Assembly: GCA_964602975.1 (NCBI GenBank) | Contig: CAZRTH010000001.1 | Location: 5,385 to 69,384, forward strand | From: an uncultured Candidatus Saccharibacteria bacterium | GTDB taxonomy: Bacteria; Patescibacteriota; Minisyncoccia; Phycocordibacterales; JBBTRF01 | Length of the DNA stretch: 64,000 bases | Reading direction: 5' to 3' | Notes under the pieces: generated by a model | Databases searched by the model: none | The model's input: only the letters and a program-made list of their open reading frames with translations | What the model was told of the DNA's origin: nothing | In this document: positions 1 to 64,000 of the stretch, piece after piece | How positions within the stretch are numbered: position 1 is the first letter of the stretch | Layout of the letters: every line of letters starts with the position of its first letter | Program-made: the position numbers and the translations under genes

Positions 1-185
1 TCGAGGAGTATATAAATATACGCGTTGCTATTTTTTGCATGAGTTCATTGTATCAAACGAGACTGGGAAAACAAAATGGTGTCGTTCCCGTAAACCCTCT
101 ACGCCAGTTTTGACAAAAAATAGAAATGACGTACCATGCGAATTAGTCGTAAAGGCACAAAGAAACAACAACATGGAGGTTCTAG

Positions 186-1238
186 ATGAATGACAAAGAA
201 ATACGTCTTCTCAGGCAGCGGGAGCAGGCATCATCAAACTTGGCTCGTAAGGCATTGGATAACGGTGATGCGGCTACAGCATTGTCCTTGATCAAGTGCG
301 CAACACAATTCTGGCCGCAAAACTTGGTCATCTTTATGAGCGTTATCGGATTCCACCAACATGATCGGATCCTGGTTACGCAGGCATATGCACTCTTTGG
401 GAAACAGCTCGAATTTTGCACAAAACCAAGCGCGCTTCCTCAAGTCGCTCTGTGGGCGAGAAACCCCTCGAGGAAAAAATCCATTCCCGATCAGTTGAGG
501 GATGCGATCGATCGGCGACGCCGAGAATTGGAGCCAACCTGGGACGGTGTTTGGTTTGACGGAGGGACCGCTCCAAGTAATCAAAGCTTGGCCAATCTAA
601 GAAAGCACCCCAACGATATCCATATCGCAAGCGACTGTCTGGTAATTGCCAATCAAGTGGCCGATTGGGGCCCTTGGGTGAATCGCTACTGCTCGCTTGG
701 TGGGAGTCTTCAGAATCCAGCATATCTGAAGCTGTTGGTGGCGAAAGCGGTGACTGCAAGCACGAGCCCCACGCCACGCATCAAGGGGTTACTGAAGAAG
801 TTTACTGCCCTTGGCGATGTTTCAGAGGTAAGGAGGTTTCTGAGGAGTATAACTCCCGCTCGTTCGGGTGCGAAAGGAATCAATCCAAATCTGGAACTTG
901 CGCGACATGCGCTGTATCTGTATGGCGAATGTGAGCGTCTGCAGCATACCGTTGAGGACTGGGTGCATATTGCCAGGAGCGCATTGTATCTTGAGGAAAC
1001 CGCATCTGCGCGAATCGCTCAACGCATACTTGCAGGTGTCCAAAAGAGTCCCGATGTAGAGAAGGTTCTCCAGCAGCTTACTCTGATGAACGGACCGATC
1101 CTGGTGACCCAATCCCCGCGTGACGATGTTGGGATTCGGAACAACCCAATTTGGGAGAGTCTTTGCAGTCGTATTCCTGTGAACGCGGACGCTGGGAAGA
1201 TCTTCTCCGCATACTCACGGAGTAAAATCAGCAGTTAA
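186..1238 (+). CDS. hypothetical protein (350 aa), no recognisable domain
   Basis: Long ORF with coherent protein-like composition, followed by a rho-independent terminator; no motif recognised. Confidence 0.5.
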   Translation: MNDKEIRLLRQREQASSNLARKALDNGDAATALSLIKCATQFWPQNLVIFMSVIGFHQHDRILVTQAYALFGKQLEFCTKPSALPQVALWARNPSRKKSIPDQLRDAIDRRRRELEPTWDGVWFDGGTAPSNQSLANLRKHPNDIHIASDCLVIANQVADWGPWVNRYCSLGGSLQNPAYLKLLVAKAVTASTSPTPRIKGLLKKFTALGDVSEVRRFLRSITPARSGAKGINPNLELARHALYLYGECERLQHTVEDWVHIARSALYLEETASARIAQRILAGVQKSPDVEKVLQQLTLMNGPILVTQSPRDDVGIRNNPIWESLCSRIPVNADAGKIFSAYSRSKISS

Positions 1239-1252
1239 ATGTTCTGTTCACC

Positions 1253-1276
1253 ACTGACCCGGGCCGAGGCTCGGGT
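1253..1276 (+). terminator. rho-independent terminator
   Basis: GC stem cccgggcc/ggctcggg followed by TTTTTT, immediately after the stop of ORF 186..1238. Confidence 0.6.
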
Positions 1277-1438
1277 TTTTTACTATAATTTTGCTCGCCT
1301 GGCAGTCCACGTTTCGAACCTTGGACTGGCCGGCGGCTTTGGGAGATGCGGAGGTGGCGAGTGGGGAGCTTAGGGGCTTGTTGAGCCTATGTGTATCAGC
1401 CTAGACGTTCACAATGTGCACATGTTCATGCTGACCTG

Positions 1439-2434
1439 CTAATTTTCTAAGAGGTGTTTAGTTTGAATGAGGTATGTCTGAAGATTTTGGATCATGTTCG
1501 TTTTTCCAATCTTGTGCCAGTGGGCAATTTTAACATAGCTATTTAGAAGTACTGATGCCTGCAGCGCTCGCTCAGTATGCGGCTGACCATTAAAGTATCC
1601 ATTTTTCAATTGCTCAGCCGCTTCTGTGATTTTTCCATGAGCTACGGCAATCACGATACTTCGGCCTAAGTCGATATAGCCGTCATTTAGAGAGGGGGTA
1701 GGATCAAACACGGTTATTGGCTCTGTGTCGAGTATATTGTAGGCAGAGAAGTCATTGTGACAGTAGCTACTCTCAGCATTTTCTCCAACATGGGCAAGTA
1801 GTGCCTCAAAGGCTTCCTCGGTTGAACCGTGTTCATTTCCAAGGAGCCCATATTTTTGCGCGTATGCGATTCGTTCTCGATATGGCCCATTCTCGAGCCA
1901 ATCCTTGAACTCAGCGTATTGGGGTACATCCTCGACAATGCGTCCGAAGCCAGTTGCTTTAGCTATGTGCATTTTCTGTAGTGTTCGGCCCATGTCGATA
2001 AAGGTGCCCTTCTCTACCATCTGTTCGTAGGTATTATTTTCCCTCAACGTTTTTGCGTCGACATGATTCATCAGTATGTACGGTCTGTCGCTCAAAGTGC
2101 CGGCCTCAATCACGTGCGGTACTGCCACACCTTGTGTCTCCCAAGCCTTAAGAAACTCAGCTTCTTTTTCTTGGTGTGTTCCTAGTGGGATTTTTAAAAC
2201 CAACTTTTCATTCGGGGTTTCTATGAATGAGACGAGAGATGAGACGCCGTTTTCAGAAAATGTGACGCTAACCTCCTGGCCAGCAAACCGTTCGCTCGCT
2301 GAAATATACTCTGCGATTTTAGAGACTAGGGCTGTCCGCAGCTCATTCGCTGCACGATCGATCTCGTGTTCTGAGAGTTTGGGTTGGTTACGTAGCGTTA
2401 TGCTTGGTGGCTGTTTGGCTGATTCAGGATACAT
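1439..2434 (-). CDS. aminoglycoside/choline-kinase-like phosphotransferase (APH family)
   Basis: 331-aa ORF; catalytic-loop-like CHNDFSAYNIL (cf. APH HGDxxxxN) and D-x-G (IDLGRS) typical of kinase-fold phosphotransferases. Confidence 0.6.
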   Translation of the reverse strand: MYPESAKQPPSITLRNQPKLSEHEIDRAANELRTALVSKIAEYISASERFAGQEVSVTFSENGVSSLVSFIETPNEKLVLKIPLGTHQEKEAEFLKAWETQGVAVPHVIEAGTLSDRPYILMNHVDAKTLRENNTYEQMVEKGTFIDMGRTLQKMHIAKATGFGRIVEDVPQYAEFKDWLENGPYRERIAYAQKYGLLGNEHGSTEEAFEALLAHVGENAESSYCHNDFSAYNILDTEPITVFDPTPSLNDGYIDLGRSIVIAVAHGKITEAAEQLKNGYFNGQPHTERALQASVLLNSYVKIAHWHKIGKTNMIQNLQTYLIQTKHLLEN

Positions 2435-2465
2435 GTCATGAGTATACCAAAAAAGTCTTTAACTA

Positions 2466-2485
2466 TGCTCCGGGAGTTGGGATCG
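2466..2485. repeat. 20-bp direct repeat of tRNA-Asn 3' end (tgctccgggagttgggatcg); second copy at 2639..2658
   Basis: Perfect 20/20 identity with the T-loop/acceptor 3' end of the tRNA, 153 bp downstream of the tRNA 3' end. Confidence 0.8.
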
Positions 2486-2601
2486 GTCACGGATAATTTC
2501 TTCGCCGCCGCTCAGAAATTTCCGCGACCCCGGCTCGCGGTTCGGCCTACTGGCCTCACATTCGCTCCGCCTTTCTCACCCTTACTCACCGGTAGGCAAA
2601 A

Positions 2602-2631
2602 CAAAAAGACGCCACTTTATGGCATCTTTTT
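2602..2631 (-). terminator. rho-independent terminator downstream of tRNA-Asn
   Basis: Minus-strand reading: AAAAAGAUGCCA-UAAAG-UGGCGUCUUUUU followed by GUUUU. Confidence 0.6.
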
Positions 2632-2678
2632 GTTTCGCTGCTCCGGGAGTTGGGATCGAACCAACGACCAATCGCTTA

Positions 2679-3268
2679 CGTTGAATCCATCATTACTGAT
2701 GGCACGGACTATATCATCTCCATGTTTGTCTCGGTCGAGACAAGGTTAGGAGCGAGGGGCTTCGTGGGCACTGGCACCTGCTTCATGCCGACTACTCTTT
2801 AAAAAGATAGTCTCTACACCTTCCGAATGTCGACGCTTCTCAGCATGTTCATTCGGCTCGGCTCGGGGTTGTCCTACTTAGACTGCGTAGGATTTCTCCG
2901 AATTCACCTCGTTTTTCATCCTTGCTTTCGCAGGGAAGCTGCATAATACCCGCTCCGACTTCTCTGTGGCAATTTGCACAAAGGAGTACGCATTTGTCCA
3001 ACTCTGCTCGTACTTTCTCCCAAGACCTTGTATATCCCTTGTCACCTATGCCAAAACTTTTTTGAGTTTTGTCCACGTGATGAAGTTCAAGGGCACCTTG
3101 GTATCGATCGTAGCTACAGATCTGGCATTTGCCTCCTTTATACTCAATGGCCATTGCTTTAACCTTCCGTCGCCTTTTGGCTACGGCTTTGATCAAAGCT
3201 TCTCGTCGGTCGGCGTATTTTCTTCTATCTGAAGACATAATGGAATTATATCAAGAAAGAAGACCGTC
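2679..3268 (-). other. group I self-splicing intron (590 nt) in the anticodon loop of tRNA-Asn
   Basis: 5' splice site follows U (cctgt|agac) and the intron ends in G (caacg|taa). R-like GUGUAGAGACUAUC and S-like GAUAUAGUCC (P7 strands) are present. P-like GAAUUCGGAGAAA and Q-like AAAUCCUACGCAG sit upstream of R. An internal HNH ORF is present. Confidence 0.75.
2849..3238 (-). CDS. HNH homing endonuclease (intron-encoded)
   Basis: 129 aa; CQIC...ELHHVDK...N...LLCANCHREV = CxxC / HH / N / CxxCH HNH motif; lies wholly inside the intron. Confidence 0.75.
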   Translation of the reverse strand: MSSDRRKYADRREALIKAVAKRRRKVKAMAIEYKGGKCQICSYDRYQGALELHHVDKTQKSFGIGDKGYTRSWEKVRAELDKCVLLCANCHREVGAGIMQLPCESKDEKRGEFGEILRSLSRTTPSRAE

Positions 3269-3388
3269 TACAGGCGATTGCTCTACCGCTGAGCTATCCC
3301 GGAATATGTGTGCGTCTGCGGGCTATCTTACCAGAAACACCAAAAAAGTGAAGCCTACGAGCGGTGCCGCCCATGCTACACTTTCCTC

Positions 3389-3622
3389 ATGTATATCAAG
3401 GTCCGCGTGAGGGCAGGTGCCAAGGAGGAATCGTTCGATAAGGTCTCAACGGATCACTTCAAGGTTGCCGTACGAGAGCCGGCCGAGCGCAATCTAGCGA
3501 ATGGCCGCATCATCGAGCTTGTCGCGCGGCATTTCAAAGTACCGACAGGGAAAGTGCGTATCGTGAGCGGACACCACTCGCCGTCGAAGATTTTGAGTGT
3601 CGATGTTCCCGATGCGGTGTAA
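3389..3622 (+). CDS. DUF167/YggU-family protein
   Basis: MYIKVRVRAGAKEESF...DHFKVAVREPAERNLANGRIIELVARHFKVPTGKVRIVSGHHS matches the YggU/UPF0235 pattern. Start moved to the ATG at 3389 so it does not overlap the tRNA exon. Confidence 0.6.
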   Translation: MYIKVRVRAGAKEESFDKVSTDHFKVAVREPAERNLANGRIIELVARHFKVPTGKVRIVSGHHSPSKILSVDVPDAV

Positions 3623-3766
3623 AAATTTGGATGTCTGACCGTCACCCTTCCACGTTGAACCCGTGTTGAGCGAAGCGATCGAATTTGGTAAAATAGGGGA
3701 GTAAGAGGCAGCGTCGGTCGCAGTACCTGTCATCACGGCAAGTCATATCCACTAACTAACACCCAT

Positions 3767-4147
3767 ATGCGTATCACGACAAAAGCGACGAACACAAGCC
3801 TAACTCCTGCGATCTCGGAGTATGTACAGAAGAAGATCGGTAATGTTGAAAAGTTGATCGACGGGAATCTTCGCGAAGCGGCTCGAGCTGACGTGGAGAT
3901 CGAGCTCACCACGCACCACCACAAAGCGGGTGATGCACTCTTTCGGGCAGAGGTCAGCCTCCATGCCGGTGATCTACATTTGCGAGCCGAGGAATTTCAT
4001 TCCGACCTGTACGCAGCGCTGGATCTCGTGAAGGACGAGCTCACTCAAGCGATCATTTCGAAGAAAGACAAGCGCCTCAGCTTGTTGCGCCGTGGTGGTC
4101 AAAAGGTGAAGGACATGATCAAAGGGTTTCCGTGGAAGCGCGGTTAG
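3767..4147 (+). CDS. hpf: ribosome hibernation promoting factor / RaiA family
   Basis: 126 aa; N-terminal MRITTKATNTSLTPAISEYVQKKI..., size and charge pattern of the sigma-54 modulation/HPF family. Confidence 0.75.
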   Translation: MRITTKATNTSLTPAISEYVQKKIGNVEKLIDGNLREAARADVEIELTTHHHKAGDALFRAEVSLHAGDLHLRAEEFHSDLYAALDLVKDELTQAIISKKDKRLSLLRRGGQKVKDMIKGFPWKRG

Positions 4148-5000
4148 TGTTCGCTAGAAAAGCGCTGTAGGGGATCTCCTTCTTTCCCTCAGGGATCACT
4201 TTCTTGATCTCGAGTCTGTCGCTCTCGAACGACGCGTCCGATATGATGACGCGCTCGCCGATGCTACTAATGAAATATGCTCCCGGCCAACCGGCAAAGG
4301 CTTGGATCTTTCGGAAGTTTTCATAGGCGTCAGCCGATAGGTCGATCAGTCCGTCTGTTTTGACGATCTTCTTGGTGTAGGTGGCCAGGTGGTGTTCTTG
4401 AGGTATCGCCTCGATCTTTCGGTCGATCCATTGCGGGATCAAACGAGCGAGAAGAGCGCCGCCTTTTGTAGCAAGCGTTCGTTCGAGTTCGTCTGCCTTT
4501 GGCCAGTCCTTCACTGTGTATGCTTCTTTTTCGATCACCGGCCCGTGATCCATTTGTTCATCGAGCAGCATGATAGATACGCCGGTGTGTTTGTCATCAT
4601 TGAGAATTGCCGATTGGATAGGTGAAGCGCCTCGAAACTTTGGCAACAGAGAAGGGTGTACATTGAGCGTTCGGTGCAGCGGCAGGTCGATGTATTCTTT
4701 TGGGATGATCTTGCCATATGCCGCCACGATGAATAAGTCCCAGCGCTCTTTGCGAAGCTCTTGAAGCAAATGTGCGTCTTTCAATGTCTCTGGCTGGAGG
4801 ACTCGGATACCGCGCGTGCTCGCCCATGTCTTGACCGGCGGTGGAGTGAGGAGGAGTTTTCGGCCCTTTGGCTTGTCTGGGTTGGTGATAATGAGAGAAG
4901 GGACGAGACCGGCTTTTTCAAGTTCGTCTAAAATAGAAACGGCGAAATCAGGGGTGCCAAAAAAAGCGATGTGCAGACGTGGGTCAGTGTGCGTGCTCAT
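4119..5000 (-). CDS. fmt: methionyl-tRNA formyltransferase
   Basis: IAFFGTPDFAV...SLIITNPDKPKGR... formyltransferase N-domain; located downstream of def. Confidence 0.9.
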   Translation of the reverse strand: MSTHTDPRLHIAFFGTPDFAVSILDELEKAGLVPSLIITNPDKPKGRKLLLTPPPVKTWASTRGIRVLQPETLKDAHLLQELRKERWDLFIVAAYGKIIPKEYIDLPLHRTLNVHPSLLPKFRGASPIQSAILNDDKHTGVSIMLLDEQMDHGPVIEKEAYTVKDWPKADELERTLATKGGALLARLIPQWIDRKIEAIPQEHHLATYTKKIVKTDGLIDLSADAYENFRKIQAFAGWPGAYFISSIGERVIISDASFESDRLEIKKVIPEGKKEIPYSAFLANTNRASTETL

Positions 5001-5571
5001 TGGAGGGTCGGGGCAGAGGCATTTCTTTTATATCTTTTGCTTTGTCTATGAAAAGTACGCCGTTGAGGTGATCGACCTCATGTTGGAAGATCTGGGCGAG
5101 GAGACCACTGGCGCCGCGCTCAAAGGCTTTGCCATTCGCGTCGAAGGCGCGAATAGTGGCCTTTGAAGCGCGGCGCACCTTTCCAAACAACGGCCGAACG
5201 CTCAAGCAACCCTCTTCCATGGATTTTTTGTCTTTTGAGGTGGCGACGATCTCTGGATTGATATATACCAATTCTCGTGAAGCGCGTTCACCGGTGGTTC
5301 CATTCTGATCTTCATTCTGATCTGCTTTTGCAACTTTCGCATCTGGACTATTTTCCGCGGAAAAGACGATTTCCGAAATGATAAACACACGAAGCGGCAC
5401 ACCGATCTGAGGCGCGGCCAATCCGACCCCGTCCGATTCCTTTGCGAGAGCCTCACGCATGTCTTTTAGTAGTGCTGTAATACGGGCGCTGCCGATATCT
5501 TTTATGGGCACCGGTTTCGCCACCTGTCGGAGCACAGGCGCGTCTTTCTGCAGAATGTCCTTCATGGCCAC
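4984..5571 (-). CDS. def: peptide deformylase (with low-complexity insertion)
   Basis: GVGLAAPQIG, EGCLSV, QHEVDHLNG motifs; about 30-aa acidic insertion. Confidence 0.9.
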   Translation of the reverse strand: MAMKDILQKDAPVLRQVAKPVPIKDIGSARITALLKDMREALAKESDGVGLAAPQIGVPLRVFIISEIVFSAENSPDAKVAKADQNEDQNGTTGERASRELVYINPEIVATSKDKKSMEEGCLSVRPLFGKVRRASKATIRAFDANGKAFERGASGLLAQIFQHEVDHLNGVLFIDKAKDIKEMPLPRPSNEHAH

Positions 5572-5592
5572 ATACTAGCCGATTTTGTCAAA

Positions 5593-5625
5593 AAAAACCA
5601 GCAGGCCGGGAGGGCACTGCTGGAG
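5593..5625 (-). terminator. rho-independent terminator (downstream of priA)
   Basis: Minus-strand CCAGCAG-UGCCCUCCCGGC-CUGCUGG followed by UUUUUUUUU; a second 10-bp stem lies at 5700..5738. Confidence 0.6.
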
Positions 5626-5863
5626 GGGGTTCGATTTCAGGTTCAAGAAAGCTGACGGACGGGAGTAGACAAGGTCCTTAACCCCGTCCGTCATTCGCTC
5701 AGGCAGTGGGGTGCCCGAGTTACTGATTTTCGATGTTCGCGGGCCGTAGTGTTGGCGGCCGGTCAAAACCATCCAACGCTCTACGGAGAGCACCGAGGCC
5801 GAAGTAAGCATAGCACCAAGCAATACTGCTGTCAAGCCTCTGTCGAGGGAGTTTTCCCCATTA

Positions 5864-7762
5864 TCATAGCAAGCTGTCCGGATCGATCTTTATAGTCCAT
5901 CGTGGCGAAAGACCTTGAAAACGAGCCGTCATCTCGGGGTTCGGCCATTTATGTTTCGGAATTTTGATAAGCGCATGCAGGATTGAGGTGCCATTTTTGC
6001 CCTTCACAAAAGAAGGAAATACGTCCATTTCACAGTCGCCAAACAGTGCCTTCGCCTTGCCCATTTCTGCTACAATTTCATCCTTCTTTCCTTCAATGGA
6101 GAGCTTGATGAGTACATTGAAAGGCGGATAATGAAAAACCCTTCTCAGATCGATCTCGTTGCGATAGAAATCGAGAATGTTGCCTTTCAAGGCATATCCG
6201 AACAACGCTTGCTTTGGATCTCGCGTCTGCAAGAGCAGGGTCTTATGGGTGCAGGAACGGATGTGTAGCAAAATGCTCAACACCTTTTCGCTGATCTTGA
6301 AATCGGGGATCGAAAACAGGGAGTCGATCGACGCAACGGCGCTATTCTGAATGGGAGTGTCGAGATAGAGGAGTGCCATTTCTGTGCCGATCAAAATACT
6401 ACCGGGAGTTTCATAAAATTGGGCGGCGATCTTCGCGCCTTGTTTGTGTGTGGCGACAGAGTCTTTGTTCAGTGAAAAAATGTGCGCATCGGGGACGATC
6501 TTCCGAATCTCTTCCTCAATCTTTTCGGTACCCGCGCCGAGAGTGACCAGCTTCCAGCTATCACAATTAATGCAGCGCTCTTCCGCCGAGCGTCGCTCTC
6601 CGCATTTGTGGCAGAGGAAGAACGGGCCGTTCTTGGATGAGTGCAAAACCACCGGACTTTGACATTCGTTGCACGCCACGATCGTGCCGCAGTCGCCGCA
6701 GATGGTCGTGGGCGAGAGTCCTTTGCGCGCGACGAAGACAAACAGGTGTTCGTTGTTCTTTTGATTTGTCCGGATCAATTCTGCGAATTCGTCACTGATG
6801 ATCTGATATTTTTTTGCGATACCATTGGCCGGCGCTTCGGTCTTGTATCGGCGCAGGTCTGCGATCACTGCTTCGCAAGTGGTGAGAGAACGAAATTTGA
6901 TCGGATACAGCTCTTGGAATTCGCCATTTTGGTGTCGATATACGGTCTCGGTCTGAAGAAAGATATCACCAAATACGATCTTCGCTCGCAGCTGCTTTGC
7001 GAATTGCTCGGCAAAAGTGCGAATATCGAGGAAAGGCCGCTGTTGGATCTTGTACGTTCGAGAACTCTCTTTTTCGACGATGATTGCGCCAATATCTTTT
7101 CGAGGAAGTGAGAGGAATGGTCCCGTGGCGATGATGAGTACTGGGTGATCCGTGGCGAGGAGTCTGCGGCAGCGTTCCAGGATCTCTTTCTTGCTGAGAG
7201 AGCTGTGTAGTACAAACGTATATTCCTCGATGCCTTTCTCGAGACGTTTTACTGTCGCTTGGATATCGTGGAGCGTCGGCAAGCAGAAAAACACGGATCC
7301 CTTGCGAGCGAATGTTTCGCGTATCAGGCTTTTGTAATGGCCGAAGCGTTCTTCCTCATCGGTCTGTACAATGTATGCTTCATGTAATGGCGATTGTCGC
7401 CGATCCGAATGTCTGATGACCAGCGAGTCGGCTCCCTCAAGCAGGGCTTTCGGGATCATGGAATTGAGAACGGCTCCGGTAGTGGCGGCGAAATGCGCGC
7501 CGGCGCGTTTGGCGGTCTCGATGAATTCCGGCAAAAGGAAGGGCGCACCGGCGGCCGACAGCTTCTTCAATTCAAATGACGCCGACTTTATCTCCGACTT
7601 TAGATCCTCGGCTTTTTCGCAAGAGACGACAAGGCCGGCCACCGTGCGTTTGTTGATCGGCACTTGTACCACCGAACCCGGAGCGATCGGTTCGATGCTG
7701 AAATATGAGAGTGTCTCTCGTCCAAGGCCTTTGGAGAAGGGGATAACATGAAGTACCTGCAC
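5864..7762 (-). CDS. priA: primosomal protein N' (PriA helicase)
   Basis: 632 aa; Cys-cluster zinc-binding region CGDCGTIVACNECQSPV...CHKCG...CINC; DEAD/helicase layout. Confidence 0.85.
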   Translation of the reverse strand: MQVLHVIPFSKGLGRETLSYFSIEPIAPGSVVQVPINKRTVAGLVVSCEKAEDLKSEIKSASFELKKLSAAGAPFLLPEFIETAKRAGAHFAATTGAVLNSMIPKALLEGADSLVIRHSDRRQSPLHEAYIVQTDEEERFGHYKSLIRETFARKGSVFFCLPTLHDIQATVKRLEKGIEEYTFVLHSSLSKKEILERCRRLLATDHPVLIIATGPFLSLPRKDIGAIIVEKESSRTYKIQQRPFLDIRTFAEQFAKQLRAKIVFGDIFLQTETVYRHQNGEFQELYPIKFRSLTTCEAVIADLRRYKTEAPANGIAKKYQIISDEFAELIRTNQKNNEHLFVFVARKGLSPTTICGDCGTIVACNECQSPVVLHSSKNGPFFLCHKCGERRSAEERCINCDSWKLVTLGAGTEKIEEEIRKIVPDAHIFSLNKDSVATHKQGAKIAAQFYETPGSILIGTEMALLYLDTPIQNSAVASIDSLFSIPDFKISEKVLSILLHIRSCTHKTLLLQTRDPKQALFGYALKGNILDFYRNEIDLRRVFHYPPFNVLIKLSIEGKKDEIVAEMGKAKALFGDCEMDVFPSFVKGKNGTSILHALIKIPKHKWPNPEMTARFQGLSPRWTIKIDPDSLL

Positions 7763-7841
7763 GTTCCTATAGTATCTTTTGCGTCGGCAAAAAGGAAGTT
7801 CTCCGCTTCACAAGAGCGGGATTAGGCCGTACAATCGGGAA

Positions 7842-9197
7842 ATGCACTCAGATCGATTTATTGTGGAGGGTTTGGCGGGGAAGAAAACGCTGCGCGGCCG
7901 TGTTCAGATCAACGGAGCAAAAAACGCTGTGCTCAAGGCAATGGCCGCAAGCGTACTTTTTTCCGATGAGGTTCTCATCGCCAACGCGCCAGATACCGAA
8001 GATGTGAAGAAATTGGCCCATCTCATGCGGCTTGCCGGCGCGGAAGTGTCGCTCGATAGTGCGAAAAAGGAGATTCGAATCAATGCCTCTAGTATTGTGT
8101 CGACTGATCTCGATCATGAGACTACAAAATCAATGCGCGGCTCCGTCATGCTCACGGGGCCGATCTTGGCTCGCTTCGGCAAAGTGTCTTTCAATGTACC
8201 TGGCGGTTGTGTTATCGGCGCTCGACCGATCGACCTCTATATTGATGCGTACAAAAAACTCGGCGCGAAGGTGAACATTCAGGGTGATCATCATGCGATC
8301 GAGATAGAAGAAAACGGAAAGTCAGGAAGCAAACTTGTCGGCGCGGAAGTTTTCTTCGCGCTTCAGACAGTCGGCGGTACCGAGACGATGATGATGGCAG
8401 CTGTGCTCGCCAAAGGCACGACGGTGTTGAAGAATTGCGCGATGGAGCCGGAGATCGTCAGCCTCGCAGAATTTTTGGTTCAGTGCGGGGCGAAGATCGA
8501 GGGTATTGGCACCCCGACAATGACGATCGTCGGAGGGGGTTTGCTAAAGGCGAATGGCAAGGCGTATCGCACTATTCCGGATCGTATTGAAGCGGGGAGT
8601 TTTCTGCTGTTGGGCGCACTGTGTGCCGACGATCTGCTCATCGAGCACTGCAATCCATCTCATCTCGAATCGGTTACTTCCGTTTTGAAAGATGCCGGAG
8701 TAGCTCTCGAGATCGGCAAAGATTCAATTCATATCAAAGAGAATGCAAAGACGAAATGGTTGGATGTTCGGAGTTTCAATGTTCGTACGCACGAGTACCC
8801 GGGATTTCCGACCGATCTTCAGCCGCAGATGGTGGCTTTTCTTGCACACACTGCCGGCGAGGGGATCATGTTCGAGACGATTTACGAAGGCCGATTTAAA
8901 TACGTCCAGGATCTGATCCGAATGGGAGCGCAGATCACCGAAATGAATCCGCGCGAGGTGTTGATTCGAGGGTTTGGCGACGAAAAAGTGGGAGATGGAA
9001 CCAAAACGCTGATTGCGCTTGGCGAGGATGAACCGTTGCAGGCACACGATATTCGCGCAGGCTTTGCGATCGTGATGGCGGCTTTGGCTGCGAAAGGCAC
9101 CTCGGTGATCCAGAACACTTACTACATCGATCGTGGATATGAAAAGCTCGAAGAGCGCCTCGCTTCGCTCGGCGCCATAATTCGACGGAATAAGTAA
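7842..9197 (+). CDS. murA: UDP-N-acetylglucosamine 1-carboxyvinyltransferase
   Basis: MHSDRFIVEGLAGKKTLRGRVQINGAKNAVL... typical MurA N-terminus; EPSP-synthase-fold length. Start chosen at the internal Met. Confidence 0.9.
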   Translation: MHSDRFIVEGLAGKKTLRGRVQINGAKNAVLKAMAASVLFSDEVLIANAPDTEDVKKLAHLMRLAGAEVSLDSAKKEIRINASSIVSTDLDHETTKSMRGSVMLTGPILARFGKVSFNVPGGCVIGARPIDLYIDAYKKLGAKVNIQGDHHAIEIEENGKSGSKLVGAEVFFALQTVGGTETMMMAAVLAKGTTVLKNCAMEPEIVSLAEFLVQCGAKIEGIGTPTMTIVGGGLLKANGKAYRTIPDRIEAGSFLLLGALCADDLLIEHCNPSHLESVTSVLKDAGVALEIGKDSIHIKENAKTKWLDVRSFNVRTHEYPGFPTDLQPQMVAFLAHTAGEGIMFETIYEGRFKYVQDLIRMGAQITEMNPREVLIRGFGDEKVGDGTKTLIALGEDEPLQAHDIRAGFAIVMAALAAKGTSVIQNTYYIDRGYEKLEERLASLGAIIRRNK

Positions 9198-9207
9198 CAA
9201 CAAAAAC

Positions 9208-9807
9208 ATGACCTTTTTCACCGGCAATTTTGCTGACACGCTCGGAATGCTCTCGGGCCTTTTTCTTGCGCTCGGCTACTTGCCGTATATCTACGAAGTA
9301 CTCAAAAAGAAGACAGTACCGAATCGTGCCAGCTGGTTCATCTGGTCTCTTTCGACCGCGATTATATTCTTTGGCGTGAAAGAAACAGGCACACACGAAG
9401 CGATTTGGGTGCCGATCGCTGATGCGATCGGCTGCGGACTTATCTTTCTTCTCTCGATCCCGCTTGGGGTGGGCGGCTGGAGCAGGACCGACCGCGTCTC
9501 TCTCGCGATCTGTCTCGGTAGTCTTGGAGTTTGGCTGGTCACAGGGAATGCGCTTGTTGCGCTGCTTATGAATTTGGCGATCTACGTGAGCGGCTATATT
9601 CCGACTATTCAGAAAGCTGCTGTCGATCCGAAAAGCGAAAGTCTTTTTGCTTGGTCACTTTTCTTTGTGGGTGTGCTTCTGAACCTTGTCACAGTCATCA
9701 TCGGTACCGATACCGGCTTTGCTGTTTGGCTGTATCCGATCGTGCTCGTACTCACTGTCGGTACTCTCTTTTTCTTCTTGTTGAGGTCAAATAAAAAGGC
9801 AGATTAA
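9208..9807 (+). CDS. integral membrane protein (possibly PQ-loop-like), 199 aa
   Basis: About 6 hydrophobic segments; no firm family assignment. Confidence 0.5.
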   Translation: MTFFTGNFADTLGMLSGLFLALGYLPYIYEVLKKKTVPNRASWFIWSLSTAIIFFGVKETGTHEAIWVPIADAIGCGLIFLLSIPLGVGGWSRTDRVSLAICLGSLGVWLVTGNALVALLMNLAIYVSGYIPTIQKAAVDPKSESLFAWSLFFVGVLLNLVTVIIGTDTGFAVWLYPIVLVLTVGTLFFFLLRSNKKAD

Positions 9808-9854
9808 GAGCAGTTTGATAATTCCCTCGGCTCGGCGTATGATAACGGCACGTT

Positions 9855-10868
9855 ATGGCGCTTTTCACGAAAAAGATCGGCATCGACCTTGGTACGGCTA
9901 ACACGCTTGTTTTTTTGCCTGGGAAAGGGATCGTACTCAACGAGCCTTCGGTGGTGGCAGTCTCTGAACAAGACAACCGTATTTTGGCGGTGGGTTTGGA
10001 GGCGAAAGCAATGATCGGTCGCACGCCGGATAATATCATCGCCTATCGTCCGATGAAGGACGGCGTCATTGCCGACTATCGAGTGACCGAGGCGATGCTT
10101 CGCTATTACATCAACAAGGCCCTCGGCAAGTGGAATCTGTTCAAGCCGGATGTGATGATTTCCGTGCCTGCGGGCGTGACTTCGACAGAACGACGAGCGG
10201 TGATCGAAGCGGCGATCAAGGCAGGCGCGAAAAATGCGTACGTGGTGAAAGAGCCGATCCTTGCGGCGATCGGTGCCGGTATTCCGATCTATGAAGCCCG
10301 CGGTCACATGGTCGTGGACATTGGTGGCGGCACTACTGACGTAGCGGTGATCGCTCTTGGCGGTATCGTGTCTTCGACTTCAGTGAAATGTGCCGGCAAT
10401 CGTATCGACGCGGCTATTGCTGATTATGTGAAGAAAACTTTCAATCTTTCGATCGGCGACAAAATGTCGGAGGACATCAAGATCAATATCGGCTCGGCGG
10501 TTCCGCTCGACGAAGAACTCGCAATGGTGATCAAAGGTCGCGATTTTATCACCGGCCTGCCACGCACCGCTGAAGTGAAGACCAATGAGATCGTGAAGGC
10601 GATCGGCAAAGAGCTGCGCGATATGATCAAGGCGATCAAAGATGTACTCCAAGAAACGCCGCCGGAACTTTCCGCCGACATCATCGACAATGGCATTATC
10701 ATGACGGGCGGCTCGAGCATGCTACGCAATTTTCCTGAGTTGGTGTATCGTCGCACCGGCGTGAAGGCTGTGCTTGCGAAGGACGCTCTCTACTGCGTCG
10801 CAAAAGGCACCGGCATCGCGCTCGAACACCTCGACACCTACAAAAAGTCGATCATCACGAAGCGGTAA
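9855..10868 (+). CDS. mreB: rod shape-determining protein MreB (paralog 1)
   Basis: IGIDLGTANTLVF...NEPSVVAV actin-fold N-terminus; 337 aa. Confidence 0.9.
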   Translation: MALFTKKIGIDLGTANTLVFLPGKGIVLNEPSVVAVSEQDNRILAVGLEAKAMIGRTPDNIIAYRPMKDGVIADYRVTEAMLRYYINKALGKWNLFKPDVMISVPAGVTSTERRAVIEAAIKAGAKNAYVVKEPILAAIGAGIPIYEARGHMVVDIGGGTTDVAVIALGGIVSSTSVKCAGNRIDAAIADYVKKTFNLSIGDKMSEDIKINIGSAVPLDEELAMVIKGRDFITGLPRTAEVKTNEIVKAIGKELRDMIKAIKDVLQETPPELSADIIDNGIIMTGGSSMLRNFPELVYRRTGVKAVLAKDALYCVAKGTGIALEHLDTYKKSIITKR

Positions 10869-10885
10869 TTGGAAGTCTAAAATAT

Positions 10886-11347
10886 ATGTCAAAGGAAAGA
10901 AACAAGGCTATTCCAGCATCATACCTCGTTTTAAAAAAAGGGAAGGAAGTTTTGTTGATGAGGCGTTTTAACACTGGTTACTGCAATGGTCAGTATTCAC
11001 TTCCGGCCGGACATGTCGAGGTAAAAGAGTCGCCGATTAGTTGTTTGATCAGAGAGTCCGCAGAAGAAATTGGCGTCGTCATTAAAAAAGAGGCTGTTGA
11101 TTTTGTTCATACGATGTACCGGCCGCTGTCAGATGCAGCAAATCAGCGAATCGATCTTTTCTTTGAAGTGTCTAATTGGTCAGGAGACATTAAAAATAAG
11201 GAGTCGCATAAGTGCGACGATATCCGTTGGTGTTCGCTCGACGCGCTTCCTGAAAATACTATTCCATATATACGCGCAGCTCTCACGGCTGTCCTTGAAA
11301 GAAGGCCCTATTCTGAATGCACACTTGGTGATAAGAATATCTCATGA
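10886..11347 (+). CDS. NUDIX hydrolase
   Basis: Nudix box AGHVEVKESPISCLIRESAEEIGV (GX5EX7REUXEEXGU). Confidence 0.8.
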   Translation: MSKERNKAIPASYLVLKKGKEVLLMRRFNTGYCNGQYSLPAGHVEVKESPISCLIRESAEEIGVVIKKEAVDFVHTMYRPLSDAANQRIDLFFEVSNWSGDIKNKESHKCDDIRWCSLDALPENTIPYIRAALTAVLERRPYSECTLGDKNIS

Positions 11348-12045
11348 TCAGTTTCCTAAAAGCACATATCTATCCCGGCGCTTTGCATCACGCGTACTGT
11401 ATTTCCGACTCAACGGTTTCAGATCACGTGGCAGGCACGCCACACGCGAGCTTTTTTGCTTTCCTCGAAAAACATCTCAATATCCCTACCCGAGGCAATC
11501 CGGATTTTTGGCACGGCCAATTTGAGTCGCTCGGTATCGATGAGGCGAGGCAGATAAAAGAGATGCAGTTGCGGTCGGCTGCGAATGCTGGAGCAAAAAA
11601 GATTTTCGTCATTTCGACGGGTACGATCACTCATGAGGCACAGAATGCTTTGCTGAAAGTGTTTGAGGAACCGACCGCTGACACACACTTTTTTTTGTTG
11701 ATGCCGTCCGCGGAAGTGCTGCTACCGACGCTTCGTTCGCGAGTTGTGATCGTGTCGATAGGGGAGATGGGAGTGGTTCCAGGATCGGAACAATTAGCGA
11801 AGAGTTTTCTTGGCGCTTCGAAAGGAAAACGGATGGCTATCGTGAAGTCACTGATTGAAGAAAAAGATAAGTCAGCGACGCTCGCTCTCGTCGACGGGCT
11901 TCTTAAGGCGCTCTCGAAAAATCCCAAAGAGACTTTGGTGCATCAGAAAGAATTGCAGGAACTACTCGCGATGCGTGGATACTTGAATGATCGATCCTCT
12001 AGCTTGAAAATGATCCTCGAGTACCTTTGTTTGGTCGTGAAGTAG
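11344..12045 (+). CDS. holB: DNA polymerase III delta' subunit-like
   Basis: Clamp-loader motifs NALLKVFEEP and TLRSRVVIV (SRC-like); 233 aa. Confidence 0.7.
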   Translation: MISFLKAHIYPGALHHAYCISDSTVSDHVAGTPHASFFAFLEKHLNIPTRGNPDFWHGQFESLGIDEARQIKEMQLRSAANAGAKKIFVISTGTITHEAQNALLKVFEEPTADTHFFLLMPSAEVLLPTLRSRVVIVSIGEMGVVPGSEQLAKSFLGASKGKRMAIVKSLIEEKDKSATLALVDGLLKALSKNPKETLVHQKELQELLAMRGYLNDRSSSLKMILEYLCLVVK

Positions 12046-12106
12046 TTTTTATAAAAGGGCTCTTTGGTGGTCAAGAGGGGGGTGTCCGTCAGTGTTTTTG
12101 AGTAGG

Positions 12107-12153
12107 TGCGGATTTGTCATACAAAAGTATGAGGAAAGTATGACAAATCCGCA
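12107..12153. repeat. palindromic intergenic repeat element, copy 1
   Basis: 15-bp arms gcggatttgtcatac / gtatgacaaatccgc around loop aaaagtatgaggaaa; related copies at 44259..44305 and 48728..48778. Confidence 0.8.
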
Positions 12154-12354
12154 GATGCTTGTTTTTGGCTCGCCGCCACCACCCCTCCCCAAGCCTCCTT
12201 AGCGGCGGTATTGACAAAACTTCCTATTTATGTAAGAGTACAGGAAGTTCGCTAGGCCTTGAAACCCTAGCTACTCAGCCAAAAACAAGGAGAATCACTT
12301 AAAAAGCCGATGTTCGGCTTGCTCTCTGTGGCGGTTGTTTGCGGGCTCTTTTCC

Positions 12355-12885
12355 ATGAAAAAACTCCTGTTCCTCTTGATCCTTGGCGCGGTCTTTGTCA
12401 GCAACTTCTTCACCACCGGCTGCCAGACGATGGCGACCGGAAAAGGCGAAGATATCTACATCTCGGTGGATCAGCCGAACAGCCGGATCTACCTCAACGA
12501 CGTCCTCCTGTCGGCGAGTTCTTACGCCACGATCCGGCTGAACAAGAGCGGCGGACCCTACAAGATCACCGCTCGCAAGATCGGCTACCTCGAGAAGGAG
12601 GTCAAAGTCACGTCCAAATGGAACTGGCGCCAGACAGGCGTCGCCTTCTTGGACAACATCTTCGGGGTGATCAAGATGGGTTCGTTTGTGTTTGAGGCCG
12701 CCACTGGCGGGCTCAAACAGCTGGATGCTCACGGCATCCGTCTCGAACTCACTCCGGTGACCGCCCAGGCTCAGCCGCCTCGGCTATCTGCGACCGAAGA
12801 TACACGACTCGATCCGGTTGGTGATCTCAAGCGCTGGCGTGCCGCCGGCAACAAGGGTTACCCGCCGAGCTTCGGTCCCCAGTGA
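12355..12885 (+). CDS. putative lipoprotein (PEGA-like beta segment)
   Basis: Signal peptide MKKLLFLLILGAVFVSNFFTTGC (lipobox); YKITARKIGYLEKEVKVT resembles PEGA; elevated GC. Confidence 0.5.
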   Translation: MKKLLFLLILGAVFVSNFFTTGCQTMATGKGEDIYISVDQPNSRIYLNDVLLSASSYATIRLNKSGGPYKITARKIGYLEKEVKVTSKWNWRQTGVAFLDNIFGVIKMGSFVFEAATGGLKQLDAHGIRLELTPVTAQAQPPRLSATEDTRLDPVGDLKRWRAAGNKGYPPSFGPQ

Positions 12886-13003
12886 GCGATTCAAATAACA
12901 CGGCTCGCTCCTCGCTGCCTCAGTCCTTCAGCCCCTTGCAACTGCGCGTTGCTGGGGGTTTTCTTTTGCGCGCGGTTACAAATTTTGTTATGATTGCTCC
13001 ACT

Positions 13004-13555
13004 ATGGCATACAATTTCGTCCCATTTAAAGACAAGATCAAACACACGGAAGACTGGCTTCGCAAGGAGTACACCGCGATTCGTACCGGTCAAGCAAGTC
13101 CTGCTGTGCTCGACGGCGTGATGGTGGAGTCGTATGGTTCGATGGTGCCGGTCAGCCAGGTCGGAAGCATTGCGATCGAGGATTCAAAATCGCTGCGTAT
13201 CGCCCCTTGGGATGCCACTTTGATCAAAGAGATCGAGAAGGCACTTATCGCTTCTGGTCTCGGCCTTTCCATTCGCACCGACGAAAAGGGTGTCCGCGCG
13301 TCGTTTCCGTCTCTCACTGCCGAGCGCCGAACAGCATTGATCAAGCTCGCAAAAGAGAAGCTCGAAGAAGCTCGCATCTCGCTACGGAAAGAGCGTGAAC
13401 CGGTAGTGAAGGATCTCGAAGCACAACAGAAAGCCGGCACAATGCAGGAGGATGAAGCGAAGCGTATGCTCAAGGAAGTGCAAAAATTGGTGGACGAAGC
13501 AAACAAGCGCTTCGACGAAATTCGCGCGAAAAAAGAAACCGAAATTCAGAGCTAG
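13004..13555 (+). CDS. frr: ribosome recycling factor
   Basis: 183 aa; full-length RRF-like sequence. Confidence 0.9.
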   Translation: MAYNFVPFKDKIKHTEDWLRKEYTAIRTGQASPAVLDGVMVESYGSMVPVSQVGSIAIEDSKSLRIAPWDATLIKEIEKALIASGLGLSIRTDEKGVRASFPSLTAERRTALIKLAKEKLEEARISLRKEREPVVKDLEAQQKAGTMQEDEAKRMLKEVQKLVDEANKRFDEIRAKKETEIQS

Positions 13556-13579
13556 AGATCAGGCTAAGCCTAGAGCTAA

Positions 13580-14788
13580 ATGACCATTATTATTTTCATT
13601 CTCATCCTTGGCGCGCTGGTGTTCGTGCACGAGCTCGGGCATTTTGTCGTGGCCAAGGCATTTGGAATTCGAGTGGATCAATTTGCACTCGGTTTCCCGC
13701 CGCGCCTCTTCAGTTGGAAACCGAAAAATTCTGAAACCACCTATGCGCTAAACCTGTTGCCGCTCGGTGGCTACGTGAAGATCTTCGGAGAAAATCCGGA
13801 TGAAGCTTCGCTGAAAGGCCCTGATCGCGGTCGAAGTTTGGTGAACAAACCAAAATATGTGCAGCTGCTCGTGCTCATTGCGGGTATTGTTTTTAATATT
13901 TTGTTTGCATGGCTTTTGTTGTCCGCCGGATTCATGGCCGGTTTGCCAGTCTCGGTCTCCGATCGTTATGCGGACGCAGTGAAGGATCCGGAGGTCATCA
14001 TTCGGGAAGTGGCCGTAAGTTCCCCTGCGGAACAAGCGGGCTTTTTGTCGGGAGATGCCATTGTGTATCTTGAGGCTGATCTAGCCGTTCCAATCGATGT
14101 ATCGGTTGCAGGTGGTGGTACTTCGAGAGAGGTGTTGCGCGGTGCGGGCGTGACACCATCGAGCGTTCGGCGTTTCATCTCCGAACATCCCGATGAGCCG
14201 ATCTCGGTGCTCGTGAAGCGTTCTGGCGACACTCAGAGCTCGACTGGCAATGCCTTGTTGCAAGTGACACCGCGGATTTCCGCCAATACCACCGGCTCGG
14301 GCGCCGCAGGAGAGTCGCAGTCGGCTCCTCGAGCCACGATCGGCGTAGTGATGGATCAAGTCGGGGTATTACAACTGCCATGGTATCGAGCGTTGTGGGA
14401 AGGAATCTTTTTTACAAAAGACGTGGTGGTCGTGACGAGCGAGCAGATCGGACATTTTCTCTGGCAGGCTGTCACCGGCAAAGCAGACATCAACCAAGTG
14501 AGCGGGCCGGTGGGGATCGCGAGCCAGGTGGGCGTTGCTCGAAGCCTCGGTTTCGCATACGTGCTGTCTTTCACCGCATTTATTTCCGTGAACCTTGCCC
14601 TACTCAACCTTGTGCCGTTTCCGGCGCTTGATGGCGGTCGTATTTTGTTCGTATTTATTGAAACCGTGATCCGTCGTCCGATCAAGCCGATAGTCGCGAA
14701 CTGGCTGAATGGCATCGGCTTCGTTCTTTTAATGATATTGATGATTGTGATCGCGTATCACGATATTGTGAAATTGGTAGTGAGATAA
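13580..14788 (+). CDS. rseP: RIP site-2 zinc metalloprotease (M50, RseP-like)
   Basis: HELGHFVVAK HExxH in the first TM segment; PDZ-like middle region; LDGG motif near the C-terminus. Confidence 0.85.
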   Translation: MTIIIFILILGALVFVHELGHFVVAKAFGIRVDQFALGFPPRLFSWKPKNSETTYALNLLPLGGYVKIFGENPDEASLKGPDRGRSLVNKPKYVQLLVLIAGIVFNILFAWLLLSAGFMAGLPVSVSDRYADAVKDPEVIIREVAVSSPAEQAGFLSGDAIVYLEADLAVPIDVSVAGGGTSREVLRGAGVTPSSVRRFISEHPDEPISVLVKRSGDTQSSTGNALLQVTPRISANTTGSGAAGESQSAPRATIGVVMDQVGVLQLPWYRALWEGIFFTKDVVVVTSEQIGHFLWQAVTGKADINQVSGPVGIASQVGVARSLGFAYVLSFTAFISVNLALLNLVPFPALDGGRILFVFIETVIRRPIKPIVANWLNGIGFVLLMILMIVIAYHDIVKLVVR

Positions 14789-14865
14789 AAATTTGCCAAA
14801 AGAAAAACCTCTGAGGGCGCCGAAGCGTCCCCAGAGGGTGTTTTTGAGTTTAGTCGAGCATTCGC

Positions 14866-16110
14866 TCAGTGTGCCGATGGGGCACTTCCTGAAGCGGCCG
14901 CCGTGACCAGCACCTTGAGGGTGCTCACGGTGTAGGACGGCTCGACCTTGAGGTGTTCCCAGCCCGGGTTGCCCTTGCGGACATCCGCGAGGACTTTGCT
15001 GAAGTCCAACACGAACGAGTCGTGCGTGGCTTTCAGCGTGGGGTCCTTTTTGGCGTATCCGCTTCCGTGCTTCTCATGGAAACGGAGGCTCGCGGCTTCG
15101 ACGATTCGCCTCGCCGTCGCCATGTCATCGTTCGGTCGGATCTTCCCGACGACCATGTAGATGATGGTGATGCCATCACGTTTGGGGATGAACCCCAACG
15201 TGTATGTTTTCACCAAGAACATGTTCGTAACGACGAACGCGACCTCTTGTGATGCCACAGGTGCCGGCGGGGCAGGGGCAGCCGGTGCCACATACGTCGG
15301 CGGTGGAGCTGGTGCCGGAACCGGATCCAGATACGCAGCCGGGACCGGAATCGCGTTGGTGGATTCCAGTAGGAGGATGATCCGATCGAGTTTGTCGCCC
15401 ATGTTGTTTGCTCGTTGCTCGAGCTGTTCGATCCGGCCAGTGTTTTTTCGGCCTGCTTCCAGCGCCGCGATGGCCGTCTGCTCGGCACGGATCGCGGCGC
15501 GTTGCGCGCCGCCCGATGCCTTCTTCGCCCGCTCCATCTGCGCGATTCGCGCCGCCCACGTCGCCTCGAGCTGTTGAAGCTGAGGGTTCGATTGGACTTG
15601 CGGAGCAGGCGGGGCTTGAGGTGTCGGATTGATCACTGCCGGCTGATCCCCGATGATAGGGATCGAAGCAAGGTTCGGACGCACCGCCGTTGCCTCGAGT
15701 TGCTCGATGCGAGTCAGCAGGTTCGTCATGCTTTTGCCGATGTGCGGCAGGGTGCTGATGAGTCGCACGTCGATCTCATCCAGCTTTTTGCGGATCGCGG
15801 CGTTCTCTGCTGCGGCCTTGTCGAACTGTTCGCTCTTGTCGAGGATCTCGTTTGCTCGGCGCTTGATCGTCGTGAGTTCGGCGATGGCCTCAGTGTTCGC
15901 GCGCGCCTCGTTGATCTCGGCACGGCCGGGGATCAATCCGAGGAAGTGCGCGATGTTCAAGGCGACAATCAATGCGAGGACGAGGATGCCAAGGCCGATG
16001 ATGGTGGGCTTTTTGCGCCGACCGGCGGTCCACGCGGACACGCAGGCCGTCCACAGTATGTAGATCAGGCTGACGGTGATCAGCACAGTGAAGATGTCGA
16101 GGATGTTCAT
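14866..16110 (-). CDS. hypothetical membrane protein with coiled-coil and Pro-rich linker; high-GC gene
   Basis: N-terminal TM segments, heptad-like ERAKKASGGAQRAAIRAEQTAIAALEAGRK, PAPAPPPTYVAPAAPAPPAP tract; about 62% GC versus about 51% background. Confidence 0.5.
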   Translation of the reverse strand: MNILDIFTVLITVSLIYILWTACVSAWTAGRRKKPTIIGLGILVLALIVALNIAHFLGLIPGRAEINEARANTEAIAELTTIKRRANEILDKSEQFDKAAAENAAIRKKLDEIDVRLISTLPHIGKSMTNLLTRIEQLEATAVRPNLASIPIIGDQPAVINPTPQAPPAPQVQSNPQLQQLEATWAARIAQMERAKKASGGAQRAAIRAEQTAIAALEAGRKNTGRIEQLEQRANNMGDKLDRIILLLESTNAIPVPAAYLDPVPAPAPPPTYVAPAAPAPPAPVASQEVAFVVTNMFLVKTYTLGFIPKRDGITIIYMVVGKIRPNDDMATARRIVEAASLRFHEKHGSGYAKKDPTLKATHDSFVLDFSKVLADVRKGNPGWEHLKVEPSYTVSTLKVLVTAAASGSAPSAH

Positions 16111-16261
16111 AGTTTTCTCCGTTTTTTGAGTTGCTATTTGACCGATTTCAACGGGGAGGCAACGTGCCGCCCCTAACAATTTGACTTGTGGTAAACGCTA
16201 GCATATTTCTAATATAAAGTCAAGCTCGCAGACAGGCCGTATTTCCTGTATTATTCAAGCC

Positions 16262-17554
16262 ATGAAGCAATCACAACTCTTCTCGAAAACCCGCAAAGAA
16301 GCCCCAAAAGACGAGGTTTCGAAGAATGCCCAACTCCTCATACGCGCTGGGTACATCAACAAGGAAATGGCGGGGGTGTATTCGCTGTTGCCGCTCGGTC
16401 TCATCACGCTGAACCGCATCAACAGGATCATTCGCGAAGAGATGAATGCGATCGGTGGACAGGAAGTATTTCTTTCGACGCTCCAAGACAAATCGGTATG
16501 GCAAAAGACTGGCCGATGGGACGACGCGGTGGTGGACAATTGGTTCAAGACAAAATTAAAGAATGATTCCGAGCTCGGACTCGGCTTTACGCACGAGGAG
16601 CCGCTCACGTTATTGATGAGAAATTTCGTGCAGTCTTTCCGCGATCTGCCAGTGTACCCATACCAGATCCAGACCAAGTTTCGAAACGAAATTCGCGCGA
16701 AGAGCGGTATCATGCGTGGTCGCGAGTTTTTGATGAAGGATCTCTACTCGTTCTCTCGAGATGAAAAAGAGCACCAAGCTTTCTACGAAAAAACCAAGCA
16801 GGCATATATGAATGTTTTTCGCCGAGCCGGCATCGCCGACCGAACACATCTCACCTTTGCTTCGGGTGGTTCGTTTGCAAAATATTCTCACGAGTTCCAG
16901 ACTGTCAGCGACGCTGGCGAAGACCTGATCTATGTCGATGAAAAGAGCGGCATTGCCGTGAACAAAGAAGTGCTCACCGATGAAGTGCTGGCTGATCTTG
17001 GTATCAAGCGCGGCAACCTTGTGGAGAGAAAAGCCGTGGAAGTCGGAAATATTTTCAGTCTCGGTACGCGATTTTCCGAGCCGCTCGAGCTTCGTTTTTT
17101 GAATGAAAAGGGAGAAAAGCAGAATGTGGTGATGGGTAGCTATGGCATTGGTCCGACTCGGCTCATGGGCGCGGTTGTCGAAGCCCTCTCCGACGCCGAT
17201 GGAATTGTCTGGCCGGAGGAAGTTGCGCCGTTTCGTGTGCATTTGATCGCGATCGCCGACAAGGCGGGAAAAGTGGCGGAGGAGGCTGCAAAGCTGTACA
17301 ATGCTTTCACCGAAAAAGGGATCGACGTTCTGTATGACGATCGAGATGCCCGACCGGGAGAAAAATTCGCGGACTCCGACCTGCTTGGCCTGCCACATCG
17401 AGTGGTGCTCAGCGAGAAAACACTGGCAGAAGGGGTGTTGGAATACAAGCCTCGCTGTGCGAATACTGCGGGTGAACGATCGGTAGAGAAGATCACGCAG
17501 GCAGAACTTCTGAAACGACTGTCACGAAATATAAAGAATGAAAAAATTTGTTAA
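16262..17554 (+). CDS. proS: prolyl-tRNA synthetase (short form, no INS editing domain)
   Basis: 430-aa class II aaRS with ProRS N-terminus; too short to contain the bacterial INS domain. Confidence 0.9.
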   Translation: MKQSQLFSKTRKEAPKDEVSKNAQLLIRAGYINKEMAGVYSLLPLGLITLNRINRIIREEMNAIGGQEVFLSTLQDKSVWQKTGRWDDAVVDNWFKTKLKNDSELGLGFTHEEPLTLLMRNFVQSFRDLPVYPYQIQTKFRNEIRAKSGIMRGREFLMKDLYSFSRDEKEHQAFYEKTKQAYMNVFRRAGIADRTHLTFASGGSFAKYSHEFQTVSDAGEDLIYVDEKSGIAVNKEVLTDEVLADLGIKRGNLVERKAVEVGNIFSLGTRFSEPLELRFLNEKGEKQNVVMGSYGIGPTRLMGAVVEALSDADGIVWPEEVAPFRVHLIAIADKAGKVAEEAAKLYNAFTEKGIDVLYDDRDARPGEKFADSDLLGLPHRVVLSEKTLAEGVLEYKPRCANTAGERSVEKITQAELLKRLSRNIKNEKIC

Positions 17555-18599
17555 AAAACTCAATCATTTCCTCTCTCACGATATCGGCATCGATCTCGGT
17601 ACTGCAAACACGCTCGTATATATGAGCGGGCAGGGGATCATTATCAATGAGCCGTCGGTGGTGGCGGTAAATGAAAAGACCGGCCAAGTGGTGGCGGTGG
17701 GAACGCAGGCCAAGCAGATGCTCGGTCGCACTCCCGCGCATATCAAGGCGGTGAAGCCGCTGGTGGATGGCGTAGTGTCGGACTTTGAGGTGACCGAGGA
17801 AATGATCTCGTACCTCATCAACAAAGCGCAGCAGTCGAAGAAAAAATTGCTCGGTCCGCGAGTAGTGGTGGGCGTGCCATACGGTATCACCAACGTGGAG
17901 ACGCGAGCAGTGCGCGATGCGACCAAAAACAGTGGCGCACGCGAAGTGTATATTGTCGAAGAGCCGATGGCAGCGGCGATCGGTATTCGTTTGCCGGTGA
18001 ATGACCCTGTGGGTAGCATGATCATCGACATTGGCGGCGGTACCACAGATATTGCCGTAATCTCTTTGGGCGGGATTGTTCGGGCGAAGACGCTCAAGAT
18101 CGCCGGCGACAAATTGAACAACGATATCATCAGCTATATTCGGGGTGAATTTAAAATTTTGATCGGCGAGAAGACCGCTGAGCAGATCAAGATCCAGATC
18201 GGTTCAGTGATCCCTGGCGATGTGCCGCTCGAGTCTTCGGTGAAAGGTCGCGATCTCATCACTGGCCTACCGCGCGAAGTGGTGATCACCGATGGTGATG
18301 TTCGCGAAGCAATTTCGCAGTCGATCGATGTTCTAGTCGAGTCGGTGAAAGAGGTGCTCGAGACCACGCCGCCGGAAATCGTCTCCGATGTGATGCATCG
18401 CGGGGTGCATGTCGTAGGGGGCGGTGCCTTGCTTCGAGGAATTGGCGAACTTTTCCAGCAGCATATCAATATTCCGGTGCACATCGCTGAAGATCCGCTC
18501 ACGGCTGTTGCCCGAGGTACCGGTATCATCCTGGAAAATCTTGTTTTGTATGAAGAGGTATTGATCCAAAATGAAGATGAACTCCCTCCGCAAAACTAA
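17538..18599 (+). CDS. mreB: rod shape-determining protein MreB (paralog 2)
   Basis: IGIDLGTANTLVYM...NEPSVVAV; followed by mreC. Confidence 0.9.
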   Translation: MKKFVKKLNHFLSHDIGIDLGTANTLVYMSGQGIIINEPSVVAVNEKTGQVVAVGTQAKQMLGRTPAHIKAVKPLVDGVVSDFEVTEEMISYLINKAQQSKKKLLGPRVVVGVPYGITNVETRAVRDATKNSGAREVYIVEEPMAAAIGIRLPVNDPVGSMIIDIGGGTTDIAVISLGGIVRAKTLKIAGDKLNNDIISYIRGEFKILIGEKTAEQIKIQIGSVIPGDVPLESSVKGRDLITGLPREVVITDGDVREAISQSIDVLVESVKEVLETTPPEIVSDVMHRGVHVVGGGALLRGIGELFQQHINIPVHIAEDPLTAVARGTGIILENLVLYEEVLIQNEDELPPQN

Positions 18600-19386
18600 T
18601 CTCGGTACCGGCCGCCGTTTTCAGCCCAGTGCCAAACGGCTGTTCGCGATCGTTCTGATCTTTGTTGCCGTTGTCGGATTGTCTTCCGGACTGACAGCCA
18701 CGCCTTTCAAGGAAATATTGTATTTGATAGCCAAGCCGTTCTGGTATCTTCAGGGATATGCGACCGAGACCGCATCTTCTGCTGTCACCAATCTCCGATC
18801 GAAGGGCGATTTGATCAACGAGAACGCGCAGCTGAACGAAAGAGTCCAAGCTCAGGAGGTCGATATCGCTCTGAATCGCCAATTGCAGGCGGAGAATGAC
18901 GAATTGAAGCTCGCCTTCGGACGGACGAACCAACGAGACCTTTTGTTGGCGGCAGTACTGAGCGCTCCGGGTATTTCCGCGTACGACACCAGCGTGATCG
19001 ATGTTGGGGAGAATATGGGTATCAAGCAGAACGCTCTCGTCTATTTTTCTTCTACGACGATCGCTGGCTATGTCGCTGAAGTGTATCGCTCGACGGCTTT
19101 GGTTCGCCTGTACTCCAACCCCGAAGAAGAGGTGAATGTGTACGGCGGCAAAAAGCGATTCTTCACCAAAGCGGTAGGGCAGGGCGGCGGCAACTTCACC
19201 GTGAAGTTGCCGCAAGATAGCGGCATCCAGGAGGGCGACGCGGTGATGGTGCCCGGAACGCCGGTGATGCTTCTTGGCACTGTTGGGACGATCGAAACCG
19301 ATGTCGCGAAATCCTTGCAGGTCGCGCGGCTGAGGAGTCCGTACAACGCTTCGCAAACTCATTTTTTGTATGTTCAAAGGAACTAG
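18571..19386 (+). CDS. mreC: rod shape-determining protein MreC
   Basis: N-terminal TM, coiled-coil ENAQLNERVQAQEV...QLQAENDELK, C-terminal beta domain; position after mreB. Confidence 0.8.
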   Translation: MKMNSLRKTNLGTGRRFQPSAKRLFAIVLIFVAVVGLSSGLTATPFKEILYLIAKPFWYLQGYATETASSAVTNLRSKGDLINENAQLNERVQAQEVDIALNRQLQAENDELKLAFGRTNQRDLLLAAVLSAPGISAYDTSVIDVGENMGIKQNALVYFSSTTIAGYVAEVYRSTALVRLYSNPEEEVNVYGGKKRFFTKAVGQGGGNFTVKLPQDSGIQEGDAVMVPGTPVMLLGTVGTIETDVAKSLQVARLRSPYNASQTHFLYVQRN

Positions 19387-19666
19387 AGAGCATGCCGCGG
19401 AAGCGCGCCGCGAGCTGCGGCGGCGAGCGGCGGTCGACATCCTGATCTTGGCGGCAGCGTTTTGGCCGCCGTGGTGGGTCGCGATCGCCTGTGGCGCTGC
19501 CGCCTTCTTCTTTTTCAACGACTACGCCGAGCTACTGCTCTGGGGTCTGGTGATCGATACTCTGTACGCTCCGCACCAGACGTTCGCTTTCGCTTCCTAT
19601 CAATACTTCGGTGTCTGTATCGCACTTTTCCTCGCATTTTCGATCATAAAGAGGCAATTGCGATGA
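19370..19666 (+). CDS. small membrane protein, MreD-like by position
   Basis: 98 aa, two or three TM segments, directly after mreC and before PBP2; no sequence-level proof. Confidence 0.4.
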   Translation: MFKGTREHAAEARRELRRRAAVDILILAAAFWPPWWVAIACGAAAFFFFNDYAELLLWGLVIDTLYAPHQTFAFASYQYFGVCIALFLAFSIIKRQLR

Positions 19667-19787
19667 CTGGACCGAATGATACAATGTCTCCATGCTGAGA
19701 TTTTCGATCAAGCAGCGCCGACTTTCGCGCCGCATTTCCCAAGGACGGGAGGTGTTTCCCGATGAGATCTTTTTGGATTCAAAGAAT

Positions 19788-21416
19788 ATGTCCGAATTGG
19801 ACACTCAACAATTCGAAGGTCGCATTGAGCACCCGATCCCCACGACAACCCTGATCCTCGTCGCGGTCTTTTTCGCGCTGTTCGGTATCGCCTATACCGC
19901 GCGCGCTTACTATTTGCAGATCTCTCAAGGCGATGCTTATTTGGCAAAAAGCGAGAACAATCGTTTGCAGAAGACGACAGTGTTCGCCGAACGTGGAGCG
20001 ATCACCGACCGAAACGACGTGCCTTTGGTATGGAACGCTCCCAATCCGGAGAACAACGATTTCGCCCTGCGCAAATACATTGCTTCGCCTGCCTTTTCGC
20101 ATCTGCTCGGCTACGTGAAGTATCCGTCTAAAGACGCCGGTGGCTACTACTATTCAAAGCGTTATGATGCCAAAGACGGCATTGAAGCATATTACGATGA
20201 CCTTCTTTCCGGCACCAATGGCGTGAAGCTGAGCGAGACGGACGCACTCGGAAAGGTGCAATCGGAAAATGTCATCCAACCGCCGAAATCCGGCCTACCG
20301 CTGACGCTTTCCATCGACGCTGACATCCAAGAGGAAATGTATCAAGCGGTGAAATCGGTGGTAGAGACCGCCGATTACAAAGGAGGCGCGGCGGGCATGA
20401 TCGACATCAAGACTGGGGAGATCATCGCGGTCACTAACTATCCTTCGTATAGCAGCAACATTCTCACGGACGGAAGCGACGTACGAAAAATCACTGCGCT
20501 CTTCAAGGATCCGGATAATCCATTCCTCGACCGGTTCGTCGATGGTCTCTACGCGCCGGGATCGACAGTGAAGCCGTTCCTTGCCATTGCCGCTCTCCAA
20601 GAAAAGGTGATCGATCCGTCCACTCAGATATTGAGCACAGGGTCGATCTCTTTGCAGAATATCTACGACTCCACACAGCAAACCGTATTCAGAGACTGGC
20701 GGGCCAATGGCTGGACCGATATGCGCATGGCGATCGCTGTCTCTTCCGATGTCTATTTTTACGAAGTGGGCGGCGGATACAAGGAGCAGAAAGGTCTTGG
20801 TATTTCAAATATCGAAAAATACATGCGGTTGTTTGGTTTCGGCGAGTCTGTGCAAGCCGGTTCCTTGTCTAGCAAGAAGGGCGTCGTCCCAAACCCTGAA
20901 TGGAAGCGGGAGAATTTCGGCGAAGATGAGGTCTGGACCATCGGCGATACGTATCATACCGCGATTGGTCAATACGGAACTCTGGTAGCGCCGATCCAAA
21001 TGCTTGTCGGCATCGCGACCATCGCAAACGACGGCATTGTGCCGAATGTCACGCTGCTGAAAGATGGCACTTCCGGCAACAATACATTCAAGCGGCTGAA
21101 TATTTCTCCGGAAGCATTCCGCATCGCCAAAGAAGGTATGCGCATGACCGTAACTGTCGGAACGGCGACCTCGCTCGACCTACCGGGCATTCAAGTAGCA
21201 GGGAAGACTGGTAGTGCCGAGATCGGCACGCTCAAGAAATTCACCAACTCTTGGTTCACAGGATATTTTCCGTACAAAGATCCTCGCTATGCCTTTGTAT
21301 TCGTGATGGAGAAGGGCCCGCGCACCAACACGGTGGGCGCCACTTCGGCAGCGTATCACTTCCTCCGTTGGCTCTCTGATACCCGTCCGGAGATCGCTGC
21401 TTTGACTTCTCAGTAG
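19788..21416 (+). CDS. mrdA: penicillin-binding protein 2 (elongasome transpeptidase)
   Basis: SxxK (GSTVKPF), SxD/N (SSDVYFY) and KTG (KTGSAE) motifs; N-terminal TM. Start set at the internal ATG 19788; the upstream in-frame extension is doubtful. Confidence 0.85.
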   Translation: MSELDTQQFEGRIEHPIPTTTLILVAVFFALFGIAYTARAYYLQISQGDAYLAKSENNRLQKTTVFAERGAITDRNDVPLVWNAPNPENNDFALRKYIASPAFSHLLGYVKYPSKDAGGYYYSKRYDAKDGIEAYYDDLLSGTNGVKLSETDALGKVQSENVIQPPKSGLPLTLSIDADIQEEMYQAVKSVVETADYKGGAAGMIDIKTGEIIAVTNYPSYSSNILTDGSDVRKITALFKDPDNPFLDRFVDGLYAPGSTVKPFLAIAALQEKVIDPSTQILSTGSISLQNIYDSTQQTVFRDWRANGWTDMRMAIAVSSDVYFYEVGGGYKEQKGLGISNIEKYMRLFGFGESVQAGSLSSKKGVVPNPEWKRENFGEDEVWTIGDTYHTAIGQYGTLVAPIQMLVGIATIANDGIVPNVTLLKDGTSGNNTFKRLNISPEAFRIAKEGMRMTVTVGTATSLDLPGIQVAGKTGSAEIGTLKKFTNSWFTGYFPYKDPRYAFVFVMEKGPRTNTVGATSAAYHFLRWLSDTRPEIAALTSQ

Positions 21417-21456
21417 GAAAAGCGTAAGATTGTGACACTATTTATTTTTTCACCAC

Positions 21457-21924
21457 ATGACCGACCAAAAAGAATACCTGACGAAAGAGCGGTATGACGA
21501 GCTGGTAAAGGAGCTGGACAATCTCAAGAAGATCAAGCGCAAGGAGGTGGCTGAAGATCTCGAGTACGCGAAGGCGCTCGGAGATCTCTCGGAAAACGCC
21601 GAATATCACGAAGCTCGAGACAATCAGGCTGCGACTGAAGACCGAATCAACCGTCTCGAAAATATCCTCACTCACGCGGAGATCATCGAATTGCATCACA
21701 CCGAAGCGGTGGGCATTGGTTCTACGGTGACCGTCCAGCAGGAAGGCGCGAAGGGCGCGCATAAGTTCGAAGTTGTCGGTTCAGAGGAGGCGAATATTAA
21801 TTTAGGCAAGATCTCCCTGCACTCCCCGATCGGTGAAGCAATGTTGGGCAAGAAGAAGGGCGAATCTTTCTCATTCCTTTCTCCGAAAGGCAAAATGACC
21901 TACAAGATCGTAGACATCGCGTAA
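21457..21924 (+). CDS. greA: transcription elongation factor GreA
   Basis: 155 aa; acidic coiled-coil tip DLSENAEYHEARD plus FKBP-like C-domain. Confidence 0.9.
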   Translation: MTDQKEYLTKERYDELVKELDNLKKIKRKEVAEDLEYAKALGDLSENAEYHEARDNQAATEDRINRLENILTHAEIIELHHTEAVGIGSTVTVQQEGAKGAHKFEVVGSEEANINLGKISLHSPIGEAMLGKKKGESFSFLSPKGKMTYKIVDIA

Positions 21925-21947
21925 GCAGTTCGTGGTACAATTTCCCA

Positions 21948-23429
21948 ATGGCATCTCTCGAAGAACTTCGCACAACTCGCATTCAGAAGATCGATCTGCT
22001 CAAAAAAGCGGGCATGGATCCGTATCCGAGCAAGGTTCCTCGAGACATCTCGCTCGCTGAGGCAAAAGCACAATTTGTAGAAGGGAAGGCTCTCTCGCTT
22101 TCCGGACGCATCATGGCTATCCGCGGCCAGGGCGCGATATTGTTTGCCGTACTTGACGATGGCACCGGCAAGTTCCAGGCAGTTTTCAAGAAAGATGTTC
22201 TTTCACCAGAACTTTTCGTGCTTTTTGTAGCGGCGATCGACATTGGCGACATCATTAGCGTGACCGGCACTTTGTTTACTACGCAACGCGGCGAGCAGAG
22301 CCTGCTTGTCTCATTGTGGACGATCGCTACCAAGGCTCTTCAGCCGCTGCCAGAGAAATGGCATGGCATTCAGGATGCCGATGAGCGCTACCGCAAGCGA
22401 TATCTCGACTTTGTCATGAATCCGGCGCTCCGCGAGCTTTTTTATAAAAAGGCAAAGTTCTGGGAGGTCACTCGACGCATGCTCAAGGAGCAGGGGTTTA
22501 TCGAAGTGGAGACACCAACCCTCGAAATCACCACCGGCGGTGCAGAAGCAACTCCGTTTCAAACTCATCACAACGATTTTGATCTACCGGTTTTTTTGCG
22601 CATTTCGGTAGGGGAGTTGTGGCAGAAGCGCCTTATGGCTGCCGGCTTCCCGCGCACCTTCGAGATCGGCCGCGTCTACCGCAATGAAGGCTCTAGCCCC
22701 GACCATCTCCAGGAGTTCACTAACATGGAGTTCTACGCCGCATATATGGATTTTGAGGAAGGTGTGGCTCTCAGCGAGAAAATGATCAAGACCTTGGCTC
22801 AGGAGACCTTCGGAACGCATTCTTTTGAATCACGCGGCCACAAGTTTGATCTTTCGGGTGAATGGCCTCGCATCGACTATGTTGAGACCGTGAGGAAAAT
22901 GACCGGCGTTGATGTACTCAAGGCCAGTGAAAAAGAAATGACTGCTGCGCTCGACAAGCTCAAGGTCAAGTATGATGGCACCAATCGTGAGCGTCTCACC
23001 GACACTCTCTGGAAATTCTGCCGCAAGCAGATCAGCGGTCCAGCCTGGCTCGTCAATCATCCTAAGTTGGTATCAGCACTCGCAAAGACCAACCCTGCCA
23101 ATCCTGAGGTCACTTTGAGGGCCCAGCTAATCCTCGCTGGCGCCGAAGTCTCTAACGGCTATTCAGAACTAAATGACGCGATCGACCAGAAAGCTCGTTT
23201 CGAGGAGCAGCGAAAGCTCATCGCTAGTGGTGACACCGAAGCCATGATGCCTGATGATGAGTTTGTTGAGATGCTCGAGCACGGCATGCCGCCGACATTC
23301 AGTGTTGGATTCGGCGAACGACTCTTCGCATTCCTAGCTGGCGAGCCAGCACGCGAAACTCAGCTGTTCCCGTTAATGAAACCGAAAGGCGCAAAAAGCG
23401 AATCGAAGAGCAAAACAGAAAACAAGTAG
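21948..23429 (+). CDS. lysS: lysyl-tRNA synthetase (class II)
   Basis: 493 aa; OB-fold N-domain and class II core motifs. Confidence 0.9.
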   Translation: MASLEELRTTRIQKIDLLKKAGMDPYPSKVPRDISLAEAKAQFVEGKALSLSGRIMAIRGQGAILFAVLDDGTGKFQAVFKKDVLSPELFVLFVAAIDIGDIISVTGTLFTTQRGEQSLLVSLWTIATKALQPLPEKWHGIQDADERYRKRYLDFVMNPALRELFYKKAKFWEVTRRMLKEQGFIEVETPTLEITTGGAEATPFQTHHNDFDLPVFLRISVGELWQKRLMAAGFPRTFEIGRVYRNEGSSPDHLQEFTNMEFYAAYMDFEEGVALSEKMIKTLAQETFGTHSFESRGHKFDLSGEWPRIDYVETVRKMTGVDVLKASEKEMTAALDKLKVKYDGTNRERLTDTLWKFCRKQISGPAWLVNHPKLVSALAKTNPANPEVTLRAQLILAGAEVSNGYSELNDAIDQKARFEEQRKLIASGDTEAMMPDDEFVEMLEHGMPPTFSVGFGERLFAFLAGEPARETQLFPLMKPKGAKSESKSKTENK

Positions 23430-23527
23430 GTTTTGAGGAATCTCTGCGCAGGGCTAGGCCCGAGCAGGAGGGAAAAATCTAGCAAGATTTTATCCCGTGT
23501 TCCGAACAAACCTACTTGTTTTCTGTT
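23414..23527. repeat. 20-bp inverted repeat (aacagaaaacaagtaggttt at 23414..23433 and its reverse complement at 23508..23527)
   Basis: Perfect 20-bp arms enclosing 74 bp; the arms cover the last codons and stop of both lysS and the convergent yciB-like gene. Confidence 0.8.
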
Positions 23528-24090
23528 CTTCGTAACCCCCACGGCGAAGCATCCGGTAGCCGCTCCTTTTTCGAAAGAGTGAATTGATAGAATGAAAAGA
23601 TGATCGTAACGACGGTGGCAATCTCCTTGTACTCCACCCAGCCCGAGGTGGAGAGGTTGATACGTGCAAACTCATTTGTCACTGCCAAAAGAGTGAAGAG
23701 GATCGCCCAGCGCCAGGAAAAGATGCGCCAGCCCCGGTCACTCATGGCGACGAGCTTGTGGAAAAGCGGCTTCATCCAACCCTTGCCACGAGCCAGGCCG
23801 ATGAACAACACAATCGCAAAAGCGGCATTGTACAAGGTGTCTTTGATGATCAAAAAGAACGGACTATTGAAAATGAGGGTGAGTACACCAAAAATGATGA
23901 TGGAACCGCCAGCGATGAGGGGAAACCAGGCAATTCGCCTCTGCTCATACAGGCCGACAACGAGCGAAATAACCGTCAATACGACGAAAATGAGAGTCGC
24001 TTTGAGAAAGCTCACCCTTTCCGCTATGAGAAAGAAGGCAACGATGGGGCCGAATTCCACCCCGATACCGACCACCAATTTGCGTACCAT
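23512..24090 (-). CDS. YciB/IspZ-like inner-membrane septation protein (tentative)
   Basis: 192 aa, about 5 TM segments, basic loops; architecture resembles YciB. Confidence 0.45.
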   Translation of the reverse strand: MVRKLVVGIGVEFGPIVAFFLIAERVSFLKATLIFVVLTVISLVVGLYEQRRIAWFPLIAGGSIIIFGVLTLIFNSPFFLIIKDTLYNAAFAIVLFIGLARGKGWMKPLFHKLVAMSDRGWRIFSWRWAILFTLLAVTNEFARINLSTSGWVEYKEIATVVTIIFSFYQFTLSKKERLPDASPWGLRRTENK

Positions 24091-24117
24091 ATAGCCGACA
24101 GTATACCAGAAAATCGT

Positions 24118-24651
24118 CTAACGGGCTGTGTACGAGGTTTCTACTGGAAAACCCGGAGGGAGAGCGACAGTTTGCCCTGTTTTGATGCCGTGCTTTTTTA
24201 TGAAGCCGGCATTTACCTCGATCACATATTGGATAGGAACGGGTGGTTTGTAATAGTGCGGATGCTTCAGATCGGTCTCCGGCATCATGGATTCTTCCGT
24301 ACCGACAATCTTGCCCGCGCTGTCTATCCAGAGAAGGTCAATGGGAAAGTTCATGTCTGGCATCCAGAAGGCATATATATCAGGAACAGGGAACGCGAAC
24401 AGCATTCCCTGTTTTGTTGGCAACCGAATACGGCCAGAAAGGCCGCTTCTGAGCGCGTTTGGGGTATCGGCGACTTCTACTGAAATGGTCAAATTGCCGA
24501 TTTCCACGGACGAAAGGTTCGGATGCTCATGAATATCGCTCGAAACCTGATGAATGAGGGCAAAACCAGCCGAAATACTGACTAAAATAGCAATAGAGGC
24601 GAATATCACTGCCCTTGGAATAAAGGCCTTTCTTGAATGTTCCATACGCAT
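24118..24651 (-). CDS. DUF192 (COG1430) family protein
   Basis: Signal-anchor then MPDMNFPIDLLWIDSAGKIVG resembling the DUF192 core; start at internal Met. Confidence 0.55.
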   Translation of the reverse strand: MRMEHSRKAFIPRAVIFASIAILVSISAGFALIHQVSSDIHEHPNLSSVEIGNLTISVEVADTPNALRSGLSGRIRLPTKQGMLFAFPVPDIYAFWMPDMNFPIDLLWIDSAGKIVGTEESMMPETDLKHPHYYKPPVPIQYVIEVNAGFIKKHGIKTGQTVALPPGFPVETSYTAR

Positions 24652-24899
24652 ACAAGTATGGCACATTGGCCGGAGGTGATTCGAGTCGGCTCTGTGGATA
24701 ACTTTGTTGTATAGTGGGATGAAGTGGTATAAAATGTTATCTAAGTGGGAAAAAGTGGTAAATAAATAAAAAAACATGAAACTCACCAAAAAAATCTTCG
24801 TCGTTCGATCGGGTCAGAGTTCGTACGCTTTCCTCTCAGCCACACTCGAAGTCACACCCCAAGAAAAGGTCGTAGTCAGAAAATAATTTTGCATCGTCT

Positions 24900-25334
24900 A
24901 TGTTTATCGGGCAATACACGCACACCATAGACGACAAAAACAGGCTCTCTTTGCCTGTGAAGTTTCGAAAGGAGATGGGGAAGCGGGTGATCATCACTCC
25001 CGGTCTCGATGGCTGCCTCTTCGTGTTCACGCCCACTCAGTGGCAGAACATTTCTGAAAAGCTTGGAGGTTCGTCTATGCTTCAGGCGGATACGCGAAGC
25101 TTCAATCGATACATGCTCGGCGGCGCGGTGGAGGCAGATGTGGACGCGATCGGTCGCGTGCTGGTGCCGGATTTTTTGAAAGAGAAAGCGCAACTGAAGA
25201 GGGAGGTCGTCCTCATCGGCGTGCAAAATCGTGTCGAGATCTGGAACGATCAGTTGTGGATCGAATACAAGGCTCGAGTCGAGAAGGAGGCGAATAATCT
25301 GGCCGAAAAGCTCGGTCAGATCGGTGTTTTATAA
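24900..25334 (+). CDS. mraZ: transcriptional regulator MraZ
   Basis: MFIGQYTHTIDDKNRLSLPVKFR; 144 aa; first gene of the dcw cluster. Confidence 0.9.
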   Translation: MFIGQYTHTIDDKNRLSLPVKFRKEMGKRVIITPGLDGCLFVFTPTQWQNISEKLGGSSMLQADTRSFNRYMLGGAVEADVDAIGRVLVPDFLKEKAQLKREVVLIGVQNRVEIWNDQLWIEYKARVEKEANNLAEKLGQIGVL

Positions 25335-25336
25335 AT

Positions 25337-26230
25337 ATGACCACCACTACTCACAGATCTGTGCTGCTGAAGGAGTCGATCGATTCGCTCGCTCTTCGTG
25401 CTGGAGCAACTTTTGTGGATGCGACACTTGGAGGCGGCGGGCACAGCTCGGAAGTGATCGCTCGTTTTGGCGACACGGTGAAGATCGTCGCTATCGATCT
25501 CGACCAATCTGCTATCGATCGCGCGATGAGCCGACTAGAGAAGGGCTCGGTGCGTTTCTATTGCGGCAGCTTCAGAAATATCGATCAGGCATTGGCAGGT
25601 GAGAAAGCGGATGCTGAATTGTTTGATCTCGGCTGGAATGCGGACCAATTTGAGGCTTCAGGCCGCGGCTTTAGTTTTCAGAAAGACGAGCCGTTGAAAA
25701 TGACGTTCTCGCTTGCTGACATTTCCGCTATGCGTTTCACTGCACGCGACATCGTGAATAGTTGGGAGGAGCAGAACATCGCCGATATTATTTTTGCGTA
25801 TGGCGAGGAGCGATACTCGCGCCGCATCGCCCGCTGCATCGTGGAAGCTCGACAGCAGAAGCCGATCGAGACGACGTTTGAATTGGTGAACATTATCGGC
25901 CGTGCTGTGCCGTTCTTCTACAAGAAGGGCAAAATTCATTTTGCTACCAGGACATTCCAAGCGCTTCGCATCGCCGTGAACGACGAGCTTTCCGCGCTCA
26001 AAGAGGGTTTATGGAAAGGCTTCGATTCGCTTGCGCCCGGAGGCCGCATGGCAGTGATCTCCTTCCACAGTCTCGAGGATAGGATCGTGAAGCGATATTT
26101 CAAAGAAAAGGCGGAGCAGGGCGAGGCAGAGGTGATGACCAAAAAGCCGATCGTCCCCAGCGCCGAAGAACAGCAGGAGAATCGCCGATCGCGCAGCGCC
26201 AAACTCAGAGTATTAAAGAAAAACCTATGA
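25337..26230 (+). CDS. rsmH: 16S rRNA (cytosine1402-N4)-methyltransferase
   Basis: HRSVLLKESIDSL...FVDATLGGGGHS SAM-binding motif. Confidence 0.9.
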   Translation: MTTTTHRSVLLKESIDSLALRAGATFVDATLGGGGHSSEVIARFGDTVKIVAIDLDQSAIDRAMSRLEKGSVRFYCGSFRNIDQALAGEKADAELFDLGWNADQFEASGRGFSFQKDEPLKMTFSLADISAMRFTARDIVNSWEEQNIADIIFAYGEERYSRRIARCIVEARQQKPIETTFELVNIIGRAVPFFYKKGKIHFATRTFQALRIAVNDELSALKEGLWKGFDSLAPGGRMAVISFHSLEDRIVKRYFKEKAEQGEAEVMTKKPIVPSAEEQQENRRSRSAKLRVLKKNL

Positions 26231-26562
26231 ATGCCATCCTCTACCACACCAACGAACTCAGCAAGAACGAACTCTTCATCCAGCGATGCTGCTTTGTGGT
26301 GATCGCGCTCATTCTCTGCTCGTTTCTATCATACGGATATTTGATCAATGCTACCATCGGCAATGTAGTAGCACGACAGCAGGCTCAATCCGCGATCGCT
26401 TCTCTCAGTGCTGAAATGGCAATGTTGGAGAGCGCGCATTTGGAGATCAAAAACAGCATCAACCCTGCGTTCGCCGCGGAGCTTGGCTTTGTGGAGGTGG
26501 CTGAACCTCATTTTGTGCCGTATAATCAGTCCCAAAGCCTGTCTCTCAACGCTTCTCGATAG
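26227..26562 (+). CDS. FtsL-like cell division protein (by position)
   Basis: 111 aa, single TM plus coiled coil, between rsmH and ftsI. Confidence 0.5.
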   Translation: MNAILYHTNELSKNELFIQRCCFVVIALILCSFLSYGYLINATIGNVVARQQAQSAIASLSAEMAMLESAHLEIKNSINPAFAAELGFVEVAEPHFVPYNQSQSLSLNASR

Positions 26563-26592
26563 AGATCCTGTCGGAATAGGCGATTACAACAC

Positions 26593-28299
26593 ATGAAGGA
26601 ACACCCGTGGAGAATTCGCAGCATCGCCATCGTGGTTCTCTGCGTTGCTTTTGTCTTGATCGGGAGGCTGTATATGGTACAAGTCGTGCGTGGCGCTACC
26701 TATTCCGACCGAGCAGACAGGCAGTACGTGCGGCCGAGCCAGCATTTGTTTGATCGCGGCGCCGTGTACTTCCGCAACAAAGACGGTAGCCTGTACGGCG
26801 CCGCGACGGTGAACGCCGGCTTCACCCTAGTGATCGATCCTACAAAGATCGAATCGCCAACAGCTGCGTATACCCAGCTGCAGCCCTTCATTTCAGTGGA
26901 CCGCGATACCTTCATGGCGAAGGCCGCGAAGAAGGACCAATATGAGGAGATCGCCAAGCGAATCGAAAAAGAAAAGGGCGTGCAGATCAGCGCGCTCAAG
27001 ATCCCTGGCGTCAGCCTCGTTCGGGATCAGTGGCGCATGTATCCGGGCGGAGCGCTCGCGGCGCAGACTGTCGGCTTCGTTGGGTACAATGGCGACGTAC
27101 TGGACGGCCGCTATGGCCTCGAGCGTTTCTACCAAGAAACCCTGCGCCGCGACTCCGACAGAGCGTACGTAAACTTTTTCGCCGAAGTATTTGCCGACCT
27201 GGGCAAGGTCGTTGACAAAAAAGAGGATCTGGAAGGCGATTTGGTGACCACTATCGAGCCGAGCGTACAAATGCGTCTTGAACAAGTGTTGGCAGGAGTG
27301 CAGAAGAAATGGTCTTCCGACCTATCCGGTGGCATCATCATGGATCCGAAAACAGGAGAGATCTACGCCATGGGCGCTTTGCCGACATTCGACCTAAACC
27401 ATTTTCAAAAAGAAAAGGATGTCCGCGTCTTCAGCAACCCGCTCGTGGAGAATGTGTATGAAATGGGTTCCATTATCAAGCCGATCACTATGGCATCGGG
27501 TATTGATGCCGGTGCGGTGACGGCGAAGAGCACCTATGTCGATACAGGCTCGGTCACTGCCGACAGCAAGACTATTTACAATTCCGACAAGACACATCGC
27601 GGCCTGACAACAATGCAGGAGGTGTTGAATAAATCGCTAAACACTGGCGCCTCTTTTGTTGTGCAGAAGATGGGCAAGGAGGCTTTTAAGGAGTACCTCA
27701 TTCGCTTTGGTTTCGACGAAGAGACTGGCATCGACCTGCCCAACGAAGCCCGCGGCCTGCTGAAGACATTAGTGGAGAGTCCGCGAGATATTGAATCCTA
27801 CACCGCCTCTTTCGGCCAAGGCATCGCTCTTTCTCCGATCGCCACCGTTCGTGCCCTTTCCGCACTTGGTAATGGCGGCTATCTGCCGAATCCGCATGTC
27901 GTGAGGCAGATCAACTACAAGATCGGTGTCTCGAAAAAAATGACATACCCAGACGGGCGACACGTGTTGAAGCAGAGCACCTCGGAGGAGATCTCCCGCA
28001 TGCTGGTGGAGCTGGTAGATGTCGCCTTGCGCAATGGCACCATGAAGCTCGATCGGTACAGCGTGGCCGCAAAGACCGGAACCGCCCAGATCTCGCAGGG
28101 TGGCACGAAGGGCTACTATTCTGATCGCTATCTTCACTCCTTCTTTGGATATTTCCCAGCATACGATCCGCGCTTTATCGTATTTTTGTACACGGTGTAT
28201 CCGAAAGAGGTGAATTTCGCTTCCGAGACTCTCACCGAGCCATTCTTTGATTTAACAACATTTCTGCTACACTATTACGAAGTCCCGCCAGACCGATAG
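26593..28299 (+). CDS. ftsI: penicillin-binding protein (FtsI-type transpeptidase)
   Basis: SIIKP (SxxK), SLN (SxN), KTGTAQ (KTG) motifs; N-terminal TM. Confidence 0.85.
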   Translation: MKEHPWRIRSIAIVVLCVAFVLIGRLYMVQVVRGATYSDRADRQYVRPSQHLFDRGAVYFRNKDGSLYGAATVNAGFTLVIDPTKIESPTAAYTQLQPFISVDRDTFMAKAAKKDQYEEIAKRIEKEKGVQISALKIPGVSLVRDQWRMYPGGALAAQTVGFVGYNGDVLDGRYGLERFYQETLRRDSDRAYVNFFAEVFADLGKVVDKKEDLEGDLVTTIEPSVQMRLEQVLAGVQKKWSSDLSGGIIMDPKTGEIYAMGALPTFDLNHFQKEKDVRVFSNPLVENVYEMGSIIKPITMASGIDAGAVTAKSTYVDTGSVTADSKTIYNSDKTHRGLTTMQEVLNKSLNTGASFVVQKMGKEAFKEYLIRFGFDEETGIDLPNEARGLLKTLVESPRDIESYTASFGQGIALSPIATVRALSALGNGGYLPNPHVVRQINYKIGVSKKMTYPDGRHVLKQSTSEEISRMLVELVDVALRNGTMKLDRYSVAAKTGTAQISQGGTKGYYSDRYLHSFFGYFPAYDPRFIVFLYTVYPKEVNFASETLTEPFFDLTTFLLHYYEVPPDR

Positions 28300-28302
28300 C
28301 GT

Positions 28303-29616
28303 GTGCGGACCGCAAAGCATATGAAAGCCCTGTTCAAAAAGATCATCATCGCCATTCTCCAATGGGAGGCCAGACTCGTGCTCAGAAGGCATCATCCGAA
28401 GATCGTGGCTGTCACCGGCAGCGTGGGGAAGACGTCGACCAAAGATGCCATCTACGCCGCTCTCGCTTCATCATTTTTTGTACGCAAAAGCCAGAAGAGC
28501 TTCAACGGCGACATTGGCGTACCTCTCACCATTCTCGGTCTGCAGAACGCTTGGTCCAACCCTTTGTTGTGGGCCGAAAATATTTGCAAAGGCCTGATGG
28601 CCGTATTTTCCTCGCATCCGTACCCCGCATGGCTGATATTGGAGATCGGGGCAGATCGGCCGAAAGATATTTCGCTCATCATGGAGTGGATCAAGCCTGA
28701 TGTCGGAGTGGTGACGCGTATTGGCGAGGTGCCGGTACATGTCGAATTTTTCAAAGATCGCGCAGAGTTGGTGTTTGAGAAAAGCCAATTGCCACGAGCG
28801 GTGAAGGCGGAAAGCGGAGGCGGCTTGCTGCTGCTCAATCTCGACGATGCCGATGTTGCCGGTTTCCGACCGCTTTCAAAAGCAAAGGTGATGACGGTGA
28901 GCCAATCCGGGCAGGCTGATTTTCGAGCAGATGCATCGGAGGTGTTGTATGAGGGTGGCAAACCGGTCGGTATTCGCTTCGCGATCCACCATCATGAGAA
29001 AACATATGAGGTGGTCCGCCGAGGCATTGCCGGCAGTCATCATTTGTATCCGGCACTGTTTGCGTTTGCTGTTGCTGTGACACAGGATGTGTCTCCGGAA
29101 AAGGCTCTTAAGGGGCTCTCAGATGAGATCAATACGCCTGGCCGAATGCGCATCTTGCCGGCGGTGAAGGGTGCCACCGTCATCGACGATTCATACAATG
29201 CCTCTCCGGTTGCTATGACCGAGGCGTTGAACACTTTGGCGGGGTTTGCTGCTCCGAAAAAGATCGTCATGCTCGGCGACATGATGGAGCTTGGCAAGCT
29301 TTCGGCTGAGGCGCATCACAAAGCAGGCATGCTTGCCGGTACGGTGGCAGATGTTCTTGTCACTGTTGGCGTACGTGCCCGCATGATGGCGGAAGGTGCT
29401 CTCGATGCCGGTATGGCCGATGCCAAAATCTTTCAGTTTGATCATGCTCAGGAGGCGGGGAAGTTTGTCGAGCAAATGCTTGGCGAGGGAGATATCGTGC
29501 TCGTGAAGGGTTCCCAATCGGTACGCATGGAGAGGGCGGTGCAGGAGATCATGGCCGAGCCTGAGCGTCGCGCCGAGCTCCTAGTGCGCCAGGATGACGA
29601 GTGGCAGAAGCGTTAG
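28303..29616 (+). CDS. murF: Mur ligase, probably UDP-MurNAc-pentapeptide synthetase
   Basis: P-loop VTGSVGKTSTKD; 437 aa fits MurF better than MurE/MurC/MurD; dcw position. Confidence 0.7.
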   Translation: MRTAKHMKALFKKIIIAILQWEARLVLRRHHPKIVAVTGSVGKTSTKDAIYAALASSFFVRKSQKSFNGDIGVPLTILGLQNAWSNPLLWAENICKGLMAVFSSHPYPAWLILEIGADRPKDISLIMEWIKPDVGVVTRIGEVPVHVEFFKDRAELVFEKSQLPRAVKAESGGGLLLLNLDDADVAGFRPLSKAKVMTVSQSGQADFRADASEVLYEGGKPVGIRFAIHHHEKTYEVVRRGIAGSHHLYPALFAFAVAVTQDVSPEKALKGLSDEINTPGRMRILPAVKGATVIDDSYNASPVAMTEALNTLAGFAAPKKIVMLGDMMELGKLSAEAHHKAGMLAGTVADVLVTVGVRARMMAEGALDAGMADAKIFQFDHAQEAGKFVEQMLGEGDIVLVKGSQSVRMERAVQEIMAEPERRAELLVRQDDEWQKR

Positions 29617-29658
29617 GAATGTGGTATATATTGAGGGCGCCGAGCGTGCCGTTTTTAC

Positions 29659-29730
29659 GGCCCTATCGTCTAACGGTTAGGACGGAAGCTTCTCAAGCTT
29701 TAAATCGGGGTTCGATTCCCCGTAGGGTCA
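29659..29730 (+). tRNA. tRNA-Glu(CUC)
   Basis: 72-nt cloverleaf. Acceptor GGCCCTA/TAGGGTC with G2-U71. D arm GTCT/GGAC. Anticodon stem GAAGC/GCTTT with loop TTCTCAA. T arm CGGGG-TTCGATT-CCCCG. Discriminator A. Confidence 0.85.
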
Positions 29731-29879
29731 CAGATTTTGAGCAAACGGAGTGCAGCGAAAAAGCGGTGACCCTAAGCTCGTACTTGAGCACGAGCGGCGG
29801 GGAATCGAAGGGGGTCTCCCATATTTTCGAGGAGTTCTGCTCCGAGAAAATGGGAAACCCGTACTGGTCCTGTAAGGAC

Positions 29880-29900
29880 CGATTCCCCGTAAGTCTCCAT
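29880..29900 (+). other. tRNA-like 3' fragment (cgattccccgtaagtctcca), shares a 12-bp core with the tRNA-Glu T-loop/acceptor
   Basis: cgattccccgta identical to tRNA-Glu positions 29713..29724; preceded by hairpin ggtcc-tgtaa-ggacc; part of a 445-bp structured non-coding stretch. Confidence 0.5.
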
Positions 29901-30175
29901 TTTACATGTTCTGGTGGTGGTTAGATAAGTGGCGGTCTGGGTTTGTGTGCGGAGATTTGGGGACGCGATTTGCGACGTCGGCTGGAGGACAGTGAGAAGC
30001 GGTAGGTCCAAATACAAAGCCACCCTCCGCGAGGAGGGTGGCCCTTGGATGTTATACCCTATCAGTTACGAGAACCGATAGACAGATACAATATAGCAAA
30101 ACCGAGCGAAAATGACAAGAATCTGGCGGATAGAGTTTTTTGTTTACCTCCGTTCAATATGATACGCTTTAACGC

Positions 30176-30793
30176 ATGTCCTCACTCCGGATGAATACTA
30201 AACCCGTAATCGCCATCGATATCGATGATGTTATTGCCGCAAACGCCACTGCGTTCATAGAATTCAGTAACAAAAGGTACGGTACACACCTGACCGTCGA
30301 TGATTACCATGAACACTGGGCCGAATTGTGGAAGGTCAGTCGTGACGAGGCCGAGCAGCGTGCAGTTGAATATCATGATTCCGGCCACATCGGAACATAT
30401 TCTGTTATCGAGGGAGCCGATCAAGCCCTTCGCCGACTAAAGAAACAATTCAAGCTCATTGCTTTGACGTCCCGCCGCAATTGCGTCAACCAACTAACAA
30501 GAGATTGGTTAGTGAAATATTACCCGAACATTTTTGAAGATATTGTGTTCTGTGGATTCTTCGATTCCCAAAAGGTAGGTATTCATTACACCAAAGGAGA
30601 GTTGGCCAAGTGTGCAGGAGCCGATTACATCATCGACGATCAGCTCAAGCACGTCTCGGCTGCCGCACAAAACGGTATCAAAGGACTTTTGTTCGGAAAT
30701 TATTTTTGGAATAAAGCCGATATTTTGCCGGAAAATGTTACTCGTGTTAAGGATTGGGAGGAGGTCTTGGATTATTTTAAGGTTGACAAATAG
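30176..30793 (+). CDS. HAD-superfamily 5'(3')-deoxyribonucleotidase-like (NT5C family)
   Basis: N-terminal VIAIDIDDVIA (DxDx[TV] HAD motif I); about 200 aa; typical NT5C size. Confidence 0.7.
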   Translation: MSSLRMNTKPVIAIDIDDVIAANATAFIEFSNKRYGTHLTVDDYHEHWAELWKVSRDEAEQRAVEYHDSGHIGTYSVIEGADQALRRLKKQFKLIALTSRRNCVNQLTRDWLVKYYPNIFEDIVFCGFFDSQKVGIHYTKGELAKCAGADYIIDDQLKHVSAAAQNGIKGLLFGNYFWNKADILPENVTRVKDWEEVLDYFKVDK

Positions 30794-30940
30794 GATCGAA
30801 TAGTGTTATTATACGACCGGTACTGGAGCTCTTTAAAAGCCGTTTTTTTCATTTTACTACAGCGGAAAGTCCCTCATGGAGCCAAGGTGGGCCTTCCTGC
30901 TGTAGTAAACCTTCTGCTAAGCAAGAATGACAAGAAGAAA

Positions 30941-31552
30941 ACTATGAAACACTTGGAATTAGTAGCACAGATTAAGTCTCTGCGTTGGGAGTTGGCGACG
31001 ATGCCTGATCTTCTGGGTCTCATGCTCCTCAGCGCCTGCGCGGCGACCGAGTTTGCGGAGTCACTCAGGCTGGCTCGCACGCTCTACCCGGGCAATCTAG
31101 CCTTCGAGGCTCTGATTGCAGGGGAGCTGGAGGTGGACAACATCCATTTCGCAGACTACCAGCGCCGCGGCGACCACAGCGCTTTCCTGTGGCATTTCAT
31201 CGAGAAGCACAACATTCACGTCAGGTGTCCTCGAGGAGTAAGAGAGGCTGGTGAGGTCTATCTTCGCTCAGTTCGCGCGCTTCCAGGTCACACTCGGGCC
31301 ATGAGCATTGTCTCTCGTGAGCGGGAGCTCCCTGGAATCTTCAGTGCGATACTGACTGCTCCGGGTTGGAATATGGAACCAGAACTGGAGGCGTTCGAAT
31401 ACTACCTCCAGCAACACATCGCCCTGGATTCTGGCGAAGGAGGGCACGCAGAGTTACTCTCGAGCTTCTCCGTGGATGACTCCGTCACCCCGTTTTACGA
31501 GGCTCGCCTGGAAATGTATCGCATTCTGCCTGTCCTCTTCACCGCACGCTAA
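30941..31552 (+). CDS. hypothetical protein, possibly DUF3050 / haem-oxygenase-like fold
   Basis: YYLQQHIALDSGEGGHAELL resembles the DUF3050 signature; weak. Start at internal Met. Confidence 0.35.
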   Translation, partial: TMKHLELVAQIKSLRWELATMPDLLGLMLLSACAATEFAESLRLARTLYPGNLAFEALIAGELEVDNIHFADYQRRGDHSAFLWHFIEKHNIHVRCPRGVREAGEVYLRSVRALPGHTRAMSIVSRERELPGIFSAILTAPGWNMEPELEAFEYYLQQHIALDSGEGGHAELLSSFSVDDSVTPFYEARLEMYRILPVLFTAR

Positions 31553-31653
31553 GTCATCTGAACCGCATTCAACACATCACCGGCAGCCTCCTGGAGGACT
31601 GCCGGTTCTTTTATTCCCTGGAGCCCGCGTACTAATTTGCTATACTTATCTAA

Positions 31654-32049
31654 ATGGAAAATCTCCCAACACCTCCTAAAGAGGCGATTCTGTATGAGGA
31701 TGCAAAGCTGTACATCTGCCTTGCTTCGTTCCCGATCACAAAAGGTCATACAGTGATCGTGTGGAAGACTAAGGCAGAGGACATACACTTGCTTTCTCGT
31801 GAGGACTACGAGTATTTGATGGATGCAGTGGATGTGGCCCGCGATGTTCTGTTGGAAAAACTGCAAGTTCAGAAAGTGTACTTGATGTACATGGACGAAG
31901 CTCGGCAGGTGCATTGGCATCTCATTCCTCGTTATGAAGAGCAAGGATTCAATTTACTTTTACATACTCCGGTCGAGACGACTGACTTTTCTCTTGCGTC
32001 GGTGTTGGAGGGCGATCTTCAAATCAAGATGGGGCAGTTTATTCAATGA
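31654..32049 (+). CDS. HIT-family hydrolase
   Basis: Histidine triad QVHWHLIPR (HxHxHxx) near the C-terminus; 131 aa. Confidence 0.8.
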   Translation: MENLPTPPKEAILYEDAKLYICLASFPITKGHTVIVWKTKAEDIHLLSREDYEYLMDAVDVARDVLLEKLQVQKVYLMYMDEARQVHWHLIPRYEEQGFNLLLHTPVETTDFSLASVLEGDLQIKMGQFIQ

Positions 32050-32052
32050 AAA

Positions 32053-32078
32053 AACGCGGCAGTTGCCTGCCGCGCTTG
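32053..32078 (-). terminator. rho-independent terminator for paralog A (hairpin cgcggcag-ttgc-ctgccgcg plus U-run on minus strand)
   Basis: 8-bp stem; the minus strand reads ...GCAACUGCCGCGUUUUUU; homologous hairpin at 34324..34345. Confidence 0.6.
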
Positions 32079-32113
32079 CGTGTTTGGTTCAAACCGCCCC
32101 AGGGGATCGGTGC

Positions 32114-32839
32114 TTAGTTCAACGGATTGCCATTCGCCGTAACGTCTTTCGCGGCATTCCGCCGGACGATGACGAAGTCGTGGCCGTGTTCGATCTCGAA
32201 GAGCTGCGGCGCCTTGCCGTTGTCGTGCTCTGTTTCGGTGGCATCCTCGGCAGGGAACTCGCGTTTGACGACGATCTTCCAGCCTTCACGGATTCCGACT
32301 TGGGTGCCCGTCTCGTGACGTTGAGGCATGTCGGCCAACAGGTGCTGACTGAAGAGAGTTGCAGCTAGGGTCGAGAGCGCCTGCAGCCGTTCCTGTCGCT
32401 GTTTGCGAGGCTCGACCTCGCTGCGATTTTTCGCGCGGGGCAAGGCGCCTGCTTTCTCAGCGAATTCGTTGCTCAGTCGGAAGAGTTCCATGGTGACGCG
32501 AGAGGTCACGACGCCAATCTCACGCTCGGTGTGAGGATCCATCGCCTGGAGGGGATGGAAGAGTTGGGAGTCTGCCGACTGTTTGCCTTGGTAGATGCCG
32601 GCCAGCGCGCGGAGGAACTGTCCCTTGTCCTGTTGGACCAAGGTCCTGCCGGGGAGGGTGATCACCTCCTCGTCCTGTGGTTTTTTGACCGCCCGACTTC
32701 CGTGACTTCTCAGCCTTGTGGGCTTGGTTTTCGGTGCCGTCGATGTCTTCATGGTGTGTCCTGTGTTTTGGTTTTTTCTCGGCCAAACTTCCGGTTGGCT
32801 CTCGGGTGCGGTACTCCTAGACGAGGAGCACGAATTCAT
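32114..32839 (-). CDS. hypothetical protein, paralog A of a two-member family (high GC)
   Basis: 241 aa; shares LRALAGIYQGKQSADSQLFHPLQ...MELFRLSNEF...KIVVKREFPAEDATETEHDNG with ORF 34378..34893. Confidence 0.55.
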   Translation of the reverse strand: MNSCSSSRSTAPESQPEVWPRKNQNTGHTMKTSTAPKTKPTRLRSHGSRAVKKPQDEEVITLPGRTLVQQDKGQFLRALAGIYQGKQSADSQLFHPLQAMDPHTEREIGVVTSRVTMELFRLSNEFAEKAGALPRAKNRSEVEPRKQRQERLQALSTLAATLFSQHLLADMPQRHETGTQVGIREGWKIVVKREFPAEDATETEHDNGKAPQLFEIEHGHDFVIVRRNAAKDVTANGNPLN

Positions 32840-32875
32840 AAAAACTTAACATTTCAAAGCGCTTGTTGTCAAATC

Positions 32876-33589
32876 ATGCGTAGTATCCTATTTATGTCTG
32901 AGACTTCGACATCCTACTTTGGTATACTTCTCCAAATGAGCAAGAGACTACTCCATACCCTCCACTGCCTCTGGCGCGGTGAAACAATGACACGGATCTT
33001 GATGCACGAGGGCCTCTCCCGCGAAACCCTGAAGGGGAAGGTGGTGGATATTGGCGGTGGCCGCAATCCTGCGTATTTCAACTATCTTCAGAAAGATGAG
33101 AGAGGCAAGACTGCTGTCTCGATAGAAGCCCTAGACGCCTCCATCTCTGGGATCGATTTTGAAAAAGACATATTGCCATATCAGAACAGCTCGATCGACA
33201 CTGTCCTGCTCTGCAATGTGCTCGAACACGTATACAACTACCGCTTTCTGCTCGGCGAGATCCTTCGTATCATGAAACCCTCGGCTCAGATGATCGGCTT
33301 CGTGCCGTTTTGGGTGGGATACCATGCCGACCCGCACGACTATTTTCGGTACACCGATGAATGTCTGCATCGTATCTTTTCGGAGGTTGGTTTCAAGAAT
33401 ATCCGCATCGTCCGTATCGGTCGGGGACCGCTCCTTGGCAATTTCAACACCGTCGTCCTTTCTCTGCCACGCTTTCTTCGCCCGATTCTTTTCTTGCTGT
33501 ACGAGAGTGCGGACCGGATCTTCGTGTGGCTACGTCCGAATAGCGTGAAGCGCAACCCGCTCGGATATTTGTTTGTAGCGGAGCGCTAG
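32876..33589 (+). CDS. class I SAM-dependent methyltransferase (Methyltransf_11-like)
   Basis: Motif I VVDIGGGRN, post-II LLCNVLEHV, IMKPSAQMIG; start set at the ATG at 32876. Confidence 0.75.
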   Translation: MRSILFMSETSTSYFGILLQMSKRLLHTLHCLWRGETMTRILMHEGLSRETLKGKVVDIGGGRNPAYFNYLQKDERGKTAVSIEALDASISGIDFEKDILPYQNSSIDTVLLCNVLEHVYNYRFLLGEILRIMKPSAQMIGFVPFWVGYHADPHDYFRYTDECLHRIFSEVGFKNIRIVRIGRGPLLGNFNTVVLSLPRFLRPILFLLYESADRIFVWLRPNSVKRNPLGYLFVAER

Positions 33590-33685
33590 TCGCCGACGTT
33601 GACAAAATTACAAAAACTGGCATAGTGTTGGAGGTTTCGGATCGACTTGCATTCACGCAAGAGTCCGAGTTTCGCTATTTGATTC

Positions 33686-34222
33686 ATGAAAACGTTCACT
33701 CCCATCACTGCGGCCGTTTTGGCCATGCTCGCTTTTGTCGGATCTACTTGGCGAGCTGGCGCCCAGCAAGCGCCTGCTCAGCCGGCCGCTGCAGCAGACA
33801 GCTTTTACGTCCTCACCAACAAGATCGAGTGGCTGTGCTCGCCGGCCATCCTCGGACCGCTCGCGACGAACGACGTGGCCTACACCGTGAAGAACATCCA
33901 AAGCAATGTCTGCGGGGTCTTCGTGATCTCCTATCCGACAAAACTGCCGGCGAAGACGCCCATCATCGTCGAGCGGCTGGATGACCTGCGAAGCTTCAGC
34001 TTCTATTTGAAAGTGGTGAAGGAAGCCAGCATTCAAGGCGGTCCACCGAGCGAATATGTTGATGGAGCGATTGTCGTTCTAGAACCTTCCAAGCCGGAAG
34101 AGGGAAAGAACATTGCCTACGTGAAGGTTGGGAAGATCTTCTACACCGGCCCGACTGGCATTCAATTCGGCCGTATTTCCAGCGAAACCTTCCATCTTCG
34201 ACGATACGGCACCAAGCCGTGA
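33686..34222 (+). CDS. secreted hypothetical protein (signal peptide), high GC
   Basis: MKTFTPITAAVLAMLAFVGSTWRAGAQQ signal peptide; no domain recognised. Confidence 0.55.
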   Translation: MKTFTPITAAVLAMLAFVGSTWRAGAQQAPAQPAAAADSFYVLTNKIEWLCSPAILGPLATNDVAYTVKNIQSNVCGVFVISYPTKLPAKTPIIVERLDDLRSFSFYLKVVKEASIQGGPPSEYVDGAIVVLEPSKPEEGKNIAYVKVGKIFYTGPTGIQFGRISSETFHLRRYGTKP

Positions 34223-34323
34223 TCAAGGACATTTGGTTCGCTAAGTCATACAGTCTGCGCCGCTCGCTCCCCGCGAGCGGCGCTTCTTTTTTTGCTTCAG
34301 CCAAATAAGAAAATAAGAAAAGC

Positions 34324-34345
34324 CCGGCAGTTGCCTGCAGGGCTT
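34324..34345 (-). terminator. terminator hairpin homologous to 32053..32078 (shared core ggcagttgcctgc)
   Basis: 9-bp stem with one mismatch; the minus strand is followed by a UUUUCUUAUUUU tract. Confidence 0.55.
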
Positions 34346-34377
34346 CGAGTTGTCGGACCGATTATTCGCTTCGAGGG

Positions 34378-34893
34378 TTACTCTTCGCAACCATTGCCGC
34401 CGTTACGGGCCAGACGCTCGCGTTCGCTCTGGATGCGCCGGGCCAGCACCTCGCCGAAGGAAACCGCTGTGCCGCCATTGAGCATACGAAGCATGGCCGC
34501 CATGGAGTCGGTCTCCTCGTTGGACTCGTGCTCGATGACGATGTGCCAGTCCACACGGAGGCCCAAATCGTCCTTCTTGAGCTTCGCGCCGATCTCGCCT
34601 TCGACCTCGACCCAGAAGAGCTGCATGGCAGTTTCGGTGAGGTTTCCCAGGTGCTTCCGTAGGTGGTTGTAGGCCTCCATCTCGGACGGATCTTTCGGCA
34701 ACGGCACTCCGAGAGCCCGCTGCTTGAACTCCATGCCGAGCCGGAAGAGTTCCTTCGCCATCTGGGAGGTGACGATGTGAACACACTTCTCGCCGAGCGG
34801 GTTGATGGGCTCGAGCGGGCGGAACAAGGCGCGGCCTTCGGAGGTCTTGCCCTTGTAGATGCGCGCGATCTCGTCGGCGAAGTCCTTTGAGCC
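34378..34893 (-). pseudogene. 5'-truncated paralog B of ORF 32114..32839 (possibly still expressed from the TTG at 34827)
   Basis: In-frame homology to paralog A (GSKDFADEIARIYKGKTSEGRALFRPLEP...) starts at the first sense codon after a TGA stop at 34894..34896. There is no ATG, only a TTG at 34827. The region further upstream is unrelated. Confidence 0.5.
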
Positions 34894-34973
34894 TCATTTT
34901 AAGGCTCCGTATTCCCGCTCTTTTATCCCCACTCTCCCTGCTCTGATTGGCGGATATTCGGTACAATGGAGGC

Positions 34974-35435
34974 ATGCGGAACACCTCAGGCTTGACTCTT
35001 GTTGAAATAATTCTCGTAGTAGCTATCGTGGGCATGATTGCCGCCCTCGGGAGCGTCTCTTTCAGCACAGTGACAGCGCGGCAGGCTCTGGACAAAAATA
35101 CCGACGCAGTGGTAGCGGTACTCGATCAGGCTCGCTCCTACACCACTTCTGCCAAAGCCGCCACCGTCTATGGGGTGCGCCTTCTTTCGACCGGCCCAGT
35201 ACTCTTTACCGGCACCACCTACAACTCCTCCGATACTTCAAACGCGCCCTTTGTCCTCGACCCGCGTCTTTCGATCTCCAATATCTCGCTGAATGGGGCA
35301 GGGCAGGATGTGATCTTCAACAAACTCACCGGTACGACCACCCAGTATGGCTCTTTCCGTGTCACTCTCACGAACACCCCGACATCATACCGAACCGTCA
35401 CTATTTATCAGACCGGCATTGTTGAGGCGCAATAA
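34974..35435 (+). CDS. type IV pilin-like / pseudopilin (prepilin N-terminus)
   Basis: N-terminal SGLTLVEIILVVAIVGMIAALG (G-[FL]-TLxE hydrophobic helix). Confidence 0.7.
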   Translation: MRNTSGLTLVEIILVVAIVGMIAALGSVSFSTVTARQALDKNTDAVVAVLDQARSYTTSAKAATVYGVRLLSTGPVLFTGTTYNSSDTSNAPFVLDPRLSISNISLNGAGQDVIFNKLTGTTTQYGSFRVTLTNTPTSYRTVTIYQTGIVEAQ

Positions 35436-35436
35436 T

Positions 35437-36000
35437 ATGTCGAATATACTGAATATGCCAAATTTCCAAAACACCGAAATCAAAACTGCAAAGCTGCGCC
35501 CAGCCCACCCCGCTTGCACGACCCGATCAGCAGGCTTCGGCTTGGTAGAGGTGATGGTCGCCGTCGGCATCATCGGCATCACTTCAGTCGCCATTTTCAA
35601 TGTGTATACAGCATATCTGCGCGCTGAATTGAACAATGTAAAAGCAGTGAAAGCGGCCTTTCTGATGGAAGAGGGGCTCGAAGCAGTGCGCCTGCTCCGC
35701 GACACGAGCTGGTCCTCCTTGATCGCGCCTGTCACGGCGAGCACTACGCAATATTTGAATTGGACCGGATCGGCTTGGCAATTCACCAGTACTCCGCAAA
35801 TGATCGATACGCGCTACGCTCGCACAGTAGTATTCACTTCTGTTTATCGTGATAGCAACAATCGCATTGCCGCCACCGGTACACTGGACCCAAACACTCG
35901 CGGCTTCACGGTGACGGTCGCTTGGCCGGATGACAACACCTTGCTCTCCACTTCCACGAAGCAGATCTCGAGCTATATCACCAACCTCTATGGCAATTAA
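35437..36000 (+). CDS. type IV minor pilin-like protein
   Basis: AGFGLVEVMVAVGIIGITSVAIF prepilin-type N-terminus; start moved to the internal Met ahead of the motif. Confidence 0.7.
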   Translation: MSNILNMPNFQNTEIKTAKLRPAHPACTTRSAGFGLVEVMVAVGIIGITSVAIFNVYTAYLRAELNNVKAVKAAFLMEEGLEAVRLLRDTSWSSLIAPVTASTTQYLNWTGSAWQFTSTPQMIDTRYARTVVFTSVYRDSNNRIAATGTLDPNTRGFTVTVAWPDDNTLLSTSTKQISSYITNLYGN

Positions 36001-36505
36001 CCCTCAAAAAATGTGCGGCTTCTCGCTGGTGGAAATGATCATCTACCTCGCGATCCTTACCGTCGTCACGATTTTTTTGGTGAATGGAATCTCCGCACTC
36101 ACCAAGAGCTACGCGGATATTCGCCTAGCGAAGGCCGTGTCGTCGTCCGCCGGAGTTGCTCTGCAGCGTATTGTGCACGAGACTCGCCAAGCGACCTCGT
36201 TCGATCTCGGTCAAAGCACCTTCGGATCCAATCCAGGTCAGCTCACTCTTGTCACCACCAACGGCAGTGGCGCCACCAGCACGGTCCGGTTCTTTGTGAG
36301 CAACGGGCTGCTGCGAGTGAGTGTTGCCGGCGTCGATCAGGGGCCGCTCACCCTTTCGGGAGCTTCTGTTACCAATTTCACCTTGTCGCTGCTCCAGAAC
36401 AGCATTTCCAACGGCGTGCGAATCACCCTCACGGTGCAGAGCAGCTTCGGCAACAAGACGCGCACCGAGACTTTTTACACTACCGCTGTCACCCGGAATA
36501 TGTGA
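35990..36505 (+). CDS. type IV minor pilin-like protein
   Basis: CGFSLVEMIIYLAILTVVTIFLV prepilin-type N-terminus. Confidence 0.7.
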   Translation: MAINPQKMCGFSLVEMIIYLAILTVVTIFLVNGISALTKSYADIRLAKAVSSSAGVALQRIVHETRQATSFDLGQSTFGSNPGQLTLVTTNGSGATSTVRFFVSNGLLRVSVAGVDQGPLTLSGASVTNFTLSLLQNSISNGVRITLTVQSSFGNKTRTETFYTTAVTRNM

Positions 36506-36517
36506 TGATTATCTAGC

Positions 36518-38845
36518 ATGAAAATGTTCTTAAAAATGACAAAGTCCTGTCGCCCCCACCCAAGCCACCAAGCAGGGCAGGTAATGATCGCCTCGGTCAT
36601 CTTTTTCCTTGGTATTGGCTTGGCGATCGTTGCCGGAGTGTCGCAGACGACTCTTCGAGATATCCAGTCTAGCCAAAATCTGCTGAAATCTCGCGAGAGC
36701 TACGCAGTGGCCGAAGCATTGCACGAGGATGTTCTCTATCGTTTGCAAAATGGCATGACCGTCAGCACAAATGAGAGTCTATCGCTCAATGGCTACAGTG
36801 CCTCCACTACGATCGCCGATGTATCAGGTGGCAAGCAGGTGACCAGTGCCGGCGACCGGGACAATTTTATTAAAAAGGTGAGCTCCTTTGTGCTCACCGG
36901 CAGCGGAGTATCCTTCAATTACGGCGTGCAAGCAGGGGAAGGGGGAATCGAACTGCAAAACACTTCTTCTATCCAAGGCAATGTCTATTCAAACGGCCCT
37001 GTCACCGGCTCGGCAGCAGTGAACAACGGCAACGCCTCGAATCCCGGTCTTTCCGGATCGGTGACCGTTTCAGGTGCTTCGCAGGGCGGCGCGGCCAGCT
37101 TTGATTTTTCCGCCGATGGTCGCTATGCCTATGTTCTGAGCTCGAATAGCTTTCAGATCGTGGATCTCAATGATCCAACCAATCCGGCAGTCGTTGGGTC
37201 GGTAACCACCAACTACACCTCGAATCCGTACCACAATACCTTGATCACTTCCGGAAATTATTTGTATATCACTTCTCTCAACTCAAGCAATGTGGATATC
37301 TACAACATCGCTTCGCCGACCAGCCCTTCGCTCGTGAGTCAGCTACCGCTCGGCAGTCCAGGAAAGAATCCGCGCATCGCCAACGGCTACCTCTACGTGC
37401 CGAATTTCAACAGCAACACGACAAAGATCGTCAATATTTCCAATCCACTCCAAGCAAGTGTTGTAGGCACGATCACCACCGTCAGCAGTCCAGTATGGGT
37501 GACTATTTCCGGAAATTATCTCTACATCGGGCATGACCTGAACGGCAACTATGGCAGCATTTACGCGTACACGCTCGACAATCCAGCCAGCCCCACATAC
37601 GCAGGGGTGATGCCTGCCGGTACGATGTATAGCCGCACCTATCCGCCCTATATCGCCAGCTCGTACATGTACGTGATGTCATATATTCTGAGCGGCATGT
37701 ATGTGGTGAGCCTATCGAATCCGGCTGTGCCGACGGTGGTGTACGCTACTGCCGCGAATAGCATTTTGGAGCCGCAATCTATCGACGGTAATGCCGGCTA
37801 TCTGTATATTGGCGTCTACAATAGCCACAACACCAACCAGCGTTCGCTCGATACCTGGAGCTTGTCTTCTCCGGCCGCACCAGTGAAAATTTCCAGCAAT
37901 GGTATCTCCAGCAGCAACGGCGGACCTACGACGGTGAAGGTGAAAAACGGTGCAGTCTTTCTACTCAACGGCGCAAACAATGCTTCTAGCGCCTTCCAAT
38001 CCTACGGCGCGATGGGTTCTGGTGGAAATACGATCACAGGCACAGTGGTTTCGGCTGGGCCAACAGGTAGCGTGACTCGTATCAACGCCGCGAGCACCGC
38101 CGGTTCTATGTACGCCAAGACGATCACCGATTCGGTCATCACCAAGGACGCCTACTATCAAACCATCTCTGGTTCGAGTGTGGGAGGCGTGTCCTATCCG
38201 GGCAGCGCCAATCAAGCGACTTCGAGTTTTCCGATCTCCGACGAAACGCTTGATCAGTGGGAAGCTGATGCTGCCGCTGGAGGAGTGATCACAACTCCGT
38301 GCCCGTATCAGGTGACTTCGACGGTGACCCTCGGTCCAGTGAAGATAAACTGCGATCTGGAGATCAGCAACGATGGCGTGGTGAACTTAGCAGGGATGGT
38401 CTGGGTGAAGGGGGATGTTTCCATGAAGAATACTTCGACGGTTAACATCAGCCCCTCCATCTCCAGCCATACCGCCGCGATTATCTCCGATGATCCCGCT
38501 AATCGCAACACTAAAGGAAAGATGGATCTCTCGAACTCAGCGACCTTCCTCGGTTCCGGAAATAATTCGTATGTCATGCTTGTCTCGCGCAACACAAGCG
38601 CCTCGGCCGGCGGCGGGGAAGTTGGCATTGAAATCTCCAACTCCATCAATGGAAAGGCCCTCATGTACGCTCCTTATGGCTTGATCGAGATTCAAAACAA
38701 CGTCAGCTTGAAGGAGGCCACCGGCTGGAAGCTTCGTTTAAAGAATAGCTCTTCAGTGATATACGAATCCGGCCTAGCCAATCTGCTCTTTACCTCTGGC
38801 CCGTCTGGCGGATATCAGATCGATTCGTGGCAGGAGATTCAATAA
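36518..38845 (+). CDS. large pilus-associated surface protein with LVIVD-type beta-propeller repeats (PilX/PilY1-like position)
   Basis: 775 aa; N-terminal TM; at least 5 repeats of GNYLYI...(V/I)D..N(I/L)SNP..P..V (LVIVD-like); Ser/Thr/Asn-rich. Confidence 0.7.
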   Translation: MKMFLKMTKSCRPHPSHQAGQVMIASVIFFLGIGLAIVAGVSQTTLRDIQSSQNLLKSRESYAVAEALHEDVLYRLQNGMTVSTNESLSLNGYSASTTIADVSGGKQVTSAGDRDNFIKKVSSFVLTGSGVSFNYGVQAGEGGIELQNTSSIQGNVYSNGPVTGSAAVNNGNASNPGLSGSVTVSGASQGGAASFDFSADGRYAYVLSSNSFQIVDLNDPTNPAVVGSVTTNYTSNPYHNTLITSGNYLYITSLNSSNVDIYNIASPTSPSLVSQLPLGSPGKNPRIANGYLYVPNFNSNTTKIVNISNPLQASVVGTITTVSSPVWVTISGNYLYIGHDLNGNYGSIYAYTLDNPASPTYAGVMPAGTMYSRTYPPYIASSYMYVMSYILSGMYVVSLSNPAVPTVVYATAANSILEPQSIDGNAGYLYIGVYNSHNTNQRSLDTWSLSSPAAPVKISSNGISSSNGGPTTVKVKNGAVFLLNGANNASSAFQSYGAMGSGGNTITGTVVSAGPTGSVTRINAASTAGSMYAKTITDSVITKDAYYQTISGSSVGGVSYPGSANQATSSFPISDETLDQWEADAAAGGVITTPCPYQVTSTVTLGPVKINCDLEISNDGVVNLAGMVWVKGDVSMKNTSTVNISPSISSHTAAIISDDPANRNTKGKMDLSNSATFLGSGNNSYVMLVSRNTSASAGGGEVGIEISNSINGKALMYAPYGLIEIQNNVSLKEATGWKLRLKNSSSVIYESGLANLLFTSGPSGGYQIDSWQEIQ

Positions 38846-38934
38846 TTGACAGATCATGTAAAACAAAAGTCCGGACCTCCCACTGGAGTCCGGAACTAGA
38901 AAGAATACTGATCTTTTGACCGAAACCGTGCTGA

Positions 38935-39318
38935 CTATCGCCGACTTCCGGCAATGACCGTGCCGTGGCGGTAGAAGCGCTTCATCGCACCCTTGTGCCG
39001 ATCGCCATTGTTACGGAATGGCTCCCTGACCTTCTTCGGCCCGATACTGACCTTTCCGCCGCCCATGCGGCGCTGTTCGAGCCGTTCTTGGTGACGTAGC
39101 CGCTTCGCCTTTTCGTGAGCCTTGCGCCGCATTTTCGCCATGTTGGTCTTGAGGCCGTATTTGCCCTGTGGAAGTTCAGGGCGGGGGACCTGCTTGTGAG
39201 CCCGCGAAGGTGCCGGCGGCGTATTCTGCCGCGACTTCGCCTTGATCGGGCTGTGCGAGGTGTGCATGATGGCCGAGTCGGAAGACCCGCTGCCGCTGTC
39301 AGTTGCCGAGATGCTCAT
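38935..39318 (-). CDS. hypothetical highly basic protein (127 aa)
   Basis: Lys/Arg-rich; high-GC region with ORFs on both strands, so the call is tentative. Confidence 0.35.
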   Translation of the reverse strand: MSISATDSGSGSSDSAIMHTSHSPIKAKSRQNTPPAPSRAHKQVPRPELPQGKYGLKTNMAKMRRKAHEKAKRLRHQERLEQRRMGGGKVSIGPKKVREPFRNNGDRHKGAMKRFYRHGTVIAGSRR

Positions 39319-39394
39319 AATCTATTGTGCCTTGATGCGTGGCTTGTTTACTGCTCGCATCTATTGTGTAGCCAATGAAAATGCTATCACAGTG

Positions 39395-39721
39395 TTATCT
39401 CTCTGACAAATCGGAACGATCGGCGGCTGGACCGTACCGTTCCGGCCGCTCGTCTTGGCGGTCTTCGTGATCCTTGGTCCAATCCCTTCGTGTGTCCGGC
39501 TCACGCAGTTTTCGAGCGAAGCGATTCCTTTCCGGACTCGGTTCGGAACTCGTTTCTGAATTCGCTAAGGGCTTCCGGTACTCAGGAGCATTTTTGACTA
39601 CTTCTCGCATGCGCTCGAACGCCTCTTTTGCTTCAGTGGCCTTTCGAGCTGTTTCGGCCGCTTTCGCCGTCTTTTTATCGGCGTTTTCGTCAAACAGCAG
39701 GATTTGTTCAGCTCCGGACAT
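39395..39721 (-). CDS. hypothetical charged protein (108 aa)
   Basis: Between the yqeY-like gene and the basic ORF on the same strand; no domain. Confidence 0.35.
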   Translation of the reverse strand: MSGAEQILLFDENADKKTAKAAETARKATEAKEAFERMREVVKNAPEYRKPLANSETSSEPSPERNRFARKLREPDTRRDWTKDHEDRQDERPERYGPAADRSDLSER

Positions 39722-39735
39722 GTGTGTATTGAGAA

Positions 39736-40194
39736 TTATTTCACTAAGCTCTCAACGACTTCCTTCACCAGTGCGCCGTCTGCTTTGCCTTTGAATTCTT
39801 TCATCAACGAGCCCATGAATTGACCTAGCTTTGCCTTGTCGAGTGTGCCGACACCGACAAAATCGATCTTTGCTTTGACGATTTTTTCGATCTCCGCACG
39901 GCTCATCATCTGCGACAGAAAGGTTTCGAGGATCGCAAGCTCGGATTTTTCCGCGGCCACCAGGTCCTGACGGCCGCCTTTGCCAAATTGCTCGATCGAA
40001 TCTTTGCGCTGTTTCACTGCTCGTTTGATCAGCGCCATTACCTCCTCGTCGGGGAGGTGTGGTCCGGTGAGTTTCTTCGCGACGAGTTCGTTCATAAAGG
40101 AAGCCAGTAGCCCGCGGAGCACGGAGAGCCGCACTGCATCCTTCTTCATCATCGCCTCCTTCATCTTTGTCTGAATGGTTTCGTGTATGTTCAT
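39736..40194 (-). CDS. GatB/YqeY-domain protein
   Basis: MNIHETIQTKMKEAMMKKDAVRLSVLRGLLASF...KQRKDSIEQFGKGGRQDLVAAEKSELAILETFL matches the YqeY family closely; start at the internal ATG 40194. Confidence 0.8.
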   Translation of the reverse strand: MNIHETIQTKMKEAMMKKDAVRLSVLRGLLASFMNELVAKKLTGPHLPDEEVMALIKRAVKQRKDSIEQFGKGGRQDLVAAEKSELAILETFLSQMMSRAEIEKIVKAKIDFVGVGTLDKAKLGQFMGSLMKEFKGKADGALVKEVVESLVK

Positions 40195-40273
40195 GGTGAT
40201 CTCAGTATACCGCCGTTCCTGAAAATGGGGAATATCCTTCCGATTTTGTGCAGATATTTGATATACTAGTGCC

Positions 40274-41389
40274 ATGTCGCAGACATTGGTCGTCTTGTTG
40301 GTTGCGGTTGCCGTTCTTTTGCTGGCCGGCAACGGTTTTTTGATCTGGAAATTGCTGAAGGGCAAAGAAGAGGCCGATGAACCAAAAGAAGACACCGGTC
40401 TCAAGCTGCTTCTCCAGCAGATGAACGAGCTTTCTCGGGTGGTGGACAGCAAGGTCACTGAGCTGAACCGCACGGTGGACTCAAAGATGAACGAAAGCGC
40501 GCGGCATATGAACGATTCGATCCGCAATCAGTTTGGCGAGTCGGCCAAGCTCATCCGCGAAGTCACGCAAGGCCTCACCAAGCTTGATGAGACCAATCGT
40601 CAAGTGGTCTCGTTTGCTGATCAGCTCCAGGGCTTGCAAGATATTTTGAAAAATCCGAAGCAGCGAGGTGTCCTCGGCGAGTATTATCTCGAGACGTTGC
40701 TGAAGAATGTGCTGCCGCCTGGGCAGTACCAGATGCAGTATGCTTTTGCCAACGGCGAGATCGTGGATGCGGCTGTGTTTGTGAAAGACAAGGTGATCCC
40801 GATCGACTCTAAGTTTTCACTTGAGAACTACAACCGCATGGTGGAGACACGCGACGCTGCAGAAAAGGAGCGCTTGAAGAAGTTGTTTGAGAACGATCTG
40901 AAACTGCGCATCCAGGAGACCTCGAAATACATCCGGCCGAACGAAGGCACGATGGACTTTGCCTTCATGTTCATCCCGCACGAAGCCATCTACTACGATC
41001 TGCTGGTGAATACGATCGGTGCAGGCACAGGCGGCGCAGATGGTGATGAAAATCTCATCCAACGCGCGGCAGGGAAGTACAAGGTCATCATTGTCTCGCC
41101 GACTTCCTTCCTAGCCTATCTCCAGACGGTTTTGCAGGGTTTGAAGGCAATGCAGATCGAGGAGCAGGCTAAGGACATCGTGAAGCGCGTGTCCGAGCTC
41201 GGCAAGCATTTGAAGGGGTATGAGGAGTATCACGCCAAGATCGGGAACTCTCTCGCTACCGTGATCAATCATTACAACAACTCTGGAAAGGAATTCAAGA
41301 AGATCGACAAGGACGTCATGCGTATCACCGGCACTGCTGTGGGGATCGAGACATTAGTCCTCGACAGGCCTGAGACTGAGGAGGTATAA
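40274..41389 (+). CDS. rmuC: DNA recombination protein RmuC
   Basis: N-terminal TM, long coiled coil, conserved FMFIPHEAIYYDLL region. Confidence 0.8.
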   Translation: MSQTLVVLLVAVAVLLLAGNGFLIWKLLKGKEEADEPKEDTGLKLLLQQMNELSRVVDSKVTELNRTVDSKMNESARHMNDSIRNQFGESAKLIREVTQGLTKLDETNRQVVSFADQLQGLQDILKNPKQRGVLGEYYLETLLKNVLPPGQYQMQYAFANGEIVDAAVFVKDKVIPIDSKFSLENYNRMVETRDAAEKERLKKLFENDLKLRIQETSKYIRPNEGTMDFAFMFIPHEAIYYDLLVNTIGAGTGGADGDENLIQRAAGKYKVIIVSPTSFLAYLQTVLQGLKAMQIEEQAKDIVKRVSELGKHLKGYEEYHAKIGNSLATVINHYNNSGKEFKKIDKDVMRITGTAVGIETLVLDRPETEEV

Positions 41390-41578
41390 TACTGACAGTC
41401 TGGTCTCGTCGGGCTCCTAAGTAAGGGGCCAGCAGGGAGGCGATTCACGAGGCATGCAGTCATCCCCGCCTCATTCGTCAGCTAAGTTGTAAGCGCGAAA
41501 AATCAGACATAGACCCATAGAAATCCTGCGACCTGTCGCTCGCCATAGTGACTGGTTCGAGGAGCCCGACACATCGGT

Positions 41579-41623
41579 GCCCGCAAGCGCGCGACCCACT
41601 CGCGCTTGCGGGCCTTTTATTTT
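41579..41623 (+). promoter_or_regulatory. strong hairpin plus U-tract (terminator/attenuator) 62 nt upstream of rplU
   Basis: gcccgcaagcgcg-cgacccact-cgcgcttgcgggc then cttttatttt; lies in a 290-bp leader. Confidence 0.5.
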
Positions 41624-41685
41624 GGTCGCCAGTCACCGTATACGCCACTTGCCTTTATTCCGCTTTTGTGTAGAATAGTGAAACT

Positions 41686-42003
41686 ATGAACGAATTTGCA
41701 GTAATCCAGACGGGCGGCAAGCAGTACAAGGTCTCTGTCGGAGACGTTGTTTCTATTGAGAAGCTCGACGCCGTAAAAGTAGGCGACAAGGTCACTTTTG
41801 ACAAGGTTCTGCTTACCGACAACGGCAAGGAGACTGTCGTAGGTGCTCCATTTATCGCTGGCGCGAAGGTTACTGGCGTTCTCGCCTCAGAAGGCCGAGC
41901 GAAGAAGATCGACGTCATCCACTACAAGCAGAAGAGCCGATATTTCAAGAAAAATGGCCACCGACAGCCGTTCGTGACCGTGAAGATCGAGGCGGTAAAG
42001 TAA
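41686..42003 (+). CDS. rplU: 50S ribosomal protein L21
   Basis: MNEFAVIQTGGKQYKVSVGDVV...; 105 aa. Confidence 0.9.
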   Translation: MNEFAVIQTGGKQYKVSVGDVVSIEKLDAVKVGDKVTFDKVLLTDNGKETVVGAPFIAGAKVTGVLASEGRAKKIDVIHYKQKSRYFKKNGHRQPFVTVKIEAVK

Positions 42004-42009
42004 AGCGTG

Positions 42010-42735
42010 TTACTCACTCTTCTGCCTCCCGCGCAACGCGTTTTTGACGGTTTCGGTGTCGGAATATTCGAGCTCGAGACCGGTGGACAAACCACGGCCG
42101 AGCACGCTCACAGTAAGGCCATATTTGGCCACCAATGGGGCTAAAATGCCCTGTATATAATGCTGAGTGTGCTCACCCTCAGGCGTAAGATTGAAGGCCA
42201 AAATCACCTCCTTGAGCCTTTTTGAGGCTTCTGGCACAGCAGGGCTGGCTTGTCCTGGGCCTCCTTGAACAGGGCCGTCGTCATCAAAATTATCGGGGTC
42301 GAGAGGGTCGTATTCCGGTTTTCCCGCAATCTTCTCCACACGCTTTGCCAGCTCACGGGAGCGCACACGCTGCTCGGGATCTTTTTCCAAGATCGGCACT
42401 GAGCCACCGAGAATAAAATATTTACCTTCATAGGTGTGACTCTTTTCGATATTTTCAAAATCCACATCGCGGCCTACCACCAACAATGTTTCTTCGGATC
42501 GACGCGGATCAGCGCAAATCACGCAGATATCGGATACTTTTGCGCCAAGGGGAAAGAAGCGGTAGCAGGCAGAGCAAACACGGATCTGCTTTTTGAGCTC
42601 GAGCACCAGGGTGGCGAGCTGAGAACGATACGCCTCGCTCTGTCCGAGCAAGAAATACACAAAACGCTTCGCTTGCCGCGGGCCAATGCCGGGAAATTGC
42701 CGAAATTGCTCGATGAGTTTACTAATAGTGTCCAT
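42010..42735 (-). CDS. recR: recombination protein RecR (with about 60-aa low-complexity insertion)
   Basis: HhH QFPGIGPRQAKR, C4 zinc finger CSACYRF...CVICAD, Toprim; acidic/Pro-rich insert. Confidence 0.85.
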   Translation of the reverse strand: MDTISKLIEQFRQFPGIGPRQAKRFVYFLLGQSEAYRSQLATLVLELKKQIRVCSACYRFFPLGAKVSDICVICADPRRSEETLLVVGRDVDFENIEKSHTYEGKYFILGGSVPILEKDPEQRVRSRELAKRVEKIAGKPEYDPLDPDNFDDDGPVQGGPGQASPAVPEASKRLKEVILAFNLTPEGEHTQHYIQGILAPLVAKYGLTVSVLGRGLSTGLELEYSDTETVKNALRGRQKSE

Positions 42736-42751
42736 TGAGGACGATTATACC

Positions 42752-44125
42752 TTAAAAGTCGTTCCCTCCGACAGCCGCACCGAAGTCCCCGAAATCAGAT
42801 TTTTCAATACTCTGGAATGTCGTCTTTTTGTCGTCGAAGTAGAGCTCCACAACACCAGTCGGACCATTTCGATGCTTCTCGATCATGATCTTCGCGATAT
42901 TTGGCCGGCCGGAATCTTTGTTGTACTTGTCTTCGCGATGGATGAACAAAACGATGTCCGCATCCTGCTCGATGCTTCCGGAATCGCGAAGGTCCGACAA
43001 CCGAGGCTCGCCACCGCGCTGCTCCACAGCTCGAGAGAGTTGGGAAAGAGCGATCACTGGCACCCTGAGTTCCTTGGCAAGCTGTTTTAGAGAGCGGGAG
43101 ATCTCGGTGGTTTGTTGGACGAGATTATCGTTGTTCTTGGTCTGTGTCGGGGTCATCAGCTGGAGGTAGTCGACGATGATGAGGCCGAGTCCTTTTTCTT
43201 TTTTCAGCTTGCGAGCTACCGAGCGCATCTTGAGAATATTGTTTCCAGCTTGGTCGTCGATATAGATCGGCGCACGGGAGAGGCGGTCCATCGCTTCGCG
43301 GAGACGGACAAAATCTTCTTCAGCAGCGATGCGGCCGTTGCGCAAGCTCCAAGAATCGATCTGAGACTCCGCAGACAACATACGATCCACGAGAGACTGT
43401 GCCGACATTTCGAGCGAGAAAATGGCGACAGCAGTGTTGTGATTGATCGCGGTCTTGCGAGCAAAATCGAGCGCCAACGATGTCTTACCCATCGAAGGTC
43501 GTGCTGCGAGGATGATCAGGTCGGATTCCTGAAAGCCGGAGAGCTTGTTGTCGAGCTCTCTAAAGCCGGTCGGCACACCGCGCAGTTCGCCTTTGTTGTG
43601 AGACAACTTGTCGAAGCGCTCCCAGGCTTCATTCAGTGTGTCTTTGATGGCCACCACTTTGTGGCCATTGTCAAAACTCGTCACTTCAAAGACCCGCTTT
43701 TCTGCTTTGTCGAGCAGTTCATTAATTTCCGATGATTCGTCGTATCCGAGGCCGGAGATGAATTCCGAAGCATCGATGAGTTGGCGCATCATGAATTTGT
43801 TCTTCACCGCAGTGCCGTAGTGGACAATGTTGGCGGAGGAGGGCACGGCGTTTGCGAGCTCGGCGATATAACTGGCGCCGCCCACTTGGTCGAGCTGGTT
43901 GTTCTCACGCAGGCGGGTGGTGAGGGTGAGCATGTCGATGGGCGTGTTCTTGGTGAAGAGCTCCATCATCGAGCGGAAGATGATGCGATGCTTTTCGGAA
44001 TAGAAGACGCGGTCGTTGATCGAGTCGTTGATCTCGTGCATCGCGTCGGAGCGGAGCATAATCGAACCGAGCAACGCTTTTTCAGCGTCGAGGTTCTGTG
44101 GAGGCACGCGAAGGTTTGTGGCCAT
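42752..44125 (-). CDS. dnaB: replicative DNA helicase DnaB
   Basis: 457 aa; Walker A ARPSMGKTSLAL; RecA-like C-domain; no intein. Confidence 0.9.
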   Translation of the reverse strand: MATNLRVPPQNLDAEKALLGSIMLRSDAMHEINDSINDRVFYSEKHRIIFRSMMELFTKNTPIDMLTLTTRLRENNQLDQVGGASYIAELANAVPSSANIVHYGTAVKNKFMMRQLIDASEFISGLGYDESSEINELLDKAEKRVFEVTSFDNGHKVVAIKDTLNEAWERFDKLSHNKGELRGVPTGFRELDNKLSGFQESDLIILAARPSMGKTSLALDFARKTAINHNTAVAIFSLEMSAQSLVDRMLSAESQIDSWSLRNGRIAAEEDFVRLREAMDRLSRAPIYIDDQAGNNILKMRSVARKLKKEKGLGLIIVDYLQLMTPTQTKNNDNLVQQTTEISRSLKQLAKELRVPVIALSQLSRAVEQRGGEPRLSDLRDSGSIEQDADIVLFIHREDKYNKDSGRPNIAKIMIEKHRNGPTGVVELYFDDKKTTFQSIEKSDFGDFGAAVGGNDF

Positions 44126-44258
44126 TGGGCTATTCTACCTTTTGGCGGTGGGGCAGGGCAATGGGCGATCGATAGGCAAAATGGAATAACGTGTGGAGAG
44201 GGTGGGGATAGGGTGGCGTGCCCATGGACAGGGGTGGCGCGCAGATAAAAAGAGTAGG

Positions 44259-44305
44259 TACGGATTTGTCATACTTTCCTCATACTTTCGTATGACAAAT
44301 CCGTA
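44259..44305. repeat. palindromic intergenic repeat element, copy 2 (inverted relative to copy 1)
   Basis: cggatttgtcatac-tttcctcatactttc-gtatgacaaatccg; the loop is the reverse complement of the copy 1 loop. Confidence 0.8.
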
Positions 44306-44365
44306 GGTACTCCAAAATGCCGGCAGACACCCCCCGCAGCTTAAAAAACAGCTTAATATATAGCA

Positions 44366-45850
44366 CTACTTCTTCTCTAACTTGCTTCCCTCGTTTGTGT
44401 CTATAACATCGTAGCCTTTTTCCTTCAGCATCGCTCGAAGTTCATCTGAACGCTTGAAATCTTTTTGCTGACGAGCGAGGTCGCGGTCTTTTTGGAGCTG
44501 GAGAATATCAGGCGGAGCAGTGAGTGGCTGAACTGTCGAGGTCGCCAAAAGCTTGAGGCCGAGCGCGTGATTGAATTCTTTGATCGCACTCAATTTTTCT
44601 TCGTTGCTGATCGAGACGTCTTTCAACATATCCCACATAGTCGCGATCGCTTTTGGCGTGTTGAGGTCGTCATTAATCAAGTCGACGAAAGCAGTTTTGT
44701 AGGTTGCGGCAGTTGCCGTAGCTGCTGTAGGTGACCGTAATGCCTGTACCTGCTCAAGTAGTCTTTCATACGCCGTCTGCGCGCCTTTGACGGCCTCCCA
44801 GGTGAAATTCATCTGCGTGTGATATGAAGCGCCGAGTAGCCAATAGCGAAAACCGAGCGGCGTGACGTCGTGTGAGGTAAGGTCTTTCAAGTAGATAGTG
44901 TTGCTAAGCGACTTTGAGATCTTTTGTCCGTCAATGAGTAGATGGGCGTTGTGGAGCCAGAAGCGGGCGAATGGCCGGCCGGTCGAGGCTTCAGATTGAG
45001 CGATCTCGTTGTTGTGATGAGTGGGGATGTGGTCGATACCGCCGGTGTGGATGTCGATTGTCCGGCCGAGCAGCTTCATGGCCATCGCCGAACACTCGAT
45101 ATGCCAGCCTGGAAAGCCGACGCCCCACGGCGATGGCCATTCCTGATCGCGTTTCTGTGTGACGGTTCCGCTTGTCGCCGTTTCATTTGTTGTATTTGAA
45201 AACTTCCATAACGCAAAGTCGGTCAGATTTCGCTTTTCTGCGTTTGTGGCGACGCGATGACCTTCAGCTAGGCCCGCAAGGTCGATATTGCCAAGCCTGC
45301 CGTATTTGGGAAATTTGACCGTGTCGAAATAGATACCGTCCGAGGTTTTGTAGGTGAACCCGTGCTTCTCGAGCTGTTCGATGAGGGCGATTTGCTCGGG
45401 AATATAGCCAGTTGCGCGAGGGAATAGGGTAGCAGGGGAGTGGACACCGTTTTTTGTTGGATCGCTTTCGATATTTAGCTCCTTCAACCCCTCAAAAAAC
45501 TCTCGTGTGTACTCATCCGAAATTTCTTTCGAAGATCGCTGTTGTTTTTGAGCGGCGAGCTGCATTTTGTCTTCGCCCTCGTCGCCGTCGCCGACAAGGT
45601 GGCCGACATCCGTGATATTGATGACCTGCTTCACCGCATACCCATTGAGTTCAAGCACGCGCTTCAATGTGTCGGCAAAAATATACGAACGATAGTTGCC
45701 GACATGGAGTGACTGGTACACCGTCGGTCCGCAGTTGTACATCGTGACCGTTTTCGCGGCGAGACCGATCCTGCTCAAAAAGCCTTTGCCTAAAGGGGCA
45801 AATGTTTCTTTCTGTTTGCTCAGTGTGTTGTAGAGGCGAATGTCAGACAT
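44366..45850 (-). CDS. cysS: cysteinyl-tRNA synthetase
   Basis: HIGH (SLHVGN) and KMSKS (KISKSLSN) motifs; 494 aa. Confidence 0.9.
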   Translation of the reverse strand: MSDIRLYNTLSKQKETFAPLGKGFLSRIGLAAKTVTMYNCGPTVYQSLHVGNYRSYIFADTLKRVLELNGYAVKQVINITDVGHLVGDGDEGEDKMQLAAQKQQRSSKEISDEYTREFFEGLKELNIESDPTKNGVHSPATLFPRATGYIPEQIALIEQLEKHGFTYKTSDGIYFDTVKFPKYGRLGNIDLAGLAEGHRVATNAEKRNLTDFALWKFSNTTNETATSGTVTQKRDQEWPSPWGVGFPGWHIECSAMAMKLLGRTIDIHTGGIDHIPTHHNNEIAQSEASTGRPFARFWLHNAHLLIDGQKISKSLSNTIYLKDLTSHDVTPLGFRYWLLGASYHTQMNFTWEAVKGAQTAYERLLEQVQALRSPTAATATAATYKTAFVDLINDDLNTPKAIATMWDMLKDVSISNEEKLSAIKEFNHALGLKLLATSTVQPLTAPPDILQLQKDRDLARQQKDFKRSDELRAMLKEKGYDVIDTNEGSKLEKK

Positions 45851-45877
45851 AAAAATATGCGTGCGGTAATTATACTG

Positions 45878-46864
45878 CTAGAGCCATTTCTTGTACTTGA
45901 AAAATCCGAGCAAGCCGAGTGCCGCCGCACCGATAACGATGAGCGTAATAGCGTAATTGCCGGTGGCTAAAAGGAAAGGGTTCGATTGAATATTGATAGT
46001 GAGGATAGCGATGATCAATTCGACAGAGAAAATGATCGACGTTATCACAGTGAAGAATTTCATCACTTCGTTTTGCTTCGTGCTCAAAAGTGAGTCATTT
46101 GTCGAGCGGAGTTCGTCGAGCAGTTCGAACTGGCTGCGAATCGTCTCCTCGATCTTGCCGTATTCATCAAGCAGCCGGCGAGCATGCGATCCATATTCGG
46201 GGCCGAAGAATTTTGCGCTCATTCCGGCGTACGCAGTGAGGATGACATGGTGATGCGCGAGCGCTTTTTTGAAATCGAGCAGGGACCGGCTGACCGTGGA
46301 CAACTCGAACACCATCTCTTTTTCGCGCTCGGCAAAAATATCTTCCTCAATGCGCATTAGCTGATCGTCGATCACTTCGAGTTCACTGCGAAGTGATTCG
46401 TAGATCTTCTCGATCATATAGAAGAAGATATAGCCGGCATGTTCGCCCATCTCGCCTTTGTCGAGTAGGGAATTAACCTCGAAAACCTTGGCAAAGTGAT
46501 GCAGCGGATCGATCGTGTCGTATCGTGCCGTGATGATCACCTCCTTTCCGACCAGAAAGTCGATCTCCTGGAGCCGCCCCTTGCCCGCGGCATCGGCCCT
46601 CGCCTTTTTAGATGTTTGTTTGGCGGTGGGAAAATTGAGAATGAGGTACAAGAAGTTGGAAAGGGTCTCGATCCGGGGCTTGAGATTGGGACTGAGAAGC
46701 TCCTGAGCGACCAAAGGGTCGATGCGATGCTCGTCCATCACTCTCTTCACCTCATCGCGCGTTGGGGACTCAAGATCGATCCATGTGAGCTTCTTGTACG
46801 TATACGTGTTGATCATTCTGGATAGTATACCGCGGCTTTTCTTCGTTGACCACGGGGTGCGCAT
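45878..46864 (-). CDS. CorA-like divalent cation transporter (GMN motif degenerate)
   Basis: 328 aa; cytoplasmic domain plus 2 C-terminal TMs ending ...FFKYKKWL as in CorA; GMN replaced by INI. Confidence 0.5.
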   Translation of the reverse strand: MRTPWSTKKSRGILSRMINTYTYKKLTWIDLESPTRDEVKRVMDEHRIDPLVAQELLSPNLKPRIETLSNFLYLILNFPTAKQTSKKARADAAGKGRLQEIDFLVGKEVIITARYDTIDPLHHFAKVFEVNSLLDKGEMGEHAGYIFFYMIEKIYESLRSELEVIDDQLMRIEEDIFAEREKEMVFELSTVSRSLLDFKKALAHHHVILTAYAGMSAKFFGPEYGSHARRLLDEYGKIEETIRSQFELLDELRSTNDSLLSTKQNEVMKFFTVITSIIFSVELIIAILTINIQSNPFLLATGNYAITLIVIGAAALGLLGFFKYKKWL

Positions 46865-46882
46865 TTGCGATAATGTTCCGGT

Positions 46883-48133
46883 ATGAAATCATTTTCCGCA
46901 TTTGCGAAAAGCCGGCTCGCGCTCGGACTGTATATTGTGGTGGTGCTCGCCGCTGTGTTCAGTGCCGGCGTTTTGGCGGGGTACACCGACCGACCCGAGG
47001 TGTCGAAGATCAGCGGGCTTTTGAATTCCCGGAACGAGATCTCCGATAAGACTGACTTTGAGGCTTTCTGGCGGGCGTGGCGTATTTTGAACGAGAAGCA
47101 TGTCTCGGCAAAAGAGATCGCTCCTCAAGAGAAGGTGTGGGGTGCGATCTCAGGTCTCGCCAGCTCTTTCAAAGACCCATACACGGTCTTTATGCCTCCT
47201 GTACAGACGAAGGATTTTGACAGCCAAGTGAGCGGCAACTTCGGCGGAGTCGGCATGGAAATCGGCATCAAAGACAATGTAGTGACTGTCATTTCGCCTC
47301 TCAAAGGCAGCCCTGCGGAAAAGGCGGGGATCCGTAGCGGCGACAAGGTGTTGAAGATCGGTGACAAGATCACTTCGGGAATGTCTGTGGAAGAAGCTGT
47401 ACATCTTATCCGCGGCGAAGTCGGTACCGATGTCAGATTGATGTTGTTCCGAGAGGGTCGCAAGACGCCATTTGAGGTGGTCGTCACTCGCAATGTAATC
47501 CAGATACCGACCATTGATACAGAGAAGCGTGCCGATGGCATCTTCGTCATCCGCCTATACAACTTTTCTGCTCCTTCGGCAGGCCTGTTTCGGGGTGCTT
47601 TGCAGGAGTTCATTCAATCTGGTTTCAACAAACTGATCCTCGACTTGCGTGGTAATCCGGGCGGCTATCTTGATGCCGCTGCCGACATGGCGAGCTGGTT
47701 TCTGCCAAAGGGTGCCGTAATCGTCCGTGAGAACTATGGCGACAAGCAGGTGGAAGATACCTTGCGAAGCGCTGGCTATGATGTCTTTGCCGACCGGCCT
47801 CTCCACATGGTGATACTGGTGAACGGCGGTTCAGCTTCTGCTTCCGAGATCCTCGCCGGCGCGCTCGCCGAGCATGGCGTGGCGAAATTGGTAGGAACCA
47901 AGACTTTCGGCAAGGGTTCAGTGCAAGAATTGATCAAACTCACCCCGGACACCAACTTGAAGGTGACGATCGCCAAGTGGTACACACCGAACGGCGTCTC
48001 CATCTCCGATATGGGTATCACGCCGGACTATATAGTTGACATGACAGAGCAGGATGTGAATAATCTAAAGGATCCACAGATGGACAAGGCGGTGCAAGTA
48101 GTGCTTGGCAAGGTGCCGGCGAAGAAGAAATAA
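46883..48133 (+). CDS. ctpA: carboxy-terminal processing protease (S41 family, PDZ-containing)
   Basis: PDZ GGVGMEIG...; S41 core LDLRGNPGG; signal anchor. Confidence 0.85.
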   Translation: MKSFSAFAKSRLALGLYIVVVLAAVFSAGVLAGYTDRPEVSKISGLLNSRNEISDKTDFEAFWRAWRILNEKHVSAKEIAPQEKVWGAISGLASSFKDPYTVFMPPVQTKDFDSQVSGNFGGVGMEIGIKDNVVTVISPLKGSPAEKAGIRSGDKVLKIGDKITSGMSVEEAVHLIRGEVGTDVRLMLFREGRKTPFEVVVTRNVIQIPTIDTEKRADGIFVIRLYNFSAPSAGLFRGALQEFIQSGFNKLILDLRGNPGGYLDAAADMASWFLPKGAVIVRENYGDKQVEDTLRSAGYDVFADRPLHMVILVNGGSASASEILAGALAEHGVAKLVGTKTFGKGSVQELIKLTPDTNLKVTIAKWYTPNGVSISDMGITPDYIVDMTEQDVNNLKDPQMDKAVQVVLGKVPAKKK

Positions 48134-48195
48134 GGCTAAAATGAATCGGAATTTTCGAAGAAAAAACTTTAATCCACTTTAAAACCTAAAATCTC

Positions 48196-48636
48196 ATGAA
48201 AGTCGTATTACTGAAAGACGTACCGAAGCTCGGCAAGAAATTCGATATCAAAAATGTCGCTGACGGCCACGCGCTGAACAGTTTGATTCCGCAGGGGTTG
48301 GCCGCTGTTGCCACCGATGGCGTGGTGAAGCGCATTGAGGCTGAGAAGGCTGTCTTGGAGGAGAAACGCAAGAAGGAGGAAGCTGAGCTCGCAAAGAATC
48401 TCGATGCGGTGAAGGCGCTGCAGCTCACGATTGTTGCGAAGGCAAATCCAAAAGGCCATTTGTTTTCGGCGATCCACAAGGCGGATATCGCTACCGAGAT
48501 CCGCAAAGCCGGCATCGCCATTGGCGCCGACTTCATTTCTCTCGATAAACCGATCAAGGAAGTAGGTGAACACACTATCGAGGTAGTAGCAGGAGGGAAG
48601 TCTGCGAGATGTAAGTTGAATGTAGTTGCGGCGTAA
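48196..48636 (+). CDS. rplI: 50S ribosomal protein L9
   Basis: MKVVLLKDVPKLGKKFDIKNVADGHALN...; 146 aa. Confidence 0.9.
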   Translation: MKVVLLKDVPKLGKKFDIKNVADGHALNSLIPQGLAAVATDGVVKRIEAEKAVLEEKRKKEEAELAKNLDAVKALQLTIVAKANPKGHLFSAIHKADIATEIRKAGIAIGADFISLDKPIKEVGEHTIEVVAGGKSARCKLNVVAA

Positions 48637-48727
48637 GTAACGGAGTAAATAGTGAATGAGAGACGCAACAGGAAGGTAGGAGGCGCCGAGCTATAGTAGG
48701 GAGAGTGTCCGCCGACATTTTCAGGTA

Positions 48728-48778
48728 CCCGCGGATTTTGCATACGAAAGTATGAAGAAAGTATGCAAAATCCGCGGG
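48728..48778. repeat. palindromic intergenic repeat element, copy 3 (variant arms ...ttttgcatac)
   Basis: cccgcggattttgcatac-gaaagtatgaagaaa-gtatgcaaaatccgcggg; same loop motif as copy 1; downstream ccccgcagctt shared with copy 2. Confidence 0.75.
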
Positions 48779-48829
48779 GTCGAAAAAACCCCGCAGCTTG
48801 TGCGTGGTTTTTAGCGCTGTTTTTACCCC

Positions 48830-49135
48830 TCAGGCTTTTAGAAAGTTCCCCTTCCTGAGGACTTCGGTGACATCGTTATCAATGTGGGGAAGGGCCTCTT
48901 CATTCGTTAGCTCGAGGGCATCCATCCCTAAACTTACTGACGACAATGGTGCTCCGGTGCCGAGCGTTGACCGTTGCACATCCCAAGGTGCTTTCATGAT
49001 GGCTGCTACTGATTCGGGAAATTCCCTCATCCCCTCAACCCTCAAAAAGATATCTGCGTTGGGAAGTTGCACGTAGTTGTGGCCCAAGACGAAAAGCGTC
49101 CCGAGCGGAATGTCTCTGACAGTAGTTGCTTTCAT
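48830..49135 (-). CDS. hypothetical small protein downstream of the AAA ATPase
   Basis: About 101 aa from MKATTVRDIPLGTLFVLGHNY...; no domain; co-oriented 66-130 bp after the ATPase gene. Confidence 0.35.
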   Translation of the reverse strand: MKATTVRDIPLGTLFVLGHNYVQLPNADIFLRVEGMREFPESVAAIMKAPWDVQRSTLGTGAPLSSVSLGMDALELTNEEALPHIDNDVTEVLRKGNFLKA

Positions 49136-49263
49136 AAGGTGCCGTTTCGTGAGTTCTGAACGTTGCTGGTTGGCTGTGTTTGTTGGAGAGCCTAGCACAT
49201 TCTAAGAAAAAATAAAAGACCCTTTTGAAGGCTCTCTCTAAAGGCGATGGTCCGAGGGAAGCC

Positions 49264-50037
49264 TCAGTCTTTAAATAGTCGATTTAGGTACTGGGGTGGA
49301 TTGTCCAAGAATGACTTGGTGATCTGATACTGCTTTGTTTCTTCGTAACTCACATTTTCTAGTTTTTTGCCATCGCAGGAGTAAATTGTCGAATTCGGGT
49401 AAGCAAGAAGAATAGGCGAGTGTGTGGCAATAATGAATTGAGACTCTGGATTACGACATATCTCATTAATAATAACCAGCAAGGCAAGTTGCCGTTGCGG
49501 AGATAGTGCAGCTTCCGGCTCGTCAAATAGGTAAAATCCTCCGCCGCCTATCCTGTTCTTAAAGAACGACAAAAAACTTTCCCCGTGTGATTGTTCATGG
49601 AGAGATTTTCCTCCGTATGGAGCGTAGGTAAGATATCTTTGTCCCGGCTGTTTTGACGTCTCGTCGATAAAGTTTGCGACATTAAAAAAACTTTCCGCTC
49701 GAAAGAAGTAGCCGTCACGAGGCTTTTTCCTCCACGAAAGCGTCATGCTCGAAGCAAGTTGTTCGGTTTGAGAATAGAAAGTATCATCAGCCGTAGTGAA
49801 GCTGATATTCTTGCTGCCACCCTCTTTTCCAAAACCAGTTCGTGAAGCTATTGCTTCAAGAATCGTGGATTTACCTGTTCCGTTTTCACCCACAAAAAAT
49901 GTAACCTGTGTCGGAAATGTAATGTCCGTCAAGTTCTTTACGATCTCCAGAGAAAAAGGGTACTTTGAAAAATCGAGTTTACTATCCTTCGCGAGGCTGA
50001 CTTTCACCTTGTCTAATATAGGTCCGTCTAATTTCAT
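49264..50037 (-). CDS. stand-alone ABC/SMC-type P-loop ATPase (AAA_21-like, 257 aa)
   Basis: Walker A GENGTGKST, signature-like SHGESF, Walker B FYLFDEPEAALSP, H-loop IIATHSP; gene about 42% GC versus about 51% background. Confidence 0.7.
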   Translation of the reverse strand: MKLDGPILDKVKVSLAKDSKLDFSKYPFSLEIVKNLTDITFPTQVTFFVGENGTGKSTILEAIASRTGFGKEGGSKNISFTTADDTFYSQTEQLASSMTLSWRKKPRDGYFFRAESFFNVANFIDETSKQPGQRYLTYAPYGGKSLHEQSHGESFLSFFKNRIGGGGFYLFDEPEAALSPQRQLALLVIINEICRNPESQFIIATHSPILLAYPNSTIYSCDGKKLENVSYEETKQYQITKSFLDNPPQYLNRLFKD

Positions 50038-50148
50038 AAGAGATATAGTTTATGGTATCACAAAACAAAATTCCCGACCCGAGAGCGTGTGCCGAGTAGG
50101 GAGTTTTGTCTTTTCTGTTTTTAGCTTTCCGCCTTTCTCTTTCTTTAG

Positions 50149-50421
50149 CTAGATAACATTCGCCACCTTCTTCACTGTGTTGCTGCCATCGAAATTCACT
50201 TTGCGCTTGTTTGAGAAAGACACTTTTCCTTCCTTGATCGCAAAAATAGTGTGGTCTTTTCCAGTGTCGACGCCTTTGCCTGCAAGGATCTTGGTGCCAC
50301 GCTGTCGAACGATGATCGAACCGATAGAAGCTTTTTCACCAGCAAAAAGCTTGATACCGAGGTATTTTGGGTTCGAATCTCTGAGGTTTTTGGCCGCACC
50401 GCCGGCCTTTTTGGTTGCCAT
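50149..50421 (-). CDS. rpmA: 50S ribosomal protein L27
   Basis: [24 protein letters not shown]...; 90 aa. Confidence 0.9.
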
Positions 50422-50544
50422 AGTCTTTTATATCGTTATGTAATTTAGATTCAGAGTATACCGAAATTAGTGGAAAAAGGCAAGAAGCCTTCAAAATAAG
50501 GGTTTTTGCGGAATCAGCGTGTCATTTTAGTGCCCTGTGCCAAT

Positions 50545-51009
50545 TTAGCGCGCCATTCGGCAAATCTCCTCGAAATGTTTCTCGAGTAGTGGCTGAACGG
50601 AGAGCCGACTACCTGTTTGAGTCAATGGAATACCCTTGAGCTTCGAATTCGCTTTGATGAGCGAGATCGATACCGGCTGGACAAATTTCTCAACAAAAGC
50701 CATATCCACCTGCATCCAAATCGGATTCTCTTCGCTAGACTTCGGGTCGTAGTGGTCGTCTTTTGGATTCAGCGCGGTCGCATCTGGATACGCTGCACTC
50801 GCCACCCTCGCCACGCCAACAGCCGATGGCGGATTGGTGCTGGAATGATAGAAGATCACCAGATCGCCGACCTGCATGCTGTCGCGCATGAAATTCCGCG
50901 CTTGATAGTTGCGCACGCCTCCCCAAGCTGTCTTTTGATCCTGCTTCAAATCGTCGATCGAGTAACAGCTCGGCTCGCTCTTTATCAGCCAGTATTTTTT
51001 GAGATTCAT
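50545..51009 (-). CDS. EVE (PUA-like) domain protein
   Basis: KYWLIKSEPSCYSIDDL...WGGVRNYQARNFMRDSMQVGDLVIFYHS matches the EVE-domain consensus. Confidence 0.75.
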   Translation of the reverse strand: MNLKKYWLIKSEPSCYSIDDLKQDQKTAWGGVRNYQARNFMRDSMQVGDLVIFYHSSTNPPSAVGVARVASAAYPDATALNPKDDHYDPKSSEENPIWMQVDMAFVEKFVQPVSISLIKANSKLKGIPLTQTGSRLSVQPLLEKHFEEICRMAR

Positions 51010-51034
51010 TCGCGCGGTTTTTTGACGCCGTCAG

Positions 51035-52042
51035 TTATTTCTTCTTACTCAACGCCACCAACCCATATCCTGCCGCCAAAAGCGCAATGCCGGCAACGAT
51101 GAGTGCGATCGGCCAACCCAAACTATCTACAAAGTATTCGCTGGTGAAGCGGATGATGAGGATGAAAACAAACAAAGCGCTGGTCTTGAGCAGAGTACGA
51201 TTGCCGCTCTTGCTTGCTAAATATAGACCGCCGAGGACTGCCAACACACTCGCCAATTCCCATCCAATATTCTGATTTGGACTCCAATCGCTGAGCGCGA
51301 TGAGCGCTCCGAGGATTCCGGAAGCTCCGACAAACGACAAGAAGCTGTCGAATGCCTGTTCATCGCGAGCCTCTGGGGTATCAGTACCTCGGGCGCTATT
51401 CAAGGTCGATTGGATCAATAGATATCCAACACCAAGAGCTATCGTGAGGTATTTGTACGCGTCGGAAAGCATTCGCAGACCACCAGAAAGATCGAGGAAA
51501 TATCCCACCAAGGAATAGATAGCCCATGTGGTGAATACGACGGTAAAGAAAGCAAACTCCACTGCGCGGAAGAAGAACAGGGAAGCGCCGTATACCGCTG
51601 CGAGAAGCACCGCAATCATTGCCGACCAGCCAAAATTGGCATAATCGACCCCAAGAGTATCAAGAGAAACAAAGGCGCCGATCGGAGCTAGGATTCCACT
51701 GATGAAAAAGAGGATGCGACTGATCTTGCCGTGATCGGCATCGCCTCTAAGCATTGCTGCGGCAACATAAGCTGCAACAGCGAGGCCGAGTGTGATGAGC
51801 ACGCGTACGACACCGCCGAGCTCCTGCCAGAAGCGGAATACAAACGAGCCAACGCCGATGACCAGCACGAGTCCGCCAATGGTATAGAGGATCGATGTTG
51901 CGGTAATACGTCGCCCTGTTGCGGCCCCAGAAGCGTTTCGGCCACCGGGAGTATTGGCGAGTGCTGCCTCGATCTCACTCAATGAGACCGCGCCTTCGGC
52001 TACCTGTCGAGCGATGAGATCCAAAAGTGCTTGTTTTTCCAT
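51035..52042 (-). CDS. polytopic membrane protein (DUF2157-like), 335 aa
   Basis: Cytoplasmic N-terminus then about 9 TM helices; no catalytic motif. Confidence 0.5.
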   Translation of the reverse strand: MEKQALLDLIARQVAEGAVSLSEIEAALANTPGGRNASGAATGRRITATSILYTIGGLVLVIGVGSFVFRFWQELGGVVRVLITLGLAVAAYVAAAMLRGDADHGKISRILFFISGILAPIGAFVSLDTLGVDYANFGWSAMIAVLLAAVYGASLFFFRAVEFAFFTVVFTTWAIYSLVGYFLDLSGGLRMLSDAYKYLTIALGVGYLLIQSTLNSARGTDTPEARDEQAFDSFLSFVGASGILGALIALSDWSPNQNIGWELASVLAVLGGLYLASKSGNRTLLKTSALFVFILIIRFTSEYFVDSLGWPIALIVAGIALLAAGYGLVALSKKK

Positions 52043-52094
52043 GGTGCGTGTTTGTTTTATGTTTTATTGAATAAAATTTTTACCACTTTACACT

Positions 52095-52712
52095 CTACAA
52101 CTGAAGGTATTCGACCCAGCTGATCAGCCTGAAACCGTTGTAATCATAATAACGATCTGGTGAGGCTGAGTTCTGGATGGTTATTTCCTTGCTCCAGGCA
52201 CCGTTCTTTAGGTAGAGTTTGTCGTAATTGTAGTAGCCGCCGCCAAAGAGTTCTCCGAAGAGACCTCGGCCGCCATAACCATATCCATTGGAGACGACGG
52301 TGCCGTCTGGCGCTGAGCCGTCTCCGGTGAGTCGGCCGAGGGAGTTGGCCTTCTCAAAGCTGATCTCGCTGAAGCTGTTTGTCCTTGCTTGATACAGGTA
52401 CAGCTTTGGGTAGTGAGGATTTGCGCCTTTCGGTACCGCAGGAGGCTGTATCATCCCGTCCGCTCCAGGCGAGGCTATCTCGGGGAGTGGATTTTTTTGT
52501 AATGAGCCAAGGGTGCCCGTGCCGGCAGTGGTCACTGAGTAGGGAAGCCAGCCGTTGCCGTTGCAAGCGTACCCGCAACCGCTCTCCAAGGTGTAGATGA
52601 AGTCGTATTGAGGGGTAAAGAAGAGCCGTGGTAGGAGTACTGAACCCACCACAAAGAGCAGGATAAGCACAGGTAGCGCCACCGCGATGATGATTTTTGT
52701 CTTGTTTTGCAT
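52095..52712 (-). CDS. hypothetical signal-anchored/secreted Gly/Tyr-rich protein
   Basis: MQNKTKIIIAVALPVLILLFVVG signal anchor; YGYGGRGLFGELFGGGYYNYD. Confidence 0.5.
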   Translation of the reverse strand: MQNKTKIIIAVALPVLILLFVVGSVLLPRLFFTPQYDFIYTLESGCGYACNGNGWLPYSVTTAGTGTLGSLQKNPLPEIASPGADGMIQPPAVPKGANPHYPKLYLYQARTNSFSEISFEKANSLGRLTGDGSAPDGTVVSNGYGYGGRGLFGELFGGGYYNYDKLYLKNGAWSKEITIQNSASPDRYYDYNGFRLISWVEYLQL

Positions 52713-52835
52713 AGATAAAGTATGCGCTCGAAAGGAGGGGATGTAAAGAGGGCGAAACAAAAACACCCGAGCTTTTGATGGCTGCGGGCGTTTTTGTTTT
52801 GTATTGCGAGACAGAGTCCCGAATACTGGTCGTCT

Positions 52836-53078
52836 TTACATTGCCGCTGGAGCGTCTGCTCTGCAGGTTGCGCACTTGCACTTTACAAGCTTTACAACTG
52901 CCGCAACGCCAACCAAGACGTAGACAACTGCTTCTACCTTAGGCCATGAGCCCAAGAGCATGTTTACCACGTTCCAGTCACCGCTAAAGAGGGTTCCAAG
53001 ACCGACGAGGCCCCAGTTGAGGGCGCCGATGATCACGAGAACATATGCCACCTTAGATACTGAACATCCTGTATTCAT
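52836..53078 (-). CDS. DUF378-family small membrane protein
   Basis: VAYVLVIIGALNWGLVGLG matches the DUF378 signature; about 80 aa; start set at the internal ATG (MNTGCSV) rather than the first ATG of the ORF. Confidence 0.55.
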   Translation of the reverse strand: MNTGCSVSKVAYVLVIIGALNWGLVGLGTLFSGDWNVVNMLLGSWPKVEAVVYVLVGVAAVVKLVKCKCATCRADAPAAM

Positions 53079-53402
53079 ATAAATAATGAAAATAAAAGCG
53101 AATAAAAACGACCTCCTACTTGATAAAGTATAGCATTTTTGCGGATGCGCAAAGGTTTTTTGGCGGAAAACTGGGGAAAACGTTGGCGAGACGCGACTAG
53201 GCAAAAACTGCCTTGCGATCAGCAAAAAGAGTGCTGGAAACCAGACCGTCAATTTGGCCGATAGTCAAGCAAAAAGCCCTTATTTAGAGCCGTTTTATAC
53301 CGTTTGACATAGAAGTCTAGGTGTTGTCTACTCTTGACAAAGTGTATCCAAATGTGCTAGTATACAGGAAATCAGAAAGCCTCTGGTTTTTCTTTAACTC
53401 CC

Positions 53403-53894
53403 ATGTTTCAATTCTCAACAATCATAGTCACCCTCTTTACCGCGGCCTCCGTCCAGGGTGCGAACATGTCTGTTCTCGCCTTGGCGCAACAGAACACCTC
53501 CACTACCAGCGGCATTGGAAAGGAGCTCAGTCTTATTAATACACCTGTAGCTTCAACAGACCGGGCATCTGAAGTGGAAACTTCGGTCCGCGCGTACTTC
53601 TCGGATATTCCGGCACTTATCGAGATCGCTCGTTGCGAGTCTGGCTTTCGCCATACCGACAAGAGCGGCAACATTCTCCGAGGTACCCAAACTACTGATG
53701 ACATCGGAGTCATGCAGATCAACGAGTACTACCACGGCGAAAGCGCCAAGCGTCTTGGCTACGACATTACCAGCCTCAACGGCAACATGGCTTTTGCTCG
53801 ACATCTCTATGGTGTCTATGGCACCGATCCATGGAAGGCTTCAGCGAAGTGCTGGAAGAAGCCGACTCCCGGTTTACTCGCGGAGCGTAAGTAA
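53403..53894 (+). CDS. secreted lytic-transglycosylase-like (SLT/lysozyme-like) protein
   Basis: Signal peptide; IARCESGFRH...DDIGVMQINEYYH resembles the SLT ES-x-F / GLMQI motifs. Confidence 0.55.
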   Translation: MFQFSTIIVTLFTAASVQGANMSVLALAQQNTSTTSGIGKELSLINTPVASTDRASEVETSVRAYFSDIPALIEIARCESGFRHTDKSGNILRGTQTTDDIGVMQINEYYHGESAKRLGYDITSLNGNMAFARHLYGVYGTDPWKASAKCWKKPTPGLLAERK

Positions 53895-53950
53895 AAGCCG
53901 CAAAAGCGATGCGTGAGGTGGGGTAGGCAAGCCTATCATCTTTCACAAAA

Positions 53951-53978
53951 CCACCCGACTGGGTGGTTTTGTGTTGAA
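53951..53978 (+). terminator. rho-independent terminator
   Basis: aaaaccaccc-gact-gggtggtttt then gtgtt. Confidence 0.65.
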
Positions 53979-54078
53979 AGCAAAAGTATCGATCGGTGTA
54001 TAAATTGTTTCGCAGTAAAATGTTCTAGGTCATTGGTCGAATTGGTTAAGCGAGTAATGCTATAAGTATAGAAAATCA

Positions 54079-54155
54079 GTGATCAAGAAATCGCAAAGAA
54101 AGTATCAAGAAAGGGAAAAGATTTGATCAAGAACTGATAAAGATTTAATAAAGAA
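54079..54155. repeat. iteron-like short direct repeats (ATCAAGAA x3; AAGATTTnATnAAGAA x2) in an AT-rich gap
   Basis: tgatcaagaaatc / gtatcaagaaagg / tgatcaagaactg spaced about 23 bp; aagatttgatcaagaa and aagatttaataaagaa 22 bp apart. Confidence 0.4.
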
Positions 54156-54203
54156 AATCTCGGCCATCTTGAGGCTACTCTCAGAGGGAAGTGCTATTGA
54201 TGA

Positions 54204-54229
54204 TGTCGCACAATATATCTTTTGCGACA
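54204..54229. other. 26-bp imperfect palindrome with 6-bp AT spacer (dif/recombinase-site-like or operator)
   Basis: tgtcgcacaa-tatatc-ttttgcgaca; arms 9/10 complementary. Confidence 0.3.
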
Positions 54230-54387
54230 TAGAGCCTAAGGGGCCGAAAGAGCGGCCTTCGGTTGGAGCGAATGAATCTTTAAAAATAAAAAAGCGCTGG
54301 ATACTTCCCTTGCTTTGGCCGCTAGGAAAATATTCAAACGCTGTTTGTTCGCCCCGATCGAACCAATACGTGCACTTTCGTCCTCAA

Positions 54388-55101
54388 TCATTTCCACCAG
54401 CGTTGATACATCAGGTCCGCCAGCCAGTAGATCTGCCGATTGAACACAAATGCCATTGCTGACAGGACGATGCCGCTCAGATACATCTTGGCGGCCACTT
54501 CGCTGTTCATGTAGCCTAGGGCGCGGATATTGAACAGTGGGATGCTCAACATGGCGGACGCCTGAAGGAAGAACACCAACATGGGCCGCAAGGACACGAT
54601 CTCCCAGGCCTTTTCCACGATGGCGGAGACGGAGTTGGTGGTCGGAGCGACGAATGAGCCGATCAAAGGGGTCAGCACCGAGTGCTTTTCAAGGAACCCT
54701 TGAATTTCTTTCCCGAAGAGGGTAGTGACGACTCCCCCGCCGGCCATTACGACAAACAGCAGGGTCAGCAGTGGCATAAAGTTGTTCCAATAGACCAGCG
54801 ACCTGCTTCCCCATTGCTCAAAGTCTTTTTTCTCGCCGAAGGTGCCGACGAGCGCGAGAATGATCGCGAGCATCAACAGAAGCGGACCGTTTTGGATCCA
54901 GAAGCGTCTGTCGATGTTCAGCGGCATGATCCGGAACAAGCCGGTCAGCAGCAGGACAAAGCTGGTTACAACCAACATGAGATTTGTTGCAGTAATATTG
55001 GGTTTCAAGAAGAGCCTTTCGCGTGTTTTTACAGTGGTTGCGGTTCTAGGATGTTTCAAATGGACTGCCGAAACTATAGCCGAAAAGCCCCACCCCGTCA
55101 C
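54388..55101 (-). CDS. hypothetical polytopic membrane protein
   Basis: 237 aa, 6-7 TM; no motif recognised. Confidence 0.5.
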   Translation of the reverse strand: MTGWGFSAIVSAVHLKHPRTATTVKTRERLFLKPNITATNLMLVVTSFVLLLTGLFRIMPLNIDRRFWIQNGPLLLMLAIILALVGTFGEKKDFEQWGSRSLVYWNNFMPLLTLLFVVMAGGGVVTTLFGKEIQGFLEKHSVLTPLIGSFVAPTTNSVSAIVEKAWEIVSLRPMLVFFLQASAMLSIPLFNIRALGYMNSEVAAKMYLSGIVLSAMAFVFNRQIYWLADLMYQRWWK

Positions 55102-55172
55102 TTGACAATATGTTATAAATATGAAATAGTTATAGCCTGTTTCGGTTCTGTAGCTGTTGCTACAAGATCGGA

Positions 55173-55670
55173 ATGGTCAAAAACCGCAGTTCCTTGCGCA
55201 TCCTTATCGATATTATGCAAAACCTCAGCTGGTTTCCCTTGTCCCTCGCCGCCGGCCTCCTGATGGGCATCGGCATGATCCTCGCCCGCACCGGCGCTTC
55301 GGGCATGCCCTCCTACATCTTTGTCGGTATCCTCGGCATCGTCTGGGGTGCAGGCTCGATGAGTTTCGCCGTCGTCCGGCATGAGCCGTTCAACTACGCG
55401 ACGACGATCATCGTCTTCGCTGTCCTGGCCGGCATCTTCTTCTGGCTCGAGAACATCTTGCGTTTCAACGCGGTACCCAAAGCGCCCGTGACCGCCTACG
55501 TGCTTCTCACCATCGAGGTCGTCGGCGTCACCCTCACGCTCATCTACGACTTCGTCCGCCTCTACCGGGCCGGCAAGCTCGACACGGTAAGTAGCCATGA
55601 GATCATCGGACTGCTGTTGGGCGCCGGAGCCGTGACAATGTTTGCCCTCGCGCCAAAGCATCAGCTATAG
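55173..55670 (+). CDS. hypothetical small membrane protein (4-5 TM)
   Basis: Hydrophobic ORF; the antisense ORF 55113..55661 is Asp/Glu-rich, typical of the antisense of a TM gene. Confidence 0.45.
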   Translation: MVKNRSSLRILIDIMQNLSWFPLSLAAGLLMGIGMILARTGASGMPSYIFVGILGIVWGAGSMSFAVVRHEPFNYATTIIVFAVLAGIFFWLENILRFNAVPKAPVTAYVLLTIEVVGVTLTLIYDFVRLYRAGKLDTVSSHEIIGLLLGAGAVTMFALAPKHQL

Positions 55671-55777
55671 GTTGACGACCATGTCGCCCAAGGCTTTCCG
55701 GCTTTCGCAAACGAAACAAAGGCAGAGAAACCCTCTGCCTTTTTCCTTTTGATTATTTTTTCTTTATCCTTATATTC

Positions 55778-56080
55778 CTACCGATTCGCAAACGTTTGCA
55801 ACAAATGGATGCCTGGCTTCAGGAGCTGCTCCCACACGATGCCAACCAAGATCGTATTCCAAATAAATGTTGCCGGTGTCACCAAGAAATGCTCCCACAC
55901 ATAGGTCAAAAAGTTCCAAACGTACGAGAAATTTGACTTCGAGGTATCGGACTCGGCAATGGCTTTCAGATTGAAACCAAAATAGCTCAAGATAAGGATT
56001 GCGACGACGATCACGACAATCATTTTGAGCAGTCCGCTCGACTTATTCATGAGGTGTATTGTATCAAAGCTCTGCCGCAC
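55778..56080 (-). CDS. hypothetical small membrane protein
   Basis: MNKSSGLLKMIVVIVVAILILSYF TM; 90-100 aa. Confidence 0.4.
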   Translation of the reverse strand: MRQSFDTIHLMNKSSGLLKMIVVIVVAILILSYFGFNLKAIAESDTSKSNFSYVWNFLTYVWEHFLVTPATFIWNTILVGIVWEQLLKPGIHLLQTFANR

Positions 56081-56117
56081 GGTACAGTTTATAAGTCACG
56101 AGTCGGTACTATTGGAC

Positions 56118-57440
56118 TTATAGATATAGCAGCGGATTCAGATAGGCGCGCAGGTCCGCCACCGGCATAGTGTAGGTGCCGCCGCAGACCTTGCTTGGTC
56201 GTTGGACCACTTGTACGCCGTCGCTCGCGAGTACGGAGAAATGCAGGTGCGGACCAAAGGCGTAGCCGCTGTCGCCGCTCAAAGCGATGGTGTCCCCCTT
56301 CGCTACTCGTTGATCTTTGGACACACGGATGAGCGAATTGTGGCCATATATAGTGGAAAGTCCATTGTCATGGCGAATGAGGATCCACTTGCCGTATGAG
56401 GCGCCCTTGCACACAAGGTCAGTGTCTCCCGTTCCCACAACGATGCCGCTCTCGGCCGCCTTTACCGGCGTACCAAATGCGGCACGCAGGTCGATGCCGT
56501 TGTGTCCATTTCCGTTGTACACTGCCCCAGCTGCGGTTTTCGAAAATTCGGTCTGTCCGAAATACTGCGTCACAAATACGGAATCGAGTGGCCAACCGAT
56601 CACTCCCTTGCCAATGGTCGGCAGTTTGCTCAGGTCGATGGCAAATTTCAGCTGCGCTTCGTAGGCGATGAGCTCGTTGGCGAATGCTTTTCGTCGAGCC
56701 TCTTTTTCAGCCAAAATCCTCGCGTAGGCAGACTCCTGGTTTTTAGTCTCGGCGAGCAGATTTGCTTTGTTCTTTCGGTTCGCCTCCAAGATCGTCTTTT
56801 GGTCAGACAGGTCGCGCTTCAACGCCAGCAGGCGCTTTTGTTGATCTGCATTCTGCTGACGTTTCTTTTGCAACTCAGAACGTAGCTCGCGCAACGCATC
56901 GAGGTGCTTGCGGATCGCGTTTCGTAGCTCCACGATGCGCTCCGCCTCATCCCAGACTGTCGAAGTTTTCGACGAACTGAGTATCGCCTCAACCGTGCTG
57001 ATCTGGTCCTCTTCGTCCAATCTCATCAAACTTTCCTTCACCACACTGACACTGTCGCCGATCTGCCGCTCCTTCACGGCAATATCTTTATCGAGCTGCT
57101 CGATAGTGAGAGTCGTCGCTTCGATCTTTTTCGTCGTGAGCTGAAGATCGACGGCTAATTTTTTCTGGGTGAGGTCGAGCTGCTTTATCGTATTCTGCAG
57201 CGTCGTTTTCTGCTTGCCGACCATATCGAGCTGCACTTTGTATTGGCCGATCTCGGCTTCGAGTTGGCGAATACTTTCGTTGCGCTCGTCGATCTTTGCC
57301 TTCAGCTCATCGACTGTCGCAGCCTCCAAGATCGGAGTTTGCATTATTTCAAACCTTGCGCAGCCGCTAAAAACCAGCAGGAAAAATACCAACAAAAAAA
57401 GTTTCGCGCAGTTATTTTTTGAGCAAGCGGATCGCATCAT
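56118..57440 (-). CDS. M23-family peptidase with N-terminal coiled coil (EnvC-like)
   Basis: LytM core HNGIDL...GTPV...DNGLSTIYGH...GDSGYAFGPHLHFSV; long coiled-coil N-domain; lipobox-like LLVFSGC. Confidence 0.8.
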   Translation of the reverse strand: MMRSACSKNNCAKLFLLVFFLLVFSGCARFEIMQTPILEAATVDELKAKIDERNESIRQLEAEIGQYKVQLDMVGKQKTTLQNTIKQLDLTQKKLAVDLQLTTKKIEATTLTIEQLDKDIAVKERQIGDSVSVVKESLMRLDEEDQISTVEAILSSSKTSTVWDEAERIVELRNAIRKHLDALRELRSELQKKRQQNADQQKRLLALKRDLSDQKTILEANRKNKANLLAETKNQESAYARILAEKEARRKAFANELIAYEAQLKFAIDLSKLPTIGKGVIGWPLDSVFVTQYFGQTEFSKTAAGAVYNGNGHNGIDLRAAFGTPVKAAESGIVVGTGDTDLVCKGASYGKWILIRHDNGLSTIYGHNSLIRVSKDQRVAKGDTIALSGDSGYAFGPHLHFSVLASDGVQVVQRPSKVCGGTYTMPVADLRAYLNPLLYL

Positions 57441-58782
57441 TGATTCGAACGAGCGTCTCCTTTTTTCCGAGCACCGCGGCGAGAGTGAATGGATCGGGTG
57501 ATTTTTGAGCTCCGGAAAGGGCATAGCGCATCGGCCACAAAACGCCTCCCCTCCCCTGCTCCTCTGCATATTTCCAAACAGCCTGCTTCACGCTTTCTTG
57601 GTCAAACGGCTCGGCCGGCAATGTCTCGATGAGTTCGGCGACGTGCTGCAATCGAGCGGCTGTTTTTTCTTTGCTCGACTCGTCCTTCCAGAGCAACTGC
57701 TCCGCTTTGTATGATGGCTTGGCGAAGAAATATCCAAATTCACCAGCGGCAAAAAGTGTCTTGACATCGCCAATGGTATCGATGCGCTCCAATACGATCG
57801 GCGCGACTTTTTTCAGCAACTCCTTGTTTTTCGAACCGCATGCCGTCTCGATCGTGGACTCGATCACTGAGATCGGCTGTTGCTTCAAATATTCTTTGTT
57901 GATCCAACGCAGTTTCTTTTGGTCGAAAATGGCGCCTCCCTTTTGGATCTTGGAGAGGTCGAATAGTTTAAGCAGATCGGCTTTCGAGAGGATCTCCTGG
58001 TCGGTGCCGGGATTCCACCCCAACAAGGCCATGCCGTTCACGAGTGCTTCTGGCATGAAGCCTTGCTCGCGGTATTCGGTGACAGCGAGCGCACCTTTGC
58101 GTTTCGAAAGTTTGGAACGATCTTCTCCGAGCACGAGCGGGAGATGTGCGTAGATCGGCTCTGGCGCACCGATCGCTCGCTGGATGAGGATCTGGCGTGG
58201 TGTGTTGGAAATGTGATCCTCACCGCGGATGATATGTGTGACGGCTTCGGTGAAGTCATCGACGACAACGGCCAAATGGAAGAGCGGGGTGTCAAGATTT
58301 TTGGCGATGACGAAATCTTTTAGATCCGCCGTCTCCATCTCGATGGTTCCTCGAATGAGATCCGTGAACGCCACTTTCGTGCCCGGATTTTTGAATCGGA
58401 CAAGATCGTTCATCTTCTGCTGCCCGCTCGCCGGATCGAGTACGGGGTTCCCCTCCTTGTCCCTGGCCGGCTCGCGGGACACATACGCTTTCCCCTCAGC
58501 GATCATCTGCTCGAGATACTTTCGATGCGTTGGCGACTGCTCGGATTGGCGATACATTTCGTCGTATTCCAAACCCATCCACGCCAAGCTGTCCAGGATG
58601 TTCGCCTCGTATTCTGGCTTCGAACGAAGCTTGTCGGTATCCTCGATACGCAGGATGAATTTGCCACCATGCTGCCGCGCGTACAGATAACTGAACAAGG
58701 CGGTGCGATAGCTGCCGACATGAAAAAGGCCGGTCGGCGATGGGGCAAAACGAGTGACGATTTTAGACGCGGAAGTGCTCAT
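57412..58782 (-). CDS. gltX: glutamyl-tRNA synthetase
   Basis: HIGH-region FAPSPTGLFHVGSYRTAL; KLSKRKG (KMSKS); 456 aa. Confidence 0.9.
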   Translation of the reverse strand: MSTSASKIVTRFAPSPTGLFHVGSYRTALFSYLYARQHGGKFILRIEDTDKLRSKPEYEANILDSLAWMGLEYDEMYRQSEQSPTHRKYLEQMIAEGKAYVSREPARDKEGNPVLDPASGQQKMNDLVRFKNPGTKVAFTDLIRGTIEMETADLKDFVIAKNLDTPLFHLAVVVDDFTEAVTHIIRGEDHISNTPRQILIQRAIGAPEPIYAHLPLVLGEDRSKLSKRKGALAVTEYREQGFMPEALVNGMALLGWNPGTDQEILSKADLLKLFDLSKIQKGGAIFDQKKLRWINKEYLKQQPISVIESTIETACGSKNKELLKKVAPIVLERIDTIGDVKTLFAAGEFGYFFAKPSYKAEQLLWKDESSKEKTAARLQHVAELIETLPAEPFDQESVKQAVWKYAEEQGRGGVLWPMRYALSGAQKSPDPFTLAAVLGKKETLVRINDAIRLLKK

Positions 58783-58824
58783 AAAGTCCCTATATTATAT
58801 GGCAAAATCGCGGTTTCGGAGGTA

Positions 58825-58853
58825 TTGACTAGATTTATACAAGATGATATAAT
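58825..58853 (+). promoter_or_regulatory. sigma70-like promoter (TTGACT-17-TATAAT)
   Basis: Exact -35 TTGACT at 58825..58830 and -10 TATAAT at 58848..58853 with a 17-bp spacer, upstream of the gene at 58947. Confidence 0.55.
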
Positions 58854-58909
58854 GTGGCCCGCTGTAATTGGATCGTTTCCAATTGAATAAGCTCGGTCAA
58901 CCAAAACCC

Positions 58910-58928
58910 GCGTGAACCCTGTTCACGC
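58910..58928. promoter_or_regulatory. perfect 8-3-8 palindrome gcgtgaac-cct-gttcacgc (operator-like)
   Basis: Lies between the predicted promoter and the start codon of ORF 58947. Confidence 0.35.
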
Positions 58929-58946
58929 ATCAATGAAAGGTCTTGT

Positions 58947-59648
58947 ATGGAACCCGGAGATGATGGAATGATGAAAAAGACGATCGTGTTGGCTCGCGCC
59001 GCCGAAAGCGATCCGATGGGTCGTGAACTCGCCCCGCTCGGTGACCTTCAGGCGAACCTGCTCACAGAAGCCATTCAGGCCAAGGGGCTCCGATTTGATC
59101 GCGTGCTCATCGCTGTCCATGAAACCGATTCGTGGATCACCGCGGCGCGCGTCAAGGAAATGACCTCGGAAGTCGGGGAAAAATTCCTGAAGGAATTGGC
59201 GCTACGGGAGGGTTACCCGTGCGATGACGAGATCCTCAAACTGATCGGGCAGTATCCGAGCTTTCCGCTCGCGACCTACGCCGGCCAGCCGGGGTATCAA
59301 GCCCTCTGTTCCCACACCGCGAAGGCGCTGCGCGAGATCAAAACCCTCATCTCGGCGGAACACAACAACATCCTCATTTGTTCGCGCCATGCCCATGTGC
59401 TGAGCAGTCTCGCCCTCGCTTGGGTGAGCGACATGGTCTTCAGTGGCTTCAAGCTCTGTCCCTCACCTCATCTGCCGTCATTTCCCATTGACCGCGGCGA
59501 CCTCTGCTACGGCGCCACGGAGTTCTTCCTGGGGAATGGGCAGGCGCTCGTATTCCAATACGACGCCTCAGACCCCGCCAATCAAATGGTCGGCGCGATC
59601 CAATACCTGAATCCGGAATACTTGGCGCAAAGTCAGCCGCAGCGTTAA
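58947..59648 (+). CDS. hypothetical protein, weak histidine-phosphatase-like features
   Basis: TIVLARAAESDP resembles a degenerate RHG motif; 233 aa; assignment weak. Confidence 0.35.
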   Translation: MEPGDDGMMKKTIVLARAAESDPMGRELAPLGDLQANLLTEAIQAKGLRFDRVLIAVHETDSWITAARVKEMTSEVGEKFLKELALREGYPCDDEILKLIGQYPSFPLATYAGQPGYQALCSHTAKALREIKTLISAEHNNILICSRHAHVLSSLALAWVSDMVFSGFKLCPSPHLPSFPIDRGDLCYGATEFFLGNGQALVFQYDASDPANQMVGAIQYLNPEYLAQSQPQR

Positions 59649-59720
59649 GGCAGCCAGTAATCGGCCTCAATTCCGAGCAATTCTTCGCACCTCTCCGGTC
59701 CAATCCCGAGGAGGTGTTTT

Positions 59721-60848
59721 TTATTTCTCATGCTCCAACGCAAGACCGAGGATCTCTTCGGCGATCAGGCGTGCGGAATCCAAACGGCTAAATTTTTTCG
59801 CTGAAGCAGCCATCGTACCCAAAAGACCGACAGTCTCAAAGAGACGATCTATCTCAGTTTGCAAAACGTGTGGCGACAGATTCCCCTCCTCGATCACAAT
59901 GCATCCGCCGGCATGAGCATAATTAAAGGCGTTGTGCACTTGGTCGTGCGAGACCGTCTCATTGATCGGAATAATAATGCTCGGAATCCCCCACGCCGCC
60001 AACTCAAAAATAGTAGAACCGGCCCGCGAGATCGCCAGCTGCGAAATACCGGCTGACATTCGTAAATTCAAATCATTCAAATAATCAAAAGCCTTGTATC
60101 GGCTGCGATACTTGCTGTCGGTGAGCACCACCTCGGCCGTTCGTTTCACCGCCTCGATATTGGCCTTGCCCGTCTGATGGATGATCTGATACCTCTCCAC
60201 AAGCGCCGGCAGAATATCCATGAGATTTTCATTGATCGTCACCGCGCCCTGCGAACCTCCCAAAATGAGAATAGTTGGCACGTCCTTCTGAAAACCAAAA
60301 TATTCGTATGCACCATTGCTCAAAGGCTCGCGGATCTCCTGCCTGATCGGATTGCCGGTGTAGGCAGTTTTGGCGGCAGGGAAAAATTCAGCGCTCTGTG
60401 GATAGGAAATTGCAATGCGCTTGGCAAATTTTGCCGCCCACGCATTCACCCGTCCCGGCTTGCTGTCCGATTCGTGAATAATGACCGGAATACGCAACAA
60501 TCGCGCTGCCAAAAGGGTCGGAAAGCTCACATAGCCGCCCTTGCCAAAGACAACATCGGGGTATATCTGAAACAATTTCACCAACGTGATACACACTCCC
60601 CAGGCCGTCTTCACTGCATCCACGATATTGAGAAGAGAAAAGTATCGGCGTATCTTCCCTGCCGGTGTGGCAACAAAACGGATCCCCTTTGAAAAAAGGA
60701 GATTTTCGTTGTATGGCACGTTGGCCATATAGATGAGTTCCGGATCCAGCAAGCGCTTCTCTTTGCTCAAAGTCATCACCTCTTCGGCCACCGCGATGAT
60801 GGGATAGAAGTGTCCGCCTGAGCCGCCGCCGGTGAATGCGATTTTCAT
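59721..60848 (-). CDS. murG: UDP-GlcNAc:lipid I N-acetylglucosaminyltransferase MurG
   Basis: MKIAFTGGGSGGHFYPIIAV N-terminus; GT28 layout. Confidence 0.9.
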   Translation of the reverse strand: MKIAFTGGGSGGHFYPIIAVAEEVMTLSKEKRLLDPELIYMANVPYNENLLFSKGIRFVATPAGKIRRYFSLLNIVDAVKTAWGVCITLVKLFQIYPDVVFGKGGYVSFPTLLAARLLRIPVIIHESDSKPGRVNAWAAKFAKRIAISYPQSAEFFPAAKTAYTGNPIRQEIREPLSNGAYEYFGFQKDVPTILILGGSQGAVTINENLMDILPALVERYQIIHQTGKANIEAVKRTAEVVLTDSKYRSRYKAFDYLNDLNLRMSAGISQLAISRAGSTIFELAAWGIPSIIIPINETVSHDQVHNAFNYAHAGGCIVIEEGNLSPHVLQTEIDRLFETVGLLGTMAASAKKFSRLDSARLIAEEILGLALEHEK

Positions 60849-60851
60849 GGG

Positions 60852-61946
60852 TTATGTTCGGTATTTAGAAATGTTACAGAGGATGCCGAGCTCGGCCAAT
60901 GCGCAGAAGAGCGCGGTGCCGCCATGGCTCACAAAGGTGAGCGGCAGGCCGGAGAGCGGTATAACGCCCAACATTGAGGCGATATTCACAAACGACTGCG
61001 ACACCATCAGTATACCAATTCCCACGGCTAACAGTCCACCGAACATATCGGGTGCACGAGTGGCGATCTTGAACACCTGCAGAGCGAAGAAACAGAAAAT
61101 GAGAATGATAGCGACCCCTCCTGCAAAACCGAACTCCTCTCCTGCCACAGCAAAGATAGAGTCGCCGATCGGCTCCGGCAGAAAATTGAACTTTTGGATA
61201 CTTTGGCCAAAGCCTCGGCCAGTTAGTTGACCTGAGCCGATGGCAATGAGCGATTGTTGGATCTGATAACCAGAACCGGTGGCGTCTTTGGATGGATGAA
61301 TAAAGGTGTCGACGCGTTGCATCAGGTACGGCCGCTGAAAGACAAGTATGGCCAGAATCGCCAACCCGCTTGTTCCCAGCACGATAAGATGTCGCACTCG
61401 AGCGCCAGCCGCGATGTACATTGCCAGGCCGGCAAGTACCATCATGCCAAAGGTTGCAGTATCAGGTTGCGATAGCATCACCAATCCCACAATGCCAGTG
61501 ATGACGATGAACGGTATCAAACCTCTTTTCAAAGTGGCAACTTTTTCTTTTGCTCCCGAAAGCCAGGCGGCGAGATAGAAAAGATAGCCAATCTTCAGAA
61601 GCTCCGATGGCTGAAAGGAGACGAATCCAAGATTGATCCAACGACTCGCGCCCCCGTGTTTGAAGCCAATCCCCGGCACGAACACGAGCAAGGTCACGAG
61701 CAGTGACAGCGCAAAAATATGGAAAGAATATTTTCGCCAATTGCGATAGTGAATGTTCGAGGTGAACAAAAAGGCGATGGTACCGAGGCCGAGGCCGAAG
61801 AAAAGATGGTTGAAGACTACCGACGAATACAACACGTCGGATCGGCTCAAGAGACCAAGCGATGCCGAGATAAATATAAAAATGCCGGCCGTCACGAGCG
61901 TGAGCGATGTCAGCAAAAAGAGCTTGTCGATTTTCCCGCCCCTCAT
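60852..61946 (-). CDS. ftsW: SEDS-family peptidoglycan polymerase (FtsW/RodA)
   Basis: 364 aa, about 10 TM, SEDS conserved loops; adjacent to murG. Confidence 0.85.
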   Translation of the reverse strand: MRGGKIDKLFLLTSLTLVTAGIFIFISASLGLLSRSDVLYSSVVFNHLFFGLGLGTIAFLFTSNIHYRNWRKYSFHIFALSLLVTLLVFVPGIGFKHGGASRWINLGFVSFQPSELLKIGYLFYLAAWLSGAKEKVATLKRGLIPFIVITGIVGLVMLSQPDTATFGMMVLAGLAMYIAAGARVRHLIVLGTSGLAILAILVFQRPYLMQRVDTFIHPSKDATGSGYQIQQSLIAIGSGQLTGRGFGQSIQKFNFLPEPIGDSIFAVAGEEFGFAGGVAIILIFCFFALQVFKIATRAPDMFGGLLAVGIGILMVSQSFVNIASMLGVIPLSGLPLTFVSHGGTALFCALAELGILCNISKYRT

Positions 61947-61998
61947 GCCGATATCATATCACACCGTCTCTAAGGCTTCGCAGCAAAATGCTGCTCAA

Positions 61999-62934
61999 TT
62001 ATCGCTGGAAATACGCCAAAGTCGAGCTCGCAAGTGCCTCCACATCGGAGAAACGCCCGTCCTCCGTAGAGCCAAGCACGGCGATCACGACGGGGTGATT
62101 GAAGCCGATATCGATCCCCACCACGAGATTGCCGCCGGCCAGATCGGTGAGTCCGGTCTTGGAGCCGATGATGCCGGGGATCGCATTTATGGCCTCATTG
62201 GTATTTTTTGCTGGATGTCGAAAATCATCTATCGAGGTGAAACTGGCACGTTCGTAGCTAGTCGCTTCGGCGATCTCAGGATGGTTTCGCAGAATGTATG
62301 CGAGCAGCGCAGCGACATCTTTCGCCGATCCGTAACCGCCGGCAGTGCTTGAGCTGACATCGAGCCCGCTTTCATTAATAAAAGTGCTGTCCGACAAGCC
62401 GATACGTTGAGCGTTTTGATTCATCAGGCCGATGAATTCGGCTTTTTGTGTTTCGACATCGGTGGTACTAGTGCTAAAAGCCATACTTGCTGAAGCGAGC
62501 GCACTGGCGCCATCGTTGGATGAGACGAACAAGGTGAAATTAACGAGATCTTTTAGGCTCCAGCGCTCATTGGCATAGAGGCCGCTGTCGCCTTCTTGAA
62601 CAATGTCACTGCTGCGAATAGTGGCCACTGTCGAAGGCGGAACCTGCTCTGAAGCAGTGAGAGCAGTCATCAGCTTGGTGACAGAGGCGAGCGGCAGACT
62701 GGTGGTGGCGTTGAGGGCGTAGAGCACCTCGCCGGTGATGGTGTCGACGACGTAGGCGGCCTTTGTCTCGAGGGTTGGTGGCACGACAAATTGCCGTACG
62801 ATCGGAGCCGGCTCAGGCGGCTTCTGCGCGAAAGAAGCGGCGATCTCCGGAATGAAGGAGTAGCCCGAAAAGGCACTTCCTGCGATGAGGAGGGTGCCGA
62901 AAGCTGCCATCTCGATTTTTCCGGTGCGGATCAT
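61999..62934 (-). CDS. D-alanyl-D-alanine carboxypeptidase (S11, PBP5/6-like)
   Basis: SVTKLMT (SxxK), SSN (VSSNDG), KTG (SKTGLT); signal peptide. Confidence 0.8.
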   Translation of the reverse strand: MIRTGKIEMAAFGTLLIAGSAFSGYSFIPEIAASFAQKPPEPAPIVRQFVVPPTLETKAAYVVDTITGEVLYALNATTSLPLASVTKLMTALTASEQVPPSTVATIRSSDIVQEGDSGLYANERWSLKDLVNFTLFVSSNDGASALASASMAFSTSTTDVETQKAEFIGLMNQNAQRIGLSDSTFINESGLDVSSSTAGGYGSAKDVAALLAYILRNHPEIAEATSYERASFTSIDDFRHPAKNTNEAINAIPGIIGSKTGLTDLAGGNLVVGIDIGFNHPVVIAVLGSTEDGRFSDVEALASSTLAYFQR

Positions 62935-62945
62935 GTAAAATTATC

Positions 62946-63545
62946 CTACTCTGTTGCAGGCTCCGGCGCAACCGGCTCGGCAGACGCCAATTCCGCCGGC
63001 TCATCATGTGCCACGATCGCGCTCTGCCGCATCGCCTCGTACTCGGGCAATTCTTCCGGCTTGGTGAGACCCATGAAAGTGATGAGCTGCATGGTCGGCT
63101 TGTACAAAAAGGAGCGCTGATCTTCAGGAGAGTTCACTTTTTCGACCAGACCGCGGATGAGCAGGTTGCGTAGGATGAACGTCGAATTGACGCCGCGAAT
63201 ATTGTCGATCTCGCGACGGCTGATCGGCCCTTTGTACAGGACGATCGAAAGCGTTTCCAAGCCGGCTTTTCCGAGGTCGCGAGTGAGCTCTTCTTTTGTG
63301 AGTTGCTCGATAAGACCGGCTGCCTCCGGCGAGGTGCCGAGCATAAGTTCGTCATCTTTTTGTACTAGGACGAGACCGCGAGCGGCAACGCCCGCCCCGA
63401 CGGCAAGATTTTTCTCGAGCTCCGTGACTGCCGCATTCAGAGCCGATGTGTCGACTTTCAGTATCTCCGCGAGTCGCTTACGCGTCACCGGCTCCCCTTT
63501 CCAAAAGAGGATGGCTTCGAGTTGTGCTGAGAGTGGGAGAGACAT
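62946..63545 (-). CDS. scpB: segregation and condensation protein B
   Basis: LEAILFWKGEPVTRKRLAEIL... tandem wHTH; 199 aa. Confidence 0.85.
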   Translation of the reverse strand: MSLPLSAQLEAILFWKGEPVTRKRLAEILKVDTSALNAAVTELEKNLAVGAGVAARGLVLVQKDDELMLGTSPEAAGLIEQLTKEELTRDLGKAGLETLSIVLYKGPISRREIDNIRGVNSTFILRNLLIRGLVEKVNSPEDQRSFLYKPTMQLITFMGLTKPEELPEYEAMRQSAIVAHDEPAELASAEPVAPEPATE

Positions 63546-63581
63546 GTGATTGAAATTCCGCGCCTTTCGCCGCGCTGTTTG

Positions 63582-64000
63582 TTAATTATACCTCGGAACG
63601 CCGACAGCCTGCGTCTCGATGGTGATATCCTGGAAATGCGCATCCTGGGTGACATCGACGATCCCCTGCTTCACCAGCTCGAGCATGGCGAGAAAACTCA
63701 CGATAACATGCACGCGCTCCTGTTTGCCGACCTGTGCGAACTCCTTGAAACTCATTTTGATATTCGACTGGATACGCGCGGTGAGGTTCACGATCATTTC
63801 CTCGAGACTCATCACTTTCTTCACCACAGCTTTTGGGATGAATTCTTTTTTCGGCAGATTTCGAATAACCTCTTTGATCGCGGCGAGCAGGTTGGTTGGC
63901 GTGATCTCCGGTTCAGGTGAAAACACCGGAACGACTGTTTTCGATTCGGTCTTGGCGAAGATCGGCGTCGCGCCAAAACGTTCTTTCACGTGGAGCGAAA
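63582..64000 (-). CDS. scpA: segregation and condensation protein A (3' part; 5' end beyond window)
   Basis: C-terminal ScpA region ...VSFLAMLELVKQG...; ORF runs off the window edge. Confidence 0.8.
   Translation of the reverse strand, partial: SLHVKERFGATPIFAKTESKTVVPVFSPEPEITPTNLLAAIKEVIRNLPKKEFIPKAVVKKVMSLEEMIVNLTARIQSNIKMSFKEFAQVGKQERVHVIVSFLAMLELVKQGIVDVTQDAHFQDITIETQAVGVPRYN

Follow-up and report, generated by a model that had tools for sequence, protein, structure and literature searches.

The minus strand of the 64-kb stretch of DNA that we analysed (referred to as the window) carries at positions 2640-3303 a tRNA-Asn(gtt) gene split by an intron, as detected by ARAGORN run with introns allowed (option -i). 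Joining the 5' exon, TCCGGGATAGCTCAGCGGTAGAGCAATCGCCTGT (3303-3270), to the 3' exon, TAAGCGATTGGTCGTTGGTTCGATCCCAACTCCCGGAGC (2678-2640), yields a 73-nt cloverleaf with the anticodon GTT and a G discriminator, and CCA is not encoded. Direct reading of the junctions (cctgt / intron / taagc) gives an anticodon loop CUGUUAA, with the intron lying between anticodon-loop positions 35 and 36 of tRNA-Asn(GUU); the 5' splice site directly follows U35 (3270), its -1 U, and the intron closes with the G at 2679. An initial annotation of this DNA had already recognized the split tRNA-Asn(GUU) gene, the intron in its anticodon loop, the loop CUGUUAA across the junction, the U preceding the 5' splice site, and the terminal G, all of which stand, while its boundaries (2641-3302), its intron length (590 nt), and its tRNA length (72 nt) had to be corrected to 2640-3303, 591 nt, and 73 nt, respectively. 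An intron-less tRNA-Asn allele would read ...GCCTGTTAAGCG... across the exon junction.

With default settings, ARAGORN reported only a tRNA-Glu in the whole 64-kb window and missed the split tRNA-Asn, and a search of the whole window with Rfam at curated gathering thresholds returned only the same tRNA-Glu, missing both the intron and the tRNA-Asn. Since both procedures overlook the split gene, such genes stay unannotated. No second tRNA-Asn gene was found in the window by ARAGORN, either by default or with introns allowed. An inverted repeat followed by a T-run adjoins the 3' end of the tRNA and is likely a terminator; the terminator scan did not call it. The genes around the locus are ordinary housekeeping genes. 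The positions of all features are collected in Table 1.

Table 1. Features of the interrupted tRNA-Asn gene in the window (paired strands are joined by "with")
Feature	Position	Strand	Basis
Inverted repeat, then T-run, adjoining tRNA 3' end	2596-2638	-	Inverted-repeat search
tRNA-Asn 3' exon, 39 nt, UAAGCGAU...CCCGGAGC	2640-2678	-	ARAGORN -i and sequence reading
tRNA-Asn 5' exon, 34 nt, CUGU at end	3270-3303	-	ARAGORN -i and sequence reading
Group I intron, 591 nt, terminal omega-G at 2679	2679-3269	-	Rfam local search, ARAGORN -i, covariation
TGATATAAT, extended -10-like element (TGnTATAAT), intron positions 17-25; putative promoter	3245-3253	-	Recurrence in relatives
HNH homing-endonuclease ORF, 129 aa, in P1 loop	2849-3238	-	ORF and homology
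Internal guide sequence GCAG	2939-2942	-	GCAGC (2942-2938) invariant in 69/69 aligned relatives
P2 hairpin CCCUGC-GAAA-GCAAGG, one C/A mismatch	2920-2935	-	6/6 pairs compensatory; 98% of cells paired
P3, 5' strand	2911-2907, within P3-P6a block 2818-2911	-	Alignment structure and covariation
P4	2901-2896 with 2868-2863	-	5/6 pairs compensatory; 99% of cells pair
P5	2892-2887 with 2877-2872	-	Structure and covariation
P6	2862-2860 with 2820-2818	-	Structure and covariation
P6a	2856-2850 with 2829-2823	-	Covaries
P7, GACUA with UAGUC	2812-2808 with 2711-2707	-	Invariant in 69 relatives
P7.1	2807-2804 with 2799-2796	-	3/4 pairs compensatory; 99% of cells paired
P7.2 hairpin	about 2789-2763	-	Single-sequence fold only
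P3, 3' strand, CCUCG	2757-2753	-	Structure and covariation
P8	2752-2749 with 2721-2718	-	Covariation
P9.0, GU with AC	2705-2704 with 2681-2680	-	Both pairs covary in all 69 sequences; 100% of cells paired
P9, CCAUCA-GUAA-UGAUGG	2702-2687	-	Covariation

Ribozyme core and covariation

A local Rfam search of 1.1 kb matched the Intron_gpI family (RF00028) at 2981-2686 of the minus strand over the full model (positions 1 to 253), with an E value of 1.1e-7 and a score of 37.3 bits, which is below the gathering score of 50 set for this family. The Rfam check proposed in the initial annotation thus returned a full-length match, although one that falls short of the curated cut-off; for the same reason, E < 1e-4 was the criterion applied with this model in the survey of such introns in PMC13011429. 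We then drew a complete core, comprising P1 to P9, P7.1/P7.2, and P9.0, on the window copy. The group I core anticipated from the R-like GUGUAGAGACUAUC and the S-like GAUAUAGUCC was borne out, these two strings forming P7 and being invariant in the 69 relatives described below. The P-like AAUUCGGAG is indeed the 5' strand of P4, whereas AAAUCCUACGCAG, which had been taken for Q, covers J4/5 and P5; the strand that actually pairs with it in P4 is CCCCGA, which faces the P-like string. The subclass, which had been left open, is marked as IA by the modelled helices P7.1 and P7.2, located between P7 and the 3' strand of P3; their arrangement resembles the layout of the phage Twort ribozyme.

The fold was confronted with relatives gathered via the intron ORF, for which one genome per species was scanned, giving 136 confirmed genomes; 80 loci were kept, nearly all of them in Patescibacteria assemblies (closest, Ca. 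Taylorbacteria, 80%). The ribozyme parts of 69 distinct sequences were aligned, and the structure, written on the window copy, was tested as 54 pairs in 12 helices. Standard pairs occupied 92.5% of the cells, compared with 35 to 48% in controls in which the 3' partners were slid by 1 to 3 columns, and compensatory changes on both sides were found in 41 of the 54 pairs, compared with 19 to 26 in the slid controls. The covariation score was 0.507, against at most 0.11 for the controls, and none of 500 shuffles came as high as the observed value on any of five measures. Compensatory changes in the 69 sequences backed P2, P3, P4, P5, P6, P6a, P7.1, P8, P9.0, and P9. In P9.0, the two bases following GUCC and the two preceding the terminal G varied in perfect covariation (GU/AC, AU/AU, AC/GU, and GC/GC). 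P7, being invariant, is consistent with the model yet provides no covariation information. Two competing pairings were rejected. A P7 partner UAGUC at 2794-2790, just after P7.1, can form a hairpin with GACUA in the window copy, but relatives with GUAC there cannot form this hairpin. The first hairpin of the Rfam match, UGCAAAUUGC...GCAGCUUCCC, is regarded as spurious, since it lies in the region coding for CANCH and is mismatched, while GCAG and P2 fit better.

The U.G pair of P1, which the initial annotation could not assign, is provided by the internal guide sequence GCAG, whose bases pair with the exon CUGU as G.U35, C-G34, A-U33, and G-C32, placing U.G at the 5' splice site. With an exon sequence that does not vary, P1 offers no possibility of covariation. 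In the window copy, the guide lies 328 nt into the intron, immediately between the conserved portion of the ORF and P2, whereas in ORF-less relatives (locus L029 and published introns) only 5 to 7 nt separate it from the splice site, and P1 is an ordinary hairpin. Since GCAG adjoins the splice site in these relatives, the ORF is an insertion in the P1 loop. P1 of the window copy consists of only 4 contiguous pairs, and a search for P10 gave no pairing of UAAG in the 3' exon with the bases preceding GCAG that was consistent across relatives; the four-pair P1 and the absence of a convincing P10 are the weak points of the model. A P1 built from AGACGGU, right after the 5' splice site, with the anticodon stem was discarded, as it leaves a 2-nt loop and is not conserved. 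The anticodon loop of the tRNA-Asn gene is interrupted by a group I intron that carries a homing-endonuclease gene.

The endonuclease gene and its candidate promoter

The 129-aa ORF reported in the initial annotation is present and intact, and its CxxC...HH...CxxCH motif is that of HNH (beta-beta-alpha-metal) nucleases. The match to Pfam HNH (PF01844) scored 20.2 bits, just below the cut-off of 21.4, while PHROG 2255 ("HNH endonuclease") matched residues 3 to 112 with an E value of 2.5e-30; the closest HMM families of the protein are phage HNH endonucleases. NCBIfam gave no match to the ORF, and the hits of a PDB sequence search, to endonuclease domains of group II intron proteins, were all insignificant and confined to the motif level. 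Homology searches placed the protein among relatives in 1633 clusters, of which the named ones are all Patescibacteria, and the nearest relative shares 86% identity. The full motif was found in one frame in 66 of 72 relatives. An NCBI entry (P0002) is 100% identical to the window protein and is annotated from a later start, which omits 28 N-terminal residues; as relatives conserve these residues, the ATG at 3238 is preferable as the start.

From about residue 100 on, the protein is encoded by the ribozyme itself, namely, by the guide sequence, P2, P3, P4, P5, P6, and P6a. Most relatives are 105 aa long and stop shortly after a conserved G-x-G-x-x-Q-L-P, whereas the window ORF continues for 24 further codons through P2 to P6a, its stop codon UGA lying inside P6a. 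The CAG CUU CCN stretch that codes for Q-L-P also supplies the guide sequence together with the P2 5' strand. At two loci, L029 and L080, a free-standing HNH gene stands beside an ORF-less intron, and the encoded proteins end in ...EKLPTVL and ...TPIPELLF, with no ribozyme overlap and without the QLP ending. That the free-standing copies end otherwise fits a QLP ending imposed by the ribozyme.

The extended -10-like element TGATATAAT starts sixteen bases into the intron, and six bases separate it from the ATG. With this gap, transcription would be expected to start at the A of the ATG, and the arrangement suggests that the endonuclease is expressed from a leaderless mRNA. Of the 72 ORF-bearing relatives, 57 have an exact TATAAT within the first 60 nt of the intron, with 9 occurrences elsewhere in the same introns, and TGn precedes 40 of 62 hexamers. 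We also considered that TATAAT might be a structural element of the P1-loop RNA, or simply AT-rich sequence, with the endonuclease translated from the pre-tRNA or the excised intron. No -35 box accompanies the hexamer, and a promoter scan, which needs a -35 box, passed over TGATATAAT. We nevertheless find this explanation unlikely, though by no means negligible, because the distance between hexamer and start codon was fixed at 6 to 8 nt in 49 of the 62 introns (6 nt in 31, 7 nt in 10, and 8 nt in 8), while the distance between hexamer and splice site varied from 12 to 46 nt. TATAAT is, moreover, missing from ORF-less introns, and the HNH ATG is not preceded by any Shine-Dalgarno-like sequence. 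Ordinary genes of the window are enriched in this 6-nt spacing as well: among -10-like hexamers before candidate starts of ORFs of at least 150 aa, 10 lay at a gap of 6, compared with about 0.7 per other gap. Outside the introns, TTATAAT stands 11 nt before the ATG of the free-standing HNH gene in L029, and no TATAAT was evident upstream of that in L080. A promoter thus remains the preferred role of the element.

Proposed splicing and homing, and relation to known introns

Group I introns at position 35/36 of Patescibacteria tRNA-Asn(GUU) have been described by Nakagawa, Amikura, Omae and Suzuki (mSystems 2026, PMC13011429; preprint 10.1101/2025.07.03.662931), who found 15 such genes in 95 complete genomes. 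According to the same study, this intron class had been listed earlier as "Asn.4Ug" in a tFind survey (Williams 2020, bioRxiv 10.1101/2020.01.27.920355). The published introns belong to subgroup IA, and four of them encode HNH (PF01844) endonucleases (PMC13011429). The intron of GCA_016700035.1 self-splices in vitro precisely at 35/36, as established by sequencing the ligated product, with an omega-G to C mutant as the negative control (PMC13011429). Host tRNA, insertion site, and homology of the window copy all match this family: the ribozyme part is 69.5% identical to that of the tested GCA_016700035.1 intron and 71.8% identical to that of GCA_016699245.1 (Table S3 in PMC13011429), and the window copy shares with the family subgroup IA with P7.1/P7.2, the guide GCAG, the core motifs, and probably the phylum. 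The HNH family is likewise common to the window copy and the published ORF-bearing introns. The window HNH protein is 61% identical (63/103 residues) to the intron ORF of GCA_001029735.1, an intron that also has TATAAT, six bases, and ATG. The window copy differs from the published set in coming from a draft genome outside the survey.

We assign a probability of about 0.93 to the reading that the element is a mobile, self-splicing subgroup IA intron at 35/36 of tRNA-Asn(GUU) in a Patescibacteria-type genome. We infer splicing of the window copy from the homologous tRNA-Asn intron active in vitro (PMC13011429). The pre-tRNA would be transcribed with the intron inside, and the guide GCAG would pair with the exon CUGU, forming the U.G pair at the splice site. 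The core (P3 to P9, P7.1/P7.2, and P9.0) would bind guanosine, and two transesterifications would then ligate CUGU to UAAG, restoring the anticodon GUU. The HNH enzyme encoded in the P1 loop would likely cut intron-less tRNA-Asn genes, repair of which would copy the intron in (homing); both the activity and the target are predicted. Its gene would probably use its own intron-internal extended -10 promoter and a leaderless mRNA, and its last codons would double as the guide sequence and P2.

The window copy could alternatively be a decayed relic, in which the ribozyme needs help to splice, the tRNA gene is a pseudogene, and an intact tRNA-Asn gene lies elsewhere. The Rfam score below the gathering cut-off would agree with decay, and so would the short P1 and the single mismatches in P2 and P4, the latter a non-standard A/C pair; in addition, the window spans only 64 kb of the genome. 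Against decay, all helices of the family consensus are present in the window copy, and the mismatches are shared with relatives, the A/C pair of P4 with two (L013 and L033) and the C/A pair of P2 with one (L009). The ORF is moreover intact and 86% identical to its nearest relative, and the window holds no further tRNA-Asn gene. We therefore consider a relic very improbable.

The identity of the host tRNA was examined at the related loci. At 75 of the 80 loci, ARAGORN found the ORF enclosed by a tRNA that an intron splits, labelling 43 as Asn, about 27 as Thr (TGT or CGT, intron at 33/34), and 5 as His. When re-parsed under the rule that the exon ends in CUGU, the intron ends in G, and the exon resumes with UAA, 73 of the 80 loci proved to be tRNA-Asn(GUU) genes interrupted at 35/36, all with homologous tRNA bodies and G as the discriminator. 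Another tRNA, spliced at shifted sites, such as a tRNA-Thr with the intron at 33/34, has next to no chance of being the host despite these labels, since the two-base shift would make the window intron end in A (…UCAA/CGUAAG) instead of G, the ARAGORN call here is Asn, the "Thr" and "His" loci all re-parse as Asn 35/36, and both the mis-calling of tRNA-Asn introns as Thr 33/34 by ARAGORN and tFind and the 35/36 site, sequenced in the spliced product of a relative, are documented (PMC13011429). The tRNA-Asn(GUU) intron at 35/36 is thus retained as the preferred reading.

The layout of the element recalls two better-known groups. Subgroup IA introns with HNH or GIY-YIG genes are found in phages (T4 td/I-TevI, SPO1/I-HmuI, and the Twort orf142 ribozyme), and the T4 endonuclease gene has an intron-internal promoter of its own, from which it is expressed. 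These share the IA core with P7.1/P7.2 with the window intron but reside in protein-coding genes, whereas the window intron interrupts a cellular tRNA gene and carries its ORF in the P1 loop. The tRNA-fMet group I intron of Synechocystis PCC 6803 encodes I-Ssp6803I and is, like the window copy, a bacterial anticodon-loop intron with its own homing-endonuclease gene. It differs in the tRNA, in the position (33/34), in the phylum, and in the enzyme, which has a PD-(D/E)XK rather than an HNH fold (PF11645, as listed in PMC13011429).

The kind of element found here is thus already known and experimentally validated, the window copy being one more instance from a draft genome; since PMC13011429 described the class, a claim of novelty fails. 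The initial annotation had considered an Asn host with an intact endonuclease gene unusual, which does not hold in view of PMC13011429 and of at least 71 other species-level genomes that share the arrangement. What we add is minor and consists of a covariation-backed helix map that includes P1 and P9.0, a likely leaderless promoter, the dual use of the QLP codons as guide sequence, the abundance of endonuclease-bearing copies in draft genomes, and two loci with a free-standing HNH gene. PMC13011429 makes no mention of an internal promoter or -10 element, of leaderless expression, of an overlap between coding and guide sequences, or of free-standing HNH genes. Whereas four ORF-bearing tRNA-Asn introns were counted in 95 complete genomes, introns with an endonuclease gene are far more frequent among draft genomes of Patescibacteria, with 136 species-level genomes and 1633 protein clusters.

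Because default tRNA finders and the Rfam threshold miss the gene, a genome that carries it would seem to be without tRNA-Asn and would score as less complete than it really is. We tentatively propose, as a combination that we would expect to fail somewhat more often than to hold, that the TGnTATAAT element forms a leaderless expression cassette, that the QLP codons serve as both guide and P2, and that L029 and L080 represent a state that precedes or follows entry of the endonuclease gene into the intron. If this is true, translation of the HNH protein would compete with P1/P2 folding, as both would involve the same RNA, and the intron family would offer a natural series for the assembly of mobile group I introns.

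Two ribozyme variants and one HNH family

Alignment of the ribozyme parts of 69 distinct sequences (alignment A1) revealed a second ribozyme variant in the related loci L029, L055, L056, L060, L064, L068, L069, and L075. The variant lacks P7.1/P7.2 and differs in its P3 and P6 sequences (…UUCCGGGAUAACGGUG…, GUGGGAAC…), while its guide sequence is identical to that of the main type. Seven of the eight loci carry the same HNH gene, the exception being L029, whose intron is ORF-less. Since this gene occurs with both ribozyme variants, one endonuclease family goes with two core types at the same tRNA site.

The window intron harbors an additional pairing possibility within its core, the 5' strand of P7 (GACUA) being also able to pair with a UAGUC located directly after P7.1. 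In the window copy, this alternative hairpin would be a competitor of the catalytic P7. Its formation is impossible in the relatives that have GUAC at the position of UAGUC.

Coordinates of the features discussed (window positions unless a locus is named)
Feature	Position	Strand	Remark
Direct repeat CGATCCCAACTCCCGGAGCA (20 nt, exact), first copy	2639-2658	-	3' end of tRNA-Asn
Direct repeat CGATCCCAACTCCCGGAGCA, second copy	2466-2485	-	173 nt downstream of tRNA-Asn copy
Kinase-like gene	1439-2434
Alternative P7 hairpin	2790-2812	-	UAGUC at 2794-2790
Example starts with -10-like hexamer	7842, 19692, 21948, 23600	+
Example starts with -10-like hexamer	44125, 7762, 5565, 2434	-
Free-standing HNH gene, intact, 105 aa	within L029:2501-3112		30 nt upstream of tRNA-Asn
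Free-standing HNH gene, intact, 105 aa	within L080:2186-2821		58 nt downstream of tRNA-Asn

Sequences flanking the window tRNA-Asn gene

The 3' end of the tRNA-Asn gene is repeated downstream, where the second copy directly precedes the promoter-like TGGTATACT of a kinase-like gene. The pair looks like a scar left by integration into the tRNA 3' end, but the two copies are only ~150 bp apart and an integrase is absent. Comparable repeats of the tRNA 3' end, also downstream, were found at two related loci, L023 and L066.

Many ordinary genes of the window have a -10-like hexamer (TACAAT, TAGAAT, or TATAAT, often preceded by TGn) exactly 6 to 7 nt before the start codon and are devoid of a Shine-Dalgarno sequence. 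Within the window, a hexamer-to-start gap of 6 gave 10 matches, versus ~0.7 per other gap. This spacing, together with the missing Shine-Dalgarno sequence, suggests that leaderless mRNAs are common in this genome.

Related loci with unexpected labels or free-standing HNH genes

The intron-split tRNA-Asn, together with the HNH gene, also occurs at L019 and L057, whose genomes are labeled as non-Patescibacteria (a Simkania sp. MAG and a Gammaproteobacteria MAG, respectively). These occurrences could reflect either a binning error or a real interphylum transfer.

At L029 and L080, the tRNA-Asn genes contain short ORF-less introns of 190 and 186 nt, respectively, and a free-standing HNH gene lies beside each of them. 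P7.1/P7.2 are absent from the L029 intron (alignment A1; L080 is outside the alignment). Both free-standing proteins have C termini without the QLP ending, the conserved codons that double as guide sequence and P2 5' strand in the intron-encoded ORFs. "Collaborative homing" has been put forward as a step in the emergence of mobile introns, and the arrangement at L029 and L080 resembles such a step.

Follow-up and report, generated by a model that had tools for sequence, protein, structure and literature searches.

A probable lineage-specific interspersed palindromic repeat with a conserved, orientation-flipping centre in a Paceibacteria-like CPR bacterium

Three long intergenic hairpins in a 64-kb stretch of CPR DNA (64,000 nucleotides, analysed whole and called the window throughout) probably belong to an interspersed palindromic repeat family that is specific to a small Paceibacteria-like CPR clade and is REP/BIME- and ERIC-like in kind. 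The family comprised 22 copies from 11 genomes or metagenome sources, and all 22 were extragenic. It is apparently undescribed, as neither Rfam nor the literature yielded a match: at the gathering threshold Rfam reported only tRNA-Glu in the window, a permissive Rfam scan added merely sub-threshold miRNA-hairpin noise, and literature searches by sequence and by topic returned no relevant description of the element. Among interspersed intergenic palindromic repeats its unusual feature is a conserved, orientation-flipping, iteron-like centre. The host is a Paceibacteria-like CPR bacterium; homologues of its DnaB were named Paceibacterota, Pacebacteria, Parcubacteria or Patescibacteria, the best being 72% identical.

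The window is a housekeeping region carrying priA, murA, mreB, holB, frr, rseP, proS, mreBC, PBPs, mraZ/mraW and dnaB, together with recR, cysS, rplI, rpmA and scpAB. The three copies reported by a first-pass annotation were recovered with the sequence it had described; the centre motif and a covariance model each singled out all three, and a 43-nt consensus copies 1 and 2. Its placement of all three at gene 3' ends was confirmed by Pfam, which identified the neighbours as DNA_pol3_delta2 (holB-like, + strand, ending at 12045), CysS (- strand, ending at 44366) and L9 (+ strand, ending at 48636). At the copy 2 locus dnaB lies downstream of cysS, its start (44125) approximately 105 nt past the element. 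The features of the window copies were as follows.

12077..12185, + strand: copy 1, whole element, approximately 109 nt, 32 nt past the holB-like stop (12045); in order, G-rich box GGGGGGTGTCCGTCAGTG, T5, GAGTAGGTG, hairpin, CAGATGCTTG, T5, GGCTCGCCGCCACCACCCC
12109..12151, + strand: copy 1, hairpin core with arms CGGATTTGTCATAC / GTATGACAAATCCG, 16 bp if 12107-12153 is counted
12123-12137, + strand: copy 1, centre of 15 nt, AAAAGTATGAGGAAA
12162..12166, + strand (that of the upstream gene): T5 run directly past the extended stem of copy 1
44231..44342, - strand: copy 2, whole element, starting 24 nt past the cysS stop (44366-44368); in order on the - strand, AAGCTGCGGGGGGTGTCTGCCGGCA, T4, GGAGTACCTA, hairpin, TACCTACTC, T5, ATCTGCGCGCCACCCC
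44261..44303, - strand: copy 2, hairpin core; centre 44275-44289, reading GAAAGTATGAGGAAA on the - strand
48699..48799, + strand: copy 3, whole element (subfamily A), 63 nt past the rplI stop (48636); in order, GGGAGAGTGTCCGCCGACA, T4, CAGGTA, hairpin with 18-bp arms, shortened right arm GTCGAAAAAACCCCGCAGCTT
48728..48778, + strand: copy 3, hairpin core with arms CCCGCGGATTTTGCATAC / GTATGCAAAATCCGCGGG; centre 48746-48760, GAAAGTATGAAGAAA
48800..48829, + strand: small hairpin with T-runs, 3' of copy 3, GTGCGTGGTTTTTAGCGCTGTTTTTACCCC

Each copy consisted of perfect arms of 14-18 bp around a 15-nt centre, AAAAGTATGA[G/A]GAAA, and the stem and loop lengths first proposed were borne out by both sequence and folding. 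Copy 2 had been called the exact reverse complement of copy 1; the orientation held and the exactness did not, since the first base of the centre (G versus A) and the flanks differ. In copy 3 both arms were changed, GT>TG on the left and AC>CA on the right, with pairing intact. What had been taken for a small hairpin inserted in copy 3, ggggtcgaaaaaacccc, is better read as its shortened right arm, in which AAGCTGCGGGG is followed by a T-run and the inner segment.

The repeat is longer than the 47 bp or so originally assigned to it. Repeat finding and alignment extended the similarity to approximately 89 nt between copies 1 and 2 and approximately 75 nt between copies 2 and 3, and each hairpin formed the core of an imperfect palindrome of about 100-110 bp. 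Read inward, an arm runs from a G-rich box (GGGGTG...) through a homopolymer (T4-7 or A4-9) and the segment GAGTA(GG/CC)YR to the stem, CGGATTT(G/T)(T/G)CATAC. Terminal inverted repeats are thus present, the arms being imperfectly inverted out to the boxes GGGGTG.../...CACCCC. The string 'ccccgcagctt', noted earlier as shared downstream of copies 2 and 3, is indeed shared (44332-44342 and 48789-48799), but it forms an arm's outer end and falls on opposite sides once the copies are oriented alike. The conserved core measured approximately 63 bp: the inner segment GAGTA(GG/CC)YR, a perfect stem of 14-18 bp always opening with CGGATTT, and the asymmetric 15-nt centre with AAAAGTATG(A/C). GTAG, as in GAGTAGGTG, was present in about one third of arms, and GTAC(C) or GTGC(C) in about half or more. 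Two subfamilies occurred within the same genomes, A with GCATAC and GAAGAAA, and B with TCATAC and GAGGAAA.

Within the window the 43-nt consensus matched copies 1 and 2 with 0 mismatches (expectation in shuffled sequence, 0.00), and the centre motif GTATGARGAAAGTATG occurred at exactly 3 sites, all of them copies (expectation 0.03). The covariance model of the hairpin core (R1), run over the 64 kb with filters off, returned copies 1-3 only, at 75-86 bits. Hairpin stability against shuffles gave z scores of -4.9 to -7.5 as RNA and -6.7 to -9.4 as DNA. The module of box plus T-run, GGGGTGTCCGYCRNYRTTTT, was found in the window solely beside the three hairpins, and neither CATAC-N4-GTATG nor GTATGA-N5-GTATGA occurred in the window outside them. 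A scan with an intrinsic-terminator consensus did not flag copies 1-3, because the 15-nt loop falls outside its range of 3-8.

The 22 copies comprise 3 from the window, 8 from MAG ELA631 (JBAXTI01), 5 from metagenome contigs and 6 retrieved by protein homology at the holB site. An exact-pattern scan of 185,579 species genomes found true copies, with arms, only in ELA631 (n = 7), the remaining matches all being without arms; R1 added one ELA631 copy with a variant centre. The JGI/ENA metagenomes supplied 5 copies, 3 of them on one 680-kb Hainich groundwater contig, and the same type of scan found none in viral contigs (IMG/VR), on which a phage origin was rejected. Density was 3 copies per 64 kb in the window, 8 in at least 618 kb of ELA631 (contigs of 464 and 154 kb) and 3 by exact pattern in the 680-kb contig. 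The pattern by which 13 of the 22 copies were retrieved already prescribes much of the centre, and the centre conservation of those copies is therefore partly ascertainment. For a motif-independent sample, homologues of the small protein encoded downstream of copy 1 were used to collect 7 related loci, of which 5 carried the element after holB (L097, L099, L102, L103 and L104, with L098 another contig of the L097 type). The holB sites of L100 and L101 were empty, a conserved promoter following the holB stop after only 30-57 nt. More distant relatives, with DnaB approximately 71% identical (L093-L095), had no family member and instead carried long hairpins of their own together with another palindromic repeat. 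The REP/MITE-type dispersed intergenic palindrome suggested by the annotation was in this way upheld, the 22 copies in 11 sources including relatives; further copies and conservation in relatives were both found, and none lay inside a gene.

Copies were found beside a recurrent set of genes. The dnaK>dnaJ spacer held one in ELA631 and in JACCDR, the dprA>topA spacer and the rpsP...trmD interval each held one in ELA631 and on the Hainich contig, and the position after rplI was occupied in the window and on the Hainich contig; tblastn showed these paired sites to be orthologous. Other occupied spacers were secY>adk, aaRS>scpA, upstream of uvrB, and rplY>SLT, and one copy lay between the divergent starts of pfkB and fba. 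Positions and strands on ELA631 and on the Hainich contig were scattered and mixed, with a spread of at least 240 kb. Assemblies of these genomes made from short reads are interrupted exactly at element copies (L001, L098, L104), which the repeat explains.

Some copies were kept at orthologous positions, and in others relatives differed through gain, loss or replacement. The 63-nt core, compared between ELA631 and the Hainich contig, was 89% identical at dprA-topA and 79% at rpsP-trmD, against 27-46% in the adjacent non-coding flanks. The syntenic Hainich locus (L088) lacked copy 2 and had in its place a remnant-like arm and an extra NYN gene, and after rplI it carried a subfamily-B copy in the orientation opposite to the subfamily-A copy 3 of the window. 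Comparison of the filled holB locus (window, L097, L099, L102, L103) with the empty one (L100, L101) revealed no target-site duplication, the boundaries being fuzzy.

The stem and the centre were conserved in different ways. In the holB series the top of the stem changed in a compensatory manner (CATAC/GTATG, CATCC/GGATG, CTTCC/GGAAG, ATGCC/GGCAT). Over the alignment as a whole 88.9% of cells were paired and 7 pairs were altered on both sides, and the stem base (CGGATTT/AAATCCG, columns 11-17 and 49-55) was nearly invariant and free of covariation. In this motif-independent series the centre was 15 nt long with AAAAGTATG(A/C) in 5 of the 6 occupied genomes, copy 1 included, following the pattern A(A/G)AAG(T/G)ATG(A/C); the earlier remark that the loop is more conserved than that of a generic terminator therefore stands. 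The centres at the holB site were as follows.

Copy 1 (window): AAAAGTATGAGGAAA
L097: AAAAGGATGCAAAAA
L102: AAAAGTATGCAAAAA
L104: AAAAGTATGCGGTTT
L099, opposite strand: AGAAGTATGCAGTTT

The centre of L103 was enlarged to TCACAC-GAAT-TCATAT-TTT-GTATGA-AGTC-GTATGA-AATT-GTATGA-GACC-GTATGA, that is, four direct GTATGA at a 10-nt period with differing spacers, besides two inverted copies. GTATG(A/C) hexamers in the element were spaced at approximately 10-11 bp, and a single GTATG hexamer was left in L102, L099 and L104.

When T-type arms of copy 1 and of the L090 copy were aligned (approximately 29 of 31 positions identical), their centres were reverse complements of each other. Both centre isomers were found in subfamilies A and B alike, and the centre was therefore flipped relative to the arms more than once; perfect inverted arms would give a route for such a flip by template switching or inversion. 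Relative to co-directional flanking genes, the centre lay in the same sense at 7 independent sites and in the opposite sense at 4 in Pfam-verified contexts, and its orientation is unbiased relative to genes. An early rough ORF count had suggested that loop orientation tracks transcription, an idea dropped on these verified counts. At the holB site itself the centre was in sense orientation in 5 of 6 genomes.

The homopolymer runs of the two arms, read with the centre forward, were (T,A) in 5-6 of the first 16 copies, (A,T) in 6, (T,T) in 4 and (A,A) in 0; four later copies with readable arms were all (A,T). The (A,A) combination is the layout of a bidirectional terminator (A-run, hairpin, T-run), and it was seen in 0 of 20 copies with both arms readable. 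Most family members lay within or between co-directional genes, and on the sense strand their hairpin was followed by an A-run (e.g., dnaK-dnaJ, secY-adk, dprA-topA), as was the case at 9 of 11 independent co-directional sites. A sense-strand U-run past the stem was confined to copies 1 and 2 and, for rpmA, to the copy in L088, where a canonical bidirectional terminator adjoins the element. In copies 1 and 2 the extended stem is followed by U5 on the sense strand. These two copies have what an intrinsic terminator requires and would be expected to act as such, the T5 run at 12162..12166 and the stem of copy 1 forming an intrinsic-terminator-like layout that may serve holB. Copy 3 is followed by an A-run and then by the separate small hairpin with T-runs; because of that A-run, the hairpin at 48800..48829 is the more plausible rplI terminator. 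A reading of T-run orientation as marking sense terminators was true just for window copies 1 and 2. Given the layout and run counts across copies, the family is therefore not a terminator family, and the shared bidirectional terminator first proposed was not supported, with only copies 1 and 2 in the window carrying a U-run on the strand of the upstream gene. The 15-nt loop and AT-rich stem are atypical for intrinsic terminators.

Several narrower candidates were tried and set aside. A small ORF from the AUG in the right arm gave peptides that diverge after MTNP/MKNP, with differing stops. A mini-hairpin inside the T-type arm, considered as a terminator of its own, had unconserved pairing and cannot be formed by copy 1. 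An MraZ operator was rejected since the boxes upstream of the window's own mraZ are AGTGG(G) at a 10-nt period (24712-24765) and not GTATGA; LexA or CIRCE operators were rejected on contexts that are not SOS or heat-shock promoters and on an unfit half-site layout. Clustering or polarity of the parS or KOPS kind was excluded by the scattered positions and mixed strands in ELA631 and on the Hainich contig.

Taken as an interspersed palindromic repeat, the element would form a very stable hairpin or cruciform, whose arms would be kept complementary, and whose centre would occasionally be flipped, by selection acting alongside template switching or conversion within the palindrome. In transcripts it would be a strong stem; where a T-run precedes and follows the hairpin, as in copies 1 and 2, it would act as an intrinsic terminator for holB and cysS, and the other layouts would let sense transcription pass, offering at most RNA-end protection or processing, or an antisense stop. 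The invariant stem base and the centre motif would operate in both orientations, and the best explanation for them would be a putative protein that recognises the hairpin or duplex sequence-specifically, the element being kept as a hairpin that is useful or tolerated between genes. Such a binding protein, and a function of the hairpin as RNA or DNA at the other copies, are suspected from the sequence pattern. The candidate protein-binding site suggested by the annotation gained in support. Several observations sit against the preferred explanation, among them the partial ascertainment of the centre in 13 copies and the atypical loop and stem already mentioned: no Y1_Tnp or other transposase was found among approximately 60 window ORFs checked, which leaves no mobility enzyme, and no target-site duplication was visible in the filled/empty comparisons; and the copy number is low, unlike that of classic REPs.

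A more specific proposal, put forward tentatively, is that the element is the recognition site of a dedicated clade-specific protein that would read the CGGATTT base, AAAAGTATG(A/C) and the GTATGA iterons as presented by a hairpin or cruciform; a domesticated HUH/RAYT-like enzyme, a nucleoid factor or a transcription factor may be the partner. If true, the element would belong to a signal system for genome maintenance or gene expression that is peculiar to ultra-small CPR bacteria, and would be more than a REP-like relic.

Four other explanations were weighed. Ordinary rho-independent terminators, possibly bidirectional, that merely look alike would account for the position of the three window copies past gene 3' ends and for the sense-strand U5 that follows the extended stem in copies 1 and 2. 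As a general explanation this is already contradicted, and for the family as a whole it was judged highly improbable: near-identity over 43-89 nt at unlinked sites is not convergence, at 9 of 11 independent co-directional sites the sense-strand run after the hairpin is rich in A, none of the 20 readable copies has the bidirectional layout, one copy lies between the divergent pfkB/fba starts, and L088 has a separate canonical bidirectional terminator beside its copy. It is hardly to be expected, either, that the family is a cis-regulatory or small structured RNA with the centre as its RNA loop, including the variant in which the long stem alternates with a short CATAC-NAAA-GTATG hairpin. The alternative 6-bp helix, between the top of the left arm and the centre hexamer, is possible in 94% of cells and co-varies in L097 (CATCC / GGATG / GGATG), and the centre is sense-oriented at the holB site in 5 of 6 genomes. 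That helix is broken in L102 (CTTCC vs GTATGC), however, and its support was considered weak; its covariation comes from one sequence. Moreover many copies have the centre inverted with respect to arms and genes, the downstream genes are unrelated, Rfam gives no match and no conserved ORF starts at the AUG in the stem.

The two remaining alternatives concern DNA. A purely selfish, non-autonomous MITE-like element without host function, its copies alike through recent spread and gene conversion, would explain the presence/absence polymorphism, the independent filling of one spacer by different subfamilies in different orientations, the co-existence of two subfamilies within genomes and the palindromic, TIR-like architecture. 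It was nevertheless considered unlikely, for at orthologous sites the core has been kept even though the adjoining spacer is randomised, conservation of the centre reaches over greater distances than that of the arms, and the repeat persists at low copy number in streamlined genomes of approximately 0.6-1 Mb, with no visible target-site duplication and no matching transposase in 64 kb. A possibility of more weight, though still well short of probable, is that the primary function is that of a DNA-level protein site, iteron-like or hairpin-presented, to which any terminator activity is incidental, and whose partner would be a regulatory protein, one that organises the chromosome, or else an HUH-type (RAYT/Rep-like) enzyme that works on the extruded hairpin. 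Consistent with it, the centre motif is kept as the stem top co-varies, the stem base (columns 11-17 / 49-55) hardly varies and shows no covariation, L103 has its four direct GTATGA at a 10-nt period with differing spacers plus two inverted, and the centre shows no bias to genes (7 same, 4 opposite), as a duplex site predicts; a Y1_Tnp gene is also present in the related L094, though the hairpins there are unrelated. Against it, no candidate protein was found, the motif is absent outside the element in the window, only one GTATG hexamer is left in L102, L099 and L104, a duplex binder would need no perfect inverted arms of 14-18 bp, and copies spread over at least 240 kb in mixed orientation are not parS- or KOPS-like. 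The interspersed palindromic repeat of a Paceibacteria-like clade is thus retained as the best explanation.

To our knowledge, the genomes of CPR/Patescibacteria are tiny, streamlined and from uncultured organisms, and their non-coding signals are almost wholly uncharacterised. A repeat beside core genes (holB, cysS/dnaB, rplI, dnaK/dnaJ, dprA/topA, rpsP/trmD, secY/adk) and with a selected stem and a conserved asymmetric centre would give a concrete way to approach how this lineage forms transcript ends, processes RNA or achieves recognition between DNA and protein, and the R1 model can be used to annotate such sites.

The closest known systems are the interspersed palindromes of other bacteria. 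REP sequences are imperfect extragenic palindromes of approximately 20-40 nt with GTAG at the 5' foot, present in tens to hundreds per genome, and their RAYT (Y1_Tnp) gene is flanked by REPs. Like the REP/BIME systems with RAYT of enterobacteria and Pseudomonas, the family described here consists of short intergenic palindromes, often just past genes and in either orientation, which form stable stem-loops in DNA and mRNA, belong to lineage-specific families and, in many arms, have a GTAG-containing segment (GAGTAGGTG) abutting the stem. Unlike them, it has a hairpin of 43-51 nt within a palindrome of approximately 105 bp, a conserved asymmetric 15-nt centre and few to about 10 copies per small genome; GTAC/GTGC replace GTAG in about half of the arms, GTAG not being conserved, and no RAYT gene was present among the approximately 60 window ORFs checked, the Y1_Tnp of the relative L094 being accompanied by unrelated hairpins.

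ERIC (IRU) sequences are imperfect palindromes of 127 bp in Enterobacteriaceae and Vibrio, for which a TA target duplication has been described. The likeness lies in an imperfect palindrome of 100 bp or more, in transcribed intergenic regions, in both orientations and at low to moderate copy number, part of the copies being conserved at orthologous sites and part polymorphic; sequence and host phylum are unrelated, however, the centre here is conserved and flips, and ERIC's TA duplication was not seen. The Correia/NEMIS (Neisseria), RUP and BOX (Streptococcus) MITEs are likewise non-coding and dispersed, with inverted-repeat ends and variable presence, and such repeats can carry terminator activity. 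In contrast to these, no target-site duplication was detected here, and the inner stem and centre, not the termini, are most conserved; an autonomous IS with the same ends was found neither in the window nor in the loci retrieved.

Uptake-sequence pairs (Neisseria DUS, Haemophilus USS) occur in hundreds to thousands of copies, also inside genes, and have no conserved loop. They resemble the present family in that a common sequence forms hairpin stems downstream of genes, so that unrelated terminators look alike; they differ from it in that the copy number here is low and the centre conserved. Rolling-circle origin hairpins, finally, present the nick site of an HUH Rep protein in a conserved loop with iterons nearby. 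The element described here is unlike them in being chromosomal and multi-copy, with some orthologous copies, no Rep gene near and no viral or plasmid copies found, whereas it shares with them a conserved loop sequence and short direct repeats about one helical turn apart, a likeness that offers a lead on how a protein might read the element.

The promoter-like motif found directly downstream of the copy of the repeat that follows holB (copy 1) was strongly conserved as TATTGACAAA-N17-(G/A)AGA(A/G)T in the window and in the holB-locus relatives L097, L099, L100, L101, L102, L103 and L104. The element to which it belongs was present in 8 of 8 genomes, those without the repeat included.

Conserved element downstream of copy 1
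Window 12213-12390: promoter-like motif, hairpin and the two sequences that follow it
L097 9860-10000: counterpart of this element

The hairpin after the motif carried compensatory stem changes and the loop CCTTGAAA(C/T), and was followed on its 3' side by TCAGCCTAAAACAGAGAG, then GGCCGNTGTTCGGTCGGCTCTCTGTGGCGGTTG. A comparison of the element with Rfam gave no match. It may represent an undescribed leader or small RNA, 5' of the small uncharacterised protein that precedes frr; the window ORF, with its start placed at 12310, probably begins farther downstream.

The dnaB upstream spacer, which houses copy 2 in the window, is a variable hot spot, and its gene content differed in each relative (the syntenic Hainich groundwater contig L088 and the more distant L093, L094 and L095). 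Copy 3, in the rplI-rpmA interval, is adjoined by an ABC-type ATPase gene and a short ORF, both lacking from the Hainich contig (L088 7036-7238); the two are a small accessory insertion, and the ATPase resembles the AriA/PtuA/GajA defence ATPases.

Genes at the sites of copies 2 and 3
L088 1880-2642: NYN nuclease, dnaB spacer
L093 9136-9939: NTP-transferase, dnaB spacer
L094 7954-9879: Mur-ligase-like gene and pilin-like gene, dnaB spacer
L095 9226-9687: PaaX_M-like gene, dnaB spacer
Window 48830-50037: 257-aa ABC-type ATPase and 122-aa ORF, beside copy 3

On either side of the PaaX_M-like gene, the more distant Paceibacteria relative L095 carried a different repeat, a 44-nt perfect palindrome (..TGTATAC..ATTCCGCG-NN-CGCGGAAT..GTATACA..); members of this group may often have palindromic repeats specific to their own lineage. 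The syntenic region of L094 held an IS200-like transposase gene flanked by GC-rich hairpins of its own, whose sequences are not related to that of the studied repeat.

Palindromes and transposase in relatives
L095 9121-9164 and 9835-9878: two copies of the 44-nt palindrome
L094 13993-14415: Y1_Tnp gene, 140 aa

Three independent Logan short-read contigs (L001, L098 and L104, position 1 in each) stopped inside the palindrome or exactly at its edge; when these genomes are assembled with de Bruijn graphs, inverted repeats of this kind cause breaks.

Elsewhere in the window, two repeat pairs (32050-32511 vs. 34318-34775), which include the hairpin AAAA-GCGGCAG-TTGC-CTGCCGC-TT, suggest tandem duplication of a gene and its terminator, because pairs D9 and D18 are equally spaced (~2.27 kb). 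The two mreB paralogues were 71% identical over 163 nt. In E. coli, RmuC restricts inversions at short inverted repeats, and an RmuC-family gene was found here.

Other window features
9855-10868 and 17538-18599: mreB paralogues
24712-24765: AGTGG(G) direct repeats, 10-nt period
24900-25334: mraZ
40274-41389: RmuC-family gene

The AGTGG(G) repeats upstream of mraZ look like the canonical MraZ operator arrangement.

Follow-up and report, generated by a model that had tools for sequence, protein, structure and literature searches.

Background

Integrative elements that target tRNA genes, among them those of the T-loop att class, are familiar, as are their non-autonomous derivatives, CIME-like elements and solo remnants. 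Among att sites in tRNA genes, the stretch between T loop and 3' end makes up the classical T-loop class. In archaea of the Thermoproteales, short tRNA introns have been transposed among tRNA genes. The bridge RNA of IS110 carries short guides on adjacent half-sites and is located beside the recombinase gene. Here we describe non-coding cassettes of 110-170 nt placed 3' of tRNA genes, starting from a tRNA-Glu locus in the window (the whole 64-kb stretch of DNA analysed) and including related loci fetched for comparison, which are labelled with L-numbers (L001, L064 etc.).

The tRNA-Glu locus and its setting

As an earlier note on this DNA had claimed, the window possesses a tRNA-Glu(CUC), recognised by both ARAGORN and Rfam (62.9 bits) at 29659-29731. 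CCA is not encoded. The final 19 nt of this tRNA (T1, 29713-29731, CGATTCCCCGTAGGGTCAC) constitute the sequence copied by the element described below. FtsI and MurF are located upstream of tRNA-Glu and an NT5C-family nucleotidase, starting at 30176, is located downstream (Pfam, ORF list). The ORF list likewise agrees with the claim that 445 bp behind the tRNA lack a plausible coding sequence: 29732-30175 contains short ORFs only, one of them overlapping the tRNA, and no credible CDS. Positions 29703-31544 are reproduced with one mismatch in an independent Logan assembly (L244, a 1.8-kb contig, 99.95% identical), and this stretch is therefore not an assembly artefact. Besides the 1.8-kb contig, the MurF look-up gave no population variants of the exact locus. 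The features of the locus, together with those of a second element in the window, are the following:

29659-29731, + strand: tRNA-Glu(CUC) (ARAGORN; Rfam RF00005, 62.9 bits)
29732-29765, + strand: leader between tRNA and element (centre of an imperfect palindrome reaching from the tRNA 3' end to the 5' arm)
29766-29774, + strand: 5' arm, part a (T2a), GTGACCCTA (inverted repeat I1)
29776-29795, + strand: hairpin I, GCTCGT / ACGAGC with an 8-nt loop (alignment)
29798-29809, + strand: 5' arm, part b (T2b), CGGGGAATCGAA (inverted repeats I4 and I5)
29810-29860, + strand: hairpin II, the long variable arm of a three-way junction (MFE fold)
29861-29879, + strand: conserved GTACTG, then hairpin III (near-invariant columns)
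29880-29899, + strand: 3' arm (T3) (direct repeat D2)
29900-30175, no strand: spacer before the NT5C gene, outside the element (z-scores, no homologue, no covariance-model match)
2465-2603, - strand: type-A element (model R2, 47 bits, E 7e-10)

The earlier note had described the 445 bp as a structured region, which holds for the proximal part and fails for the distal part. Positions 29766-29899 (134 nt) fold at -61.4 kcal/mol, as against -41.2 +/- 3.5 kcal/mol in shuffled sequences (z -5.72), and 0/200 shuffles are as stable as the native sequence. In contrast, 29900-30175 folds no better than its shuffles (z -1.21 on the + strand, -0.68 on the - strand). In the comparison of homologous loci that had been proposed, some relatives carry an element like 29766-29899, and 29900-30175 has a homologue in none of the 123 fetched loci. 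The family covariance models (CMs) do not match the latter stretch either. It contains one strong hairpin, the GCGA-capped stem that had already been pointed out, for which the repeat finder gives 10 bp at 30019-30042. A second, degenerate element or some other structure in 29900-30175 was considered and rejected after CM, homologue, fold and tRNA-end searches.

The 12-nt repeat shared with the T-arm of tRNA-Glu is present as reported, with CGATTCCCCGTA at 29713 and at 29880. Overlooked by the earlier reader were reverse-complement copies of the tRNA 3' end, namely GTGACCCTA at 29766-29774 and CGGGGAATCGAA at 29798-29809 (repeat finder). A third copy of the tRNA end is found nowhere in the 64-kb window.

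Anatomy of the type-B element

Inverted repeat I1 consists of two 16-nt arms, 29723-29738 and 29759-29774, which are 88% complementary. The same palindromic layout of tRNA end and 5' arm is found in L001, L093 and L116. T2a is the reverse complement of the acceptor 3' strand of the tRNA plus the discriminator, and is conserved as TGACCCTAAG among type-B elements. T2b is the exact reverse complement of the T loop and the 3' strand of the T stem (TTCGATTCCCCG); its positions 29798-29807 pair with 29880-29889 to form helix P1, which covaries (GC/AU/CG at two pairs). Hairpin I shows double compensatory changes at 6/6 pairs among 20 sequences. Hairpin II covaries at 7/7 basal pairs and hairpin III, GTCCT/AGGAC (GGTCC-TGTAA-GGACC), at 5/5 pairs. 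The arms of the element close this three-hairpin core.

The first part of T3, CGATTCCCCGTA (29880-29891), reproduces tRNA nucleotides 56-67 exactly. Its remainder is AGTCTCCA in place of the expected GGGTCAC, and the alignment shows AGTCTCC there; the acceptor half of T3 is regarded as decayed because of this replacement. Non-canonical pairs in the CM alignments are confined to the acceptor-like helix of the window copy. All type-B blocks can be placed in this copy, the sole departure being the acceptor half of the 3' arm, and the window possesses no other copy of the full 19-mer tRNA end within 3 mismatches. Owing to the loss of the acceptor half of T3, the window copy is most likely an immobile relic.

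Types A and B and their covariation

Model R3, a CM built from 19 type-B sequences with the window left out, yields a single match in the 64 kb, at 29767-29897 (87.9 bits, E 7e-17). Two main scaffolds, type A and type B, are present among the family sequences. Type B consists, in order, of TGACCCTAAG, hairpin I, CNGRGAATCGAA, the long hairpin II, GTACTG, hairpin III with its TGTAA loop, and CGATTCYCNG-TAGGGTCAC. The 5' half of type A consists of GTGAT, a 4-bp hairpin, A-GAATCGAAAG and hairpin P2 with a GGA/GA internal loop; its 3' half consists of GGGGTCGCGG-hairpin-CCGTGACC (P3) and CGATTCC-CNG-TAGGGTCAC.

The type-B covariation alignment comprises 20 sequences, window included. Paired cells amount to 90.5% (shuffles 71.8%, slid controls 36-45%); double changes occur at 22/36 pairs, and the covariation score reaches 0.50 versus 0.15 in shuffles. 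Covariation is found at every pair of the type-B hairpins I, II and III. In type A, 16/21 predicted pairs covary and one G.U pair is invariant in 24/24 sequences. Type-A pairs include 37 G.U and 2 A.C combinations, and the fold is therefore assigned to the tRNA-bearing strand. Conserved junctions and loops comprise GAAAG, GGA/GA, AGCA, GUACUG and UGUAA. The element 29766-29899 is thus a type-B member of a large family, widespread in the ultra-small Patescibacteria (CPR) and absent from Rfam, whose arms pair together and close a multi-hairpin core that is supported by covariation.

A second element behind a split tRNA-Asn

The type-A element at 2465-2603 is preceded by a tRNA-Asn that is split by a group I intron carrying an HNH ORF (Rfam 37.3 bits, below the gathering score). 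ARAGORN missed this tRNA because of the intron; its inferred exons, when joined, give a canonical tRNA-Asn(GUU). The 3' arm of the element (2485-2466) is an exact repeat of the final 20 nt of tRNA-Asn (2658-2639). No known Rfam RNA family is found in 2465-2603. As tRNA-Glu and tRNA-Asn each possess an element, a cassette is present at both tRNA genes of the window.

Re-matching of the arms to different tRNAs

Cassettes share a layout of T1 (the tRNA end), leader, T2 (the reverse complement of T1), core and T3 (a direct copy), in which T3 spans T-loop position 56 to the discriminator. The repeat shared by T3 and the tRNA is most commonly 18 nt long (82 loci); on the left it begins within the T loop, between TT and CGATT, and on the right it extends to the discriminator plus 0-3 nt. 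T2 covaries with T3. In L090 both arms agree with one another and disagree with the neighbouring tRNA, so that the distal copy belongs to the element. T3 differs from T1 in L046 and L072 as well. The leader often forms the centre of a long palindrome linking T1 to T2.

Cores are also present behind tRNA-Ser(CGA), tRNA-Val(GAC), tRNA-Phe, tRNA-Leu(UAG) and tRNA-Arg(CCU), with arms re-matched to each tRNA. P3 of the tRNA-Ser element of L059 is identical at 41/42 positions to the tRNA-Glu elements of L056 and L101, whereas the arms are completely different. A same-strand tRNA is located within 700 nt upstream of 91/116 CM matches.

Some cores occupy other positions. In L097 a type-A core follows the stop codon of a gene that we take, from its C-terminal peptide, to be ftsZ, and the 5' arm of this core is antisense to the final ~33 nt of the putative CDS. 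A type-A core is located within a 5' fragment of tRNA-Phe in L110, just upstream of the intact gene. L021 has a 5'-side duplication at tRNA-Glu.

Distribution and turnover

Relatives were compared at MurF-anchored loci of species-representative genomes, and these place the organism of the window among the Patescibacteria (CPR). Such elements are carried by 6/18 murF-anchored tRNA-Glu loci (the window, L001, L002, L009, L025 and L032), and in those six a copy of the tRNA 3' end recurs 50-250 nt downstream of the tRNA. At least 80 metagenome loci match a pattern derived from two of those six. Samples with cassettes include SRR8931233 and the Hainich groundwater sets. Tandem arrays of two units are found, some of them of mixed type (L056, L083, L094, L102, L113 and L120).

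L001, the closest relative, whose MurF is 81% identical to that of the window, possesses type A at the tRNA where the window possesses type B. Two copies are present in L118 versus one in L080, with flanks 100% identical. L018 and L064 represent an empty and a filled allele with flanks 94-97% identical; in L064 the leader is followed by type A, a repeat, an island of 2.6 kb and a third short repeat that abuts the original trailer. In L088 a 46-nt repeat, which equals the 3' part of a type-B element, bounds a 3.7-kb island, and the island of L009 has a type-A element on one side and a type-B element on the other. In L083 and L102 the same arms enclose a type-A core in inverted orientation. The cassettes thus recur as modules behind different tRNAs, form arrays and show polymorphism between closely related genomes, and inserted islands have the cassette 3' arm as their boundary repeat.

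Searches for known families, free copies and machinery

Rfam reveals no known RNA family within 29732-30175, either at gathering score or at E<=10, and full-text literature searches gave no description of these elements. IMG/VR viral contigs contain 0 matches to two specific patterns, and blastn against 50,697 GenBank phage records produced no match. A loose type-A core pattern occurs in at least 120 stretches, which look like chance matches because none of the 80 listed ones passed model R2.

Near the tRNAs of the window and of the 80 metagenome loci, no recurring recombinase, RT or transposase family was found. ORF clusters from the 80 metagenome loci look exclusively like housekeeping genes, e.g. 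MurF, FtsI, RsmH, MraZ, TsaD and ValRS, names that are based on the sequences and on Pfam matches in the window. Pfam matches among the ORFs of the window and of the islands comprise APH kinases, KilA-N, HNH, NT5C and HIT. In the island of L064 there is a decayed ORF similar to large serine recombinases (zinc ribbon 18.4 bits, cut-off 25.3); this remnant is the one exception to the lack of a recombinase in cis.

Explanations for the cassette

We tentatively favour, at somewhat less than an even chance, a non-autonomous cassette that would target tRNA 3' ends via site-specific recombination. Such a cassette would insert, and be lost, within the T-loop-to-3'-end segment of the tRNA gene, the tRNA staying intact because the cassette carries a copy of its 3' end. 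A recombinase encoded elsewhere would act in trans. The folded T2-core-T3 hairpin would restore the att sequence as a duplex and work like an integron attC versus attI, with the tRNA gene in the role of attI. The core is probably also an RNA, predicted to be co-transcribed with the tRNA and freed by tRNA-end processing. Two suggestions of the earlier note, an att-type duplication at tRNA-Glu and a novel structured RNA, point the right way. The tRNA-like 3' fragment is the 3' arm of a conserved element supported by covariation, and a repeat spanning T loop to tRNA 3' end flanks this element, as in tRNA-targeted integration; the placing of that RNA as "upstream of the nucleotidase gene" has to be dropped, since the element of the relatives travels with tRNA genes and not with that gene.

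A mobile cassette has its difficulties. Apart from the one decayed exception, recombinase, RT and transposase were not found in cis, and no free or viral copy was found in IMG/VR or among GenBank phages; we know of no way in which a unit of ~150 nt could move alone. With its invariant G.U, tandem G.A and conserved loops the element resembles a functional RNA more closely than it does a site in DNA, and copy-number change could come from unequal crossing-over without a dedicated recombinase. A simple att model predicts neither the 5' arm of L097, which matches non-tRNA upstream sequence, nor type-A cores inside 5' tRNA fragments as in L110.

Possible, albeit not what we would expect, is an integron-like system of Patescibacteria with tRNA 3' ends as primary att sites, in which units with arms re-written to the upstream sequence would be captured, stacked, inverted and lost by a structure- or RNA-guided mechanism without a cis recombinase; the cores may serve as guide or recognition RNA for such machinery. 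Comparably doubtful is the main rival of the favoured explanation, a cellular gene for a tRNA-mimic small RNA, in which T2 and T3 would imitate the acceptor and T stems as an acceptor/T minihelix and mobility would be secondary. According to that explanation, RNase P, RNase Z and the CCA-adding enzyme are predicted to excise the RNA from a co-transcript with the tRNA, and its core would bind a partner. The covariation, the invariant G.U, the strand specificity and the conserved junctions and loops all argue for a mimic, as does the same-strand tRNA upstream (<=700 nt) of 91/116 CM matches; furthermore, the tRNA-Val copy of L080 begins 2 nt past the tRNA and leaves no room for a promoter. A generic mimic, however, needs no copy of its particular neighbour tRNA, and the T-loop bases are paired, hence no tRNA elbow is formed. 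The discriminator is paired in type B, and YrlA, mascRNA and other Rfam families stay below threshold in the element. Mixed arrays, type replacement between close relatives, inverted cores and a patchy presence, at ~1/3 of the loci, are likewise at odds with a housekeeping RNA. The tRNA-mimic explanation overlaps with the cassette that we favour, as the cargo of the latter could be such an RNA. Improbable are inert scars, i.e. functionless attL/attR leftovers of decayed prophages or islands, for which speak the repeat from T loop to tRNA 3' end, resembling tRNA att sites, the islands that do occur between such repeats, and the partial decay of the window copy. In scars, compensatory changes, an invariant G.U and conserved loops would not have persisted through many lineages, nor would the same two cores recur behind seven tRNA species with re-matched arms; it is the covariation for which we disfavour them.

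Two readings of the tRNA-Glu locus itself fare considerably worse. A cis-regulatory leader (riboswitch or attenuator) of the NT5C nucleotidase gene is in practice excluded: the stretch lies upstream of that gene, on the same strand and in a long non-coding gap, but the element of the relatives is located behind tRNA genes regardless of the downstream gene. L001 possesses a putative toxin-antitoxin pair downstream on the opposite strand (presumably so, as named from the ORF sequence alone), assorted housekeeping genes follow elsewhere, and 275 unstructured, unconserved nucleotides separate the element of the window from the start codon. We give practically no credence to a tmRNA, permuted or two-piece, as the earlier note had entertained. 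Short strings resemble the tmRNA consensus and a tRNA-like 3' fragment is present, and there the resemblance ends. ARAGORN finds no tmRNA in the window, and the standard and permuted tmRNA models of Rfam do not match the region at gathering score or at E<=10; the only match of the tmRNA family, to tmRNA_permuted, reaches 11.8 bits against a gathering score of 47 and is located at 30194-30244, inside the nucleotidase CDS. The string GGGGACGCGATTTGCGACG, taken for a tmRNA 5' end, lies in the unstructured and unconserved part (z -1.21) and is supported by no detector. No tag-like ORF is listed, in accordance with what the earlier reader had stated. The 3' fragment is not tRNA-Ala-like: it copies nucleotides 56-67 of tRNA-Glu and pairs with its own 5' arm.

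Several further systems were set aside. IS110 bridge RNA and IS200/IS605 PATEs do not match this anatomy in their known features, and casposons have TIRs unrelated to the target. For group I/II introns the core is too small, for retrons and DGRs no RT is present, and for small self-cleaving ribozymes there is no Rfam match.

Significance

If this is true, the tRNA genes of a large and poorly understood bacterial branch carry apparently undescribed structured cassettes, a claim that we make because of the covariance models and the independent assembly of the locus. The cassettes would then account for many "orphan" tRNA 3' fragments and for long intergenic gaps near tRNA genes in CPR genomes, and would mark hot spots of island entry into tiny genomes. 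They raise the question of how a protein-less unit of 150 nt gains arms matching its target in both orientations, a question of interest for programmable, sequence-matched DNA insertion as well as for tRNA mimicry. For annotation, a false tmRNA lead is removed, and the models of type A and type B could become RNA or repeat families.

Comparison with known systems

Like tmRNA (ssrA), the cassette ends in a tRNA-like 3' strand, although each defining tmRNA feature tested failed. With YrlA Y RNAs, mascRNA and viral tRNA-like structures it shares acceptor- and T-stem-like helices that tRNA-end enzymes could recognise. Unlike these tRNA-like ncRNAs, it lacks an elbow of T loop and D loop, T-loop nucleotides 56-60 being paired in P1, and its sequence is copied from the adjacent tRNA. 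The match to mascRNA-menRNA (26.8 bits, gathering score 42.5) is located on the tRNA itself and not on the element.

The intron transposition of Thermoproteales resembles the cassettes in that related short inserts occur at loop positions of different tRNA genes. In contrast to these introns, cassettes are preceded by a complete tRNA and flanked by tRNA 3'-end repeats, and their hosts are bacteria for which we know of no splicing endonuclease. With MITEs the cassettes have in common that they are small, non-coding, multi-copy and patchy, with inverted-repeat arms; however, these arms copy the target and not the ends of an autonomous element, and the location is beside tRNA genes. We know of no parent transposon of the cassettes.

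Closer are the tRNA-targeted integrative elements, which share the direct repeat from T loop to 3' end, the restoration of the tRNA by the inserted copy, the arrays and islands at the same tRNA, and the empty and filled alleles. A flanking repeat together with an empty allele, as expected of a tRNA island, is present here (18-nt modal repeat; L018/L064). An integrase of its own is missing from the 110-170-nt unit, which has no ORF. Unlike those elements, the cassette adds an inverted att copy and a covarying core, and is re-targeted to many tRNAs.

Integrons differ from the cassettes in their primary site, which here is represented by the 3' ends of many tRNA genes and not by attI beside intI; an integrase near the tRNAs was found neither in the window nor in the 80 metagenome loci. 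The arms of the cassette are 18-20 nt long and tRNA-derived instead of GTTRRRY, without an integrase in cis. In contrast to integron cassettes, most units lack an ORF, and their cores are three-way junctions with RNA-like motifs. The architecture of attC, with inverted core sites, a repeat at the primary site and tandem units, is nevertheless present, as an analogy only. Like attC, the element forms an imperfect hairpin in which arm R' is a repeat of the primary-site core and arm R'' is its inverse, and which is strand-specific and more conserved in structure than in sequence. As in integron arrays, tandem units are placed behind one primary site, with lineage-specific types as in VCR-type repeats.

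Split tRNA-Asn gene and its type-A cassette

On the minus strand of the window, a ~590-nt group I intron interrupts the anticodon loop of a tRNA-Asn(GUU) gene, and this gene is followed by a cassette with the type-A core. The features of this locus are:

window 3303-2639, minus: tRNA-Asn(GUU), intron-split
window 3238-2849, minus: HNH-like ORF of 129 aa inside the intron
window 2465-2603, minus: type-A cassette, 3' of tRNA-Asn
window 2434-1439: APH-family kinase gene, next after the cassette

Joined at the splice sites that we infer (exon ends 3270 and 2678), exons 3303-3270 and 2678-2639 yield a canonical tRNA-Asn. ARAGORN did not call this split gene in the window. The Rfam Intron_gpI model matches the intron with 37.3 bits (E 1e-7), i.e. 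below its gathering score of 50, and the ORF reaches 20.2 bits with Pfam HNH, slightly below the cut-off. The cassette scores 47 bits with R2, the covariance model for type-A cassettes. The last 20 nt of tRNA-Asn (2658-2639) recur without change as the 3' arm of the cassette (2485-2466), and a long leader hairpin lies between these two copies.

Copy number and inverted cores

Cassettes with the type-B core occur behind tRNA-Val(GAC) in one copy in locus L080 (4454-4587) and in two tandem copies in L118 (527-794). The flanks of these two contigs are 100% identical despite this difference, which is cassette copy-number variation at the population level. 'Type C' units possess a type-A-like core inverted between the usual arms (L083, ~400-520, and L102), in both loci as the second unit of an array. 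R2 matches these units on the strand opposite to the tRNA, which, together with the inverted core, suggests an origin through inversion between the inverted arm copies.

Unusual settings of type-A cores and tRNA fragments

Three elements depart from the usual position 3' of a tRNA gene:

L097 7076-7231, plus: type-A core directly 3' of an apparent ftsZ stop codon
L110 2067-2215, plus: 5'-side version (tRNA-Phe nt 1-22, type-A core, nt 27-39), just upstream of an intact tRNA-Phe
L021 8090-8200, plus: 5'-side version, upstream of tRNA-Glu

The gene upstream of the L097 core appears to be ftsZ, judging only from its C-terminal peptide. The 5' arm of the element is antisense to the final ~33 nt of this CDS, so that this arm and the 3' end of the mRNA would pair in a long hairpin; a partial duplicate of the 3' portion of the element lies downstream. 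The L021 version is made up of a duplicated segment that resembles a promoter, nt 1-23 of tRNA-Glu and an insert of 45 nt.

Spacer 3' of the tRNA-Glu cassette

In the window, a T-run (TTTGTATTT) follows the 30019-30042 hairpin on the minus strand only. The same strand has a promoter-like site at 30118->30090 (TTGTCA-17-TATATT, with TG), and the two features in combination (30012-30118) could specify a small RNA of ~70 nt on the minus strand. This candidate is conserved in none of the fetched loci.

Islands at cassette sites

L064 (1335-4113) and L018 form a pair of filled and empty alleles, respectively. The L064 insert comprises, in this order, leader, type-A cassette, repeat and a 2.6-kb island with an APH kinase and a decayed ORF similar to large serine recombinases; its far end, TTAGGGTCAC, adjoins the original tRNA trailer. 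An APH-family kinase is common to this island and to the site beside the tRNA-Asn cassette of the window. A further island is located behind a type-B cassette:

L088 5190-8897, reverse complement: 3.7-kb island, bounded by a 46-nt direct repeat

The repeat consists of hairpin III and the tRNA-end copy. Inverted repeats of ~70 bp lie near each end of this island, which encodes a KilA-N protein and no integrase.

Between the tRNA-Glu locus and a run of shared ORFs, the window (30176-34900) and its closest relative L001 (7700-8800) carry differing gene sets, i.e. NT5C, a DUF3050-like protein, HIT and a methyltransferase in the window versus a gene pair in L001. By sequence only, the L001 pair looks RelE/RelB-like and the shared ORFs look pilin-like. 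Because the gene sets differ, the region 3' of the cassette is a variable island in both.

Follow-up and report, generated by a model that had tools for sequence, protein, structure and literature searches.

The locus considered here raises the question of how a gene without a start codon came to lie beside a well-conserved operon, in the same interval as an intact relative. The window, i.e., the whole 64,000-nt stretch of DNA that was analysed, belongs to a Paceibacteria-like host: the best matches of its DnaB are MAGs of Ca. Taylorbacteria/Patescibacteria, and the DnaB of the closest genome, ELA631, is 94% identical. The genetic code is standard, as TGA terminates the PriA, HIT and secreted-protein genes, and 17 genes contain 0 in-frame stops under table 11. 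Two minus-strand genes are at issue. Paralog A (32114..32752) is a complete copy of 212 aa starting at ATG 32752. Paralog B (34378..34893) is a 5′-deleted remnant of 171 codons, with the domain and C-terminal tail intact and the promoter, leader, start codon and N-terminal tail missing. We consider it probable that A and B are, respectively, a complete copy and a copy decayed by deletion of one small orphan family, B being the ancestral copy, now silenced.

An earlier note, made from the sequence alone, had described the two genes as paralogs, and this holds. BLASTP aligns A and B at 33% identity over 120 aa (E = 2e-19), each scores ~160 bits against the family HMM (B, 163.9 bits), and the motifs IYxGKxS, ELFRLxxEF and W.IV are all present. 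They are the sole two copies within the window. An exhaustive profile search of 1.84 billion proteins assigns 62 cluster representatives to the family at E ≤ 1e-3, with a common core of ~125 aa. Only such a search detects the family; word-indexed searches with A and B returned just the genes themselves, and alignments A2 and A6 (broader) are too diverse for pattern-based locus searches. Scanning the family pattern over the genome collection found no relative, the exact sequence of A (P0001) turned up on no contig of the public assemblies, and PDB sequence searches gave nothing significant. No relative of the family is present in Pfam, NCBIfam, PHROGs, PADLOC, the PDB or BFVD, nor in viral contigs. 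So far, the family has been seen only in Patescibacteria-type metagenomic contigs. It resembles the DUF-type, lineage-restricted families of Patescibacteria/CPR, which likewise are small, are confined to metagenomic CPR-like genomes, lack a Pfam, NCBIfam or PHROG model and differ in presence or absence among close relatives. It differs from them in standing outside every existing model and in bringing along its own conserved, putative leader RNA and a terminator.

The family protein has a basic disordered N-terminal tail (~43 aa in A), a conserved ~123-aa α/β domain and an acidic C-terminal tail. The order of secondary-structure elements in the domain is α-β-α-α-β-β, and the core of the AF2 model has a pLDDT above 93. 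A winged-helix DNA-binding fold was considered and rejected, as the domain lacks structural similarity to solved winged-helix domains. As a low-confidence guess, this small protein may work in the cytoplasm as a regulator or bind nucleic acid, and its own leader would control its expression.

The proposed mechanism starts from the idea that a family gene of this subfamily would be a self-contained single-gene unit, consisting of an extended -10 promoter of the σ70 type, a two-hairpin leader, the coding sequence and an intrinsic terminator with a CAG-GNAA-CTG apex. As read from its sequence, A has retained all four of these parts, down to the GNRA loop of the terminator. The putative promoter (32843..32872, minus strand) has TTGACA at 32872..32867, an 18-nt spacer and TG-n-TAAGTT, with the -10 at 32848..32843. 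It was read from the sequence, falls below the threshold of the promoter scan, and aligns with the TTGACA-N18-TGcTAATGT of orthologs. The 5′ leader of A (32753..32850, minus strand), with hairpins at 32831..32811 and 32799..32782, matches covariance model R1 at 69.5 bits (E = 1.4e-14) and is homologous to the leader of B-type orthologs. The NCBI start of A corresponds to M30 of a longer ORF; the extra 29 codons of that ORF (32839..32753) are 5′ leader and non-coding, and ATG 32839 is not the start. A thus delimited appears to be the only functional family member within the window. It is no closer to B, at 33% identity, than orthologs are among themselves (37–47%). Duplication in this lineage and arrival from a related genome are both consistent with that 33% identity.

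Each paralog is followed on its own strand by a GC-rich hairpin and a U-tract, the makings of an intrinsic terminator. The hairpin of A (minus strand, about 32050..32077, found by the terminator scan) has a stem, a GCAA tetraloop and a U-tract, and also faces the convergent HIT gene. That of B (minus strand, about 34318..34346, read from the sequence) has a GCAA tetraloop, one internal mismatch and the U-rich tail TTTTCTTATTTTC. The claim that these hairpins are homologous is borne out: they are identical at 24 of 28 positions, and the window contains exactly two copies of the core GGCAGTTGCCTGC, where 0.06 are expected. So too is the claim that gene and terminator descend together, as the apical CAG-GNAA-CTG stands behind both paralogs and in 4 of the 5 ortholog terminators read; the fifth, that of L005, has an AGAA loop and falls outside the pattern. 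In an alignment of only six sequences, 93.1% of cells are paired, 6 of 12 pairs are changed on both sides and the apex is invariant. None of 500 shuffles reaches the covariation score, and slid controls are 35–57% paired. Elsewhere, the motif is not found in ~0.6 Mb of related sequence, except at one site in L040. A genome-wide REP-like element was rejected because CAG-GNAA-CTG is limited to the ends of family genes. In both paralogs and most orthologs, the structure is like that of other GNRA-tetraloop intrinsic terminators, i.e., a GC-rich stem of 9–12 bp, a 4-nt GNAA loop and a U-rich tail. Unlike generic terminators, it keeps CAG-GNAA-CTG across proteins that are just 33–47% identical, which is more conservation than termination needs.

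The leader of the orthologs is ~85 nt long, has two hairpins and is 91–97% identical, in front of proteins that are 37–47% identical and in neighborhoods where other genes are 69–90% identical. Although its identity is only 57–61%, the leader of A matches it in the number and placement of the hairpins, with compensatory changes. By covariance model, the leader is absent in L096 and L098 and at B. A search of Rfam at E ≤ 1 with L001, L002, L005 and the 29–36 kb segment of the window gave no match except tRNA. We regard the leader as a candidate new cis-regulatory RNA. Ribosomal-protein leaders are an example of autoregulatory structured 5′ leaders of small basic proteins, and the present leader is like them in being short and structured, better conserved than its protein and directly 5′ of a single gene whose product has a basic disordered tail. 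Unlike them, it has no Rfam match, the family protein is accessory and fast-evolving, and binding of the leader by the protein is only putative. A conserved block of spacer serving the pilin promoter was also considered and rejected, as genomes lacking the family gene lack the block yet keep the pilin-proximal 55 nt.

It is unlikely that the conserved leader instead acts at the level of DNA, as an operator or promoter region, or constitutes a small RNA gene of its own, with a conservation unrelated to the family protein. Conservation of 91–97% would fit protein-binding DNA equally well, the folding energies of the leader are no better than those of shuffled sequence (z-scores ~-0.6, not significant), the automatic alignment shows only two compensatory pairs, and the covariation comes from effectively two distinct sequences. 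The block, however, runs on the gene's strand from downstream of the -10 to the start codon, and A retains both hairpins although its sequence has drifted so far; moreover, the element is missing where the family gene is missing or beheaded, and no Rfam family accounts for it.

The locus of B can be followed in relatives. A tRNA-Glu(CTC) gene (29659..29731, plus strand; ARAGORN and Rfam), which comes after MurF in every relative, forms the left boundary of a variable interval. The right boundary is a minor-pilin-like operon (34974..38845, plus strand) of three N_methyl prepilins and a 775-aa LVIVD-type protein; the N-terminal methylation motif PF07963 is present in three consecutive genes of the operon, and in relatives. 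The order MurF, tRNA-Glu, variable segment, B-type gene divergent from the pilin operon, YqeY, RmuC is shared by L089, L090/94/95/99/100 and the window; the contigs of L002/L003 and L005 are short, and only the B-type/pilin part can be seen on them. In all, the B-type gene lies next to the minor-pilin operon in four related "Ca. Taylorbacteria"-like lineages, whereas L096/97 and L098 lack the family gene altogether. B's place beside the operon is thus ancestral. Every relative, whether it has B or not, conserves the pilin-proximal block of the shared spacer (34921..34973, plus strand), in which TACAAT stands 7 nt ahead of the pilin ATG. Between the tRNA and the operon, five different contents are found, and the content differs in each relative examined. 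In the window, the genes at 29.7–34.4 kb encode NT5C, a 249-aa DUF3050-like protein, HIT, A, a methyltransferase and a secreted protein. In relatives, the interval carries toxin-antitoxin genes (HicA, RelB).

Against this background, the 5′ end of B can be read. As the earlier note had it, an in-frame TGA (34894..34896) precedes B, homology resumes 4 codons after it, and the first canonical in-frame start is TTG 34827, from which NCBI annotates a 149-aa product; upstream, the frame is closed by three stops. B is truly 5′-truncated, as the orthologs L001/L090, L002/L089 and L005 have a promoter, a leader, an ATG and an N-terminal tail of 34–47 aa. The loss is smaller than the ~70 residues first supposed, with ~45 N-terminal residues missing relative to orthologs. 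Computed from coordinates, the pilin ATG and the first domain codon are 320–322 nt apart in L090/L089 versus 89 nt in the window. A net deletion of ~231 nt therefore took the promoter of B, its two-hairpin leader, its start codon and its disordered N-terminal tail. At the junction (34894..34920, minus strand), ~30 nt of uncertain homology replace ~260 nt present in orthologs, and this junction is identical in an independent Logan assembly. A detail absent from the earlier note is that the junction holds GGAG (34908..34905) and ATG (34897..34895) in the arrangement GGAG-N7-ATG, 1 nt out of the B frame. By eye, a stretch at the junction (GAGCGGGAATACGGAGCC) may be what is left of leader hairpin 1, but covariance model R1 does not detect it, nor any other trace of the leader close to B. 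Nor was the pilin operon what cut B, as had been proposed, since the divergent layout is ancestral in four lineages and ~55 nt before the pilin ATG are conserved with or without B. The loss is instead an internal deletion on the B side of the spacer shared with the operon.

Because B lacks a promoter, leader and start codon, and the nearby SD and ATG are out of frame, the likeliest reading is that B is a pseudogene, silenced not long ago. Its frame is intact with all conserved residues, so B could still be in use. That is, it would be translated as 149 aa from TTG 34827, or from GGAG-N7-ATG 34897 by way of a sequencing error or frameshifting, giving the cell two family members, one of them tail-less. 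Several features speak for such use: over its 171 codons B keeps every family-invariant residue and scores as well against the HMM as intact orthologs, its GC3 of 0.84 is the highest among family genes, the SD-ATG at the junction is well placed and aligns with the internal Met of a 'PWQM' motif in P0003 and P0005, and some family members in databases start 2–6 residues before the domain. Yet two independent assemblies both place the ATG 1 nt out of frame, with 10 nt in place of 9 ahead of the GAC TTC codons, and no +1 slippery site is recognizable by eye in ATG AGG CTC AAA GGA C, which leads from ATG 34897 to the B frame. With a start at TTG, the I-Y-x-G-K motif and most of the conserved helix 1 that contains it would be lost. 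B has neither promoter nor leader left, the ~500 nt upstream of it on the minus strand show no σ70-like site, and at least one tail-less database entry (P0005) is a mis-called start, as its locus encodes a 34-aa tail upstream. On balance, continued use of B is unlikely. Rescue by alternative decoding was rejected, as TGA acts as a stop in PriA, HIT and the secreted-protein gene, and two further stops lie upstream in frame.

The remaining explanation is the one first put forward, namely that a GC-rich cassette was acquired horizontally, as an immunity-like array by a secreted, toxin-like protein, and was later cut by insertion or rearrangement of the pilin operon. The two genes said to lie between the paralogs are there. 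One (32987..33589, plus strand; alternative start 32936 possible) encodes a class I SAM-dependent methyltransferase with a VVDIGGG glycine-rich motif I; it matches Methyltransf_23 at 29.0 bits (cutoff 27) and Methyltransf_11 at 26.3 bits (cutoff 21.2), its best NCBIfam matches are far below cutoffs, and no homolog is found in the relatives' loci. The other (33686..34222, plus strand) encodes a 178-aa protein of no known family, with an N-terminus that by eye is signal-peptide-like and with its own terminator (34257..34283); its single-sequence structure model (pLDDT 47.5) was set aside. In the window, L002, L005 and L090, this gene and the B-type gene converge, and its product evolves fast, at 43–51% identity. 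An acquired array would agree with the joint presence of the family gene and the secreted-protein gene, both fast-evolving, in four lineages, with the changing content of the interval, HicA and RelB occurring elsewhere, and with GC in the top 0.4% of same-length windows. The locus is also like polymorphic toxin/immunity arrays in having a small, fast-evolving cytoplasmic protein with a degraded paralog nearby and a fast-evolving secreted neighbor, in a variable interval where relatives have toxin-antitoxin genes. Unlike such arrays, it is limited to two copies, and searches of Pfam, NCBIfam, PHROGs and PADLOC with A, B and the secreted protein gave no hit to a toxin, immunity or defence domain. 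Immunity genes are co-oriented and co-transcribed with their toxins, whereas B and the secreted-protein gene are convergent with separate terminators, not one operon, and intact A lies between the HIT and methyltransferase genes with no secreted partner. A toxin or immunity role thus has no support here.

Composition and synteny weigh further against import of the whole region. The GC content of 32053..34896 is 55.9%, against a window mean of 52.0%, rather than ~58–60%, and it is not continuous: A has 59.6%, the spacer between A and the methyltransferase gene 46.2%, the methyltransferase gene 52.4%, the secreted-protein gene 56.1% and B 61.8%, so that the methyltransferase gene and spacer are at or below the genome mean. 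Family genes have 59–62% GC in genomes of 46–53% GC in every lineage, syntenic orthologs and distant members included, with GC3 of 0.62–0.84. The raised GC is a trait of the family and therefore no marker of recent import. Several lineages share the gene order of B, the secreted-protein gene and the pilin operon, so these did not arrive along with A and the methyltransferase gene. As for an acquired cassette in a narrower sense, A and the methyltransferase, HIT, NT5C and 249-aa genes do lie in the variable interval, but no integrase or recombinase is encoded at 29.7–34.4 kb and no direct repeat of the tRNA 3′ end or att-like repeat is found in 29600..35000. A mobile element was rejected on these grounds. 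In all genomes compared, the locus is like tRNA-adjacent genomic islets in having variable content directly 3′ of tRNA-Glu(CTC); it is unlike them in lacking an integrase, a duplicated tRNA 3′ end or flanking direct repeats, and its right boundary is a conserved chromosomal operon. Contradicted on the points of pilin insertion and GC, the imported array is very improbable.

We thus return to decay of B beside A. On this reading, B is the ancestral copy, still in its syntenic place with the minor-pilin operon diverging from it and the secreted-protein gene converging on it, and the ~231-nt net deletion would have silenced it. Related lineages have lost the gene wholly. A, the second copy, lies in that same variable interval, intact and strongly diverged, and may substitute for B. 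The event itself appears to be ordinary accessory-gene decay beside an intact paralog. The type IV pilus is used by these episymbionts to engage hosts, and a bolder proposal, which we consider quite improbable, is that the family gene and two-hairpin leader form an undescribed RNA–protein regulatory module of Paceibacteria, the protein feeding back on the leader. In combination with the secreted protein, itself fast-evolving, the module would be an accessory factor of rapid diversification linked to the type IV pilus locus, and an arms race where symbiont and host meet would explain why the gene has repeatedly been lost, decayed or been replaced (B by A).

For annotation, the consequence is that B should be a 5′-truncated pseudogene rather than a 149-aa CDS, and that A should start at 32752 rather than 32839. 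Most lineage-specific genes of Patescibacteria are unexplained. With a ~123-aa domain, a confident AF2 core and no PDB or BFVD relative, the family is a clean candidate for a new domain entry, and it suits structural and functional work in Patescibacteria; likewise the leader, 91–97% conserved before a protein 37–47% conserved, is a candidate for a new cis-regulatory RNA. According to one study, type IV pili have a central role in the episymbiosis of cultivated Patescibacteria (PMC11623550). To that extent, a variable accessory module with a fixed place by the minor-pilin operon would be a reasonable place for host-range factors.

The minus-strand genes A (32114..32752, complete) and B (34378..34893, 5′-truncated) encode paralogs, with 33% identity over 120 residues (E = 2e-19), and the motifs quoted for them in the earlier note are present. 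As opened, the A ORF extends over 32114..32839 (−). The B frame runs from 34893 down to 34378; it is closed by TGA 34894..34896, and its first canonical in-frame start is TTG 34827. At NCBI, A starts at M30 (212 aa), in agreement with the "MKT/MST" N-termini of the family, and the 29 codons upstream are leader. Two ORF-calling traps lie here: the 29-codon in-frame extension of A (32839..32753, −), which is A's 5′ leader, and a 230-aa Arg-rich shadow ORF (34403..35095, −) over B in another frame. Each paralog is followed by a hairpin. The two hairpins are identical at 24 of 28 positions, and the window has exactly two copies of their 13-nt core, versus 0.06 expected. Between the paralogs are a class I SAM methyltransferase gene (32987..33589, +), scoring just above the Pfam thresholds, and a gene for a 178-aa protein (33686..34222, +) whose N-terminus, read by eye, resembles a signal peptide. 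The observation of the earlier note is thus real, its GC figure excepted (see below).

When 1.84 billion cluster representatives were searched exhaustively with a profile, 62 proteins matched at E ≤ 1e-3; word-indexed searches with A and B returned nothing beyond the genes themselves. Members have in common a core of ~123 residues, usually preceded by a net positive tail of 25–85 residues rich in Pro, Ser, Ala, Thr, Lys and Arg, and followed by an acidic tail. No member has a convincing Pfam match, searches of NCBIfam, PHROGs and PADLOC returned nothing for A or B, the family profile matches no PDB sequence, and the viral contigs searched yielded no relative. The family is new, as are its fold and the conserved leader analyzed below; it is an orphan accessory family of Patescibacteria. 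A tandem two-domain form also exists, as some members of 290–330 aa (P0033, P0040, P0044, P0049, P0051 and P0062) match the profile in two stretches. The distant members P0006, P0007 and P0009 repeatedly adjoin a 249-aa TrmB-family regulator (contigs L006, 8001..10773; L091, 4452..7220; L093, 69..1514). A Peripla_BP_6 solute-binding protein is also found beside distant members in L006 and L091, and the family gene of L006 directly follows HU.

Related metagenomic contigs were reached via family members and via the neighbouring 775-aa protein. Their conserved frame is as follows: RsmH, FtsL-like, PBP2, MurF, tRNA-Glu(CTC), a variable interval, the minor-pilin operon (three N_methyl prepilins and the ~775-aa LVIVD protein), YqeY and RmuC. 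In the window, the interval holds NT5C, a 249-aa protein, HIT, A, the methyltransferase, the secreted protein and B. A Hainich groundwater lineage (L090, L094, L095, L099 and L100) has small ORFs, including HicA in L095 and L099, then LysE, DUF305, a secreted-protein homolog and a B-type gene, i.e., the syntenic ortholog of B. In L089, the B-type gene is preceded by ~1.5 kb that lacks a sizeable ORF; L098 has RelB and DUF305 only, and in L096/97 the interval is empty. The short contigs L002/L003 and L005 cover only the B-type gene, pilin genes and part of the secreted-protein homolog. The toxin–antitoxin (HicA, RelB), LysE and DUF305 genes lie at L094 4715..6913, L095 5006..5233, L098 7613..8370 and L099 1195..2473. 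No integrase or att-like repeat was found at the interval, which behaves as a small hypervariable islet without an integrase.

An HMM search in all frames counts one family gene per locus with a B-type gene, two for the window and zero for L096–L098; the B-type gene is therefore accessory, not housekeeping. Among the genomes compared, A, the methyltransferase, HIT, NT5C and the 249-aa gene are confined to the window genome. The B-type gene is divergent from the first pilin gene in every locus where it is present; in the window, L002, L005 and the Hainich lineage, it also faces the secreted-protein homolog in convergent orientation. Thus, the position of B beside the pilin operon is ancestral. 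The proposal that the operon had cut B is not supported, and the pilin-proximal block of the spacer survives.

The window is chromosomal DNA of a member of the Patescibacteria (CPR), one of Paceibacteria/"Candidatus Taylorbacteria" type. The encoded DnaB shares 94% identity with that of MAG ELA631 and is 58–71% identical to DnaB in dozens of MAGs, labelled mostly Ca. Taylorbacteria, Ca. Saccharibacteria, Paceibacterota or Patescibacteria group. Housekeeping neighbours of the locus include PBP2, MurF, MurA, LysRS/AspRS-type and CysRS synthetases, DnaB, RecR, RmuC and YqeY. The genome uses the standard genetic code: PriA, HIT and the secreted-protein gene end in TGA, and the 17 genes checked are free of internal stops. 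The window DnaB (42752..44125, −; 457 aa) is intein-free, as is that of L098; those of L094 (17497..20196) and L096/97 (L096, 17123..19804) carry an intein with a LAGLIDADG endonuclease (893–899 aa).

Where the B-type gene is intact, in five loci with four distinct sequences, the spacer that it shares with the pilin gene is strikingly conserved. Read in the family gene's direction, it comprises ~55 nt next to the pilin gene (the pilin-proximal block), then TTGACA-N18-TGcTAATGT, a leader of ~85 nt, and the ATG. The leader has two hairpins, one being CCCC-GwGT-GGGG, which has outer pairs, and the other GCCGAC-CAGGA-GUCGGC; an A-rich run comes after them. Its core is 91–97% identical, versus 37–47% for the family proteins and 69–90% for neighbouring proteins, and no Rfam family matches it. 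A has the same arrangement on the minus strand: a putative promoter (TTGACA at 32872..32867, an 18-nt spacer, TGtTAAGTT), hairpins at 32831..32811 and 32799..32782, in positions equivalent to those of the orthologs and with compensatory substitutions, then an A-rich run and ATG 32752. The six leaders (A and B-type orthologs) were combined in a covariance model, which gives exactly one match per family gene of the subfamily (A, 69.5 bits), and none at B, in genomes without a family gene or upstream of distant members. In the segment leading into the first pilin gene (34921..34976), TACAAT stands 7 nt before the ATG, conserved in all relatives, and GGAGG 1 nt from it; its transcript looks leaderless or near-leaderless.

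Upstream of B, the pilin-proximal block is all that survives. From coordinates, the pilin ATG is 89 nt from the first conserved domain codon in the window versus 320–322 nt in L090 and L089. This net loss of ~231 nt comprises the promoter, leader, start codon and N-tail of the orthologs, bearing out the proposed 5′ truncation. The tail is present in all B-type orthologs, as an upstream ATG with a 34-aa tail was found even for the apparently tail-less P0005. The junction offers GGAG-N7-ATG (34908..34895), with the ATG 1 nt out of frame: it lies 10 nt from GAC TTC, versus 9 nt from the equivalent internal Met codon in L002. The junction is identical in an independent Logan assembly, and three stops lie upstream in the B frame. 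Starting at TTG 34827, as annotated by NCBI, would cost most of conserved helix 1. The 171 codons that remain are undamaged, with every invariant family residue kept and an HMM score equal to those of intact orthologs. The simplest reading is that B represents a recent silencing event, which may lead to complete loss as in L096 and L098. In evolutionary terms the event is ordinary. The variable interval holds the family gene twice, once intact and once beheaded.

The terminators of both paralogs and of four orthologs share a hairpin that is 93% paired; 6 of its 12 pairs are changed on both sides, while the three at the apex never vary. Five of the six terminators have a 4-nt GNAA loop, and that of L005 has AGAA. 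In the window and the fetched loci, the motif CAGGNAACTG is confined to family terminators, with one exception, in L040. The pairing and this restriction support the suggestion that gene and terminator were inherited together. One stem position is G-C in both window terminators (32052..32077 and 34319..34346) versus A-U in all four orthologs, which in this small sample hints at possible sequence exchange between A and B within the window genome.

The segment 32053..34896 had been described as an island of about 58–60% GC that would fit an acquired cassette. Its GC content is indeed raised, within the top 0.4% of same-length windows, but the figure was overstated: it is 55.9% versus 52.0% for the window, and patchy (A 59.6%, spacer 46.2%, methyltransferase 52.4%, secreted gene 56.1%, B 61.8%). 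Family genes have 59–62% GC and GC3 of 0.62–0.84 in every lineage examined, including syntenic orthologs and distant members, in hosts of 46–53% GC. The local excess is therefore a family property and not evidence of an imported cassette, and an acquired GC island is not supported. A second GC-rich stretch (14866..16179, −; 60.8% GC in the 15–16 kb bin) encodes a 437-aa orphan with an N-terminal membrane helix, coiled-coil-like repeats and Pro/Ala-rich linkers, and without a Pfam match.

What, then, does the family do? An immunity-like array, as earlier proposed, is not supported: no toxin or defence domain was found in A, B or the secreted protein, the secreted gene and B are convergent rather than operonic, the window holds two family copies only, and the intact copy, A, has no secreted neighbour. 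Our best guess, held with low confidence, is a small protein of the cytoplasm, regulatory or nucleic-acid-binding, with its synthesis controlled via its leader. Two things speak for it, the basic tail and the leader conservation, and two against it, the slightly acidic core and the lack of a fold match. The secreted protein is 43–51% identical to its homologs, in genomes whose neighbouring proteins are 69–90% identical, a pace equal to that of the family gene. Loci that lack the B-type gene also lack a homolog of the secreted protein, as does L089, which keeps the B-type gene; single-sequence folding gave no usable model (pLDDT 47.5). The presence or absence of the family gene among relatives, its divergence far above that of its neighbours, its co-occurrence with an equally fast-evolving secreted protein, and its fixed place beside the pilus operon with a tightly conserved promoter and leader point to a regulated, dispensable, fast-diversifying role of some kind.
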